NCBI GenBank assembly: GCA_010356995.1
Contig: ML996690.1
Span: 79,101-143,100, forward strand
Origin: Trichodelitschia bisporula
Lineage: Eukaryota
DNA length: 64,000 bases
Direction of reading: 5' to 3'
Below are positions 1 through 64,000 of the stretch, one piece after another (the first letter of the stretch is position 1; each line of letters begins with the position of its first letter). Below the pieces are notes generated by a model. It saw only the letters and a program-made list of their open reading frames with translations. It ran no database searches and was not told the origin of the DNA. The translations under genes were made by a program, and so were the position numbers.

Positions 1-2930
1 TGCAGCAAGGCATCCCAGTTGTCCCTAACCTGCGGTAGTCCGGGTATCCACAGAGGCATTTGGCTTTGAAACCGCCTTTTTACAAGACTTGCTGTCGGGG
101 AAAATACCAACGCGCTGCAATACGTCTGCAAGGGAGCTAGTTCGATGGCGGACCGGTTGTAGAGGACAAATCGTTTCATGTCATGAACAAACTCCGATAG
201 TCGGGGACACCTCTGCGCCTAAGCCAAGTATCAGCCAAGTATCCCCACTCTGCTTTACGTCCAGCTTACCGATATCATGGACTCCAAAGACACGATGGCA
301 TGGAACCCTTCGGAAACCTTTTGCATCCATCCAAGCGCCTCAAGCCAATGAAGGAGATGCTCCTTCAGGAACTGATGAACTTCACCGTCATCGTTGAGCT
401 GAGATCCACTCTTATGAAGATGCTGTATCCAGTAGAGGCATGAATATTGCTTCTCAGGATGGAGGGAGCCTTCAACCTCATGACTGTCGACCTCGGTCTT
501 GAGTACTCCAGGCCGACCTATTCCAAGCATGTCTTGCGTAAGGAAGCCAGACATGACCTGTATGCATTTCGTGGCAAGGGCTCGATGCGCCCCCTCTTCA
601 TCAACCCAGAGACCTGTTTTCCCGCTTCTCCCTGGGTTGAGAAGGAAGTCACGAAACGAAGGGTGATGTAAACGGAGTGCGTCACCTGGTTCCTTTCGAA
701 TGTCCTTTGGAATGTCCAAAATGGCGTGAAGATCACCCAGTGCCTGTCCCACATTCTGGCCGAGTAGCCTGCTCAAGGACGGGATGGAAAGTGAATCGAA
801 CAGGATCACGATGCCTCCAAGCAGTTCCTTCAATGTGGATCGCACCTCCTCTGCATCATCGCCTTCATAATTGGTAAGGGATTGGCGAAGAACAGTCGCG
901 TAGATCTCGTCGAGATGCTGCTCTGGCCCTTTCACAGTACTGGGGTTTTGATCGAGGATGAAGCCTAGTTTCTTGGGAGCCAATATTCTTCCTTGTTCAA
1001 CAAAACGGCATGCAGTTTCAGCCCAGATGAACAGACCACTAGCGTTCCGGACAAGTGAGTCGATGGCTTGCTCGCCTGGCCAATCTTTGTCAAAAGAGTG
1101 TTTGCGGGCTAAACGCTCAAGCTCGTGCCGTAGGAAGAAGCGGATATCATTGTCAACAGTCGACTTCTTAATGTCGTGGAGCACAAAGTCCAGGTGCTCG
1201 CTTGTTGGCATTTCGGATAAAGGAAACCGGATTGGCACTTCAGGTCTACTCGTTAAAAACAGCCGGAGCCGGGTTTCCTTCAGCAACTGAAAGAGATTCA
1301 GAATTTTCCCTATGCCATCCTCGCCCTCGCATTCGTCCAGGGCATCGACCACCAGGATGTACGGAGCAGAGGAGGTGTCGCCTTCGAGCTTCGACATGGG
1401 ACTGAGGACGAGATGATGCCACTGACTGCGGATAGGCTCTTCAATGATGGTGTCTCGCTCCTTCAGAGCCTTGTAGAGAGACCGCTTTGCCCCCGACACA
1501 TTGTCTGCAAGTTGCGCTGCGATGCTTGTCACGAACTTGCCGGCATGCCGGACATCTGCGCCACTTCGCGAGAAGAAGAAGCTGGCTCCAAGCTTTCCCT
1601 TCTGAAAACATTCGGCGGCCACAGTTTGAGCCACGGTGGACTTGCCGGTGCCAGCTAAACCACTCAACCAGAAAATATTTGGCGAGTTCTCTCCGTCAGC
1701 CCAGGCGTAGATCTCTTTGAGAAGTTCGACCCGGGTACCAATCAGGCAAGGCGCCTTTTCCCGCTCGTATGGGTTGGATGGTGTGTCTGCGGCCCTGGGC
1801 AAGTTTAGGAGCATTGCCGGCGCGGGTGGATCTTCTGGTATCTCGACTTTGACCGGCGGGAGCAACAACAAAAGCTCTTTAGCGTACGCTGCCGCCGTCC
1901 CCGCCGCGAATGGCTGCCAGCTCTTGTTCTTGTGAGAGTCCGAGTAGTCGCAGATTCCCCGCACAGGCAGACATGGAAAATCGTTCATCACCCCGGCGGC
2001 TTCCATTTCGAAGCACAGGACGCCTCCGAGTTTCTCACTGACTTTGTCTCGTTCCTTGGCATCGCGCATGACTTGATTCCCCGAAGCGATCGTACCATAG
2101 TGAACCAAGACATGTTCACCACGCGTCTGGCGCCGCACGCTATATTCTTTCTTGCAATTATTGCAGTTTTCCTCTTCCTCCTCATGGTTGTACGCAGGGT
2201 CGTATAGGATATCTGGCCCGGCCTTGTCGCGTGCGAAAAGAGACTGGCTGCTGAGCTTTGCAAGGTGATGTAGGAAACCAACGCTTCTTTTCAGATGGCT
2301 TGCTTTCAGACTCTTCAACGCGCTCAGCAAGGCCTTTGGGGGCGCGTTCAGGAATCCAGTCCGTTCAACCCCGTCCGGCCTGGTCTTGCCCAAGTCGTAC
2401 TGAATCACTCCGCCACAATCCTTGGACGGCCAGCAAACAACAACGTCCCCAAGTCGGATGTCGGCTTTTGCGCTCGGCACACCGCCTCCGATGCCGACCA
2501 AGACGCCGAATTGAACCGAAGTGAAAGTTGACTTCATTTGAGCAACCGCCGAGGCCGCCGAGTTTGTGCCCGTCAGCCCCAAGACCATGACGACCGTATT
2601 GTGTTCGCCAACACGGCCGAGCGTGTAGCTATTGGGATCGGACGCGTCCCGGGGGAGAGGTTGGTGCTCTCCGTCGAGCATCTCCTGGGCTGCTGCAAGT
2701 TCAATGTCAAGCGCGCAAATCCACCCTACTGTGTAGTCTTCGTGACGAAGTCGGCGGGTTGGCTTTCTGTTGGTGGTTCTCTGGAGGGCAAGTGGTAAGG
2801 TTGAGGTCTGGCTGACGTTGCTCGCGGGGGCAGGTGTGGTGGTCTCACCAGCAACAGGTGAGGAGGGTCGTGAAAGACTGGAAGAGGCATGGAAGCGGCC
2901 CCGTGTCCGGATCCGCTTTGCAGGTGGCAT
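1..2930 (-). CDS. Fungal NLR-like protein: PNP_UDP_1 effector domain + NACHT + (predicted) WD40 repeats; HET-E-like; 3' end outside window
   Basis: PNP motifs DYTVGWICAL..ELAAA and MEAAG...RGICDYSDSHKNK.WQ; Walker A GLAGTGKST; Walker B LVVDALDEC. Likely start ATG at 2930 (MPPAKR). A GT-AG intron at 269-219 leads into LSEFVHDMKRF..APLQTYCSALVFSP..NWDALLQ, the linker that precedes WD40 repeats in HET-E-like proteins. Confidence 0.9.
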
Positions 2931-3522
2931 CTTGGAAATAATGATGCTAGTCAAGAAATTGGGGACTTGTGAAAATGCAGGAGTGGAACTGGAGGTTAAA
3001 GGCGAGGCTTTGGGGCTTCGAGCTGAGCTCAACTGCGGGGCAGAATGCCAAGAATGAGGCTGTGAGCTGTCGGGCGCGGAGAGGACGAGATTGGAGGAGA
3101 CACAGCCACATGCTACGGGGCATCAAGTTCTCCTACCAACTGATCAGTTCATAGACGAAGACTTCGCTGGAGGACATACCCGGTTGTTCATCCATGTTGC
3201 ACCGCCCACGCTGCTTGCGTCGTCTATGCCCGCGTCGTAGGTGCTGTACGGGATATCGAGACTGACCAGGGCTCGAGCATAAACAGGCTCAGGAGGATGC
3301 CAGAGTGGCGGTCATGGTTTTGGGTGGGAGTTTGGCAGCGTAGTGAGGGACAGACGGAGCATATAGACTGTTCTGATGGAGGAGATATGTTGAATTTGTG
3401 GCGGCAACCTGGGGTGGCTGGAGTGGAGCCAGGAGAGAGGGGTCGTTTCCTGGCGATGTATATAGTCAGCTCACTTCCTACTGCTAGTCAGTCAAGCAAC
3501 TCAGTCAAGTTCACACTTCATT

Positions 3523-3961
3523 TTAACACTCAGAGGCTAGATCCAAAGAGATGAACTATACAAAATCAGTTTTGAGTTTATCAAGATGAGTCTCTTACTG
3601 CAAGAACCCGCTTCCTGTCCTCAAGGCTCCACATTCGGTGATACGGCATTTGTCTTTGAGCGGCGTGCCACCGGTCATAGTAAGCGGTAATAGTTATCTC
3701 TTTTCGGATTCCCGTTTGCGTGTCCCGAGTCCATTTCATGAACAACATAACCAGCTCAGGGTCAGCCTCCGCTATACACTTTTCAGGGTCACTGAAAAGT
3801 GCATCTCCATTAGGAATATCGGAGGCTCGTGCAGCTTCACAGAACTCTTTCCATTGACGGTGGATTCGGCTCAGGTTGTGTTTTGCCGATTTCGAGTATC
3901 TTGTCTCGACTTGGCGGCTTTTCAGCCTAGAGAGAAAGTGAGCGAAGTTTTGCGTCGACAT
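3523..3961 (-). pseudogene. Truncated DUF3435-like tyrosine recombinase (Starship captain) N-terminal fragment
   Basis: RYSKSAKHNLSRIHRQWKEFC..DPEKCI..LFMKW..IRKEITITAYYDRW resembles the N-terminal core-binding region of DUF3435 captains. A phase-0 GT-AG intron (3598-3556) leads to FISLDLASEC-stop. No catalytic domain is visible in the window. Confidence 0.7.
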
Positions 3962-4286
3962 TTAGATCGAAAGCAGAAGGTTGACTTCTGAACCCGCACT
4001 GGTCTTCGGGATATTTAAGTCAGCGCATTAACCAGTTAACCTCCCAGCCCTCCTAAGGACCATCTAACAACGCCCCTACCGAAGGCATCTAAGGACGCCA
4101 TATTCGTCGTCCTGGAGTTTTGAAAAATTGAAAAGCAGAATCGACAGTTCCCTTCGGTAGTCGCGCGCTTAATAATGACAACTTTAATTGGACAATATTT
4201 GCCAAGCCTGATGACAAAGGATGTATGACGCTAGTCTAAATTCAGAGTTTTACTAAATTGGGAACGCGGACGTAGGTGCAGTCTCT

Positions 4287-4303
4287 GACCTATGGCCGTA
4301 TGT
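4287..4303 (-). pseudogene. 5' fragment (17 nt) of a 5S rRNA gene; probable insertion junction
   Basis: Minus strand reads ACATACGGCCATAGGTC, identical to nt 1-17 of the intact 5S at 4598. The exact direct repeat is 20 bp (4287-4306 and 4582-4601), after which the sequence diverges. Confidence 0.75.
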
Positions 4304-4480
4304 GCTGGGCTGTAGAGGCAACTAAGTAATAGCCAGCGAAAAACCAACAGCCTCATCAAAAGAGCATAAGCACACCTCCAAGGAGGTCTCAGGCTAAATT
4401 CAGCTTGCGTTGAGCAACGGACCAACCCTCACCCGACCAGCTAGCCGAACAGAAGACTCGCCGAGTGCAGAATGACAAAA

Positions 4481-4598
4481 ACATACAGCAGTTGGGATTC
4501 GCTGCTGGTCACCCACGCAACTACTAATCAACCGGTTCGCTGTTTAACTTCAGTGAGCAGACGGGGACTGGTGTTCTCAGCGACCTATGGCCGTATGT
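4481..4598 (-). rRNA. 5S rRNA (dispersed copy, 118 nt)
   Basis: Minus strand ACATACGGCCATAGG...TTAGTAGTTGCGTGGGTGACCAGCAGCGAATCCCAACTGCTGTATGT followed by a T-run Pol III terminator. The 5' and 3' ends are complementary (helix I). It matches the typical ascomycete 5S pattern. Confidence 0.95.
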
Positions 4599-5031
4599 GC
4601 TAGAAAGGGCTCGGAGCGAAACTCTGTTCAGATGCCACAAAGAAGACTGGGAAGGGATGCAAACGCGCCTTCTTCGGAGCACAGAACATCCTGGCACTCG
4701 AGATCCAGGGGATTGAATACGGGATGCCTCGATGGCTCAATAAAAGTCAAGCTTCCATCCTGAATACGTGATCGTCAGCAATGCTTAATCAAACGGGAGT
4801 GCTCAACCCAATGCCAGAACCTCAAGCGCCGCAATTGGAAGGCAAGAATGACAAGGTGCAAGCGATTCAAATGCTACAAGGACCCAGAATCAGTGCCCAC
4901 GGTCGCCGGAACGAAAATAGCCAGCCGAACGCCATTCGATCTACAGCGCTATCGTACAGAACCAAACACTGACTTTTAACCCTACTCCTCATATTTCGAG
5001 CACACCGTCTAACCCGTTCAGCTCCAAGCAA

Positions 5032-5984
5032 CTACCGTTTTCCCGCCAACCGCCTGCCCTGCACCTCCGTCAGAGCCCGGCTCCCACTCACAAACGCCAC
5101 AACACCAACAACGCCCGCAACCGGCAGCGTCTGGAACAAATTCCAGCTAGTGTAGTACGCGAAGAACACCGCTTCCATAGCCACCACGCTGCCAAAGAAA
5201 GCAGTCGAGCTGATAGGAGCTGCGTTCAGCGCAGCCGGCAGGTCATTCAGATTCGCGCCCAGCGCCGCCCATGCGCCTAGCAGTATCGGCAAAGCCGACA
5301 TCACGGCGAGCAGGAACACCAATGTGATAACCTTGGGCGGGGACTGGGGGTCCGCGCGGAAGGTGTGCGTGATGTGCGGCTGAGCGGCGTAGCGCGGTTG
5401 CGCGGGCGGGGAGGCAAGCGGAGCGGAGGGGTCGAGGCTGATGGATAGGGAGAAGGCGGGGCTTGCGTAGGGCGTGGATGCGCCGAAGGAGCCGATGACG
5501 ATCTTCGCGGTGAGGGGTTTACTGGCGCGGAGGAATTGGGGGGGTAGGGCGGCGTGGGTCTGGGCGGTTAGCTACTTATGTCGATGATTGAGACAGGGTA
5601 CGTACGAGGTCGACCTTGGCCTTGCCGCTCTCCTTGATGGTGAACGGGTATGATTCCTCCAGGCCCGTGGTCGGCTCCACGAGCGTCAGGAAGGCCTGAT
5701 GCGGCTTGCGCGCCTTTCCACCGTTCGTGACGGTCAGGAGAAGCTTGAGGGCATCGTTGGAGCCCAGGCTAATCGGCTTGGAGAGAGGAGCAGCGGGTGA
5801 GAGCCTGTGGTCTGTTAGTTGTGCTCCTAATGCTGCGGCGCGCGTACTTCTCCTTCACGCTGCCGCCGACGCCAGCTCCTTTGCCCTGCACAGCGACGGT
5901 GGCATCCTCGAAGCTCCAAGATGCGGCCGAGACGAGGCTCGAGGTGAGCAACGCGGCAGAGAAAAGGTTCGTGAATAGGCGCAT
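5032..5984 (-). CDS. SWP1: Oligosaccharyltransferase delta subunit / ribophorin II (3 exons)
   Basis: Signal peptide MRLFTNLFSAALL; motifs KPHQAFL and ITHTFRADPQSPP; C-terminal transmembrane helices ending RLAGKR; two GT-AG introns. Confidence 0.9.
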
Positions 5985-6343
5985 TGTAGTGGTGATGTTG
6001 GGGACAGGTGCTGGTCAGCCTGGTTGAGCATTCGTGGCTCGATCGAGCTGCTCGGGAGAACCTATCACCGTGGCCGTAGGTCATGTGATTGGCATCGCTA
6101 CTTCAAATAACAGCTCAACTGAAGCATTTCCCTCTCCACATCTTCGCATTGATCATGTCTAGCTAGGTTATGCCTATCCATCTGCCATTTAACACCATTC
6201 GGACACTGAAATACTGGCAGACGCTCACTGAGCGCCATCTCGACAAGCCTGGGCCGATTCCACACCCAACCCGAGCGCATTCCCAACTATTTCCGACACA
6301 CGCGTCGCATCACTTCACCTACCCACAAGTCTAGCTCCACCAC

Positions 6344-6600
6344 AATAAGCTCAATCAACCTACAAATCGACATGGAAGACCCCGCGAGACACTGATCATG
6401 ACTAAGCTTTCAGAAATCCGAGCCGAAGCTTGAACCAAGTCTACAGCACGCAAGCATGTCCGGGACGTTGCGGAAGTCCTTAGAATCTTGTGTCTCTTGC
6501 CGGAATCCCCTTCCTACAAGAAACCGTTTCTGAAAGCGCAATCATGATAAGCGTCTCGTGGGGGCCTTGCATGTCGATTTGCAGGTTGACTGAGCTTGTT
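6344..6600. repeat. Fold-back / MITE-like element with ~73-bp imperfect inverted arms
   Basis: 6344-6416 (aataagctcaatcaacctacaaatcgacatg...gctttcagaaa) is the imperfect reverse complement of 6527-6600, with a ~110-bp spacer. Confidence 0.8.
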
Positions 6601-6632
6601 GATTGAGCTTGTTGAGATAACTAGTTGTGTCA

Positions 6633-8494
6633 TCAAAGGGGCAGCGTGATGTACTTCTTCAGAAATTCCAAGGCTTGGATGACCTTCTCATCTTCGTAGC
6701 GCCGTCCAACTAGCTGCAGCGAAACTGGAGCATCGCGATAAGTCTCCGGTTCATCTGTCGCAATTAGTACCGTCCCCTAAGGTTACAAGGCTGCCGTTCT
6801 TACAAAGCTTGTAGTTGTACTCATCCATCCCATTGCTGCGGGGGGTATACTCTTCTTCCTTCACGTCAATCGCTGGATCGACTTGCGTAACCTTCTCCAT
6901 TAGCACCTCTCCGGCCCCAACTGGAAAACCTACCGGAAATACCAATGCCGGGTAATCCAGCACATTCCACTGCGCCGTATATCCCCAGTACCTCGCACAA
7001 TCCAGTGGGGGTGCCGTACCAGGTCCAACAGGACACAGGATGACATCTACCATTCCTATCGGGACCCCATTCTCGTCTGTTCCCGTCGCAGTCGCGTTCC
7101 ACAGCGCGGCGTATTCTGCTTTGTACGCCTCGCGCCTCATCGTCCAGTCCCACACTTCGCTCACGCTGAGCGCTTTAGCGTACGGGTTCTCGCGTACAAT
7201 CCATGAACTGAGCGGCCGCCATGGTTCGCTGGATGCCTCGATCGCGGCGCTGGTTTCCTTTCCTCCGTCGGCGAAGTACAGACTAGCCTGGATGGGCGTT
7301 AGTCAGTGGCATCATTCCCTGCGTGTACTCACAATAATCTCCCATGCTTGGAAATGCTTGTACGGCTTCCACGTCACAACCTCCACGTCTGGCGCATCCT
7401 TCAACTTGCCCACTACCTCCCGCAGCGCGCGCAGAATCGGAGGATGCGGCTTCACCACCTCATCATCCCAGAGAACCGCAACCTTCAACCGCGGCTTCCC
7501 GTCCGTACCAAGCGGCAGTTGATTCTCTTCCTTCCACGGAAACGGCAGCAAACAAGGCTGACGCAACCACGGCTTCCTATCAACCAACGTCTTTGCAAAA
7601 ATCCTAATCCCCTCCAAACTCGTACTCAACGGCCCAATAACCGGCACAACATGCTCCTGGCCCAACATCGTCGCTATGCCGCCCTCATTCGGCAGGCGAT
7701 AACTCGTGGGCCTGAGTCCATACACCCCGCAATTTGCCGCCGGGCTGCGAATACTCCCCCCAATATCCGTCCCAATCCCCAGGACACTCCCCCGCATACC
7801 CACCAGCGCCCCTTCGCCCCCGGACGACCCCCCGGCCGTTAGTTTGCGGTTATACGGGTTAACCGTCTCGCCGTAGATATTGCTGCTCGTCTCCAAGTGC
7901 ATCAGCGTCTGCGGCTGCGTCGTGCGCGCATAAATCACCGCCCCGGCCTGCTTGAGCAGGTCCACGATAAGCGCGTCCCGCGGCGCGACGTTCCCGATCC
8001 ATGACACGTAGCCTGCGTTGTTGTCCAGCCCCTCGAGGCCGAGGTGCTCCTTGACGCTAATGGGTAGACCGTGGAGCGGCCCGATTGGCTTGCCGTGCTG
8101 CTTGTAGTAGGCGTCGAGTTCGGCAGAGCGGGTTAGGGCGGAGGGGAGCAGCTCGGTTATGCAGTTTGTCTAAGGTGTAAGTAGACGAATGAGTTGGGGG
8201 AGGCTCCGTGATTACCAGTTTTGAGGCCAGGGCGGCGCGACGCAGGAAGGCGGTTGTTACGGCGGCGCTGGTGAGGGAGCCGCTTGCGAGGCGGGCGATA
8301 AGGGTTTCCGGCGCGAGGGACGTGAGGGTGAAGTCCGACTCTGAGAGATACTGAGAGGGGAGGGCGGTGACATTGAGGGGGAGGGGGGAGGGGAGGGGTT
8401 TGGACGGGAGGAAGGGCGCGATGGAGGAGGCGAGGTGGTCTTGGAGTTGGGCGACGGTTTCTTGCCAGGTGGAGAGCTGTTTGAAGGGCGGCAT
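6633..8494 (-). CDS. Amidase signature family protein (acetamidase-like), multi-exon
   Basis: GGSSGGEG and GIGTDIGGSIRSP amidase signature; PLHGLPISVKEH; C-terminal LQLVGRRYEDEKVIQAL; stop codon at 6633-6635. Confidence 0.92.
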
Positions 8495-8920
8495 GGTGAT
8501 GAATTGAAAGTAAGCGTGCGAATGGGGTGAATGTGTTGAGCTACGGCGTCCTTTATGTATGTGAAGGCTGAATTAAGGACCCCTCTCGATTAGATATCAC
8601 CGTGTAACCCCTCCTGCAGTCGCGATAGCGGGGTTCAGTTCATTTCCCTGGACGGCAGCTCGTGGTGGGTGCAACTGCAGCTGCAGGGTAACTGCAGGTA
8701 AGCTTACCGGATGAAGAAGGGCACATTACACACCAGCCGGAATGATTCCGCGATATGTCTAGGATTTGATATCAAAGTCTACGGGCAGCTAAAAACGCCT
8801 AACGCCATGCCTGTATGCAGCCACCTGTCTCTAGCCTTTCATCCAGTCATCCGTGCTTCAGATCCGCAGTAACTCCGCCATTGGGCAGAAAGTAGCCGAT
8901 TCACACAACAGCCATTCCAA

Positions 8921-11900
8921 CTAGACATCCACCCCACGAACCCTCCTCCGTCTCTCATTAGGCGTCTCCCTAACGCCCCCCAGCACCGCCCGCCCCGAAA
9001 CATCCGAAGCAGATCTCGTGCGCGACTCACCGATCAACCTAGCAAAAACCCCCCCCTCATCAACCAACTCCTCATAACTCCCCACCTCCACCAGTTCCCC
9101 CTTATCAAGCACAGCAACCCGATCCGCCCCCCTCATCATCCCCCTATCATGCGTAACCGCTACAACCGTCATCCCCACCCCGCGAATCAACCCATACAGT
9201 ACCGCCCTCAACTCCGCCGCCGTCGCCGCATCCAACGCACTTGTCGCCTCGTCCAATACCAAGACCTGGGGATTCCTAGCCAGCGCCCGCGCGATCGCAA
9301 GGCGCTGCAGTTGGCCCCCCGAAAGCCCGATCCCGCCGTCCCCGATCGGCGTGTCGTAGCCTGCTGGGAGCTGCATGATGTACTCGTGGATGCCCGCCAG
9401 CGAGGCCGCGCGCATGGCATCGATGTACGTGTATGCGTGGGCTGCGCGCGGCAGCCCGTAGAGAATGTTATCCACGACGGAACCGGCGAAGAGCGTTGGG
9501 GATTGCGGGACGAGGGCGATTTGTGCACGGAGGGTGCGCGTGTCGAGGTGCTGCACGTTGCGGTGGGCGACGAGGATGGCGCCGCCGTCCGGGGCCAGGG
9601 TGTAGAGTTTTACGAGCAGGGCGGCAAGGGTGCTTTTGCCGCACCCTGAGGTCCCGACGATGGCGATGAAGTCACCCGCGTTGATCGTTAGGTTGAAGGA
9701 CCGGAGGACTGGGTGCGCGGGCCGGGAGGGGTACGCGAAGCTCACGTCGCGGAACTCGATGGGTGTGGCGGAGGATGGTTGGGCGAGGCCGTCGTGCTCG
9801 GGGGTTGGGGAAGGGAGGTGTGCGAGGCGGAGGAGCCGCGTCGCTGAGTCTATGGCTAGGGAGAGGTTGGGGAGGTTAGCGGCGACCATGCTGGCGTTTG
9901 ACATGGCCATGAGGAGTTGGGTGAAGACCTGGAGGATTTTGGAGAGCTCGAACTCGCGCTTAAGGAGCAGGACTGAGCCGTAGTGGAAGAGGATGGCAGA
10001 GATGTAGGGGACGGTTGAGGTGGACATGCCGTGGAAAATGCCCATGGAAAGGGCTCGCTTGATGCCCACTTTGAGGACTTCTTGCGCGGCCTTGCTGTAT
10101 TCATTGCGGAAGTGATATTCCAGGGTGAGAATGCGGATTGTCTTCATGCTAGTGACAGCCTCGGTGAATTTGGCGTGCGCCTTGTTCTCGACGTCGGCAT
10201 GGCGCCCGTTCATCTTCTGGGCAATCCACTTCATCCCCATCGTGGTTAGCACGGGGAGAGGTGCGCAGGACAGCAAGACCAAAGTAAGCTTCCAGCAGCT
10301 GACCAGGCTCCAGATCACGGCTGTAGAAATCATCACAACGATGACCAAGTTGCTGCTCAAATAGCGGCCGACTATCTCTTCCATATGTTCCCCGTGAGCA
10401 TCCAGGCAGCTGACCAGCGAAGATACTGCATTGTCTTCCTTTTCAAAGAACTCGCGGGGCTGTTCTAGGAGATGCCAGAGAGCAAGCTCCCGAATCCGGT
10501 TCACCCACAGTTGGCCGCAGTACTGCATGGCGGTGGTGCACAAGTAGAGGCTCAAGCCATCAGATACGCCGATTCCGATAATAGCCAGTGACCACTTCAA
10601 GGCTTTTTGCTTGCGGTCTCTGGGATCGTAGAGAGTGGTCAGGAGCTTGGAGAAGACGAACGCGAAGATGGACGTCATAGCTGCAAATACAAGCGACATA
10701 AAGAGACCGAAGATGCCAACGGTACGCCCCCAAGGGGTAAGAACAGGCCATATCGAGCGCAAGATAGCATGTAACGGAAGAGGCTTCAGGGCAGGAGTCG
10801 CCTTGGCCGAGTCTTTATCGTCCTCGAAGCTCTTCATGTCCTGAAGGTCGATTTCCTCGCTGATCATGGGCTCCTCGTCCGAGGGGCGAAGAGGAGCCTT
10901 CCCCTTCCCCTTGCCTGTTGAATGTGGAACAGTCCGCGATTTGCGGCGCTCTGCCGGCGTGGGCGTCTCGGGCTCGGAGCTCAATGGCGGGAACAGCGAC
11001 ATAGGGCGATGTGACAGCCCGGCGCTTCGCGGCAAGGTAGACCAAAGCGGCGACACGATGCTCGGAACGGCTGCCGAATTGCGCTCCGGGGTGACACCGA
11101 TTCTGTTAGTAAACATGCTTGGAACCAACGTGCTCGCGCGGGCTGATTGGCGCTCAGGAGTTTTCGGAGGTTGGATGGAGCATTTACGCTCGGGAATGGT
11201 TGGTTCCCTCGCAGCTGCCCTGGGGTAGGCGAGCAGAAGACGGCAGAAAGCAGCATTGTTAAGCAGCTGGAATCGCAGGCCGTACCCGACGACATGGCCG
11301 TCTTCCATGACGATGACGTTGTCCTTGGGGTGAATGCACGAAACATCGTGTGTAATAATCACAGTGTGCCTGTCCTCCCGGATTCTCCGAATAGACCACA
11401 TGAGGTTCTCTCTCGTAGTGGGGTCCAGGGCGCTAGTAGACTCATCAAGTATCAGAAACTCCGAATCCCGGATGAAGGCCCGCGCCAGGGCGATGCGCTG
11501 CCGCTGACCACCACTGAGCTCGCCGCCTCGAGCGCCAACGACAGTTTGGAACCCGTTTGGCATAGCCTCAATGTCATCTATGATCTGGGCTTGCGTGGCT
11601 GCGCGGCGGATGTCTTCCATCGTGACCTGACTGAGCGCTCCGAGGGCGATGTTCTCGGCAATCGTGGTGTTGAAAACGACGCTATGTTGCTCGACGAGAT
11701 GACAGGTCTTACGGACATAGTCGTTTCTCATGTCTTTAACATTGATGGTCCCGAGACCTACCATACCGGCCGCCGGCTCGTAGAGTTTCATCACCAACTG
11801 CCCGAGCGTGCTTTTACCTGAGCCGCTGGTGCCAACGATGAACGTAAGCTGCTTGGGGAAGCAGGTGGCACTGATCGCCTTGAGGACAGTTTTATCTGGA

Positions 11901-13151
11901 TTGGAAGGATATGAGAAGACCACCTATCAAGAGTAAGTTATTTGTCGGCAAGCCTTTTGGAGTATCTTACCTCATTGAAAATGATACTGCCCCCAAGCTC
12001 ACAGATCGGCCAGATCGGTCCAGTATCCCTGCCCAAGCGCCCGTTGCGGCTATCGAGCAAGTTGCGTAACTTAGTTCCAGCAAGCTTCCCCTTTTCCAGA
12101 GGGATGATCTGGGGGATGATTTGCATGGCTGCATTCGTCCCCAAAAGGATGGACCAGAACACTGTAAATACAGTCGCAGCGCCACCTGAAATTTTGTCGA
12201 CCAGCGTGGAGCCAAACCAAAACCCCTGAACGAACATGAGCAATACGCCCGCCTTGCTGACGCTACTCTGCGCGGCATTCCAGTGGACTTGGTTGCGGAA
12301 AAAGAGCGACGCCTTAGCAATCAGCTTCGCGTAAGAGAACACTTCCTGGTCCTGTCCGTTGTTGGCCTTGACGGCATCGATGGCAGTGAGCGCAGTGGAC
12401 GCTCGGCCTGATGCCAGATGGAGGGCCTTCTTTTGGGCTTCCGTGTTCGGGTGGATCTTCTTCGAAACCACTGAAATGATCCATACTAGCATGGGGATGA
12501 GGGCTGCCGTGACGAGGGTAAGCTTCCACGATAGAGCGAGAGCCATGATGTAGGCAATCAGCAGAGTGCTCAGGTCACGAATGACACCGCCCATGGAGAG
12601 AGAAGTGGCGTGTTGCATATCATCGACATAGCTTCAAAGTCAGCGGAATTTGAGTACAATTACAAAACTAACCTCAAGATGGCATTCGTGAGAGTGGTAA
12701 TGCCATCCGGCACTAGGTCGTACCAAGCAGAGTCGCGGCCTTCAAGCGCACGAAAGGAGAAGTGACGGGCCGAGTCAGTTTGCAGCTCGCCGAATGTCGC
12801 CCAGAGCATGAAGAAAGCACCGTTGACGAGCCATGCCCCCGCTCCAAGAAGAGCCAGCCAGATTAGCTTCTCCCGAATATGATGTTGGAAATCCTGATCG
12901 GATAACGAGCCAATGCCGAATTTGCCAAAGAGTGCGAAGATGCGCCCGAGCAGATACGCCTGCGCGGGTATGAGGGCGCCCGCAAGAATGGCGGCGAGGA
13001 TTGCTGGGACCAGAACCAGGAGATGACGCCGGGTTGTGAAGCCGAACAGCGACTTCCACTGAGCTTTGAGCGGAGCTTCTTGAGCGGCTTCTGGCGCGAT
13101 TGACAGGACTATACCCTGGTCTTTGCCCGCTTTTTGGCGACGGTAATCCAT
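8921..13151 (-). CDS. STE6: Full-length ABCB transporter, STE6/HST6-like pheromone exporter (3 exons)
   Basis: TMD-NBD-TMD-NBD layout. Walker A GTSGSGKST and GTSGCGKST, two LSGGQ signatures, Walker B LILDES and LVLDEA. N-terminal WKSLFGFTTRRH and a long linker, as in fungal Ste6 orthologues. Probable start MDYRR at 13151. Confidence 0.8.
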
Positions 13152-13634
13152 AGCGCAGTGTTGAGCGGTTTGTGGGTGAGTGTCGTGGAGACTCGAAAAG
13201 GTGGAGGAAACGAAGCCCGCAGGTGGGCGCGGGTCGTGTGGCTTGGAGGGTGATTTTGCCAGCAAACATGGCACGGAGTTATAATCTCGTCGGGGTTGAG
13301 ATGGGTCAAGATTTTTAAATGTGTTGCGAGAATACTGCTGCTTGTTCTTAGCATTGTCCTGTCCTAGACATTGTTCTACATAGCACTGCATTCCGCATGC
13401 TTTGAGGCACAAAGCCATCCAGGTACGCACAAATTAAGCCACGCTTATATAAAGCAGATGCCGTTCCAACGGCACGGCGTCTTCGGTCTCATCCGTAGGT
13501 GAGCCAGAGCTCCGCCGGAGTGTCGTCAGCTTGCCGTCAGATAAGTCTGCGGCGTAACCGGATTGTATATAGCCAAATCGTCTAACACGCCCAAAGACAT
13601 ATGAATTTGGACTTGCAGGACAAACCAAAGCACA

Positions 13635-14269
13635 TCACTTCTTCTCAGCCTTGGCTTGCTGGTTAATCCAGTCGTTCAAGCCCGCGTGATTCCTGTTGGG
13701 TCAGCGAAGCCGGGACCAGAGAAGTCCAAAGCACTCACCTCGCGATCTCGATAGCATAGAACTGCATGCGCACCGCTGCATACCGTTAGAGAGGCTTCGA
13801 GAAGACCGGTAAACCTACCGAAGATTGTCTCATCCTCCCCGTACTCGAATTTGGGGTTGGAGCGTAGCATCGTCCCGAAGTTGTAGTCATCGACGCGCTT
13901 CTCGAACTTGGCGATGAACTTGCGCCACCGCTCTTTGTTCTCCTTGTTCTTCATCTCGTCCTCGTTGATTGTGGCGGCAGGATCAAATTCGGGAAAGTCC
14001 TTGCGGAACTCTTCGTGGATCTCGTCATCGATCTTGGTGAGAGTCAAAGTCGAACCGGGGACCGCCTCGAGGATCTTCCAATAGGTCATCATTTGCTGGA
14101 CAGCTGCAGCGGTTAGCTGGGCCCTGCAACGCAATGGACACTCTCACTCTTGACAGCAAACTGCTTTTCCATCTTTTTTGGTCAGCCTGGTTCGCGACGG
14201 TCGCAAAGCGCTTACATCTTCGAGATTAGGAGCCTCAGCGGCGTTGAAGTTGGCAGGAACGGCGGCCAT
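13635..14269 (-). CDS. PBDC1 / YPL225W-like protein (polysaccharide biosynthesis domain), 5 exons
   Basis: Spliced product contains MEKQFAVKAVQQMMTYW..LTKIDDEI..KERWRKF..DYNFGTMLR..RMQFYAIEIARN. Confidence 0.9.
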
Positions 14270-15317
14270 ATTGCAGCGTGGATATGGGTGTTTTGATGTC
14301 TGTGGAGTATGTGGGGAACTTTCTATGGGCAAATGTTGTTTCGAAGGTGGGGTTCTCGAGCTGCTTAACATCTCGAGGCAAGCTGGGGCGGGGCCGGATT
14401 AACTTCGGCCCAGGTGAGTCACTCCGCACCGCGTAGCTTCCAGTTCCTTCGAGTTTGGTTTCTTCACAAAGCATTTCGCTGTTCACGGTTTCGTCACATC
14501 TGGTGTGTGCTCGTTCTTTCCCAACATGTTGTGAACCGAGCTTTGCTTCAACATCTTTTGAGCGGTTGAATACAGCTTCATCGGCTATCCAAAACCCTCT
14601 TTACTCAGCATGCCTATGGGATGTCCACGATTAAGATCAGATGGGTTTGGAGTCCGGCATTAAACATGTACTGATATCGGTATCGGCGTTGTGGTGCAGC
14701 GGCGAATGCCCGGAAGCCTGAAGTCCACAAAGAGCTACCCTGGCGTGCCTTCCAAAGGACTAGAACTGCCAGCTCGTCTACCGATAAGACAGAGGGAGTA
14801 CCTTAAAGAAAGAAAGCTGCCCAACGTCCACAGTCCGAAGAAAGCAGTGAAACTCAATTTAGAGCTTGTTTATCCAGTTCGAGCTCTGTTCCCAATGCAG
14901 CAATGTACTGCAGTAGTCCCATGAGCCACCGACTTACCCCCCAGCTAGGTTAGAGGCGTGTGGGGTCTATGTCCGAAAGTCACGTTACCGCTGCCCGGAG
15001 GTCACGTTACAACATCTCTCCCCCCGCTGCCAGACGGCGTTGCCCCGCGACCGGGCGCCCAACGCCAAGCGCGCCCCAACTCGCACCTGCGTCATCCCAG
15101 GGCGCACAGGCACAAGACCGGGCCAGGGTCGCAGAAGGCGGGGTTGTTTAGCAAAGCAGCGTCAGCCGCCCAACTCAAGGCGTTGAGCACATAACGAGCT
15201 TCCCTGACCAACTGCTCCTCCAACTTTGCTTCTACAACTTTCATCCCAAGCTCTCGTCCCTACACCAGCTATATCCAAACCGTCCTCAGAATCCCGAATC
15301 CCGCACCTCAGCTCAAA

Positions 15318-15905
15318 ATGGCAACCCCAGTAGACACCACCCCTGCCGTTCCCGCCGCGGATCCCACCGTCGATACCACGCCCATAAGCCCAACCCGCTC
15401 TGCTCCTGCTCGGCGGGATAGTCTGGAGAAGCACCTTGCGCAGCGGCCCAACGTTGAAGAACTTAAAGCCAGGCACATCCTGCTGGACACGAATGCAGCG
15501 CCGTAGGGCCCCATCCCCTCCCCCCCAAGTTCGCAAGCTACGAGTAACGCGAGCACTCGGCTAACACCTCGTGTCCGCAGTGCCCTCCAGCAAACCCAGC
15601 ACGAGCTCGAGCGCCAGAAGATCACGGACAACTTGAAGAAGGGGCTGGAGCATAGGCCGGATCGGGGGTCGTTGGTTGAGCGTACGTCCCTTGTCCCACC
15701 TCCCAACCCGGGCCTTGAACTTAACGGCCTAGGCAATATCATGCCCGCCTCGACGGCAGCGCCAGCACTCATCGCGCACCAGCGCGAGCTAGAGAAACAC
15801 ATGCGGCAGGATAGTCTCGAGAGCCAGTTGAAGAAGCGGCCGAGTCCTGAGGAGTTAGTCAAGGAGGGGATATTGGCGGATGAGGAGGCGCCTAAGGCGG
15901 AATAG
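15318..15905 (+). CDS. RPEL-repeat protein (3 exons)
   Basis: Three RPxxxEL-type repeats: LAQRPNVEELKARHIL, LEHRPDRGSLVERNIM, LKKRPSPEELVKEGIL; GT-AG introns. Confidence 0.9.
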
Positions 15906-17141
15906 TGAATGAAGTGAAGAAAGTCGTGGGTAATAGGCGTTTGCTTTGCTTTAGTGTTGCGCCTTTGTTCGAGGGGCTGCCGGTTGGCGGAGGAGATGAA
16001 ACGACAGTGCCTAGGGTGTTTGCGGGGCTGATTCATGATGCTTTGCCCACTTGTCTTACTTCTACCTTTCGCACCGCATCAAAACTTCAGTTGACTTCCC
16101 AGTGGTCCCTGAACATAGTTGTGAGCCCATTTCAACCGGTCTTCGACCTGGATAACTGCGCACTCGCTTTCTAAGTCCGCTTCCAGAACAACCAGCGCAT
16201 CACGAACCACTTGCTTCTTGAACGCCTATCAAGTACCTTTCCGGATTATATCCAACTTGGGCCACAACGGCATCCCCACTGCTGGCGCTATCGAACAGGC
16301 ACGAAACTTAGAACTAGACTGTGGAGGGCTGAAGCCTCAAGGAGGGATATGTTGCTACGAGTATCTATGGTACAAGTCCATCGCCATCTTCACCCCCCGG
16401 TGGCCTTATCTCTGCAAAACAACCAAAGCTTCAGCTTTGTGTGACTCATATCCCGATAGTAATGCTGTAGCCTTCCCCTCCCTCTCCTCGGCTCTCATAC
16501 CGTACATTTCCATCTGATCCCATTGCTTAGTTACCCCCACTCCAGGGGCGTGGATTAACTGTAGTCCAAGGAATGCCTGGACAGAGAGCTGGCTACGAAA
16601 AGTTACTAGCGGGGCTATATCTCGCCGTGAGTCTCGTGTTCAATTCTTCGACGGGCTGTGTATTCAGACATGTTGCCTAGAGAATTGACGTGGTAGCCCT
16701 ATGGTCGATAAACACTGTCGTCGGGAATCCGTTTGCTACCACCATGTTGCGCACTTTGCTAACCGCCGGTCCAAGCCCACGGCCTCGAGCTCGGTGGCCA
16801 ATGGTTTTCCTGCTGCTTGCAACGAATGCTCCCTGATAGCCTGCAGTCAACGTGGCTTCCGGGGTGAGGGGCGACGACCACGATCTCCGCAACGATAGTC
16901 GGTAGCTTCAGCACCATGGCGCCAAGTAGCATTGTTCGGCCCGAGCTGAGGGACCTCCAACTTGCAGTAACGTAACTTTCGGACATACCGTACTACGGTA
17001 TACCCCACACGTCCCCATCGCCCCCAACCTGCTGTAGTGCACACTGTAGGGACAAGCCGTAGGTAAAAAGCTCATATCGACAGATAACCTTAAATCTATC
17101 TAGTATTCTAGCCTAGATTACTTTACCCGACCCTGGCCGCC

Positions 17142-18592
17142 CTATTTCTTTAGCCACCACAATCGACCCCGCAAGACCCCATTTCTCATTCCCACTTTCC
17201 TTACCATAATCGGTCTGCGAGGAGGCAGCGTGATGATGCTTGAGCTCTTACTGATCGCAGTATCCCCACTAGACCCTGACTCGTCGCTCGAGTTGAGCGC
17301 CCGCCGCTCTGTCCTCAACGCAGCAGCTGGCGCCGTGCACTGTCCTGCGTCTAAAGTCGGATCCCACCGTCTAAATGACAACCATCGTTGCACCCTGCTC
17401 TCGTTCTCGTGTAGTGGAAACTCGTCGATTAGGCGAAAGATCAAGGTGGGCTTCTTGCTCCCCCCGTCGTCCTCGGTCCCAGCTTGCCAGGAGTCGTACC
17501 GCAGCGTTGCCTCGATGACGCGGACCCCGTCGGGGTGAGATTAATGACGATAGCCTGGTGGAAAATCAACATTAGAATCTAGAGTATCGTAGGGAAAGGG
17601 CTCGCCATATCGTAGTATCGCCGTGTATCAGAACATTATCAAACACCTCCAAATCCTGCTCGTCAGCGCCGTCCCGGATATTGGCCTCCCACCTCAACTG
17701 ATACGACATAAGATGACAGACGGCGCCTATTTCACCGGCGTAGAGGCCGTCGTTTTCCTCCTCCACGAATATACCCGCCACGCTCTGGCTGGGAAGCCTG
17801 GCAGAGTGAAGGGACATGTGGTCCATCTGCTGATTGAGGTCTGTAACCTCGCAGCCTGAGACACAGGGGACTGTGACGACCAAGGCTCCCATTATGTCGG
17901 ATGGGTGGGGAATGCGCATGTCCCCTGCGTCGGTGGGGGTGGACTCGACAATACGGCGGCAGGTCCAGAGACACTTGTCCGAGGTCGTCTTTTTGCCCCA
18001 TCTTTTATCGACGTCTCGATGCAGAAGGGTATAGAGGTCGTGTTGATCAGGGTCGTCCGGTTCCCTGCCAGTGATACATGAGTGGTTAGTATTGTTAACC
18101 ATCAATGTACAAGGTATGTTGTACTCACCAAATGAGACGTAGCATTCGATGCGCAACATTGAAACGTTGCAAAGTGTCGTTATATTGCACTTGACTAGGA
18201 ATATCACCGTACGTCTCCTCGTACCCGTTAAGGATGTATTGCACAGCCTTGTCCATGTTCCCGGGCTTTGTTGCGAGGATATCCTGTTGCGTCAAAAACG
18301 CTAGACACAGATGAGTTTTAGGGGTGGCTGGCTCAGCCAGCAGACTGAAGAATTTCTCCTGGAGGGGTCGAACTATATCCGCATTGATACTTTACACATG
18401 GTGGATCTAGAGGCCGCATTTTCCCGCTGCCTCAGCAGCATGTCGCAGAGGAATAGGCCGCCCGACGCATCGAAATGGAGGCTCTCGGAGCTCCTTGTTC
18501 GAGCTGACGCGAATCCCAAAGGTGTTGCTGAGCGCTTCAAAGGCCTGCACAGTGTGAAGCGCAGCCATCTCCGGAAATCTAATCGATGCCAT
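17142..18592 (-). pseudogene. Decayed gene of an uncharacterised fungal family, copy A (paralogue of 34062-35795)
   Basis: Collinear similarity to copy B (MASIxF.., GRPIPL, MGALVVTVPCVSGCEV, EEENDGLY.GEIGAV, LIFRLIDEFP). Premature TAG at 18407-18409 where copy B has CAG; frameshifts. Confidence 0.75.
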
Positions 18593-19496
18593 CGTTGATG
18601 GCAGATGGTGTGGTGTGAAGAGAGAACTGGAAGGTAGTTATCGCCCCCCTGTGTGTGGAGACGTCACGGAGTGCGGCCATGAGAGCTCTGAGAGCGATGT
18701 GGGGTTGCGAAGTTATGGAGGCAAGCTCTCTACTGAGAGTGGGGTTTTGTGGTAGATGCCAAGACCCCAATCTAATAGCCCCGAATACGAAACCGCCGCC
18801 CCACTAGTCTATGCGCCTGGGCATTACGCATACACGCCCGGTTCCCTGCGTATGCTACGTTGGTATATGTGTTTCATGTTTGTGTCACAGTATGATGTAG
18901 AGATAGGTGATAGCATCTTAATTGTGGGAAGATCCTCGACCGCGGTTCGAGCTCCGGGAATGAGTGGGGAATATGCTGCGCATGACAGAATACGTAGCCC
19001 AAATGCCAAAATTCTCCTAACAAAGCCGACGGTTACTTCAATGCTGCAATTCATAGTAGTATCTCAACAAGCGATCGAAAAATGTTTAGATTCAAATTGA
19101 GCACAGAATATGCCGATTCTGAATTACCTTAGCCGATTAGTTTTTTGTTATCTCGTTGCGTTAACTTTCCACGATGTGTTGAGAGGCAGTATGGGAGAGC
19201 ACTGACCATGCGGCCAGTACTTCGGTCCTAGCATGGAGCTCGTAGATAGATTAGCTAGCTGAGCAGATTGCTCCATCTCCACGCATCATCACATCTATCT
19301 TCTCCTGTTTTTCAGTTTGTCTGTGCCAGTCCACACAGTCGACACGATGTTTAAAGTGGAACATGTGGGCCAAGTATTCTGTCATGCGCGTGCTTGCCCG
19401 CCCACGACCACTTCTCCCCTTCAGCCTTCTATTTAGTTCATCAAGCAAATCAAAGGTTTCATACCCTACACTGCGCACCGTGACAATAAGCGTCCT

Positions 19497-19600
19497 TCGT
19501 AGGCGTATCGTCGAGCGTTCTTATGAGCGTCCCTGTAAGCCTTCTTGTAAGCGTTTCTGCGAGCGTCCTGGTGAGTATCTCGGCGAACATTCCTTCCCTA
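19497..19600. repeat. Degenerate 12-bp minisatellite (approx. tgtaagcgtccc), about 8 units
   Basis: Periodic gagcgt/aagcgt every 12 nt. Confidence 0.55.
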
Positions 19601-19870
19601 GGCGTGTCTGATTGGCTAGCTCGAGCAGATTCGCGTTCTTATTGGCTGGCCAAATCGGACAAGGGTGTTTTGGTTATGAGTTGAAAAAAATGGAAGGAGC
19701 ATTACCACTCTTGGGCATGGTGCTTGCTTAACGCAGGCACCGATGACGCAATCATAGTAATGGAAGGAACGATGGAGGACATTGTGTGCATATCCTAGAG
19801 CGCCTCTACTCCCTCTCTGCTCTGTTTTTCACCGAATTGATCCCAGCAGCTACCGTAGGAGAACAACAAC

Positions 19871-21074
19871 ATGTCCTGCGTCTTCGCCACGTCAACCGCC
19901 AATTGGCAGGAAATCGCCAACAAAAACTTAGCAGGCCACGAGACACTCTCAAAGATCAAGGACGGTCCGTTTTCCTTAATCGGTCCAAGGCGACGGCATA
20001 CAAGCAGCTCTCAGGATCGAGGGCCAAGTCGGGGGATCGTCTATTCCTCTGCGCGGTATGGCCCACGGCGGCGGAAGTATCACCACTCGGACAATTTTTC
20101 ACGGCAAAGGACCTGCTTCAGGAAACAGGCTTCATCAGTGACCCCTCTAAAGACCTAGCATCAGAAAGGCTTGGGCTCGTGCTAGGCGTCAACCTTACTC
20201 AAGGACAACCCAGCGGCCGGTACCCACCTGGGGACATCTCAGTGGTTCTGGGCTTTCGTGTCCGACATCAGCGGAAACTAGGCCCCGCCTCTCAACGGAG
20301 CGGCTTTAGGGGCGTCCTTTGTCTCCTACACTAACTTCTTCCTCATCAAAGGTCAACGTCACGCCGACGAGACCATCGTCACGGTCTTTTTCGCCAGTTT
20401 CGTACAGGCATTAGCGACGCTGCTTTACCCATAAGGGGATCGCTATACCATCAAGGCAGGCAGGCACAGATTTACTTACAAATTTCGGGGCGATACCGTT
20501 TTCCAGTCAGATATCAATGCCTCTATTGAAGCGAAGGTATGTCTCCTAATACTTATTAACCGCTTATGATCCCTTCTAACTCGTATATCAGGTCAGGCCG
20601 CCTCCATTCGATGAGGAGTTCTTCCTCGCAATTCATGAGTTTAAGAAGTGTTCCTGGGACAAGGTGCAAAACACCGTTCCGTATCAGGTGGCTTTTGAGA
20701 TCACGGGCCGAGTATGCGAGATGCACTGCGATACATGGGACAAAAACGTAGATGAGCGGTGTCCCAAAATCCTACTGGTTAGCCAGGATCGACTGGAGGC
20801 TGCTATCACGTTTGCAACGTACGGCCCGAAGTATGTTAAATACATTCTTCATGGGGAAGTCCCCGTCTTGGGACAGGTCGAGGACGAAGACATGCTCCAT
20901 ATACACCGACTGGCGGTCTTCAGCCTAGCAGACCGGCAGGAGCTCCTCCAATTTGTCTACATCTTCGGTAAACATGCTCCTGAACGATACAACAGGGGAC
21001 TAGAGAGGTCAAGAATTGATAGAATAGAATATGAGACCTGTATCCATCTATTTCTGAATCTATTCTACCCATAA
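19871..21074 (+). pseudogene. PD-(D/E)XK nuclease-like fungal protein pseudogene
   Basis: Segments SGSRAKSGDRLFLCAVW, DETIVTVFF..FVQAL, SDINASIEAK (D..EAK) and LLVSQDR..ITFATY..YVKYI resemble a widespread fungal PD-(D/E)XK-like family. Frameshift near 19980, in-frame TAA at 20432-20434, intron after EAK. Confidence 0.6.
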
Positions 21075-21502
21075 ATGTGAAAGGTGTCGGAAGCGACGTC
21101 CACAAAGATTGTAGCCCTCACCCCAGTCCAGCCTCGCCGAGCCCAGCGCCACTCCATCAGCCTTGCGTCTCGCCAATCTGACCGCAAAAGTCACGGCCGA
21201 ACCGCTCCATGCACCAATCTCGCAGTCCAAAGCGTATTGGTTTAGGTTATCGCTACTGGGCCGCTTCCGTCGTTAATTTGTGGAAGGGAAAATCCCGCCT
21301 AGGAATTATACCCGTACCCGATGTAGGGCTGTCCATACTAGATCTCGGCCTGATGATCGGCAGATTAGGTAGATTGCGGTATCTATTGCCGCGCAGATAG
21401 AGAGATAGAGTTAGAGGGGATATATACCACTCCTCTTAGCCCCTGCGGGCTCACCAGCTACGATATCCAGCCAAGCCTCACCTACCTCGTGCACTCTTCA
21501 CA

Positions 21503-22434
21503 ATGGCGCTCAGTCTCGCTCCCATCCTGTCCCTTCTGGCTTTCCTCCTCCTTACCCTCACCCCAGTCCAGGCCCAAAGAACCACGAATCACTATCTATA
21601 TGGCCCGGCCTGGGGATTTAGAAACTACCGCGCCAAGGGGAGTTACATCCAGTCGGCGGAGACAACACTGCACCCGGGACCACCGCCAAAGCCGGCCCAG
21701 GCACGGCTGGCACTCTGGCCAGGGCTAGATGTGCCCAAAGGCCTGGTGCAGCCGATCATTGTGAGCAGCGACGAGTATCTCTATCAGAAGAAGTGAGTGG
21801 CTTTATGTGGGGATTGGCAGAGGAGAGGATTGAGGCGAAGATGGCGACAGGGCTGATGAGCTGGCAGGCAGTGTGGGGATGCGACCCCCGAGCACTGGTG
21901 CGTGTTCGCGAGCATGATTGTCGGAAATGCAAAGCAGGAAATGGGCAAGCGGGTTGCGCTAGCGGGAGATCAGTCCCTGGTCATGAAATGTACGCAGTAC
22001 ATTCCCATGCTACCCCCCTAATCACCACAGTCGTATACAACACCACGTTGAAAGGATATCACCAATCGCTCTTCATCCCACCCAACCCGCAACCCGTCAG
22101 CATCCTCAACATCGCCTCCGGCCCGTCTACCAGTTTCTACACGGCAACCGAATGCCAGTCCAAGCACGCGGGCACCGTCAACGCGCACACCTACACCGAG
22201 ACCACGATCGTGCTCTCAGAGCCCGACCCTAACTGGGGCAAAACGCCGACATATAGTTTCATGGGGTGTGCCGACTCGGCGACGACGGACGACGGCGGCA
22301 AAACATGGAAGATTGGGACAATCCACATGAAGGAGAGTCAGGCGCCCAAGGATTATGCGCGCACCATTGGCCCTAAGGGACCGGCATGGTGTAAGGGCGA
22401 GGCAGGAGCGGCAGGAGCGACAGGTGCAACATAG
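21503..22434 (+). CDS. Secreted protein of unknown function (probable beta-sandwich; ConA/G1-peptidase-like by appearance), 3 exons
   Basis: Hydrophobic signal peptide; LALWPGL, LVQPII, WCVFAS, TECQ and DDGGKTW motifs; two GT-AG introns; TATA-like sequence near 21420. Confidence 0.75.
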
Positions 22435-22628
22435 GAAGTTAACAAAGGATAGTACATGGATACATTCGCTGTGCACGCCGCTATCGTAACATTATGATCC
22501 CCCCCATCCCCAAGAACTCCAGTGCATCCGCAAACCAACCCGGGTAAGCACCCAACCATCTATCAGTCATGTAGCCTAACACCGCCCGAAACAAAATCTA
22601 CCTGAACCATCTCATCCATTTTACAAGC

Positions 22629-23863
22629 CTAAGCCCATTTTCCCAAGAGCGCCATCAACCCCGCACCCAGACACATGACACCAAACGCACTGAGCACCTT
22701 CCCGATGCTCGCTTGCCGCATGGACGGCGAGAACATGAACTCGTGCGCCATGAGCTCGACGAGCCCCGTGTAGATCAGGATGCCTGCAGAAACGCTGTCG
22801 AATACTCCGTTCGCTACGAGAGCCGCCTGGCTGCCAGGCGAGAAGCTCTTTCGCACGCCGAGCCCCACAGCAATGGCAGAAGGTGTGGAGATCGCATATC
22901 CGATGCCGAGGGCGTATGGCGTCCAAGCCCTGCCGCGCGGCCAAGGCGCCGCACAAAGACGAGTCCCAAGACCAAGCCCTTCGAATGTCTGGTGGAAGAC
23001 GAGTACAACGTACAGAGTGACGAACTCTGAACCTGCGACGGCGAGCGTCAGACCGATGAAGATGCTGTGAAAGACGACGCCGAATTCCAGGATGAAGATG
23101 GCGGTCATTTGCGCGGCATAACTTTCGGCTCCCATGTGCGACTTCAGGGATGAATTATCGGTGTGCTCCCGGCCGTGGCCTAGGTGATCATCGCCTATCA
23201 TGGGCGTGTGGCCGTGGGAGTCCTTCTCCGGGCCCTTAGCGGAGGAGACAGAGGCGGAGGTCGGTGCGTGGCCGAGCTCCTCGTCGGCCGGGGGGGTGCC
23301 GTGGGAGTGAGCTTCTCCATGGGAGTGGTCATGCCCGAAGGAGGCGAAGCGCATGGTGAGAGTTTCGAGGAGGAACATGCTGAAGATGGTCATGAGGACG
23401 ATGCCTTCGACCCAGGAATACTCGGTAATCGGGCCCTGAAGGCACGGGTTGTTGAGAGCCTCATGGGCGGGGGCAAGAAGCTACATAGTTAGAGAAAAGG
23501 TTACGAGAATATATAGGTATGGAACATACATGAATGAATGCCGTCGCGATGATGACGCCTGAGCCGAAGTACTTCGCGATAAAGAATAGAATTTCGAAGG
23601 CGCGGTTGTGGGTGTACTTCTTCGCGAAGATGGGGAAGAGGGCGCCTGGCTTCGTTAGTCTGCGCCGGAGAGTCAAGAAGATGTAACATACCGAGCAGCG
23701 AGCCGATGAAGATAACGAATATCGCCGATATACGAAGTCCCAGCTGTCCCGAGTATTCGTTGTCTTGCGCGCAGTGGCCCGGTTGGCCGATCAGAGGGAC
23801 GGAGATCATCTCCGGGACTTCGCGCGGAGAGAGCGCACCAATGTTATGGAGTGTGAGTGCCAT
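22629..23863 (-). CDS. ZIP family zinc transporter (Zrt1/Zrt2-like), 3 exons
   Basis: LRISAIFVI, AKYFGSGVIIATAFIH, His-rich loop, LEFGVVFHSIFIG, FHQTFEGLGLG, C-terminal LLGKWA. Confidence 0.95.
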
Positions 23864-23992
23864 CGTTTGTGTGGGGTAGAAAAGGAGGGGAAACAGTGCC
23901 CTTCTTAAGGAAGAATATTTGAATGCGCGGACAGGCGTGGTTGCGCAGGACCCGAAGCATAGGCGTACCAGGTAGGAGGAGGGGAGGACGCG

Positions 23993-25413
23993 GCCACCAG
24001 GGTTTGAAGAGTGGGCGGTGACTGAGCAACACGTATGAGGGTAGCCAGCTTACGGGTGTAGGGTATGGTGCAGGAGACTTTGGAGTTGTTGAAGAGGATA
24101 GCCGGCAAGTCGGCAGTCGCAGAGAGAATGGTGATGGCTCGCCAGCGCCGCAGAAGCCGCAGAAGCTGCTTTCACTCCGCACCCACGGTACCCTGATGGC
24201 CCTGCCGAGCCAACAGCCCAGAAGCCTCCCGACAAAGCCCTTTCCCTCCACTTCACTCAGCCGAAACCAATCCACCGCCCCGCATTATTCACAAACACAA
24301 CACTCCACGACACTCGACATATGGCCAGGCCGTCGCATATGAGCTGTGACAAAAGGTGGTTCGCCAGAGACGGCCTCCATTCTAATCTTCGTCTCCTTCG
24401 CCCAGGGCATGGCGAAGCTGGCAAGCGCTGCCTCACCTCGCCGACCCGATTGCCTTATCTCTGCCCCTTCCGCCCGACAATCGCCCGACACTGCCCAGCG
24501 GCGCGATTGTGAGGAAGGCGTATGCACGGCGCCGTTGAGGCAGCGTAAAACATGCCTTCCTATTGGCCAAGCCGGTACCGTGATGGCCGGCCCCGCGGGG
24601 CTGCCTCGATGCCACTTCGATGCCGATTGCACGGCCACAGCTTCTCCGAGACGCATGAGGCCAGCTGAGTGACGAAAATATGACGGCGCAGCTGGTTGCA
24701 TGCATTACTAAGGTCCTGCGCGAGAGGATTTGAGGTGCGATATGGCTGCCGCACGCGCGGCATTGGCGGTTGTGTGCGCGGGACGAGCCGCCGGGTCTCG
24801 GCGTCAGGCTTCGATATGCGTCATTTCAGGCACTTTCCGGAAGGGTGTTCCTTTCTTCGCGGACCATGATGGTTGATGGATTAATCACAGGTCTGCCTTG
24901 TGCATCGAACTGCAGTCGTAGCTGTCGTTCAGCCTGTGCCGAGAACGCTTCCTCGAAGTTGGGATGCATCGAGTCGAGATTAGTCGCAAGCATTGGCTGA
25001 CAATGTTCTCGCTCGCGGGTGCGGCTGCAGGTTGTATCTGCGGGCCATCAGTGTTGCTTTGTCATTCTGTCATGCCTTTAGGCTGAGAAGCGCTCCCCGG
25101 ACTGTCTTTCTGATGATCTAGATCCCATCATGCATTGGATGAGTCGCCCAAACGGTCTCTGCAACAGGATGATGGGATGATGAGGTGACGATAAACCTGC
25201 TGGCTTTATAACGCTAGAATTTTCTCCTCTCAGTATTCGTTCCATCCTATTTCTGGCACCTGGTCCTTGCCGATCCGGTTTGTGATCAATAACTATTGGC
25301 CTGTCACCCATGGCAATCCGACTGCGTGCGGGTATCGTATGCCGCAACCCCCACTTCCGAAGCGACTTTCTGCAACAGCATACGGCTTCGCCACTTGATC
25401 CAGCCATCAGGGT
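23993..25413. promoter_or_regulatory. Three GCCAYCAGGGT sites (ZafA/Zap1-like zinc-response elements) upstream of the ZIP gene
   Basis: gccaccagggt at 23993-24003 (+), gccatcagggt at 24200-24190 (-) and 25403-25413 (+); one-mismatch copy at 25044-25054. The CARGGT core resembles the Aspergillus ZafA site. Confidence 0.55.
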
Positions 25414-26453
25414 ATGCGAAGAAAGGAGCTTTATCTCAAGATCGGCCAGCGGACATCCAGATTCCCGAATCGGGGAGATGTTAGAATTCTGTCAAGCCTC
25501 ACGGGACTCTCTCACCTTGTCTTTCTCATGATTGTGAAGAAGGAGAGCACTCCAACGAAAAGGCAAGCATTCCCGGTCGATCTCCACTCCTATGTTTTCG
25601 CGCTGGGTGCTGGCAGAAAGCTGGAAGAAGCTGCCAGCCCGAAATCCAGTCATGAGTAGGAGAGCCGAAGCGGTATGCTCTGCAAGCGCTCCGAATGGAA
25701 GGCCGACTTTCCGAGTTTCGGCCCGGACGTCGGATCGACATCGGACGATCGTATTCACGAGCCGGTAAGCTACCGGAATCGAGCCCGGCGGGAAGAGGAT
25801 CGGCAGACCGGGGTGGTGAGGAAGTTTGAAGCTTGCATGGCGTCTTGTGGCGTGGTTCGCCAAAGCTGTGCCGTCACCATCCATTTCTTCACGGCCAACT
25901 TGACGCTCTACCATTGGGTGGAGTATTATTATTCGCATCCTAAGAGATGATATTACTTTTCAACCTCAGCATCCTCCAGAGGTGAGGGAAAGAAGTAGAG
26001 TTAAACACGTTCCAGATTCACGATGCCCCAAGGCCCGCACCCCGCCACTCCTGCCAACGGGAACCCCTCAACCCCGCACTCAATGCAATGATTGGCAAGC
26101 AGCTGACACGGCAAACACTTCAGAAACAGACAAGAATACGCAAAGATTGAGCAGGCAGCAACACACCAAGGCTGCCTACGTAACCGACAGGCATCTGATT
26201 GGCCGGAGCTGTGGCGCGGCTAGGGCAACCCCCGCGTTCGGAGCTTAGCAACATGCGTCATTGTATCACGGGCCACGGCTTGCGGGTGGGGAAGGCTCCG
26301 TTTCAGCTTCCAAGGTTGGGAAGGGGCGGGTAAGTGCTGTAGGCTGAGGACTTTAAACTGCGGGGCTTGCTTGTCATCAGCTTCAACCTCACTTCTTCAT
26401 CTCTCAACCTCTAGCATCCAGCAACAGAGACACTGAATTGATCTGTCATTGCC

Positions 26454-27580
26454 ATGATGATCGTCCCTACTGCCGAGATGTTCATGAAGACGTCGACGCT
26501 GCTCGTACCCACGGCGACGTCGACCCATCATGCGTCTGACACCGCCTTCCCGACTGTCATACCCGATCTGCCTATTTTCGAGCATGCTGGCACCACCGGA
26601 TACCGCACGCTCTGGTAAATACGCCCATCAACGTTGCCATTGGGAAGGCTGACAGTTTAGGGCGGTCTTCGTGCTCCTAGTCCTCTCGTCAGCCGCCTTC
26701 GCCGGGCTGTCCTGGAACGTTCCTGTGGTAAGTGCAACCGCCAGCACGCATCTCCGAACAAGCTGACAGACACCAGTCAAAACGTTACCTTCATGTTCTG
26801 ACCACCACCGCCACCCTGACCTCTGCTCTCGCGTACTTTGGCCTCGCCACGAAGCAGGGCATCACTTGGCACGTCTACCGCGTGGTCGTCCATAATGAGC
26901 ACGTCCCGAACACGGTGCAGCACTTTGTGCGGCCCATCGCTTGGGCGCACTATGTCGACTGGCTCATTACCGGCCCGCTGCTGCTGGCCCAGGTTTCGTT
27001 CCTGGCAGGCTTGGACGGTGCCCACACTCTGATCACGATTGCGGCCAACACAATCTTTGTGCTTGGTGGGCTCTTCTCGGCATTTGCGACTGGCCATAAG
27101 GGCGCCCAATGGGGATGGTAAGTATTCATCTCTCCAGTTTGATGTGTAAAGCTGATTAGCAGGTACACGATCTCCGCCATCGCCTATTTCGTCGTCCTCT
27201 GGCAGCTCTTTGTCAACGGACGCGCCCACGCTGCGGCACAGGGCAATACAGTCAGCCGCTTCTTTTTGTCGGTGGCCATTTACACATCGCTTGTGTGGGC
27301 GGCGTACCCGATGTAAGTCTCTCCTGACCATCATTCTTCCTTTGCTAAAATGAGAAACAGCATCTGGGCTCTCAGCACTGGCACCCGTGTTCTCTCCGTT
27401 AATCACGAGATTATCGCCTATGCAGTGTTGGACTTGCTCGCGAAGCCCATTTTCGGCGCCTGGCTGCTCACGACATACTCGAAGGTACCGGAGATCCAGG
27501 CTGGCCTGGGAGGATTCTGGTCGCGGGGTTTGGATGCCGAGGGCAGGATCCGCATTGCGGACGATGAGGATGGTGCGTAA
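26454..27580 (+). CDS. Fungal microbial-type opsin (NOP-1/OpsA-like), 5 exons
   Basis: Seven-TM spliced product. Helix C WAHYVDWLITGPLLLAQV, helix F LVWAAYPIIW, helix G EIIAYAVLDLLAKPIFG with the retinal-binding Lys; C-terminal GRIRIADDEDGA. Confidence 0.92.
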
Positions 27581-29221
27581 AGGCGTGTCGATGACCTGAA
27601 CATCGCTTGCCCAGCCCGACAACACCAACCAAGGTGACAATGGACTATCAAAAGTGAGCAGGGTGATGTGAAGAGATAATGGCAGTGAAGTATTGCTTTA
27701 CAGGAGGGAGAAGAGTACGATGCTATGGGTATGTTCTATGAAATTGACGGCAAAGCACATGGCTTGCATTTTACGGTCTTTAGCACACTAGGTTAGCATA
27801 TCAGGATTCAAGGCGCAATTGATTTCCATATTTTCTTTTGTTGCAGCCGTGAATATGGATATGCTCTAGTGGTGATCGTCAACGCTGATGCCATGTTGCG
27901 GCGGCAATGGTGTCATTTCAAGCCTCAATTGGTACGCATTGCGTGACGTCACGACTCTCGCAGCCTCATACTGGACGCTTGGCGTGGGTTAGGTGTTACC
28001 GATGGCTAGCATTAGCGGCGCGGCGTGGTGAGGGTGGTCGAGCTTGTCCAATTATGTGCTGCGCTCCTCCCTCTATGTATTTCGGAGTAGAAACGATAAG
28101 TGCTGAGTACACCGATGAGCCTCTGAGCTCAGACTATCAAAGGGATTCTTAAAGTAGGTGAGGAAGAGAGCATTGTGAGGGTAAGGATCAAGCGGCATGA
28201 CTGATAAGGGTGAGAAACAGGTTCTTTCGACGATAGGGTGAGTGTATGCACAGATGTGCTTAGATATAGAGAGCAGGTACTAGGGGCTTGTTACTGCATG
28301 ATGCGGGTGGGAGATCTCGGGATGTTTGTGCGGGATTATCCTCGCTGTATAGATTCTTGACCAATGGATTTTGGCACCGTTTCCTTTGATAAGCCTGCTT
28401 TCTGGCGGACGGAATATGGACTTTGTAGAGTGAGTTGAGCTCGTGCGTAAGAGGGTCAATCCCGGACTATGAGTTTTTGTACTCAATAGCAAGCGGGCTA
28501 GATACACCATCGAGTTTTCCTCCATGAGGGGTTGGTGTTGAAAGGAATTCGGTTCAACCACAATATGGCTCATCAGTATGAAGGGTGCATAAATTGTATG
28601 ACTTTGAGGCCTGTTGTGCTTCCTAGAATGAGTATTGCAGCGATGTGTTCCTGTCGTGTTTCTCAGTTTAATGGCTTCGTAATGACCATGCCAGCTGTGT
28701 GCCTCGATAATCTCAGCCGTTCATCGCATTCTGCACCCAGCCGCATGCGACGTCCCGACCTAGCCAAAAGGCAAGGCCTGAATTGTTCGTACCAGGCCCC
28801 ATTCGAGGAGAACTGCGGCATATGGAGTCATGATTTAAGCAACATTGGTCTGCAGGAGCTGGTGGTAGTAGCCCATTCGCCCATGAGCATGGGAAGATCC
28901 CAAAAACCAAGACAAAGCCTAGAGGCTCGACAGAAGGGAATCCATACGAGTATGTCCGTCGCATGGGGGTAGCAAAAACTGACAACTCCTATACTTCAGC
29001 ACCGGGAAGCGACGAAATGCGATACTAGCCGGTGGATTGCTATGGTACTACAGAAGTACCGGCAAAACCGGTCGTATCAGCCGTTCATCATGTCCGCCAG
29101 TATCGCAAGCCGACCTCTCTGGCCGTCCTGAGGATAGCTTGGGGCGATGAACCTTGTAGGCGTGGGTAGTCCTCCAGATATGCAGAGCCCGGGTACCAGA
29201 TACTCGACCCATCCCCCATCC

Positions 29222-29623
29222 TCAAGCCACCGTAACATACGCCACCATCGCCTTAACCGCATCTCCATCATGCGCCTTCAACAACTCCGTCGCCTTGCCC
29301 TTCGCCATCTCCAACTGATCAACCTGCATCATCAGCCGAAAGTCCCCCCCAACACACGCCCTACTCACCAGCAGCGCAACATCGCCCGCCTCAATCTTAA
29401 CCTTCTTGCTCGCCGCCTCCGCCTTCTTCCCCCCAACATCCAGCTTCTTCATCGCCTGCCCCAAAGCCTCGGAGTCGACATCGCGGTCCTCGTCCGCGTC
29501 TGCGCGGTCCAGGTTGCTGAGTGCTTCGGCGGCTTTGCGGTCTTCGGCGTTGGTGGGGAGGGGAGGGTCGCCTGTTGCGTCGGCGCCTTCGGTTATGGTT
29601 GCGGGCTGCGGTTCTTCGGCCAT
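29222..29623 (-). CDS. HYPK-like protein (UBA-like C-terminus), one probable in-frame intron
   Basis: AEDRKAAEALSNLD, KVKIEAGDVALL, VDQLEM.K.KATELLKAHDGDAVKAM. Confidence 0.85.
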   Translation of the reverse strand: MAEEPQPATITEGADATGDPPLPTNAEDRKAAEALSNLDRADADEDRDVDSEALGQAMKKLDVGGKKAEAASKKVKIEAGDVALLVSRACVGGDFRLMMQVDQLEMAKGKATELLKAHDGDAVKAMVAYVTVA

Positions 29624-30239
29624 GGTGGGTAGGAGAGGGCGGGGGCCGTTCTAAGTGCTGTAAGTTGAGGTCGGGAAAGGACTCGAGACTTGCGGGAGAG
29701 CGCGAGGGATCCGTGTTGGAGAGATCCTTGCGTGTGGCGCAGTGGTTGTGCGTGGCGAATGAGCCACAGCTAGTGCAGGTGGGCTTTGTTGACCACCTGA
29801 TGATGTATCCTTCATGCGGAAAAGTGACGTTCGGTAACGTCGAGAGATTCAGGTGATTCGATAAACGTCGCCATTTTGACTGCGGACTGGAGAGCTCAAT
29901 TGTTGAAATTGCCATCGTGTAAGTCACTCCCGGTGCTCCTCCTGCTGCGAGTGTGTGTTTGGCCGTCGCCGAGATCCAGTCATCGCGACTTTTTTTTCAT
30001 GTGCTTCGTGACTGCGAATTGATGAGACGACTTTGGGTACTCATATTCGCTTCGGCTACTGTGTTGCTTGGGCTTGATCAGTAGACTTCCAAATTGCTTT
30101 CACTTCCCTAAACACTCCCCCCCCCTCCCCACAACGGGTAAACACCACAAGTGCGACCCTACAGCTTCATACGTTGTACAACCAATTCAGACAGCCATCT
30201 AACTTCTACAGTTCGAGAAATCCCACGAATACCGCCAAC

Positions 30240-31755
30240 ATGGCTCCTCCACCCAACACGCCCCAATCGGTCCCAATAACCCCACCCGAAGACTGGACTC
30301 CCTCATGTACGCCCCCCCATCGTCCTCCCTTCGCATCTAACCCCCCCCAGCCTGGCGCACCAAACCCCTCCACCAAGCCGTCCTCTACCCCGAACCCACC
30401 GCCCTCCCCCCCGTAACCGCCAAACTCACCTCCCTGCCTCCCCTGGTAACCCCCCACGAAATCACCCGCCTAAAAGCGCACCTCCGCGCCGCCGCCGAAG
30501 GCCAGGCCTTCCTCCTCCAAGGCGGCGACTGCGCCGAACTCTTCAGCTACTGCACCCCCGCAGCAATCGACGCCAAAATCAAGCTCCTCCTCCAAATGTC
30601 CCTCGTCCTCATCTGGGGCATGAACAAGCCCGTCGTCCGCGTCGCCCGCATCGCAGGCCAGTACGCCAAGCCGCGGTCCAGCCCGAACGAGACCCTGCCG
30701 GATGGCACCTCTGTCCCGTCTTTCCGCGGCGATGTGCTCAATGGGTATGAGCCGGCGGATCGCGCGCTTGACCCCAACCGTCTCGTGCAGGCGTATTTTC
30801 ACTCTGCGGCTACGCTGAATTATATGCGGGCGCAGATTGCGTCGGGGGTGGCGGATTTACATCGCCCGTTGGAGTGGGATCTCGGGCATGTAAGAGATGA
30901 GGAGCTGAATAAGAGGTATGGTGCTATTGTGAGCAGCATCACGGAGAGCTTGCGCTTCATGGCGACGATTGGTGCGGATGCGCCGGCTGGGCCGCTGCGT
31001 ACCGTTGAGTTGTTTTCCAGCCACGAGGGGCTGGTGCTCGAGTACGAAGAGGCGCTGACGCGGCGACTGCGGGTCCCACCTGCAGAGGGGGAATTCGTGG
31101 GCGGTGCGGCTCAAGAGGCCTGGTTCGCGACGAGCGGGCATATGATTTGGATAGGGGACCGGACGCGCCAGTTGGACGGCGGACATGTAGAGTTTTTCCG
31201 CGGGATTGCGAATCCGATCGGCGTGAAGGTGGGGCCGAGCATGAAGGCGCCCGAACTGGTGCGGCTGTTGGATGTTGTGAACCCGGGGCGGGAGGTGGGG
31301 AAGGTGGTGCTCATTACGCGGTATGGGGCTGGGAAGGTGGAGGAGTTGCTGGGGGGGCATATTGAGGCGGTGAAGGGGAGTGGGCATCGGGTTGTTTGGC
31401 AGTGTGATCCGATGCATGGGTGCGTTTTTGTGTGTGGCCCCTTTTGGACGAAGGCTAATGGGACAGGAATACGCAAACGACGTCTACGGGCATCAAGACT
31501 CGTGCGTTCAGCGATATCTTCAGCGAGCTTTCGTCCGCGCTTCGCATCCACCGCGCACATGGCTCTTTCCTCGGCGGCGTGCACCTCGAGTTAACCGGCG
31601 ATGCGGTGACGGAGTGCATTGGGGGTAGCGAAGGGCTGGAGGAGGAGGATCTGAGCCTCAACTACACGACGTATTGCGACCCGCGCCTGAACGAGAAGCA
31701 AGCTCTCGAGCTCGCATTCCTGATCGCAGGCCACTATCGCGGCGAGGTTGCCTAA
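30240..31755 (+). CDS. Class II DAHP synthase (3-deoxy-7-phosphoheptulonate synthase), 3 exons
   Basis: FLLQGGDCAELF, RIAGQYAKPRS, WIGDRTRQLDG, NPIGVKVGP, WQCDPMHGN, GGVHLELTG, YCDPRLN. Confidence 0.95.
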
Positions 31756-31813
31756 GTACAATGTGTTTGCTAGCTAAAAGTACCTGCCTTTATATGCTGT
31801 TTCTGTTGTCTTC

Positions 31814-33484
31814 TTACCTGCCCTGTAGCTCCCCTAACCCCCCCATTGTCACCGTCTTGACCGTCACAAACTCGTCAATCCCGTACTTGCTCCCCTCGCG
31901 CCCGAACCCGCTCTGCTTCACGCCACCAAACGGCGCCGCAGCGTCGCTAATCAGCCCGGTATTCACCCCCACCATCCCCACCTCCAGCGCCTCCGCAACC
32001 CGGAAAATGCGTCCAACATCCCGACTAAAGAAATACCCAGCCAGGCCCACCTCTGACGCATTCGCCAAATCCACGACCTCAGCCTCAGTGTCAAACGGGA
32101 ACAGCCCCGCCACCGGCCCGAACGTCTCCTCGTGCGCCAGCTGCATATCCTTGCTCATATCGCGCAGGACAGTGAGCTCGAAGAAGTTGCTCCCCAGATC
32201 CGGGAGCTTCTGCCCTCCGGCCAGGAGTTTGGCGCCCTTGTCCACTGCGTCCTTGACGTGGGCTTCTACCTTTCCAATCGCGCGTTCGTGGATGACGGGT
32301 CCGTGGGTGACGCCTTTGTCCCAGCCGTAGCCGACCTTGAACGCCTTCACCTTCTCGGCGAAAGCGTCAGCGAACTTGTCGTAAATCCCACGTTGGACGT
32401 AGATCCGGTTCGCACAAACGCAGGTTTGGCCCGAGGAGCGGAATTTGCTTGCCACCGCGCCGGCAACAGCCGCATCGAGATCCGCGTCGTCGAAGACGAT
32501 AAAGGGCGCGTTTCCGCCCAACTCAAAGGAGACCTTTTTCACGGTGTCTGAGGAGTTGCGCATCAGAAGCTTGCCCACTCGTGTGCTGCCAGTGAAGCTG
32601 ATCTTGCGCACTGTCTCGGAGGCCGTTAGCGTGTTACCGATTTCCTCGGTGTTGGCGAGACCGGTTACGAAGTTAACGACGCCGGGTGGGATACCTGCGC
32701 GGTGACCGAGCTCAGCGATCGCGGCGGCTGTGAGTGGTGTCTCGCCAGGCGATTTCGCGACGACGGTGCATCCAGCAGCAAGCGCAGGGCCAATCTTGCG
32801 CGTGATCATGGCGGCGGGAAAGTTCCACGGCGTGATAAAGCCACACACACCCACGGGCTGCTTCCACGTAAACACCCTGTTCCCTGGAATACTCGCGGGA
32901 ATCGTGTCGCCATAAAGCCGCGGCGCCTCCTCCGCGAACCACTCGAAAAAGCCGGCCGCGTAAGCGACTTCACCCTTCGCGTCCGCGAGTGGCTTCCCGT
33001 TCTCCCATGTAATCAGCTTCGCGAGGTCTTCTTGGTTTTCCATCATGAGCTGGAACCACTTGTGCAGGAGGCGGGAGCGCTCGCGACCTGTCATGGCGCG
33101 GAATGAGGGGAGGGCGGCGGCGGCGGCGGCGATGGCGGACTCGGTCTCCGCTTTTGACATTTCGGGCATGGTACCGATGAGCTTATGTGTGGCGGGGTCT
33201 GCAATGTTAGAGGCCGCTAGTCAAGCAGGAAGGGAGGCGGACCCTTGATCTCGAAGGTTTGGCCGGACTCGGCGTCGGTCCATTTTCCGTTGATGTATGC
33301 TTGCGATTTGAGCAGCGACTTGTCGCTGAGCTAGTGCGGTTAGACTGGGTCACTTGAGAGAGAATTGGGCGCGCACGGGTGGGATACTGCGAGACATGGC
33401 GAAGGTGCGTGTTACTGTGCGCGTGAGGGCGGCGGGATGTGAGACGAAAGCTCGCGCACGGGAAATGCGGAGGAGAGAAGCCAT
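31814..33484 (-). CDS. UGA2: Succinate-semialdehyde dehydrogenase (NAD(P)+), with predicted mitochondrial presequence
   Basis: ITPWNFPAAMITRK, SFTGST, ELGGNAP, SGQTCVC, EETFGP, PFGGVKQSGFGREGS; in-frame ATGs at 33484 and 33397; two 5' introns. Confidence 0.9.
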
Positions 33485-34061
33485 TGCGCGGGCGAAGGGG
33501 ATTTATGACTTCACACTTCGCAGATAAGGTTAACGATTGCGGGGTAAGAGCAATTGAGTGGTGGGCGGGACGGGAAAGAAGTGTGGGCGGTTTGATCTGT
33601 GAATGGTGATAATGCGGGGAGGAGGGTGGAGTGATGACGTTGTGGAGCTTTTGAGCCTTGTGGCGCAGGTCCGGGGTAAGCCGGTGGCTCATGGGACTAC
33701 GGTTCGGTACATTCGAGGTCATGCACGTTGGTACGGAATAATAAATCACCGTTGCATGTGCAGCAATCTCATATACTGCATGTTCAAACATTCCCAACCC
33801 TCGATGCATCTCCCCGCGATCGCTCCGCTCCGCATACAGCGCATGCTCGCCTGAATGCGACATGTCATATGTACTACCGCAACGCCAGCCTCGCCCAAGT
33901 TCTCCTGCCATCCTACAACCTGCGCACCAGCCAACCGTTGCGTAGAAACGCTCAATAGGCTTTCGACCGGACGCTTGCGGCACACGGGATCTTACGCGAG
34001 CGCTCGAGGCAGCAAGAGAGACAAAGGAATTCGCTGCGATGATTATACCATGACGCATCCC

Positions 34062-35795
34062 TTACCCGTACACATCCCCTTCCCCGACCATAATCCAATC
34101 GGTATCCGAGGAGGTAGTCGCGCTGCCGCTTGAGCCCTCACTGATCTCTGCATCCTCGGAGTCTGTACTAGACCCTTTCTCGTCGCTTAACGCAGCAGTT
34201 GGCGCCGTCCCCGCCCGCGGTCGATGGGGATCCAGCCGTACAAAGAACAACCACCGCTGCAGCTTGCTCTTGTTCTCGTGTACTGGAAACTCGTCGATCA
34301 GGCGAAATATCAAGGTGGGCTTCTTGCTCCCGCCGTCGTCCTTGGTCCCAGCTTGCCAGGAGTCGTACAGTAGCGTTGCCTCGACCACGCGGACCCGGTC
34401 GGGGGTGAGATTGATGACGATGGCCTGGTGGAAAAAGCTAATATTACCGTAGAGGTAGAGTATCGTGGGGAAAGGGCTCGCTATACCGTAGTATCGTCGC
34501 ATATTAGAACCGTCTTCTTGAACCTCTCCAAAGTCTCGTTTATTCTGCTCGCTAGCGATGTAGTCCCGGATAGGGGCCTCCCACCTCAACTGATGCGACG
34601 TCAGATGACTGACGGCGCCTATTTCGCCGACGTAGAGACCGTCGTTTTCCTCCTCTACGTCACCGGATATACCAGCCACGCTCTGGCTGGGAAGCCCGGC
34701 AGGTTGAAGGGACATGTGGCCCATCTGCCGATTGAGGTCTGCAACCTCACAGCCTGAGACACAGGGGACTGTAACGACCAAGGCTCCCATTATGTCGGAT
34801 GGTATAGGCGATTCCTCGGCCGGACAGGACTCGACAATAAGGCGGCAGGTCCAGTGACACTCTAAGGTCTTTTTGTTCCATCTTTCGTAGAGGTCTCGAT
34901 ATAGAAGGGTATAGAGGTCGGGGTAGTCGACCTCGTCCGGTTCACTGCCAGTGATACATGAATGGTTACTACGGCATCAGGCCTATTAAAGGTCAATCTG
35001 CAGGGGTCTCGTGGCGGGCAAGGCAGTATTGGCTTGCTAAAAGCCAATGGTGGATTCAACACCACTTTTTCCATCAGCCCCGGAAAGTCATTGCTACCCT
35101 ATCACAGTTCAAGACACCTCTGCCGATTGACCTTTAATAGGCCTGATACCGTAGTCGAATTGTTAACCATCAATGTAGAAAGTATGTTGCACTCACCAAA
35201 TGGGATCTGGCACTCGCTGCGAAATTTTATGAATTCTCAAAGTCTCGTGATGTCGCACTCGACAAGGGATGTGATCGAGCATATCATCGTACTCCCTGAA
35301 GATATATCGGGCAGCCTTGAGGAAAATAATGGCTAACGTTGTCCATATCCTGGGCCTTTGTTGCGACGGCATCCTGCCACGTCAAAAACTCTTGATACTG
35401 ACGATCTTCGAAGGCGGGTGGCTTGGCCAGCAGAGCGAAGAAGTCCTCGTCGAGGGGTCGAACTGTGCCTCTATTAATGCTTCGCTCGAAGTGGATCTGG
35501 AGGCTGCATTTTCCCACTGTCTCAGCAACATCTCGCACCCGCTGCAGAGGAATGGGCCGCCCGGAGCATCGAACTAGAGGCGCTTGGTGCTCCTTGTTCG
35601 AGCTGACGCGACACCTAGAGGTGGTGCTGAGGTCTTCCAATTCCCCTTGACAAACGGGCCGTCCGAGGCATCAAAGAAAGGTTAGAGGCGCTTGGTCTTG
35701 TCTGAGTTGATACGACACGCGAAGGTACTGCCGAGCGCTTCAAATGCATGCAAAGCGTCTCGGGCGGCCGTCTCCCAAAATTCGATCGATGCCAT
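34062..35795 (-). pseudogene. Decayed gene of an uncharacterised fungal family, copy B (paralogue of 17142-18592)
   Basis: Collinear with copy A, including ~50 bp upstream of the ATG. It has an internal ~120-bp tandem duplication near the 5' end with a frameshift and stop, and a MITE in an intron. Confidence 0.75.
34969..35154. mobile_element. 186-bp MITE with ~35-bp terminal inverted repeats, probable TA target site
   Basis: Left end ctacggcatcaggcctattaaaggtcaatctgcag matches the reverse complement of the right end with 2 mismatches in 35 nt. Flanked by TA (34967-8) and TC (35155-6). Absent from the paralogous site near 18085. Confidence 0.88.
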
Positions 35796-36561
35796 TGCTG
35801 ATGGAAGGTGGTGTGTCGTGAAGAAGAGAACTGGAAGGTATAATTAGTTTATCTCGGTGATAAAAGGTACCGTGGGTACGTTGTTAGTACCGTAAGCAGG
35901 TAGTAGAAATGCGAATTGATTGGTTAAGCACGCCCAGGCCTCGTCATGCTAAGCGTGCTTTGAACACTTGACTACGTACCTCACGGTACTCCACCCGCCG
36001 ACGTCCGCCCATGGGCAAGCACGGGCGGGCAGGTTAAAGCTTCTGCCTGATCTTAATCTACCCGTCCGCGCCCCCCCCGCCGCCGGGCGTCGCCCAGCGG
36101 GCCGAGAAAACAAAGTTCACGGCCGGGTTGACAGGTCTAGCCAAACCCTCGCAATACCGCTACTGCCCGTGTATGATGTACAACAAGGCTCACTGGCACG
36201 TGTATACAATATGGTGATTGTGAAAGAGTTGATGAAAGACGAGGAGATGAAGAGAGTCAGAGACTCTCGAGGTTTAAATACACGATGCCAGGTATCCTCC
36301 TCTGCTCCTTCCTCCATCATACTCGCATTACATCATGTCTGTGCTTGCATAAGAATGCTCCTTCCATAACCACATCAGCGTACCATTCTTATATCCAAAG
36401 CCAGCAACATATGCTGCTTCAAACGCGTTGGATACATACCTTTGGAAAAGCCGCCTTTTGTCTAGCACGGAGAATCTGGTCATCCGGCTTGTTTGCGTGT
36501 ATAACCTTATGTACAAAGCAGGCCCAGAAGTGCCCATCAAATTCGGACCAGATGTGTCATC

Positions 36562-36646
36562 GGGCGCATGTTCTAGCGGTATGATTTTCGCTTCGCATTC
36601 GTTGCGGATATGTGAAAGGTCCGGGGTTCAATTCCCCGTGTGTCCA
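36562..36646 (+). tRNA. tRNA-Ala (anticodon CGC) with ~13-nt intron
   Basis: Acceptor stem GGGCGCA/TGTGTCC with G3:U70; anticodon stem TTCGC/GTGAA; T-loop GGTTCAATTCC; T6 terminator downstream. Confidence 0.93.
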
Positions 36647-37507
36647 GCTTTTTTGCCGCCTTTGTCGAAAGACGAGAATGTGAAGCTAGCCCTGAGAGGG
36701 CGAGGCTGGTGGTGATTTCTTTTTACTATGGTGTGGCGTGGGGAGAGGAATGGGCGATATCACCGGGTAGTTAGTGGGGCAGATTGACGACGTTTTTTTG
36801 ATGCCGCCCGACCACACAGAACCGAGCAAAGTGTATTTGAGAGATCGAAGCGGATAGCATAGGCATTATCTTGATGATGTCATGGTGGGAGACTGGGTGG
36901 TATCGCGGTGCGTTGTGCGCAGCTTACGAGGCAGGTGGACACTCTTTTTGACATCGCGAGAACGTACACAGCGAGCAAAGCACTCCATCCAAGAAACCGA
37001 AACAGCTAGCATAGACACTCCTCACCACCCTCAGCATCATCACAGCAGCCCTCACAACGCTCACAACCACTCAATTGACTCACAAAAAAAAACCCCGCTC
37101 AACGCCCACAATGCGAAAATCCCCAACCCGCAGACACAACCAGCAGGTAAACGAGCGACACCCAGCAGCCCCTCACCCTCTCCACAACAGACAGACAAAA
37201 AAAAAGATACGGCGACAAGCCAGCCCATTTTTCCTCCCCGTCCCCAGCTTTCGCTTCCACAACAACAACAGCACAACCCAACGTCCAGCGCTGACCCCAG
37301 CCTGCAAAAAGCACACACTATTACACTATATCATATGTCCCGCTGAAACCCACACCCGATGCGCTGAAGAAGGAATGCAGGATGGGGCCACAATACACCG
37401 GTCCGCTGGAAAACCATAGACTTAGGAAAAAGATCTCAAGTGATGGTCACCCCGCTCAGTCCCATTACAAACAACCGCCACACTACTCCTCACGCTCCAC
37501 CACCCCA

Positions 37508-38704
37508 TCACGTAGGCAACCCCCCCACCACCCTCGCCATCAACGTCGGCAACGCCATCGCCACCGCCGCCCTTGCCTGCTTCGTCGGCGTCACAGTCGC
37601 CGTAACCGTCGGACCAGGCGAAGACTTATTACTCGACGGCTTGTTAACAGCCACATAAACGCCCACCGCAATAGCAACGATGATAATAACCACCACGACA
37701 ATCCAGAAGCAGATCCACTTCTTCCTGCGAGCACCCCGCGCGCTCTTGACGCCCATGTCCAGCTGTTCATTCGCCTTGACGATGTTTTCTTGGATCTCTT
37801 CCCCTTTTTGCTCGATGTTCTCGACGAGCGGGTCTTGCTGCACGACCATGGTTTCTAGGTCTTGGAAGAGCTGCGCGAGTTCAATCATTGTGCGCTCGAT
37901 GTGCTGGATTGCTTCGTGGCGGGCGCGGACGGCGTTGAGCGTGGTCTGGGATTGGCCGGCGCGGTTCATGTTCTGCTCCATCAGTACCAACTCCTAAAAA
38001 GACGCAGGGCAAAACTCACCGCCTGCATAAACACGCTCGTCTGATTCCCCTCCGCCGCAATCTCCATCGCCTGCGTCTCACTCAACGATGGATCCACAAT
38101 GCGCAACTGCCGTGCCTGCTGCTCGCGCATCTTCTTGCGGAAATCACTCTCCACCGTCTGATAATCGTTGATCGCCTTCTTGAGCCGACGATCCACACGC
38201 CCCACCTGCGGCGCATTGCGCGGCGACCCGCTCTCGGGATGACTCTTGACGCGCTTCAACTTATCGCCAAGCCCGCGGTACGCCGCCATGATATCCGTGT
38301 TCATGCGGTCAACCGAGTCAATGCCCGCCCGGTCATTAATGACCCGGTTGTGCAGGCCCTGCAGCTCGGCGAGCCGCGTGCCCAAGTCCTCAATGCCCCG
38401 GTCGATGGCCTGGCAGTCGTCGAGGATGGCATTAGGGTTGCCGGCGTTGGCACCCGGGGCGGCGCCATACGCGTGCATTTCTACGTCGTGGTCTTGGTCT
38501 GCTGACTGTTAGACGGGTTTTTTGGGTGGAAGTGGGGAGTGTACCGTAGCCGCCTTGCTGCTGCTGCCCGTACCCGGCGCCGCTGTATCCGCCCTGCTGC
38601 TGTTGGCCGGTGTACCCGCGTCCGCCCTCGCCATAGTTGTTCTGTGCGTAGGGATTCTGCTGGCCGTAGCCGCTGCCGTAGCCGCCGCCTCCGTACTGAG
38701 CCAT
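37508..38704 (-). CDS. Plasma-membrane syntaxin (Sso1/Sso2-like t-SNARE), 3 exons
   Basis: G/Y/Q-rich N-terminus; SNARE motif ARHEAIQHIERTMIELAQLFQDL; ARRKKWIC followed by a C-terminal TM helix. Confidence 0.92.
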
Positions 38705-39617
38705 GTTAGTATTCCCGAGTTCGATGAATGGAGCAAAGGGTAGAGAATGGCAGATGATGGTGATGAAGAGACGCGCAAACTCACACTCATGGTTGCTGAT
38801 GTCTCGTTCTGCCGGTCCGATTCTGAAACAGCGCGCGTGTGGTATGCCTATTCCTCACTCTCTTGCCGCAGACCCACAAACGAACTTCACCCCCTAGATC
38901 GCCACCGGGGTTTGGGGAGAGCCTCCTGGAGCTAAGACGCGAATAAACGCGCTTGCAGGTGTGAATCTAAGACCACGGAATTGAATAACCCGCAAGAGGT
39001 GAAGAAATTGGGAACTTGTTTGAACAGAGGAATGCTGAACAGTCAAAATGCTCGTGGTCGGTGAGAGTTGTGGTGGACGAGAGACGCCTGAAAGGGAGCG
39101 CAGCGACCACAACCACAGCCCGCGCGCCAAGTCCAGGGGTGGCCCAGCTGAGACGCGGCGCCTGGGGTGAAAGCGGCCCGCCTAACCAGGATGGGAAGGA
39201 TCCATGCACTAATAATATCCGCACGGCCACTTGAATGTCCAGTGAGGCTGCACGCGAAAATGCTTGATGCATCTCAGCCCCATCAGGCATTCAGCCGTAA
39301 TGCACGCCGATACCTCGTATGCGGGGTGAAGCTCGCCAGCAGGAGCTGAAATGCGGGCATCGAAGCTTGCGAAACGGCCGCGGAATGGCCATGGAACGTG
39401 GGGGGGTTCACTCCAGCTGCGAGCGGACACACGTTCTTGCATATCATCGCGCCACGGGACGCTCTGGAATGCGCTGAACTATTAACGACGTCTGCGTCTG
39501 TCTCGGTTGCATTTGGCAGGTCAATGCACGCGCAAGCTGCCCGCTTATCATTGCTATTCATGCCGGGTATTACTATCATCATCCCGTCCCTAGGTGCAGT
39601 ACATCGACCCGAGCAAA

Positions 39618-41313
39618 CTACGCGGCCGAGTCCTTGTCCGCTCCCCACCGCGTCGCCTCGTCGCCCGCCGCCCACGTCTTCTCCGTGTACCCGAGCCTCC
39701 GCTTGACATCGGCGACCGTCTGCTCATCACCCGTGTTCTTGCCGATATTATCGCTAATCTTGACAGCAGGGCGCCCAGCGGCGGACGCGATCTTGATCAC
39801 GATATTAAGCGGCACAGATTTTTGGCCCGTAGCACGGCGCGTGAAGTCGTCTATCTCGTCAGTCTCCGCTCCAACCACCGCAAAGCAAACTCACTGGTCA
39901 AAAACGTCCCGACGCCAAACGTAGGCAGGAAGCCCTGCGCCTCGGACGCCGCCTTGTACCGCAGACATAGTTCGACATTCAGGCTGTCGGAGAAAACAAT
40001 CATCTTGCGCTCCTTGATGCCCTGCTCGTCGTAGAACCGGCGCATCATGCCAATGAAGTTCTCCGGATCGCCCGAGTCCTGCCGCACACCCGTGAACACG
40101 TCCGCATACCGCGGCTGCGTCTTCCGCGCGCCGGAGATGGGCGCGTGGACGGGCGGAGGCGCCGTGTTACCCAGGAGGTCCGTCGTGCCGGCATCCGTCT
40201 CCGCAGCCGACGACGTCGTAGCCGCCGCCCCAGCCACGGCGATCGTGTACTCGGGAATCGGCTTCGCAAACGCCTTCAGGAAATCAGGCGTGCCGAACGT
40301 GTCCGTGAGCGCAATGCCCAGGACACCCTCCCCAAACGTTGCTATCCAGTACTGCAGCCCGACCTCATTCGCATGCTCGTAGTCATTCGTAATGGCCCCG
40401 ACGCCCATGAACCACTCGTGCGCCACCGTGCCCACGGGCTCGAGGTCGTACTTCATAGCAAAATGCACATTGCTCGTGCCCGACAGCTTGCCGGTCCAGC
40501 CCTGCTTTTCCGCCTGGGTGCGCGCCTGCAGCAGTCCCTGGATTACGAGATCGTGCGTGTGGTAGTCGCGACGACGGCGGCTGCCGAACTCGGAGAAGAT
40601 ACATCCGGCTTCCAGGAGCTTGAGGCCTTTGTCGCGGGCGCGGTCTATCTGCCCTTCGTGCGTCCAGTCTGTGTCGCAGAAGCGGAAGTAGGCTTCGGAG
40701 ATAAGGGCCAGCAGCGGGATCTCGTAGAGGATGGTTTCGACCCAGAGGCCTTCGGTGTGTACGTCGAGGGAACCGATGTCGGAATCGCTGCCTGTGTCGT
40801 TCTCGGGGTGGAACAGGAGGCGCACTTGCCTCGCGGGATAGAGGCGAAAGGTGCTCAGGAAGTGGAGGTATGCGGGGTTCAGATACGGGCACTTTTTCTG
40901 GAGAAAGGCTAGCTCGTCCTTTGAGAGCTTGATGTTTCCAAGACCTGCGGGGTTAGTGCTATGGCCACGAGAAGCTTGTGCGCCTACGGTCGACTTGTTG
41001 CTGCAGCCAGTTCACCGCTGCACGAGTGAACTTCATGAGAGGGGTGCGGTTCTTGAAGTTGTATGTCACGGCTTGGGAATCAGCTGGGGTATTAGGAGGG
41101 CACGACGATCATACCGACATCCGGGAAGTACTTGAGGACACAGCCTAAGCAGTTAGCATTACCGTATGCGGTGAATAGCTAGCAATTTACATTGCATAGT
41201 CAACTTGTAGAGATCGCTGCAATAGTTAGCAGAGCAAGGCTATCAGAGATGACGCACGTGTCGAGCAGCGAGAAGATGCCCTCAGGCAGTGGCTGGCCAT
41301 CAGACGTCCCCAT
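39618..41313 (-). CDS. NPT1: Nicotinate phosphoribosyltransferase, multi-exon
   Basis: SLLDT(DLYKL), FSEFGSRRRR, GTSNV, GTVAHEWFM, LTDTFGT, GVRQDSGDP, FSDSL, PLNIVIK, KISDNIGKNTG. Confidence 0.95.
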
Positions 41314-41829
41314 GGTTGCGTCGTGGAATAGTAGATTGGTTGACAGATGAAGATGTCCAGGAAGGAGATTACTGAACAAATGAATGCTGCGGGGTGAGGC
41401 TGGGGTCGCGGTGAGGCTTTTGACTGCGATGCAACTTGTCACTGATTCCAATCAAGTGAAGTGTGGGGGGTGACTGCAGGAAGCCAAGACCTTCACCCAT
41501 GACGAAAGCTTGCATCTGCTTTTCAGCCCTACGGTGACGATCCGGCACATGGTTGTGACGCATCGACATTATGCATATGGGCGAGACTCTCAGACTCAAG
41601 CCTGAGCCGTGAAAGGAGGAAGGAATTGCAGTGAAGACTTCTAAAGGAGTCATTATCCGCATTGAGACACAACTGGGCGAAGGAATCAATTTTGAACACC
41701 CATTGCAGGTGAAACTGTACAGGCTCGTTCATGGTTGATTTCAGCAGCACACATAGGTTCAAAGCCGCTGAATGAGAGATCATTCCTCCTCAAAGTCACC
41801 GCTAAAGAGCCAAACATAACGCCTCATTC

Positions 41830-42689
41830 TCAAGACACGACAGGCCGTTTCTTTATCTCCTTCATGACAAGCTCCCACACACCCGGAGCCCGACTCCGCC
41901 GTATGCCCTCCATCCCATCCACGAAGAACTTATTCCGCGGCTCACGCACCCACACCGACATCTTCGCCCACAAACTCGTCTTGTCCTGTATACCAGGTAT
42001 TACGCGCACAATGTTCGCAATGCGTCCTATCCGCGGCTTCAGCGGGTGCAGCTCGCCCACCGTCGTCGCCGTCGTCTTCTGCATGCCCGACAGCCTGACA
42101 GTCGCGAACTCAAGCGGCGTCTTGTGCGGCAGATTATTGCAAAAGCGCATCAGCGCCTGGCGGGACAGACGTGCGTGGCTCGGCAGCTGCATGCGGACGG
42201 TTGCAACGTAGGGCGCTGTAAGGGTGGAGACGACGAGCATGGGAACAGCGCCGAGGAGGACGGCTGTGGGGTTAGCGGGTTCCTTTGAGCGGTACACGAG
42301 GACAAAGACGTACCAGGCCCAGCTTTCCAGTTGGCCTCCTCCTCGGCGATGACATATCGCGGCGCGAGGAAGAGGCATGAGCCGGCGAAGAAGCAGACGG
42401 TGGCTACTTTGATGGTGGCTACGAGGGAGCTCTTGAAGGCGCCATTGTTGAAGATGAGGAGGCTTTCGGGGTATTCTGCCTGGTGTTAGGCGGGTCGAGT
42501 GGAGGTAGATGAGGCTTGTTGAGTACCGTATGTTTGCGGCGGAGCTTTGAATTTGCCCACTTCCTTCAGCCGGTTCTTGACTGCGGGGCCTTTGCTGCGG
42601 GCGCCGGGTGTTATGGAGCTCGTGTGCCGCACGCTGGATCGGTGGAGCACATTGGCTCTACAGCTCCACGCGCGAATGCCAGCGACCAT
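41830..42689 (-). CDS. Conserved fungal membrane protein, probably mitochondrial (TMEM70/TMEM186-like by appearance), 3 exons; start uncertain
   Basis: Arg-rich N-terminus; YPESLLIFNNG..IKV; two hydrophobic helices; TAPYVATVRMQLP..AR.S...LMRF; GT-AG introns. Confidence 0.65.
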
Positions 42690-43263
42690 GAGCTGTTGTG
42701 GGCGGACCGCGGGGCAGAGTGGGATTACGGACGGAGGTGCCTTTGGCGTCCGCATCTGTGCCCATCTCGTGCAGTCATGCAGGGGCATCAAATTGAGACT
42801 GGGCCTGAATCTCCAGGCCCCAAGCCTCTGCAACTGAGCTTCAATCAGCTCGCTCTTCACAAGTCTTGGTGAACATTTTGTAAATAGAAATGCTGCCAAA
42901 CGATGCATATAGACAAGACGCAAGCTTTACCACGATAACTGCATCACCAACAAGCCATTCTTGCGCTGAATACAGAGTGCACCCGGTCTAGCCACGTCTA
43001 TCCAAATTTGGCCCCGTCCCCCCGACCCACGACCCCCAAACGTCACCCCTTGGAACAGCTTGTCCTCCATCCCATCCGCCAATCTATCCACCATATCCCA
43101 ATCTATTCCACACCTGACACTGTCTGTCGCTATCTCTGCCATTTGTCTCCATCTCCCATCGCTCACCTCCCAACCGCTCATTCTCATGTAGCGCAGCAAC
43201 TCTCGCCCATCTTCTCCAACTATCATGAGCATCGCGCCTCCCTAACCTCACCAAACCACCGCA

Positions 43264-44568
43264 ATGCACATCCCCACCCTCCTCGCCGCCCTCATCCCCG
43301 CCACGGCAGCCTACACCAAACTCTCGGACTCCTCCCTCAAATCCCTCCCGAGCCCAGGCAGCGACTTCGACATCAAAACAGGCGCCCTCCTCTCCCCCCT
43401 CCTCACCGTCCGCGTCCCCGGCACTCCCGGCATCGCCGCCGTGCAAGCCCACTTCGTAACCTTCTTCCAAACCCACCTCCCCTCCTGGAAACTCTCCTTC
43501 CAAAACAGCACCCAGCCCACCGCGCTCGGCCGCCCCCTCCCCTTCGTCAACATCGTCGCCACGCGGGATCCCCCCTGGGCCAAACAAGGCGACGTAGGCC
43601 GGCTCGCCCTTGTCGCGCATTATGATTCGAAGATAGATCCGCCGGGCTTCATCGGCGCGACGGATAGCGCAGCCCCGTGTGCTATGATCCTCCACGCAGC
43701 ACGGAGTGTGGATGCGGCGCTGACGCGCAAGTGGGAGGCTATGAAGAGTGCAGGGCAGACGGGCTCGCTCGAGGGCGAGAAGGGCGTGCAGATTATATTG
43801 CTGGATGGGGAGGAGGCGTTTTTGAATTGGTCGGATGAGGACTCGCTGTATGGCGCGCGGTGAGCACCCCCTCCATTCTATCCTAACAATACATATGAGA
43901 CTAACCCCCCCAGCGCCCTCGCCGCGTCCTGGGAACAAGCTACCAACCCCGCAATGTCCACCTTCCGCACGCCCCTCAGCGAAATCTCCCTCTTCCTCCT
44001 CCTCGACCTCCTCGGCTCGCGCAACCCCTCCGTACCCAGCTACTTCAAAACCACGCACTGGGCGTATCAAAACATGGCCTCGGCCGAAACCCGCCTGCGC
44101 GCCCTCAAACTCTTCAAATCATCCCCCAACCACCCCTCTCGCAAAAAGGCTCCGGCGAAGAACAGCAAAGGCGGTGCCCCGGCGCGGGAGGCCCGCGAAC
44201 CCAAGTTCCTACCCGAAGCGAATAAGAAGGATACAGCGACGTGGTTGGGTGGATTGATTCAGGACGATCATATACCGTTTATGGCGAAGGGCGTGGAGGT
44301 GTTGCATATGATTCCCGACCCGTTCCCGACGGTGTGGCATCGGATTGATGATGATGGGGCGCATTTGGACGGCGCGACGGTTGAGGATTGGGCACTGCTT
44401 GTGACGGCGTTTGCGGCGGAGTGGTTGGATTTAGAGGGGTACTTGGCGGCGAAGCCGGTGATGAAGAGGGAAGTGGGAGGGGAAGGTGAGGCGGAGGTGG
44501 TGATGGGGGGGACGGAGACGGATGCAAGGCCGGAGCCCGTGGAGGTGCAAGGCAGGTCTGAGCTGTGA
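43264..44568 (+). CDS. Glutaminyl-peptide cyclotransferase (peptidase M28 family), secreted, 2 exons
   Basis: Signal peptide; VAHYDSK, GATDSAAPC, LDGEEAF, SLYGAR, LLDLLG, IQDDHIPF, FPTVWH. Confidence 0.93.
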
Positions 44569-45072
44569 GTTGTCCCGCTCCCCCTCCCTCTCACTCCGAA
44601 ATCCTAATCTAGCCAGAGGTTAATTTGCTTAGATCTAACTTTTAATGGAATTTACGAATGCGCTCCCGCTGATTCTGCTGCTGTCTGCTGTCTGCTGTCT
44701 GCTACTTGATTCCTTCGTGGTGAGGCTCTTCCGCATCGGGTAGCATTCCGCATTACCCCTTTCGGCGGAGGCAGCTTTGTCCGCGTTCCTCACCCGTGTA
44801 CCTTGTCAGGTCCCTTTCAAACTCCAGGTACACCCCCGCATGCGGCATCGAGGAGCAATCGCGGAGTCTCTTTAAACTTTCGCGATGCCGCATGCAGAAA
44901 CCAGCCCGTCGGGGTCAGCGCTTATCAAGGCCAGATCCCCACCGGACTTCGTGATTTCCGCCATCTCGTTTGTTCGTTCGCCGCGCGCCTTCAGTTTTGA
45001 AACTCACTCCACCCATCGAACACACATCCTCAAACCACCAAGTCCAACCACCACCACCTTCGCACCGCAGCC

Positions 45073-48000
45073 ATGGCCCCTCCACTCCCAAATCCCCTCC
45101 CCCCAGGCCCGGCACCCACCACCCCCCGCGACCGCACCGCGCTGCGCATCCTCTCCAGCACAGAAACCTACGACCTCACCGCCGTGCTCGCCGCACACAT
45201 CGCCATGCACCCCACCTACACGCTCTCCCTCCCCATCAAACCCCCCTCCCTCCCCTCCACATCCCCCGAAGCCTTCACGGCGTCCAAAACCCTCACCCTA
45301 CCCCACGCGCACCTCCCAACCCTGCTCTCCGCCCAACCCGCGCTGGCCATGATGCTCCTCGACCCCACCATAACCCTGCCAAACCTGTACCTCCCACCTC
45401 TGTACATCTACCCCGCCTCGTCCCTCGCCCTAACCAGCGCAGGCGGCGACCCCGCCCTCCGCGCCTTCGAAAAACGCAACGCCCGGGGCCGCGAATTCCT
45501 CTACCAAACCATCGGCCTTGACGCAAGCGTCGACTACGCCCCAGCCAGCGATCTCGCCTCCCCCCAATCCGAACTCTGGCTCCTCGCCCCCGTCGGCAGT
45601 CTCCCGGTATTCCATTTCTGGTTCGACCGTTCCGTAGCCGGCATCCACTCCGGCCGCCCCGTGCGCATGCCTTTCCGCGATAGAGCGGATCCAGCATGCC
45701 GCACCGTCGCCGGCCGCCCCTGGAACTTAGCCTTCCGCGACGCAGCGCGCAGGGTAGGCCTGAAGGTGACGATGGCGGTGCCCGGCCCATTGGGTAGCAC
45801 AGCAGAGGACATATTCGCGCGGTATGCGCTCGAGATTCGGTTTCCGCATGTAGGGCGCGACGGGGGCGCGCCGCCTGGCTTCCCGCCGGGCTCCCCGCCC
45901 GAGAGCGATTCTCGCGGGTCGTCGGACCACGGGCCTTCGCCGCCGCGCCGCGATGGGCCTCCGCCTCGCCGGCCTTCTCCGTTGCCGCGCCGTGGTAGGC
46001 CGCCGAGCCCTTCTCCTTCGGCGCGCGGGGATGGGACGGGCCGGCCTTCTCCTTTGCCGCGCCGGGATGCGCCTCATCGGCCTTCTCCTTCGTCGTGCCG
46101 GGATGGGACGCACCGGCCTTTGCCTTTGCCGTGGCGCGATGGGCCTGCGAGTCGGCGTTCTGCGGCGGCGGAGAAGGGCGCGGGCGGCGATGCGCGTGCG
46201 AAAAGCAAGTCGGATAGCGGGTCTGTTGCGTTTACGGATGTCCTTGCGAAGTGGACGGAGGCGCGGGATAAGGGGATGGGGTTTAGGGAGTGCTGGGAGG
46301 CGGCGGATCGGGCTTCGTCGAGCAGGTCGGAAGAGGCGTATGAGGAGGTCGTGAGGCGGGTTAATCAGTTAAGGGATAAGGGGGTGGAGGATACGGAGGC
46401 GTTGGCATTGGCGGAGCACACTGTGGAGATGGAGAGGGGGATGTCTGAATCGAGTGGGAGGGAGGGGGAGGGGGAGGAGGATGGGGATGGGGAGAAGGAT
46501 GGGGGGGGGAGCCCGGAGGCTGACCAGAGCGATGAGGCTGACAAGAGCTCTGAGCATCCGACGTCGTCGGGCCGGTCTGAGAACACGCAGAACTCGGATC
46601 TGACGCCGTCGGAGCGCGCGGATGAAGTCATGCGGCAGTATAATACGGCGGTGGCCATGGGCTTGCGAGGGAGGGCAGCGTGGGAGGCGGCGATGGCGGC
46701 GATTGAGCCTTTCAGGATGCACGAGTACACGCCCCTGCCGACGGGATCGGAGGAAGATGAATGGGAACCAGCACCCTCGAGATCGGAGGATGATGAACCC
46801 ACACGACGCCGAGGGGTCCCGGTTCAGACTATCTTTCTGGAGGAATCGATCGACTACGATCAGATCCCCTGGGAGGCTGGATCGGTACTGTGGCATGTAA
46901 GGCGGAGGGGTTATGAGGGGGAGCCGCCTACGTTTCTCTGGCAGCAGATCATCAGGAGGCCCGAGGAGATCGGAAGGAGGCGGAGGGCTCGAGCTCGCAC
47001 GCCGGAGGCCAGGAACGAGCCGAGAACTCGCACGCCGGATATCAAGATGGAGCCTCGGTCTCGGTCTCGCACGCCGGACGTCAGGAACGACCCTCGCTCT
47101 CGCATGCCGGACGCCAGGAGCAAGTCCCGATCTCGCACGCCGGACGCCAGGAGAGGCCCAATCAGGGAGACACCCGATGAGATACCAGGGACTAAACGTC
47201 ACAAGGCGCGGGACGGCAACCCGCCCGATGACGACGACGACGATGAAGATGATGATGATGAAGACGACCCCCCTGAGGACCTCTCGCGGCCGAATACAAG
47301 GCGCCGGAAATCGCTGAGTGAGACGCGGCGCAAGGCCGCCGAGAAGGAAGAAGGTACGCATCCCCCTCGCTTCCCCGCTTGACAGTGTGCTAACCCCAGC
47401 AGCGGAGAAGAAACGCGCCAGTGAGGTCGTCGAGACGTTGGGTAAGGACCCCAAGCCCAGCCCCACGGCCTCGGAAGAGGACCTCGAGAAGGCGGGCATC
47501 AAGCCCAAGTCCGAGTCCGAGTCCCCGTCGATCAAGAGCGAGCCCAAGTCGATCAAGCGCGAGCGCGAGTCCACGCCCGACGAGCGACCGCCAAAGAGGT
47601 CCCGCACCAAGACCCCAGAGTCAACAGGCACCAAGCGCAAGGAATCACCAACGGCCGAGGAGACACCGCCCAAGAGGTTCCGGACCGAGACACCGAAGCC
47701 AAGGGAGCACGGCATGCCCACTCCACCCGATACGCAGCCCAAGGACAGCCCCCTCGCCCAGAAGGCGCCGGCCGAGACGGAGGACACGCCTTCGCGCCGC
47801 CGCCTCCGTCCGAGACCGGCCCCGGCCCCGGCCCCGGCCCCGGCCCGGGAGACTCTTGCGCCCAGGCCTCGTCGAGAAAGGTCGCCCAGAACCCCACGTC
47901 CCGGCCCCGGCCCGGCTCCAACACCCCCGGCCACAGCGCCCCCGGTCACAGCACCCTCAACCCCAACGCTTTCCAGCCACGTCCCACCGTCGCTCGACCT

Positions 48001-48532
48001 CGAGGGGTCCACCGACACGCCGCGCGTCATCGGACCCGATCCCGACCCAGGCAGGCGCGGGCTTGTGAAGGACAACCTATACGACCTGTCGTCGCCCGAT
48101 ACGCTACTCGGGCCACATGGCACGCCGCGGATGCCGCGAGACGTACAGGAGCAGACGTTCAACTTCCTGATCAAGGAGTTCGGGACGGAGCTGAAGCGGT
48201 CCGGCAAGGAGGCCGTCATGGCGGATTACCGGATGTGGCAGCCGCAGGACGCGAGGCGGCTGAATGAGGTGGTGCCGGTGTTCGGGCCGCGGAGCAAGCA
48301 GAGCGTTGCGTACAAACTTGCGTGCGGCGCCATGGGGTACAAGTACTCGCCTGTGCAGCGCGGGGATGTATTGTTCCTCCCCGACCAGGTGTACTCGGAC
48401 GACTCGAGCGATGGCGATGACGGCGGGGCCGGGCCCGATCCCAAGGAGGCGAAGTATCATGGGCCCAAGCCGCCGGACCCGACAGGACCCACGCACATAC
48501 TGAACGCTGAGACCATCAACTCGATGAAGTAG
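45073..48532 (+). CDS. Large, mostly low-complexity protein of unknown function (2 exons, intron approx. 47353-47399)
   Basis: Two long ORFs joined by a GT..CTAAC..AG intron. Predicted globular N- and C-terminal segments flank P/R/S-rich, acidic and basic repeats. Confidence 0.7.
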
Positions 48533-49092
48533 GACGCGACGTTGGTTGAAGACCGGGAGAAGATGCGCGGTAACAGAGGAATTTTTTGTGTTATCGGCGT
48601 TTGGCGCATGATTGCTACGGAGGTACTGTAGACTTAGTGTTAGCATATCAAGAAAGTTAGCCCACACCCCCCCCCACGCTGCCGTGACAAAAATTCCGGA
48701 GCCTCGAGCTCTGCATTGATCTGCAGCCGCTTGCCGCTACCCGTGCACACACCCCGTGCTCGGCGAGTGATAAGCCGGCGCCTTGATTGGCGCTAGAGAT
48801 CCGATGGAACGGGTCGGCGGCCGCACGCGGTACAGAGGTTGGCCGTCTTGCAGCCTTCTGCGTGCGCTGGCTAATCAGCGCCCGCGGCAGCGTAGCCGTA
48901 TACCGGTACCCTAGTAATGCAGCGCGCACGTCAATCCCGCGGGGGAAGGGGAGGAGGGGAGGCGGGGTACGGGGTTGAATCATCAGTTGCGGGCGCGGGC
49001 GCGGGCGTTACAAGAGTTCCAAACTCCGCGCTGGCTGCTCACCATTTCAAAATCGAAAGGACCATTAACGTACACGCGACGGGACAGCGATC

Positions 49093-50154
49093 ATGACGGA
49101 CGAGCACGCAGCACCGTTGGCGGACACACCCGACGCACCGCCGGTTACACAGCATGAAGCACCTGCGGCACAATATGACGATTCAACCTTTGGCGAGTCG
49201 GACCGGACAACGATATCAACGTCGATCAAGTCGTCGGCGCAGTCCTTCCAATTCGTGCACGGGCGGCGGTGGCACGCATTCGAGGAGAACTCGTACTGGC
49301 TCCCAAACGACGACATCGAGATCAACCGGCTGGAGCTGCAACACATATGCTGGAAGATCTCGCTGAACGGCCGGTTGTACCTGGCGCCAATTCCGGATGA
49401 CGTGCACCATATAATTGACATCGGCACGGGCACGGGGCAGTGGGCCATCGAGTTTGCCGACAGCCATCCATCGGCCTCGGTCATAGGCACCGATCTCAGC
49501 CCCATCCAGCCAAGCTGGCTGCCGACAAACTGCAACTTTCTCATCGACGACGCAGAGGAGGAGTGGGTTTACGACCACAAGTTTGACTTTATCCACTCGC
49601 GCATGCTGACTCTGGGCATCCATAACTGGCCGCGCTACTTCCAGCAGACATGGAACTGGCTGAAGCCGGGTGGGTGGATGGAGGTGCAGGAGGTGGTGTT
49701 CCCTGTCTGCCACGAGGGTGACGTCGACGCCGAGGCGCCCATGCTCAAGTGGTCGCAATACGTGAGAGACGCCGCCGCGGCCGACAACATCGACACGCAA
49801 GCCTCGACCAAGTTTAGGAAGTACCTCGAGGACCAAGGCTTCGTCAACATCCACTGGCGTCCCGTCAAGTGGCCTGTAGGGGCCTGGTCAGAAAAGGAGC
49901 ACGAGAAGAGGCTAGGGAAGCTGGTGGACGAGAACACGGATAGATTTGTGCCGCCGATGGTCAAGTTGTTCACGAAATGGTTGGACTGGACGCCCGAGCA
50001 ATACGCCGAATTTGCAACGAAGGTTACGGCGGACCAGAAGGATCCGGAGCGCAAGTACTACTGGATGTTGTGAGTGATGGGCATGTCTAGTGTTTGGCGC
50101 TGCTAACGATTCAGCAACCTATACTATGCGCAGAAGCCGGAGGCGGCGGAGTAG
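49093..50154 (+). CDS. SAM-dependent methyltransferase, LaeA-like
   Basis: YWLPNDDIEINRLELQH, IDIGTGTGQWA, GTDLSPIQP, FDFIHSR, LKPGGWMEVQE; short last exon ending YAQKPEAAE. Confidence 0.92.
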
Positions 50155-52322
50155 AGGGCAATTGATGGGTGGTTGGTGATTGCGAAGCGGGAGCCGGAGT
50201 AGCTGGTGTTTGGGAGAAGAGCGTCTTAGCGTCAATAGTGGTTATCGTTGATGGTGATGTGTTGCCGGTGTTAATCATGCTCTAGATTTTCTAGATTTGC
50301 CTCAGCTGGGGCTCAGACCTGGCGGAGGGAAGTCGGGATGTAGATAGCGGTCATGTCTTTGTGGTATCTGTAGACGAGAGTTCGTGTGGGGCGAGACAGT
50401 GATATGTAACTAGCGGAGCACATTGCAACAGTGCTAGCCGAGTAACCATGCGTCTATCGTGATACAGCATACGGATGGTAACTGCGTACACAGTGGAGAT
50501 GGAAAAGTTGAAGAAGTGTCTGTTGGATCTCGACAGCCAAGACTTCATACCGTACGAGTGCAGGCCAAGGCAAGGGAAGGGAATGGGGACTTGAACGGTT
50601 GGATAGGGATCAACCAGCAGAGGCGGTCAAGACTCACGGGATGAGCTCCCAACCAAGGCGCGCCTAGCACCGACTGGGATGGGCCCGAACCCCGCGCCGC
50701 ACCAAACCAGTCTTGTCCTAGTCACCTCTACTCTGACCAGTGAGAGGCCGCTCCTCTTCACGGCCCAAAGATACTTGGAAATGTCGTTGCAACCGCCCTC
50801 TGCGAAAAAGCGTCCACGAGGCGGCCACGATTTCTTTGGCGTATTCTTGCTGCAACCGCTTACCGCCTCGCGCGCATCACGTGGAATTGACTTTGCGCAT
50901 CTTCATGGTACGGTACGCTCACTCCAGTCTTGACACTCTTTCTTCACTCACTCCCCGTAATCCTCTAGCTTCCAAAGACCTGTCTTCTGTTGCCTAAGCG
51001 GGAGAGGCACACGGTACAAGTTACTGTGGTAGGCGTCATCTTGTGCCTTGCGCTTGTCTTGTCTAGCTCTCGTTGCCCTTCCACTCTCAATCGTGATCCT
51101 AGCCCGCCCTAAATTGCCTACCGTACCAGCCCACTGCGGGTATCCGACTCGCTTACTTGCCAGTGTAACGCGCACCTCCGTTTCGTTTCGTCTCGCCTTG
51201 ACACTCTGACATTGGTGTCCCTCGAGATCTGGGCGGGGTTGGCGAGTAGCGAGTAATCGAGACATAGATCCGTAGAAGGCGAGAAATGGAGGAGTTGAAG
51301 CACCGTCTGCGAGATGATAGTAATCTAGTCAACCTTATCTCGGGATCCTAGAAACGGGGGGGCGTGAGCAACAAGTAGGAGGCGGACACCGGGCCGCCCC
51401 TCATCAACCACCACCTTACCACCCGTCGGTCATCCGCACCGGACACTGGGACCTCCCTCCACCTCTTCCACCTCCACCTTTCTTTCGCGTCTTTGCCTCC
51501 CCCGTTTTCCCTTCCGCCTCACCTTCTTTCCTCTAACCCTGCCGCCCCGAACTCTACCTTTTTTTTCCTGGTTCCCGAACGCTTGAAGGTGTTTGCGTAT
51601 GCGCTTGCAACACTGGTCAACCCGCCGAAGCAAGGCGCCAGGCAAGGCCCTAGGAACCCGAGAAAAACACAACCGGCCTCCCTCCTACCACCAACACCCC
51701 CCTCCCCTCCCCTCACTACTCTCTTCGCGTCCCGGCAATTTCCCACCCACCAGCAGCTTCACCACCGCCCTCCCATCTACTCTGTAGCCATCTCGGTTCC
51801 CGACCAACGCATACCTCTCTCGTCCCCTACCTCTTTACCACATTCCGCTGTCTTCGCTTCCAACACAGGGCCCTTGTAAGGCAAAGCAAGCCAGTCCTAC
51901 CCATCCCATCCCATTCAATCTCCTTCTCCCATCCCAACCTCCCGCGCACCGCGTCCCACGGTCCGCACCCACTCCCCCTCTCCGAAAACCCGCCAAAACT
52001 CCCCGAAACCCCCCAAAACACCACCCACCTCCCTCATTAACGCGTTAACCTACTCCTACCGCAAACCACCTCCACCACCACCACCACCACCACCACCACC
52101 TCCCCTCTTTCTATCCCAATTTTTGTTCCCCACCACCCTCGTTCACTCGCTCCTCCCACCCCCTCCTCATCTTTCCAACCCCATTGTTCACCCCGACCGC
52201 ATTCTGAACCACCCCATCGACCCCTCCACCTCGCACACCCCTCCCCCGCCGCGCGACCCCGTCTCTCTTAGGTCCACTATCTGCGCCTTACCAGGCCAAA
52301 TCGCTACTGCCATCGGTACCAA

Positions 52323-55046
52323 ATGGCGCGCCCATACAATACTGGGCAACATGGAAACAGCTATCACCATCCGCAGTTGTACTATGCACCGCCATTCAAT
52401 GACTCGACCGAGCAACCACCGCCGCAACCACCAACGCTGACCTATGCCGGTCAAACCTACCGGTCTGCAGCAGCTCCGCGTCAACTCCAGCATTTCACCT
52501 ACCACCAGACGCCGCAGCCGCCGCATCAACAACCCACTCATCTGCCGCAGCCGTCGCATCTCCTACCCCAGCCCTCGCACCTCCCGCCTCCCACTCCGTC
52601 AAACCAGTCCGCCCCACCCTCGGCCCCTGCTCCGCCACACCTCTCCACCCCACCCCATCACTCCGCTCCGCCCCTCCACCAATCAATCTCCCACCACGCT
52701 ACGGCCCACCATCCCGTGATATCACATCACCCAAGTCAACAACAAGTCCATCAGGTTCAGTCGCAGGTCCAGCAGCAGGTCCAGCAACAGGTTCAGCAGC
52801 AGCATCATTCCAGCCAGCAACAGCAACATCATCCCGTCCAAACCCAGCACTCTGCACCGTCTCACCATGCTACGCCTCCTACCCAGGTGCAGTTGCAGCA
52901 GGTGCAGCAGCAGTCGCAGCAGTCGCAGCCAAATCAGTCCGTCCAGCCGCAAAATGTTCCAGTGCGTGGTGGGAACGTGAGCAGACCACGCGGAAAACAG
53001 GCTCGCGTCAATGTCAGCCAGATCGTGCAGCCCGTGCAACCGGATATTCCGCAACAGCATGTCCAGCATCAACATCTCCAGCATATCACGCACGCGCAAC
53101 AGGCACAGCAGCAGCATGTCCAGCAAACCCAGCATGCTCAGCACGCCCAACATGCTCAGCACGCCCAGCACTCCCAGCACTCCCAGCATGCTCAGCAGGC
53201 GCAACAGGCTCAACAGGCTCAACAGGCTCAACAGGCTCAACAGGCTCAACAGGCTCAACAGGCTCAACAGGCTCAACAAGCTCAACAAACTCAGCAGGCG
53301 CAAATTCAAGCCCAGCACGTACAACAGGCGCAGCCGGTACAGCAGACGACACTAAATCCACTGTCTAACTCGTTGTCGAACCCAATGTCCACTTCCCTGT
53401 CCATCTCCGGAACCCATGTTTCGGTAATGAACGATAGTCGCGCCCATGAAAACGGCGACGACTCCTCGGACAGCGGCAGCGACGGTGAAGGCACCCACTC
53501 CCCGCAAAACGGCGCAATAAACGGGCGCGACGATCCGAGTCGCCGAACCCCGCCGCCGGGCATGTTCTACCTGGAGCCGCCGCCAGAGAACTCGTACGAG
53601 TCGTGCGACGCCGCCATGACCGCCATGCATAACTGGAACAAGCAGAAAGGTTTCGACGTGTCGAAGCAGAAGCCGCGCAAAAATCGCAACGGCGAGTTGT
53701 ACAAATACCTCTATCGCTGTACCAAGCACGGCAAGCTTGACAACAACCGCAAGCTGACGGATGAGACGCGCAAGCGCAAGCGCAAGAGTGGGAAGATTGG
53801 GTGTCCGATGGGTATCTACCTCCGTGCTGAAGACGCGTCGAACCCGTCGGGCCGCTGGTGCATCCAGTATCAACCCGAGGGCCGGAGCAAATTCCACAAC
53901 CACGAGGCCGTGCCGCCGCACGAGCTATCTGGCCACCGCCGCCGGCAGCGTACAGACGAGGTCAAGACCCTTATTCGCGAGCAACGCGCCGCCGGGATGG
54001 ACGTCACGCAAACCCTCTCCTACATCAAGGAGAAGCTGCCCGACGTCCTCGTCACGCGGCAAGATATCCTGAACTACCGCCGCCAGGACCCTGCGCCCAT
54101 CACCGACCATGCGAATTACACGGATCAGCCCTATGTGCTGGTTCTTTCGTTCCTCGAGGACTACGAGACGTGCATGTCGTTTGGGCAGCTGCTGCTTGCG
54201 CGTCTGCGGACGAAGATTCCGGTGTCGGTGTGTACGAAGGTCGAGCAGTACGCAAGGCATTTTGAGAAGAATCCGCCGCGTGCCGTGCTCGTCGTGGACG
54301 CTGCGATGAGTTATCCGGAGTACCGACTGCAGTTGGGGCGGCTAGTGACGTACAACCAAGACGGCGGGACCGTGATCTTCATGGGGCACTTCTGCAACGC
54401 GCCGCGCGAGAACATAAATTCCATGTTCACGCATCACTACAATCTGGACTGGGAAGTCAGCGGCGAGACCCCGAGCGAGTATCCTTTCAAGCTGAACGAG
54501 CAATTCGCCGCGGGGGCTTCGGGGCAGTATAAAGTTCTCGCCAAGAACTTCTCCGTGGGCACGGACGTCGCGTCCATTGAAGCGCTGCTCAAACTCGTCC
54601 CCAACGCTCCATTGCTAAACTGCCGCCTCTACGCTGTGAAGCCTAAAGTCACCGCGGAGCTCACCTTTGAAACGCCCGAGGCGGCCGAGAAAGTAATCAA
54701 GACCTTCCACGGGCAAACCGTCAACCTAGGCCGCGTGCACACGGCCGACGGGCGCGATCTCCAATTCGTAATGAAAAGCCGCGTGCCGATGGATCTCGCG
54801 GGCCTGACGGGACAACTGTACGTCAAGGCGCATTATTTGACCAAGGTCCGCGCCGAGCACATTGTGTACCAGTACTTGTTTACGACGGATGTGTACGGGC
54901 AGTGGATGGCGCCGTTGGCGAGTGGGGGGGAGCCCGTGGCGGCGGTGGCGTATATGAAGGTTGAGAAGGGGTTTATGGGGTGGGTTGGGCTGGATGATTT
55001 TAGTGATGCGTATGTGGGGGTTGTGAGGGCTATGTGCCAACTGTGA
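52323..55046 (+). CDS. Q/H-rich protein with FAR1/Mutator-type Zn-finger DNA-binding domain, GATase-like domain and inserted RRM
   Basis: 907-aa ORF; YRCTKHG..SGKIGCPM..W....HNH motif; PRAVLVVD..GGTVIFMGHF; RRM-like VLAKNFSVGT..AELTFETPEAAEKVIKTFHG. A tiny extra 3' exon is possible. Confidence 0.8.
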   Translation: MARPYNTGQHGNSYHHPQLYYAPPFNDSTEQPPPQPPTLTYAGQTYRSAAAPRQLQHFTYHQTPQPPHQQPTHLPQPSHLLPQPSHLPPPTPSNQSAPPSAPAPPHLSTPPHHSAPPLHQSISHHATAHHPVISHHPSQQQVHQVQSQVQQQVQQQVQQQHHSSQQQQHHPVQTQHSAPSHHATPPTQVQLQQVQQQSQQSQPNQSVQPQNVPVRGGNVSRPRGKQARVNVSQIVQPVQPDIPQQHVQHQHLQHITHAQQAQQQHVQQTQHAQHAQHAQHAQHSQHSQHAQQAQQAQQAQQAQQAQQAQQAQQAQQAQQAQQTQQAQIQAQHVQQAQPVQQTTLNPLSNSLSNPMSTSLSISGTHVSVMNDSRAHENGDDSSDSGSDGEGTHSPQNGAINGRDDPSRRTPPPGMFYLEPPPENSYESCDAAMTAMHNWNKQKGFDVSKQKPRKNRNGELYKYLYRCTKHGKLDNNRKLTDETRKRKRKSGKIGCPMGIYLRAEDASNPSGRWCIQYQPEGRSKFHNHEAVPPHELSGHRRRQRTDEVKTLIREQRAAGMDVTQTLSYIKEKLPDVLVTRQDILNYRRQDPAPITDHANYTDQPYVLVLSFLEDYETCMSFGQLLLARLRTKIPVSVCTKVEQYARHFEKNPPRAVLVVDAAMSYPEYRLQLGRLVTYNQDGGTVIFMGHFCNAPRENINSMFTHHYNLDWEVSGETPSEYPFKLNEQFAAGASGQYKVLAKNFSVGTDVASIEALLKLVPNAPLLNCRLYAVKPKVTAELTFETPEAAEKVIKTFHGQTVNLGRVHTADGRDLQFVMKSRVPMDLAGLTGQLYVKAHYLTKVRAEHIVYQYLFTTDVYGQWMAPLASGGEPVAAVAYMKVEKGFMGWVGLDDFSDAYVGVVRAMCQL
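53202..53291 (+). repeat. Coding 9-bp tandem repeat (CAACAGGCT) x8 perfect + 2 degenerate, encoding (QQA)n
   Basis: Read directly from the sequence. Confidence 0.95.
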
Positions 55047-55863
55047 GTTTCGCTTTTAGCGGTATTGACGAAGGCTAACGTGGTAGGGTTACGTGATCCC
55101 GTTTTATGCGGTGTGGGCGTTTTGCGGAGCGATGCATGGGGTGGATGTTTGCGGTGTTGCGGTGTTGCGGTGTTGCGGGCGAGATGGAGTTGGATGTATG
55201 GTTCGTCGTTTCGGTCCGAGGGCCACCCGATGAAATGGCGGCTGCTTCGCCTCGCGACCTGTGCTGGTGATAGGCACGGGTCGTGTGGATGAGGCGGCCC
55301 ATTCTTTCGGGTTGCTTCCTGGTCTATCATTATGTGGGGAGTTACAGTGCGGCATTCCTTTTTTTTTTTTTTTTGTATCGGGTTGTTTTCTGAAGGCGGT
55401 AGTAATGCTGTATTATACACCCCGTTCTGTGTCTTCTTGCATATCTGGCTTCTGATGAGCGTTTTTCATGCTATGGAGTTTGGAATGAGTTTTGTAATGG
55501 CGATTGTCTGTGGGGAAGATGTGGAGGATTGTTAGTGATTTGCGGGTGGATATTATGGAGTAATGGGCTTTATATTGAGCAGGCGGCGGGTTGTGGGGCC
55601 GCGTCTTCTTAACATAGGTCCCGGCAAACGATAAGTGGTGATAAACTCCCTCCCGAAAGCGGAAATCGACGAGGCGCGGAACGAGATTTCGAACCAATCA
55701 TCTCTTTCGCAATTTGCTGCTAACTAGGTAGTTCTAGTCCACCCGAGTATCAAACTGAACCTATTTATGCCTTTCAATTGCATGCATGCCATCGGGCCTT
55801 CCCTTCCTTCCACGCTCTTTCCCCCACGGCGCGAACTGCTTGCGGCCTCGTGGCGAGCTTCCC

Positions 55864-56211
55864 TTATGCTGGTGCGGCGAGGGGGAAGCCAGGAGAGCCC
55901 GCGCACTGCCCGTTGGCCATGGTGATTATCTTCCCGACGTCGGCTTTATTGGAACAGGCGCCTGGAATGCAGGTTTTGAAGGCGGTTTGTAGGGCGGCGG
56001 TGCCGCAGAAGCATTTTGGATCTGGTGGGGGTTAGGGTGGGTGAGGGGAGGGGGGGATGGGGGAGGTACCGGTGATTTTGCATTCCTTCGCCCCGGTGGC
56101 TATGCCCATTAGGCACTGCGTTGCGCAGGAGGGTATGCCCGCCGGGAGGGCTTGGGGGAGGGCGGTTGTTAGGGCGGGGAGGAGGAGGGTTGCGAGGGTG
56201 AGGAAGAGCAT
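55864..56211 (-). CDS. Small secreted CFEM-domain protein (99 aa, 2 exons; missed by the ORF track)
   Basis: Exons 56211-56070 and 56021-55864, GT-AG intron 56069-56022. Product: MLFLTLATLLLPALTTALPQALPAGIPSCATQCLMGIATGAKECKITDPKCFCGTAALQTAFKTCIPGACSNKADVGKIITMANGQCAGSPGFPLAAPA, with eight Cys in CFEM spacing. Confidence 0.9.
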
Positions 56212-57594
56212 TTTTGGTGGAGGGTAGCGGGGGGGGGGGGGGGGGGGGGGTTGATGCGGTTGAATGAGATGGGGTATTGAGGGATTGCGAGATTGAGGGG
56301 TGGAGATGGGATGGGGATGGGTGCTGCTTCACGATGGCCTCACGTCTTTTATACGTCCTCGCCTCACCTCCGTGGTATCGTTGACAAAGGGCGGGCATCA
56401 ACTCGAAGCCCCGATCTCAGCGACAAGAGGCTAATGTGTCTTTTTTTCGGATTCTTCCGCCGTGGCAGGTCTTTTCCAAGCAGTGAATACTCGCTAGAAA
56501 GACGGGACAAGGGAGGTGGCATGATGCCAATGCCTTTATCTACGACGGCACGACTCGTTCGCGGGGTAAAGTGTGGGGAAGGTGGATCTACACAACGTGC
56601 CGTGCTGCGGCTCGCACCGTGCCCGCGGGAGGCACGCGGGAGGGCTGGGTGGCATTGATGTGTTGGCGTAGTGGATTGGATGGCGTGTTTGGGATTTGCA
56701 GCATGGTGGGTGGGTGGGCGGTGGTGTTTCGTTTCGTTCTGTGCACGGATGGGGGGAAGAAGTTGAATTGAGGTGGGAGGTCGAGATGCACCCACGCATC
56801 AAGGGCTACGAGTACTGTTAATGGAAGCATAGGCTTGACGAGTCCAAATGGCTATGGGGTGAAGTGAGGAGTTGAATGAAAGGATGAAAGAAGAGAGGAG
56901 AGTCTCTAACTCTCTTCCTCTCGCTGTCTTCTTCAAATACTTCACAATTTCCATGTTGTCATGCACGTGTTGTAAGGTTAAGCCCTGCCTTACGAAGGGT
57001 ACATCAGTCACCCCCAAGATGTATGCGTGCGTCACTCAACTTAGTAGTGTCCTGAGCAACACCAAGCAAGTATTTCGTCAAACTGCCTCCTACATGCATC
57101 GAGTACGGAGTACAGCCCGCAATCTTTTGGGATCGAGTGAACGAGCCTTTTCTTTTCCTCTTGGTCCTGCCTGTTCTCCTCCAGTACAGCCAAAATAATA
57201 CCCGTGCGCAACTGGGGAAGTGTCACGAATTCGTTTCGTCCTTACATGGCGAGGGAGGCGTGTCGTCGAGTTGGTGTGGGAGGCCGAGATGCACCCACCC
57301 TGCTAGGGCCGATCAAGGCCTCGATCCCAGTGTGGGGTAACCTCCACATCTTCGAACGGGTAGAATTAGCGGCTGGGGTTCGTCGCCATTTCGACTCACC
57401 TTCGCGAAGCAACACCCCATCCAACTCCCCGGTCCAACTGCACTTCTGCTCCCCCTCCGCCCGGAAGATCATAACTAAGCCCGCAGACAGATGGCCGACG
57501 ACGAAGACCTCACCCCCAGGATGGCGACAGTTCGGTCGGCTGCTGTAACAACATGCACGCCAATGCTGCCGCGCTCCTATCACCTTTACAGTAC

Positions 57595-57715
57595 CGGCAC
57601 CGCATGAGTCGCTCCCGTCGTACCGCACCTCATCGGCACTACATGAGTCGCTCCCGTCGAACCTCATCGGCACCGCACGAGTCGTTCCCGTCGAACCTTA
57701 ACCTTATCGGCACCG
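57595..57715. repeat. Intergenic tandem repeat, 3 full units of ~34-40 bp (core cggcaccgcatgagtcgctcccgtcg) plus a partial unit
   Basis: Units start at 57595, 57634, 57668 and 57708. Confidence 0.85.
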
Positions 57716-58280
57716 GGAAGACTACCTGTTGCAGTCGGCCCGCTCCACGCCTGGATGCTCCCGCGCGGCCCCTATCCCTGCATACTTCCTCCCGAAATAT
57801 ATTCCGCCCCAGCGTACGCGTACAATTTCACGCCCATGTCCCGGGACGGGCTGTATATTGTGCGCGGGTGTAACCACCAGCTCTGACCATGGTTCGTGCC
57901 GGAGCGGCGATCTGCGCAAGAGAGGAAGGCGGCTTGCTTTCTGTCTCGCCTATCAAGCATGAAAAAGTATGGGGGAACCGAGAAGGATTTAAGCCCTCCC
58001 CTCAGCCCCTCACGCACCCGTTATCCAGCCATGAACGCCCTCTGTGCGGATTTTAGACTTTTGGGTGCGGCGAATGGGGTTGGCGTGATATAGCATTGTG
58101 TGACGGGGGCGGGATTGGAGATCGACCGGCTGGGGCAAACGGGGGATTTTATGTACATGCGAGCGCGCTCACGGTCTGCGCATCGACACTGCTGAGTTCG
58201 AATTTTGAGGCCGGTTCTTTTATATCAACGACAAGTCGCCGAAGACAAGCCGTCACCAACAAGTCATCGACTCCAAAACC

Positions 58281-59605
58281 ATGGCAACGCCGTCCCCGGA
58301 GGAGATAGATGCGTTCACCCGCATGACCGACGGGAGCCAGGACAGCCGCATAGCCCTCGTGTTGGCGGTTGAGATTCCGATTGTGGTTACCATGGTTGCG
58401 GTGCTGTGTCTCCGGTTCTACGCCCGAGCGAAGATTCTGGCACGGGATGACTGGATTATGGCCGCGAGTGGGGTGGGTTTACCGGAGTGGGATGGGGTGG
58501 TGATGCTGATGCGGGCAGGTATTCGCAACGGTGCAGACGATGCTTAGCTGTGTTTCGACGCGCTATGGCATGGGCGTACATGCGTGGAATCTGCACGAGG
58601 GGTGAGATGGCCTGACTGTGGTTGTGATACGTGACGAGGCTGACAGGACAGGTTCATCACGCGGGTTGCGAAACTGGCGTGGTGGTAAGCTCGACGACGT
58701 GTTCTTCGCGCCGCTGGCTAATGGTGCAGGTACACGGTGCTCTTCACCCCGACGACCACGCTCAGCAAGGTGTCCATCGTACTGGCGTACATGAAAATCT
58801 TCCCGACGCGCACGGATCGGATATTTTGTTACGCTATGCTGGTGTTCCTCGCGTTATGTGGGATAAGCATCACCATCGCGCTTGTGTTCCAGTGCATGTA
58901 CGTATGTCCTCTGAGGCCGTGTTGATGCTGACGGGTAGACCGGTGAATTCGTACTGGGACATTAGCATCACGGAAAATAAATGCTACAGCGAGCGAGTAG
59001 CCAGCATGGTCGTTTCCTCGTTCAACAGCCTCAGCGACCTGGCAGTCTTCCTCTGGCCAGCGCCAACGCTCTGGCAAATCTCCCTGCCGCTCAAGCAGCG
59101 CATCGGGCTACTATTCGTCTTCTGCATCGGATGCCTGTACGGTCCCCCTCCCACCCAATCCAAGCCCTACCCTAACTCCCACAGCGTCTGCGTCACCGGC
59201 ATCGTGCGCATCTACTACTACACCATGTTCTTCAAGAGCATAGACATCTTCTGGACCGGATCCATCATCCAAATCCTCGGCGCCCTCGAATATAATCTCG
59301 CCATCATCTGCGGGTGCCTCCCGGAGATACGCCCACTTTTCACGTGCAACTTCCAGCGCCCGGGTACGGCCGTTCCTCCCCGCAGCGCGCCATACTACTC
59401 GAAACAGAAGTCTACGCAAGGCCCGATGAGCAGCTCGCAGCGCACGTACCACTGGAGTCAGACGAAGAACCCGCTTGATTCGAATGAGGCGGTCCTATTG
59501 AGGGAGTTGGAGTCTGCGAAGAGGCCGCGTGGGAGCGTGCATAGTGAGGACGGGAGCGTCGGGGTTAGTGTAAATGGCGAGACGTGGTGTAAGGGCGGCG
59601 AGTAG
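58281..59605 (+). CDS. PTH11-like integral membrane receptor (fungal rhodopsin-like domain), no CFEM, multi-exon
   Basis: LRFYAR..DDWIM, KVSIVLAYMKIF, FQC.PV.SYWD, SDLAVFLWP.P.LWQISLPLKQR, EYNLAIICGCLP. Confidence 0.88.
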
Positions 59606-60407
59606 GGGGGAGGGGTTCGGATGGGGGGAAGGGCGGGAGCAGGCCCGCACGTGGATGCCGCTCCTGGTGGAGAGGCCTGGGTCTGGATAACGACGTTGCC
59701 ATGTGGTATCGACTCTTCGGCATGCTCACGCAGGTACACGCTGCGCATACCCGGCCGGAACAGTGACATCGCCTGGTATCCGCGGGCCGCGCGTGGTTTC
59801 GACGACCATCTCGCAGCGGGCGAAGTTTGCTCAGCCCAGCCGAGGCAACATCACGACTCACGTCGCACAAAGCCAATGTTTGAGAGCTTGGTACCGGCTC
59901 CCCGCATGTCAGCATGGCATTGACGAAGAAGGCGGTGTCAATACTCCCACCCGTGACGATATTCCACCCCGCCGGCCTGGGCCGGGGGGGGAACGGCAAT
60001 CTTCGTTCCTGGTGCAACGCTCGCGCTCGGCTCGGCTGGTATTGACTTGTACGACCGACACGTCAACGCGGTGCCGCATCGGCGTGTGACGCGGGAGGGG
60101 CGCGGATGGCGCTGGGGCGCTTTGGGACGTATTCTCCGCTCACCGCTGCAAGGCGCGTGGTACTGTCGATACATGCTGCGGGCGAGATGGCCGGCGTAGG
60201 CAGCTCACCGCCTGCCTGCCCTCGCGGCGGTCATGCTGGTGTGACGGCGCACGAAGGCTCGCGACCTTGCTGGACAGCTCGCCAGGCTGCATCGCCTTTG
60301 GCATGCTCGTTCTTTCACCGTCTCTTTGACCGCGGGAGGGCATATATACCGCGTTCCTCCCGCTCAACCTCCTCGCCACAACCGCCTCCAAATCACCAAC
60401 CGCCACA

Positions 60408-61022
60408 ATGAAACTCCAACTCTCAACCCTCCTCCTCCTCCTCCTCCCCCCCCTAACCCTAACCCTCGCCCTCCCCGCCCCCTTCCAGCCGCACCTCATC
60501 ACCCTCGGCAAGCGCCAATGCCTCGTCTACCCGGACGGGCGACAAGTCTGCGGCTCGAGCGAGAGCACGGAATGCACCACCTGCGCGCCGTCGCCACAGC
60601 CACAGGTTACGAAACCGGTGGTGCAGGTTGCGCCGCCGCCGCAGCCGCTGAAGACGAAGCCGGCGGTGCAGGTTGCGCCGCCGCCGCAGCCGTTCAAGAC
60701 GAAGCCAGCGAGTATCCCGGCAAAGGTGCCCGCTACGCCGATTGCTGCTCCGTCTCCGACGTCTGGGTTCTCGCCGGATCTGGGCGGGCCGCCGACGCCA
60801 ATTCCGACGCCGGAGCCGGACAGACTTGGCGAACTGAATACTCCAATTGCTGTTCCATCTTCGTCAGCTACGCCTACGCGGCCACATCGGCCGCCCCCGT
60901 ATATGGTCGATCCGAGTTTGCCTACGGGGTGGGATGGGCTTGCGTTGTCGGCGGAGGAGGAAGGTATGATACTTGCTGGGGTGCGTGGGAGGCCACCGGT
61001 GGGGATGGGAAAGGGGGAGTAA
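60408..61022 (+). CDS. Secreted Pro-rich protein with a Kex2 site and a small 4-Cys region
   Basis: Signal peptide MKLQLSTLLLLLL; KR followed by QCLVYPDGRQVC..ECTTC; repeated KP.VQVAPPPQP. Confidence 0.7.
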   Translation: MKLQLSTLLLLLLPPLTLTLALPAPFQPHLITLGKRQCLVYPDGRQVCGSSESTECTTCAPSPQPQVTKPVVQVAPPPQPLKTKPAVQVAPPPQPFKTKPASIPAKVPATPIAAPSPTSGFSPDLGGPPTPIPTPEPDRLGELNTPIAVPSSSATPTRPHRPPPYMVDPSLPTGWDGLALSAEEEGMILAGVRGRPPVGMGKGE

Positions 61023-62011
61023 CGGAATGGGTGCGGGTGCGGAGGCTGATTTTGGAATGCCTTGATTTTGTTGAGGAATGAGGCATTTGGTTGGTTCGAT
61101 ATTGGATATAGCTTGGAGCTTGTTAAGGCTGGATGAAGTGTCGGTTGGTTGAATATGATCAGGTGCTTCAGGCTGGATGGATTGTCGCTTGGTTGGGGTT
61201 ACACGCGCTGATGGTTCCCGGTGAATTCATGGCGCGCTTTCGCTACTGATGGTTTCTGGTTCCGGCGAGTGATGTGATGTGTGAACCGTGATCGCCCGCA
61301 TCTCGCATCCTACCCATCGCGCACCTCGTATTCCTTCTGATCGATCAAAGCTTAGCCGCGAGTTTGTCTAAAGAGTCAGCCTTGTCCCGTTTAGGCAGTT
61401 GGAAACGGATTCTCCCGGTGCTTGCGGCATCGGCTAGTTTGCCCGGGGATCGACAGATTAATCAGAGATTTTTTTTAGCCTTGTCCCATGGTTGTGTTAG
61501 GCCAGGAGCGGATGCGCGAGATAGAGTTTAAGGGGTTATATGTGGGGGTGTAATTAAGGCCTCGCCTCTCTATGCATCAGTTGAAGTGAAGTGCGGTCAA
61601 GTCGGCGTGCCGAGTGCCGCATTTCCATGTGTCTTTGCGGGTCAAGCCACTGGCGCCAGCCGCAAGCCAACAAACGTCACATGCAATGCACCATGCACAA
61701 GCTGGGTGATGCACTGATGCATGCCAATGCACCACCAACTCCACCAACTCCCCATCAACAACCTTGGCTTCCCCCTAGACACGCAGGCACAACAACAAAC
61801 ACCGTACCTTTACCAGTCTCGTTGGTGATCTTTGTCTGTAAAGGCGTTTGCAGTCATTCCTCCTCCACCACCTCCCGTACAGCTGCTTGCTACCAAAGGC
61901 CTAGCTGCTTCCCGTGGTAATGAGCCTTCCCGCCCTCCAGCATGAGAGCTCTGCCCTCTCCACTACCTTTTCGTAGTCCGTCTCTCTTCTCGTACGAACA
62001 TCGCCATCGAA

Positions 62012-64000
62012 ATGGCATCTCCCAGCCTCGCCACGTCATCCTCTACCTCCACCTCTTCCGTACCCTCCGCCTCTCCAACCGCAGCTTCACCACACCCCCG
62101 ACCAGACCTCCTCCACCCCGACAGACACACCATGACCGACCGACGCTCCCCGCGCACCTCCAGCGAAGACAACCGAGACCCAGACCCAGAAAAACCCCTC
62201 CGCCGCCCCAAAACCCGTAAACCAGGCGGCTTCCTGCTGCCCTCCGCGCTGCGCTTCTCCCCCGAGCCCGAGGACCCACGCACCGAGAACAATGACAAAG
62301 GGAAGAAGAAGGCGGACTCAAAGCGCACGCCCCACAAACTGCTCCCGTATAATCGTGCTGGCGTCAGGGCGTCGATACGCAGCTCGCCGCTGTCGCAAGT
62401 CGAATCCACAGTGCCGACCGACGGCGAGGACGGGCCGGCGGCCACACAATCACACGTGCGGGACTACGGGCGAGACAGCTCCGACAACGGCGAGGAAGCA
62501 GCGCAGCCCGCCTCCGCCATCGACCCCGCCCAAATCGTCAGCATGGCGCTGAACCTCAGCGAAAGCCGCCGCCGCAACTTCAGCGCAGGCCACTTGCTTC
62601 CGCCCCCATCGCCGAACCCGCGCCGCGTCACGTCGGCCGCGCAGCACGCGGCGAACACTGCGAAACTGCAAGGGAGCTATCAAGGCCAGAGTGCCGGCGG
62701 GAATCTGCGTCATCACCTGCAGCACCAGCGCCAGCCGCGGAATGTTTCGCCCGAGAACCGGCGGCACGGCGTCTCGCGCCACTCGTCGAATGCCTACCCG
62801 ACTCCCGGGTTTCTGGATTCAGCGGGCTCGGCTCGCGCGGTGCCCGATTTCCAGTATCATTTCTCGGCGGCGACGCTAGCGAGGGCGGAAAAGGCACGGC
62901 AAGCCATCGAGCTGTCGCTCGAGTTCCGCCGCTTGCTGCAGTACCTCCCCCAACTAAAGCCAGACCACAGCGCACCGGGCAACTTCCTGCTAGCAACATC
63001 CAGCGTCCCCGGCACCGCGGGCGTGGACCTCAGCCGCACGCTCTCGTCCAGCAGTTATCGGCACGACCTCGGCCGAACCTACAACCCCTTGCAACTAATC
63101 CGCAACCGCAAGCTGCGTGCCCGGACACGCAACCCTCTAAACCCCGATATCGATTACTGGGAAGATTCAGCCCGCGTCCGCGAGTGGGTCGATGCGGTGG
63201 AGGACGCCGCCCGCCGCCCCGGCTATAGGGGTGACGACACAGTGATCCTGCCTCCCTACCCGGTGGACGGCGAAATCATCCGCGCGGATGAAGGCCCGGT
63301 GCGAGGGCATAGAAGGAACGAGGGGAGTATCAGCAAGCCCAAGCGCCCGCGCATGGACTGGTTCACCTGCCCCTCTGAACTGCTCGCCGACGCGTACTGG
63401 CTCGAGCAAGGGCATAATAAGGCGCTTATCGAAGACAAGGCAGGCGCGCGCATCTTCCCGCAGAAACGCAGTCTCGAGTCCCTCCGCCCGCGCGCCAGCC
63501 ACGAGAGCCGCCGCAGCCATTCGGGGTCAGTGCATTTATCCACCGGATCGGTAGACGACGAAACAGACCCCGAAGCCCACGCACAGCGCGGCCGCATCCG
63601 CCCCCTCGGCACGCATTCCCGCGACAATTCCCGCGGTATCAAGGGGGTGTTCCACCGCGCGCGCGCCCGCTCCCGCTCCGCCGACGCGCTATCAAGTTCA
63701 GACGAGGGATCCAACGCCACGGGCCGGCGGCACCGCCTCAGCGACGACGAGGCACAAGCACTCGACCCGCTCGAGAAACGCTTAACGAATTTCCTGGCCG
63801 GGACTGCTGCGGCCTCAGGCGCGGGCGCGCACCAAGATGGCTCACCCTTGCTCAGCCCCGGGACGCCGAATAAGTGGGGTGCGGATCTGCACGACGGCGC
63901 GGTGCGTCCAGAGCGCTCGCCCGCGCGGATCGGAATCGTCGAGCCGCCAGGGGATGACGCGAGTGCGCCGGGTTCGCCCGCGGAGGCGAGGCAACTCACG
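62012..64000 (+). CDS. Conserved fungal protein, Mtc4-like; 3' end outside window
   Basis: Open frame from ATG 62012 containing IDPAQIVSMALNLSESRRRN, TLARAEKAR, GRTYNPLQLIRNRKLRAR and ELLADAYWLEQ. Confidence 0.75.
   Translation, partial: MASPSLATSSSTSTSSVPSASPTAASPHPRPDLLHPDRHTMTDRRSPRTSSEDNRDPDPEKPLRRPKTRKPGGFLLPSALRFSPEPEDPRTENNDKGKKKADSKRTPHKLLPYNRAGVRASIRSSPLSQVESTVPTDGEDGPAATQSHVRDYGRDSSDNGEEAAQPASAIDPAQIVSMALNLSESRRRNFSAGHLLPPPSPNPRRVTSAAQHAANTAKLQGSYQGQSAGGNLRHHLQHQRQPRNVSPENRRHGVSRHSSNAYPTPGFLDSAGSARAVPDFQYHFSAATLARAEKARQAIELSLEFRRLLQYLPQLKPDHSAPGNFLLATSSVPGTAGVDLSRTLSSSSYRHDLGRTYNPLQLIRNRKLRARTRNPLNPDIDYWEDSARVREWVDAVEDAARRPGYRGDDTVILPPYPVDGEIIRADEGPVRGHRRNEGSISKPKRPRMDWFTCPSELLADAYWLEQGHNKALIEDKAGARIFPQKRSLESLRPRASHESRRSHSGSVHLSTGSVDDETDPEAHAQRGRIRPLGTHSRDNSRGIKGVFHRARARSRSADALSSSDEGSNATGRRHRLSDDEAQALDPLEKRLTNFLAGTAAASGAGAHQDGSPLLSPGTPNKWGADLHDGAVRPERSPARIGIVEPPGDDASAPGSPAEARQLT

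Follow-up and report, generated by a model that had tools for sequence, protein, structure and literature searches.

Probable captain-side edge of a Starship-type element, dead and with an internal deletion, within a 5S rRNA gene of Trichodelitschia bisporula

Overview of the locus

The left end of a 64,000-nt stretch of the Trichodelitschia bisporula genome (the whole stretch analysed, here called the window) probably contains the 5′ junction, on the captain side, of a Starship-type element, now dead and with an internal deletion, that is situated in the second of two close 5S rRNA genes. Read along the minus strand, an intact 5S gene is followed by a 173-nt spacer, a 20-nt 5S fragment, a 325-nt leader, an ORF with the N-terminal part of a recombinase gene and an NLR gene. 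The features are listed below in this order, with the basis of each call in brackets; P0004 and P0006 are two related proteins described further on.

4480..4598, minus strand: complete 5S rRNA gene, then a T-run (Rfam RF00001 and sequence reading)
4307..4479, minus strand: spacer from the intact to the broken 5S gene, 173 nt, multi-copy in the source reads (read depth)
4287..4306, minus strand: exact 5′ fragment of a 5S gene, 3 upstream nt plus nt 1-17, the break following nt 17 (17-mer count, alignment)
3962..4286, minus strand: leader, putative 5′ terminal region of the element, 325 nt, multi-copy (read depth)
3599..3961, minus strand: exon 1 of the captain stub, 121 codons, putative N-terminal pre-catalytic domain of a DUF3435 tyrosine recombinase (homology to P0004 and P0006)
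3556..3598, minus strand: putative intron, 43 nt, GTAAGA...CTGAT...TAG (P0004 residues 122-130 resume at 3555)
3529..3555, minus strand: remnant of captain exon 2, 9 codons, FISLDLASE, homology ending at 3529 (tblastn with P0004 residues 122-130, 100%)
2931..3528, minus strand: NLR upstream region, the most abundant repeat of the stretch (read depth, contig breaks at 3528)
258..2930, minus strand: NLR main exon, PNP_UDP - NACHT/NPHP3_N, of a very large paralogue family (Pfam, read depth)

Intact and broken 5S rRNA genes

A complete 5S rRNA gene was identified at 4480-4598 on the minus strand with Rfam family RF00001 (91.5 bits, E = 2.1e-18, model positions 1-120 of 120), which was the sole Rfam match at the gathering threshold in the 64 kb. 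Direct reading of the sequence shows a T-run 3′ of this gene on the minus strand. The 17-mer that makes up 5S nt 1-17 was counted twice in the window (4287-4303 and 4582-4598), with 0.00 occurrences expected from 100 shuffles. The identity of the two 5S starts covers 20 nt when three upstream nucleotides are included (fragment at 4287-4306, 100% identity, E = 5.9e-6). Beyond nt 17 of the copy at 4287-4306 no 5S-like sequence was found, and no further 5S piece of more than 11 nt, a 5S 3′ piece included, was detected within the 64-kb window. The original prediction of an intact 5S gene accompanied by a second copy that ends after nt 17 was confirmed by the RF00001 match and the exact 20-nt identity, and the distance of about 325 bp that it gave from the fragment to the ORF also proved correct (3962-4286, 325 nt). 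The boundary thus falls within the 5S coding sequence, where an element targeting 5S genes is expected to have it, with the break after nt 17 and multi-copy DNA of element type beyond.

Structure and homology of the captain stub

The stub ORF (P0001) begins 325 nt inside the 5S break and is transcribed inward. An ORF of 3961-3523 had been predicted here; this extent was recovered for the spliced frame, in which removal of the 43-nt intron (3598-3556) carries the ORF to a stop at 3523 (131 aa), and not for the unspliced frame, which runs from 3961 to a stop at 3581 (126 aa). A single-sequence AlphaFold model of the stub ORF was poor, with a mean pLDDT of 59.1. Among contigs of the source reads, one variant of the leader lacks 147 nt, with a joint from 4066 to 4214.

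The assignment of the predicted peptide to DUF3435 failed in a direct HMM comparison, as the stub ORF matched no Pfam family at E≤1 and none even at E≤10. A phmmer search against 1.84 billion cluster representatives returned three matches, the stub itself and two repeat proteins. The latter, a Listeria-Bacteroides repeat protein and a coiled-coil repeat protein, were rejected as relatives and judged spurious, their scores being sums over repeats. None of 114 candidates from a word-index search was a longer relative of P0001, and tblastn of the stub ORF against plasmids gave no match.

Homology was found through a search among proteins of a length similar to that of the stub, which yielded two annotated paralogues. 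P0004 (215 aa, PF11917) is 85% identical to the stub ORF with 94% of the query covered, and P0005 (96 aa) is 90% identical. In hmmscan, residues 147-215 of P0004 aligned with positions 3-57 of the 418 in the DUF3435 profile (E = 2.3e-5), at a score of 24.0 bits that lies just under the curated Pfam cut-off of 25.8, as expected of a fragment. A longer protein, P0006 (714 aa), which was retrieved with P0004 as query, contains DUF3435 at 244.1 bits in residues 261-656. Residues 20-215 of P0004 align to residues 149-318 of P0006 (E = 9e-19), and the stub ORF itself aligns directly and colinearly to P0006 residues 151-212 (E = 4e-5). The chain from P0001 over P0004 to P0006 therefore bears out the label of captain-like ORF, the confirmation being transitive, and on this homology the stub ORF corresponds to the N-terminal domain, ahead of the catalytic part, of a DUF3435-type recombinase. 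In the ESM Atlas the top clusters near the stub ORF (0.96) carry the QRICH1 family, which is taken as a lead only; QRICH1 proteins hold a domain whose origin lies in Crypton tyrosine recombinases (PMC3212892).

When P0004 was compared with the window by tblastn, residues 1-119 were located at 3961-3605 and residues 122-130 at 3555-3529. Residues 131-215 of P0004 and residues 213-714 of P0006 had no tblastn match anywhere in the 64-kb window, P0006 being matched through its residues 151-212 only, and the window encodes nothing of the DUF3435 profile itself. The captain is thus truncated as had been predicted, its homology stopping at 3529, at about codon 130 and ahead of any catalytic part. An intact catalytic recombinase, which an autonomous element needs, was absent from the copy in the window. 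This copy, whose stub spans about 130 codons and lacks a catalytic domain, therefore cannot move itself.

Copy number in the source reads

Contigs from two runs of one sample, X1 and X2, which is probably the source of the window, were compared with it; in X1, 3543 contigs aligned to positions 1-12000. Among the X1 contigs listed, one covers 4572-9600 without error and another continues from 9632, at depths of 203-267. Over 1-4570 the X1 contigs are short and 80-99% alike, with a summed contig depth, which is not equal to a copy number, of 5,500-90,700. The summed depths in X1 were distributed as follows.

1-3200, eight bins: about 15,000-56,000
3201-3600: 90,686
3601-4000, stub: 5,524
4001-4400, leader: 6,771

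Thousands of short contigs fall in 1-3528, and their depths add up to about 75- to 450-fold that of single-copy DNA. Diverged copies of the NLR side are very numerous, whereas those of the stub and leader are clearly fewer, in the order of tens. The spacer is also multi-copy, with a depth of 1529.7 at 4458 versus a single-copy depth of 203.2 (X1). A contig of 178 nt over 4282-4453 with 22 differences (87% identity) spans both spacer and 5S fragment, and one X2 contig links 4312 to 4492, with just 25 nt on one side. No second copy of the spacer at 4307-4479, and none of any of the multi-copy stretch, was found inside the window. Everything to the left of about 4570 is multi-copy, and the boundary with single-copy DNA lies at the intact 5S gene.

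To the right of this boundary, the gene for ribophorin II (SWP1) was recognised by Ribophorin_II_C at 5035-5571 on the minus strand (E = 6.6e-35). It is accompanied by genes for an amidase, an ABC transporter, PBDC1, a ZIP transporter and DAHP synthase, and further on by those for an aldehyde dehydrogenase, NAPRTase and others, all single-copy housekeeping DNA. No Starship-associated family was found in the right flank with Pfam. The right flank being single-copy and the left multi-copy, the intact 5S gene stands at the border between both.

Two other regions of the right flank were recorded. Between SWP1 and the amidase gene, at 6343-6614, nested inverted repeats are present (41 nt at 88%, 37 nt at 84% and 17 nt at 94%), and this fold-back of roughly 270 bp may be a MITE-like remnant. 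The region 45001-48529 contains long overlapping frames on both strands (793, 618 and 404 codons) at 63-68% GC; no Pfam family was found for these frames at E≤1e-5.

A third run, X3, is from another organism (B), and 0.05 of the sampled words were present in it. Its contigs over window positions 46-4154 have a depth of 2-4, versus 331 for its own piece of SWP1, and are 87-96% identical to the repeat, and the single-copy flank is uncovered. These contigs are probably carry-over between samples; the alternative is a shared mobile element.

The NLR gene and its join to the stub

The NLR expected after the captain-like ORF was confirmed by its Pfam domains. The frame at 2930-258 on the minus strand (891 aa) contains PNP_UDP_1 (E = 1.4e-6), NPHP3_N (E = 1.8e-29) and NACHT (E = 1.8e-7). 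It crosses a GTAAGC...TAG intron (window 150-260) into a next exon frame at 3-179, which leaves the window at its left edge. The frame past this intron bears a motif typical of the linker that precedes NLR repeat domains.

Eight contigs in X1 and ten in X2 match the NLR side up to 3528 and then diverge from the window. Captain homology ends at 3529 and the contigs break at 3528, and two independent lines therefore place the join of stub and NLR upstream region at 3528/3529. The continuations of the contigs past 3528 are partly alike (consensus agreement 0.46-0.49, common start AAAAGCAAG), which points to an NLR upstream region that is longer in other copies and has here been joined to captain exon 2.

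In the source-read contigs, the NLR exon has in-frame indel variants of 12 nt at 691 and 3 nt at 1369, which suggests that the NLR copies are kept open as genes. A further variant has 3 nt (GAG) inserted at 3080, upstream of the NLR start codon. In the source reads the NLR side exceeds the captain stub several-fold in abundance; most NLR copies are therefore without a stub, and the NLR need not be cargo. Positions 3201-3528 have the highest depth of the region (bin of 90,686 versus 203 in X1), exceeding the coding part of the NLR several-fold, and may be a short, very abundant repeat or a common promoter block upstream of the NLR.

Comparison with known Starships

The definition of a Starship comprises an inward-pointing DUF3435 captain at the 5′ end, flanking repeats and cargo (Gluck-Thaler et al. 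2022, PMC9156397). NLRs are among their conserved passengers, typical cargo consisting of NLR, PLP, FRE and DUF3723 genes (PMC9156397). Clusters of 5S genes are Starship hotspots in A. fumigatus (PMC12153272), and 23% of 222 curated Starship insertion sites lie in 5S genes, at no fewer than, that is at least, five distinct target positions (PMC11162782). The present locus shares with the 5S-targeting Starships (families Enterprise, Arwing and Voyager, and Osiris of Aspergillus fumigatus) a boundary in 5S and an inward captain, as well as a nearby NLR as typical passenger and a site with more than one 5S gene (PMC11162782, PMC9156397, PMC12153272). It differs from those elements in that its captain is reduced to a stub of about 130 codons and the unit is apparently small and multi-copy, with one boundary within the window; the published family call for the P0004 paralogue is fam01 (Phoenix), outside the three families most tied to 5S.

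Voyager of Macrophomina phaseolina inserts 20 bp from the 5S 5′ start and carries NLRs (PMC9156397). It differs from the present locus in its size of 74-124 kb, its intact captain and its placement in family 10, whereas the P0004 paralogue is listed as fam01. The Voyager target string, at up to 3 mismatches, had 48 matches in the window versus 45.9 expected, none of them in 4287-4306 or 4480-4598. Membership of the Voyager family was rejected, the target string missing from both 5S copies and the paralogue being listed under another family.

In table S4 of PMC11162782, tribis1_534970 is listed as a tyrosine recombinase of fam01; it is linked to P0004 (locus tag 534970) by number only. A placement of the element in Phoenix (family 1) would rest on this published call for an 85%-identical paralogue, the stub being without the classifying domain. 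Phoenix-family elements are mainly linked with AT-rich sites (PMC11162782), and their target is given as TTTACA in Table 1 of PMC9156397. The junction described here differs in lying within a 5S gene, and the ±100 bp around the 5S/leader junction have 54% AT.

For the source species, the published starfish survey lists a tyrCount of 3 and an elementCount of 0 (PMC11162782), and two of the recombinase hits in its table are about 1.6 kb long. A junction at 5S nt 17/18 matched no published target site in the searched parts of the text and supplement of the same paper. 'Derelict' Starship regions have kept their cargo and lost a working captain, as at this locus; Derelicts are without any DUF3435 sequence, whereas the present locus retains the 5′ junction together with a defined N-terminal stub (PMC9156397).

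The possibility raised originally, of an undescribed element, is a weak one, as 5S-targeting Starships are already published (PMC9156397, PMC11162782, PMC12153272). The locus is probably a broken copy of an already published kind of element, belonging to a multi-copy, decayed family.

Origin of the locus

A Starship origin is favoured because the position of the stub, 325 nt inside the break, and its inward direction are those required of captains, and because a 5S gene breaks off behind its nt 17, with no such match expected by chance. The boundary of multi-copy and single-copy DNA at the 5S gene and a right flank of housekeeping genes only also count in its favour. In the proposed course of events, a Starship with a DUF3435 tyrosine recombinase recognising the 5′ part of 5S would have integrated site-specifically, leaving 5S nt 1-17 at the captain end; the remainder of the 5S gene would be expected at the far end, beyond the window. 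An internal deletion or recombination would then have taken the captain from about codon 130 on and fused the stub to the NLR upstream region. The product would be a small non-autonomous unit of leader, captain stub and NLR. Internal deletion in DNA transposons gives non-autonomous derivatives that retain their end regions. We infer that such a deletion in an NLR-carrying Starship would be the simplest route to the fusion of stub and NLR.

Position 4287 or thereabouts had been predicted to be the 5′ junction of a 5S-targeting Starship. The homology of the stub, its inward direction and the break after nt 17 support this prediction in part; what is weakened is that the element integrated at this very place. 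With a multi-copy spacer and a contig that runs across spacer and junction, the latter may have arrived as part of a copied block. The unit from spacer to NLR would in that case have formed once elsewhere and spread by ectopic recombination or segmental duplication, the junction at 4287 being inherited. Such an origin is unlikely, though by no means negligible. It would account for the excess depth of the spacer (1529.7 versus 203.2 at 4458 in X1) and for the 87%-identical contig over 4282-4453 that covers spacer and 5S fragment, and it agrees with an NLR family that is very large and has shared blocks. It does not, however, predict a multi-copy region that ends right at the intact 5S gene, and the captain has the position and direction beside the 5S break that are found in the published 5S-targeting pattern. 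The spacer, moreover, could be the common flank of a 5S subfamily: possible readings of it are such a flank in a small 5S cluster, comparable to the A. fumigatus hotspots (PMC12153272), a block copied from elsewhere, or a part of the repeated unit.

It is quite improbable that a truncated 5S pseudogene of other origin came by chance to lie beside an unrelated recombinase relic in a repeat-rich patch. The window contains one junction only and the stub is dead, and truncated 5S pseudogenes are reportedly common in filamentous fungi, an observation ascribed to Rooney and Ward in 2005. Against chance stand the 5S fragment, which is an exact 20-mer with a clean end, and the stub, which starts at a distance of 325 nt and runs in the canonical direction; depth is also similar in leader and stub (6771 and 5524 in X1), as expected of one unit. 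An origin in which the NLR unit is the mobile part, with its end at 3528, and was inserted into an otherwise complete captain whose rest lies to the left of the window would explain the sharp boundary at 3528 common to 8-10 contigs and the greater abundance of the NLR side over the stub. The continuations past 3528 are partly alike (0.46-0.49), unlike random insertion flanks, and a terminal repeat of the end sequence is absent from the window, which makes this origin very improbable. The preferred reading thus stays the captain-side edge of a Starship-type element, dead and with an internal deletion, that has the NLR as its putative passenger.

That the unit is a non-autonomous mini-Starship, trans-mobilised into 5S nt 17/18 by a full-length captain elsewhere in the genome, and that its multiplication to tens of copies has contributed to the spread and diversity of a very large NLR family, is decidedly unlikely.

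Significance

The locus places the 5′ junction of a probable Starship-type element at base level, after 5S nt 17, in a species that the starfish survey lists with recombinase genes and no element. The exact point at which the captain was cut and fused to the NLR gene is given as well. If the unit were trans-mobilised, it would offer a compact model of how Starships decay into small passengers and of how immune-receptor genes multiply. If the Phoenix call for the paralogue holds and the unit is indeed a mini-Starship, the junction would represent a further independent origin of 5S targeting.
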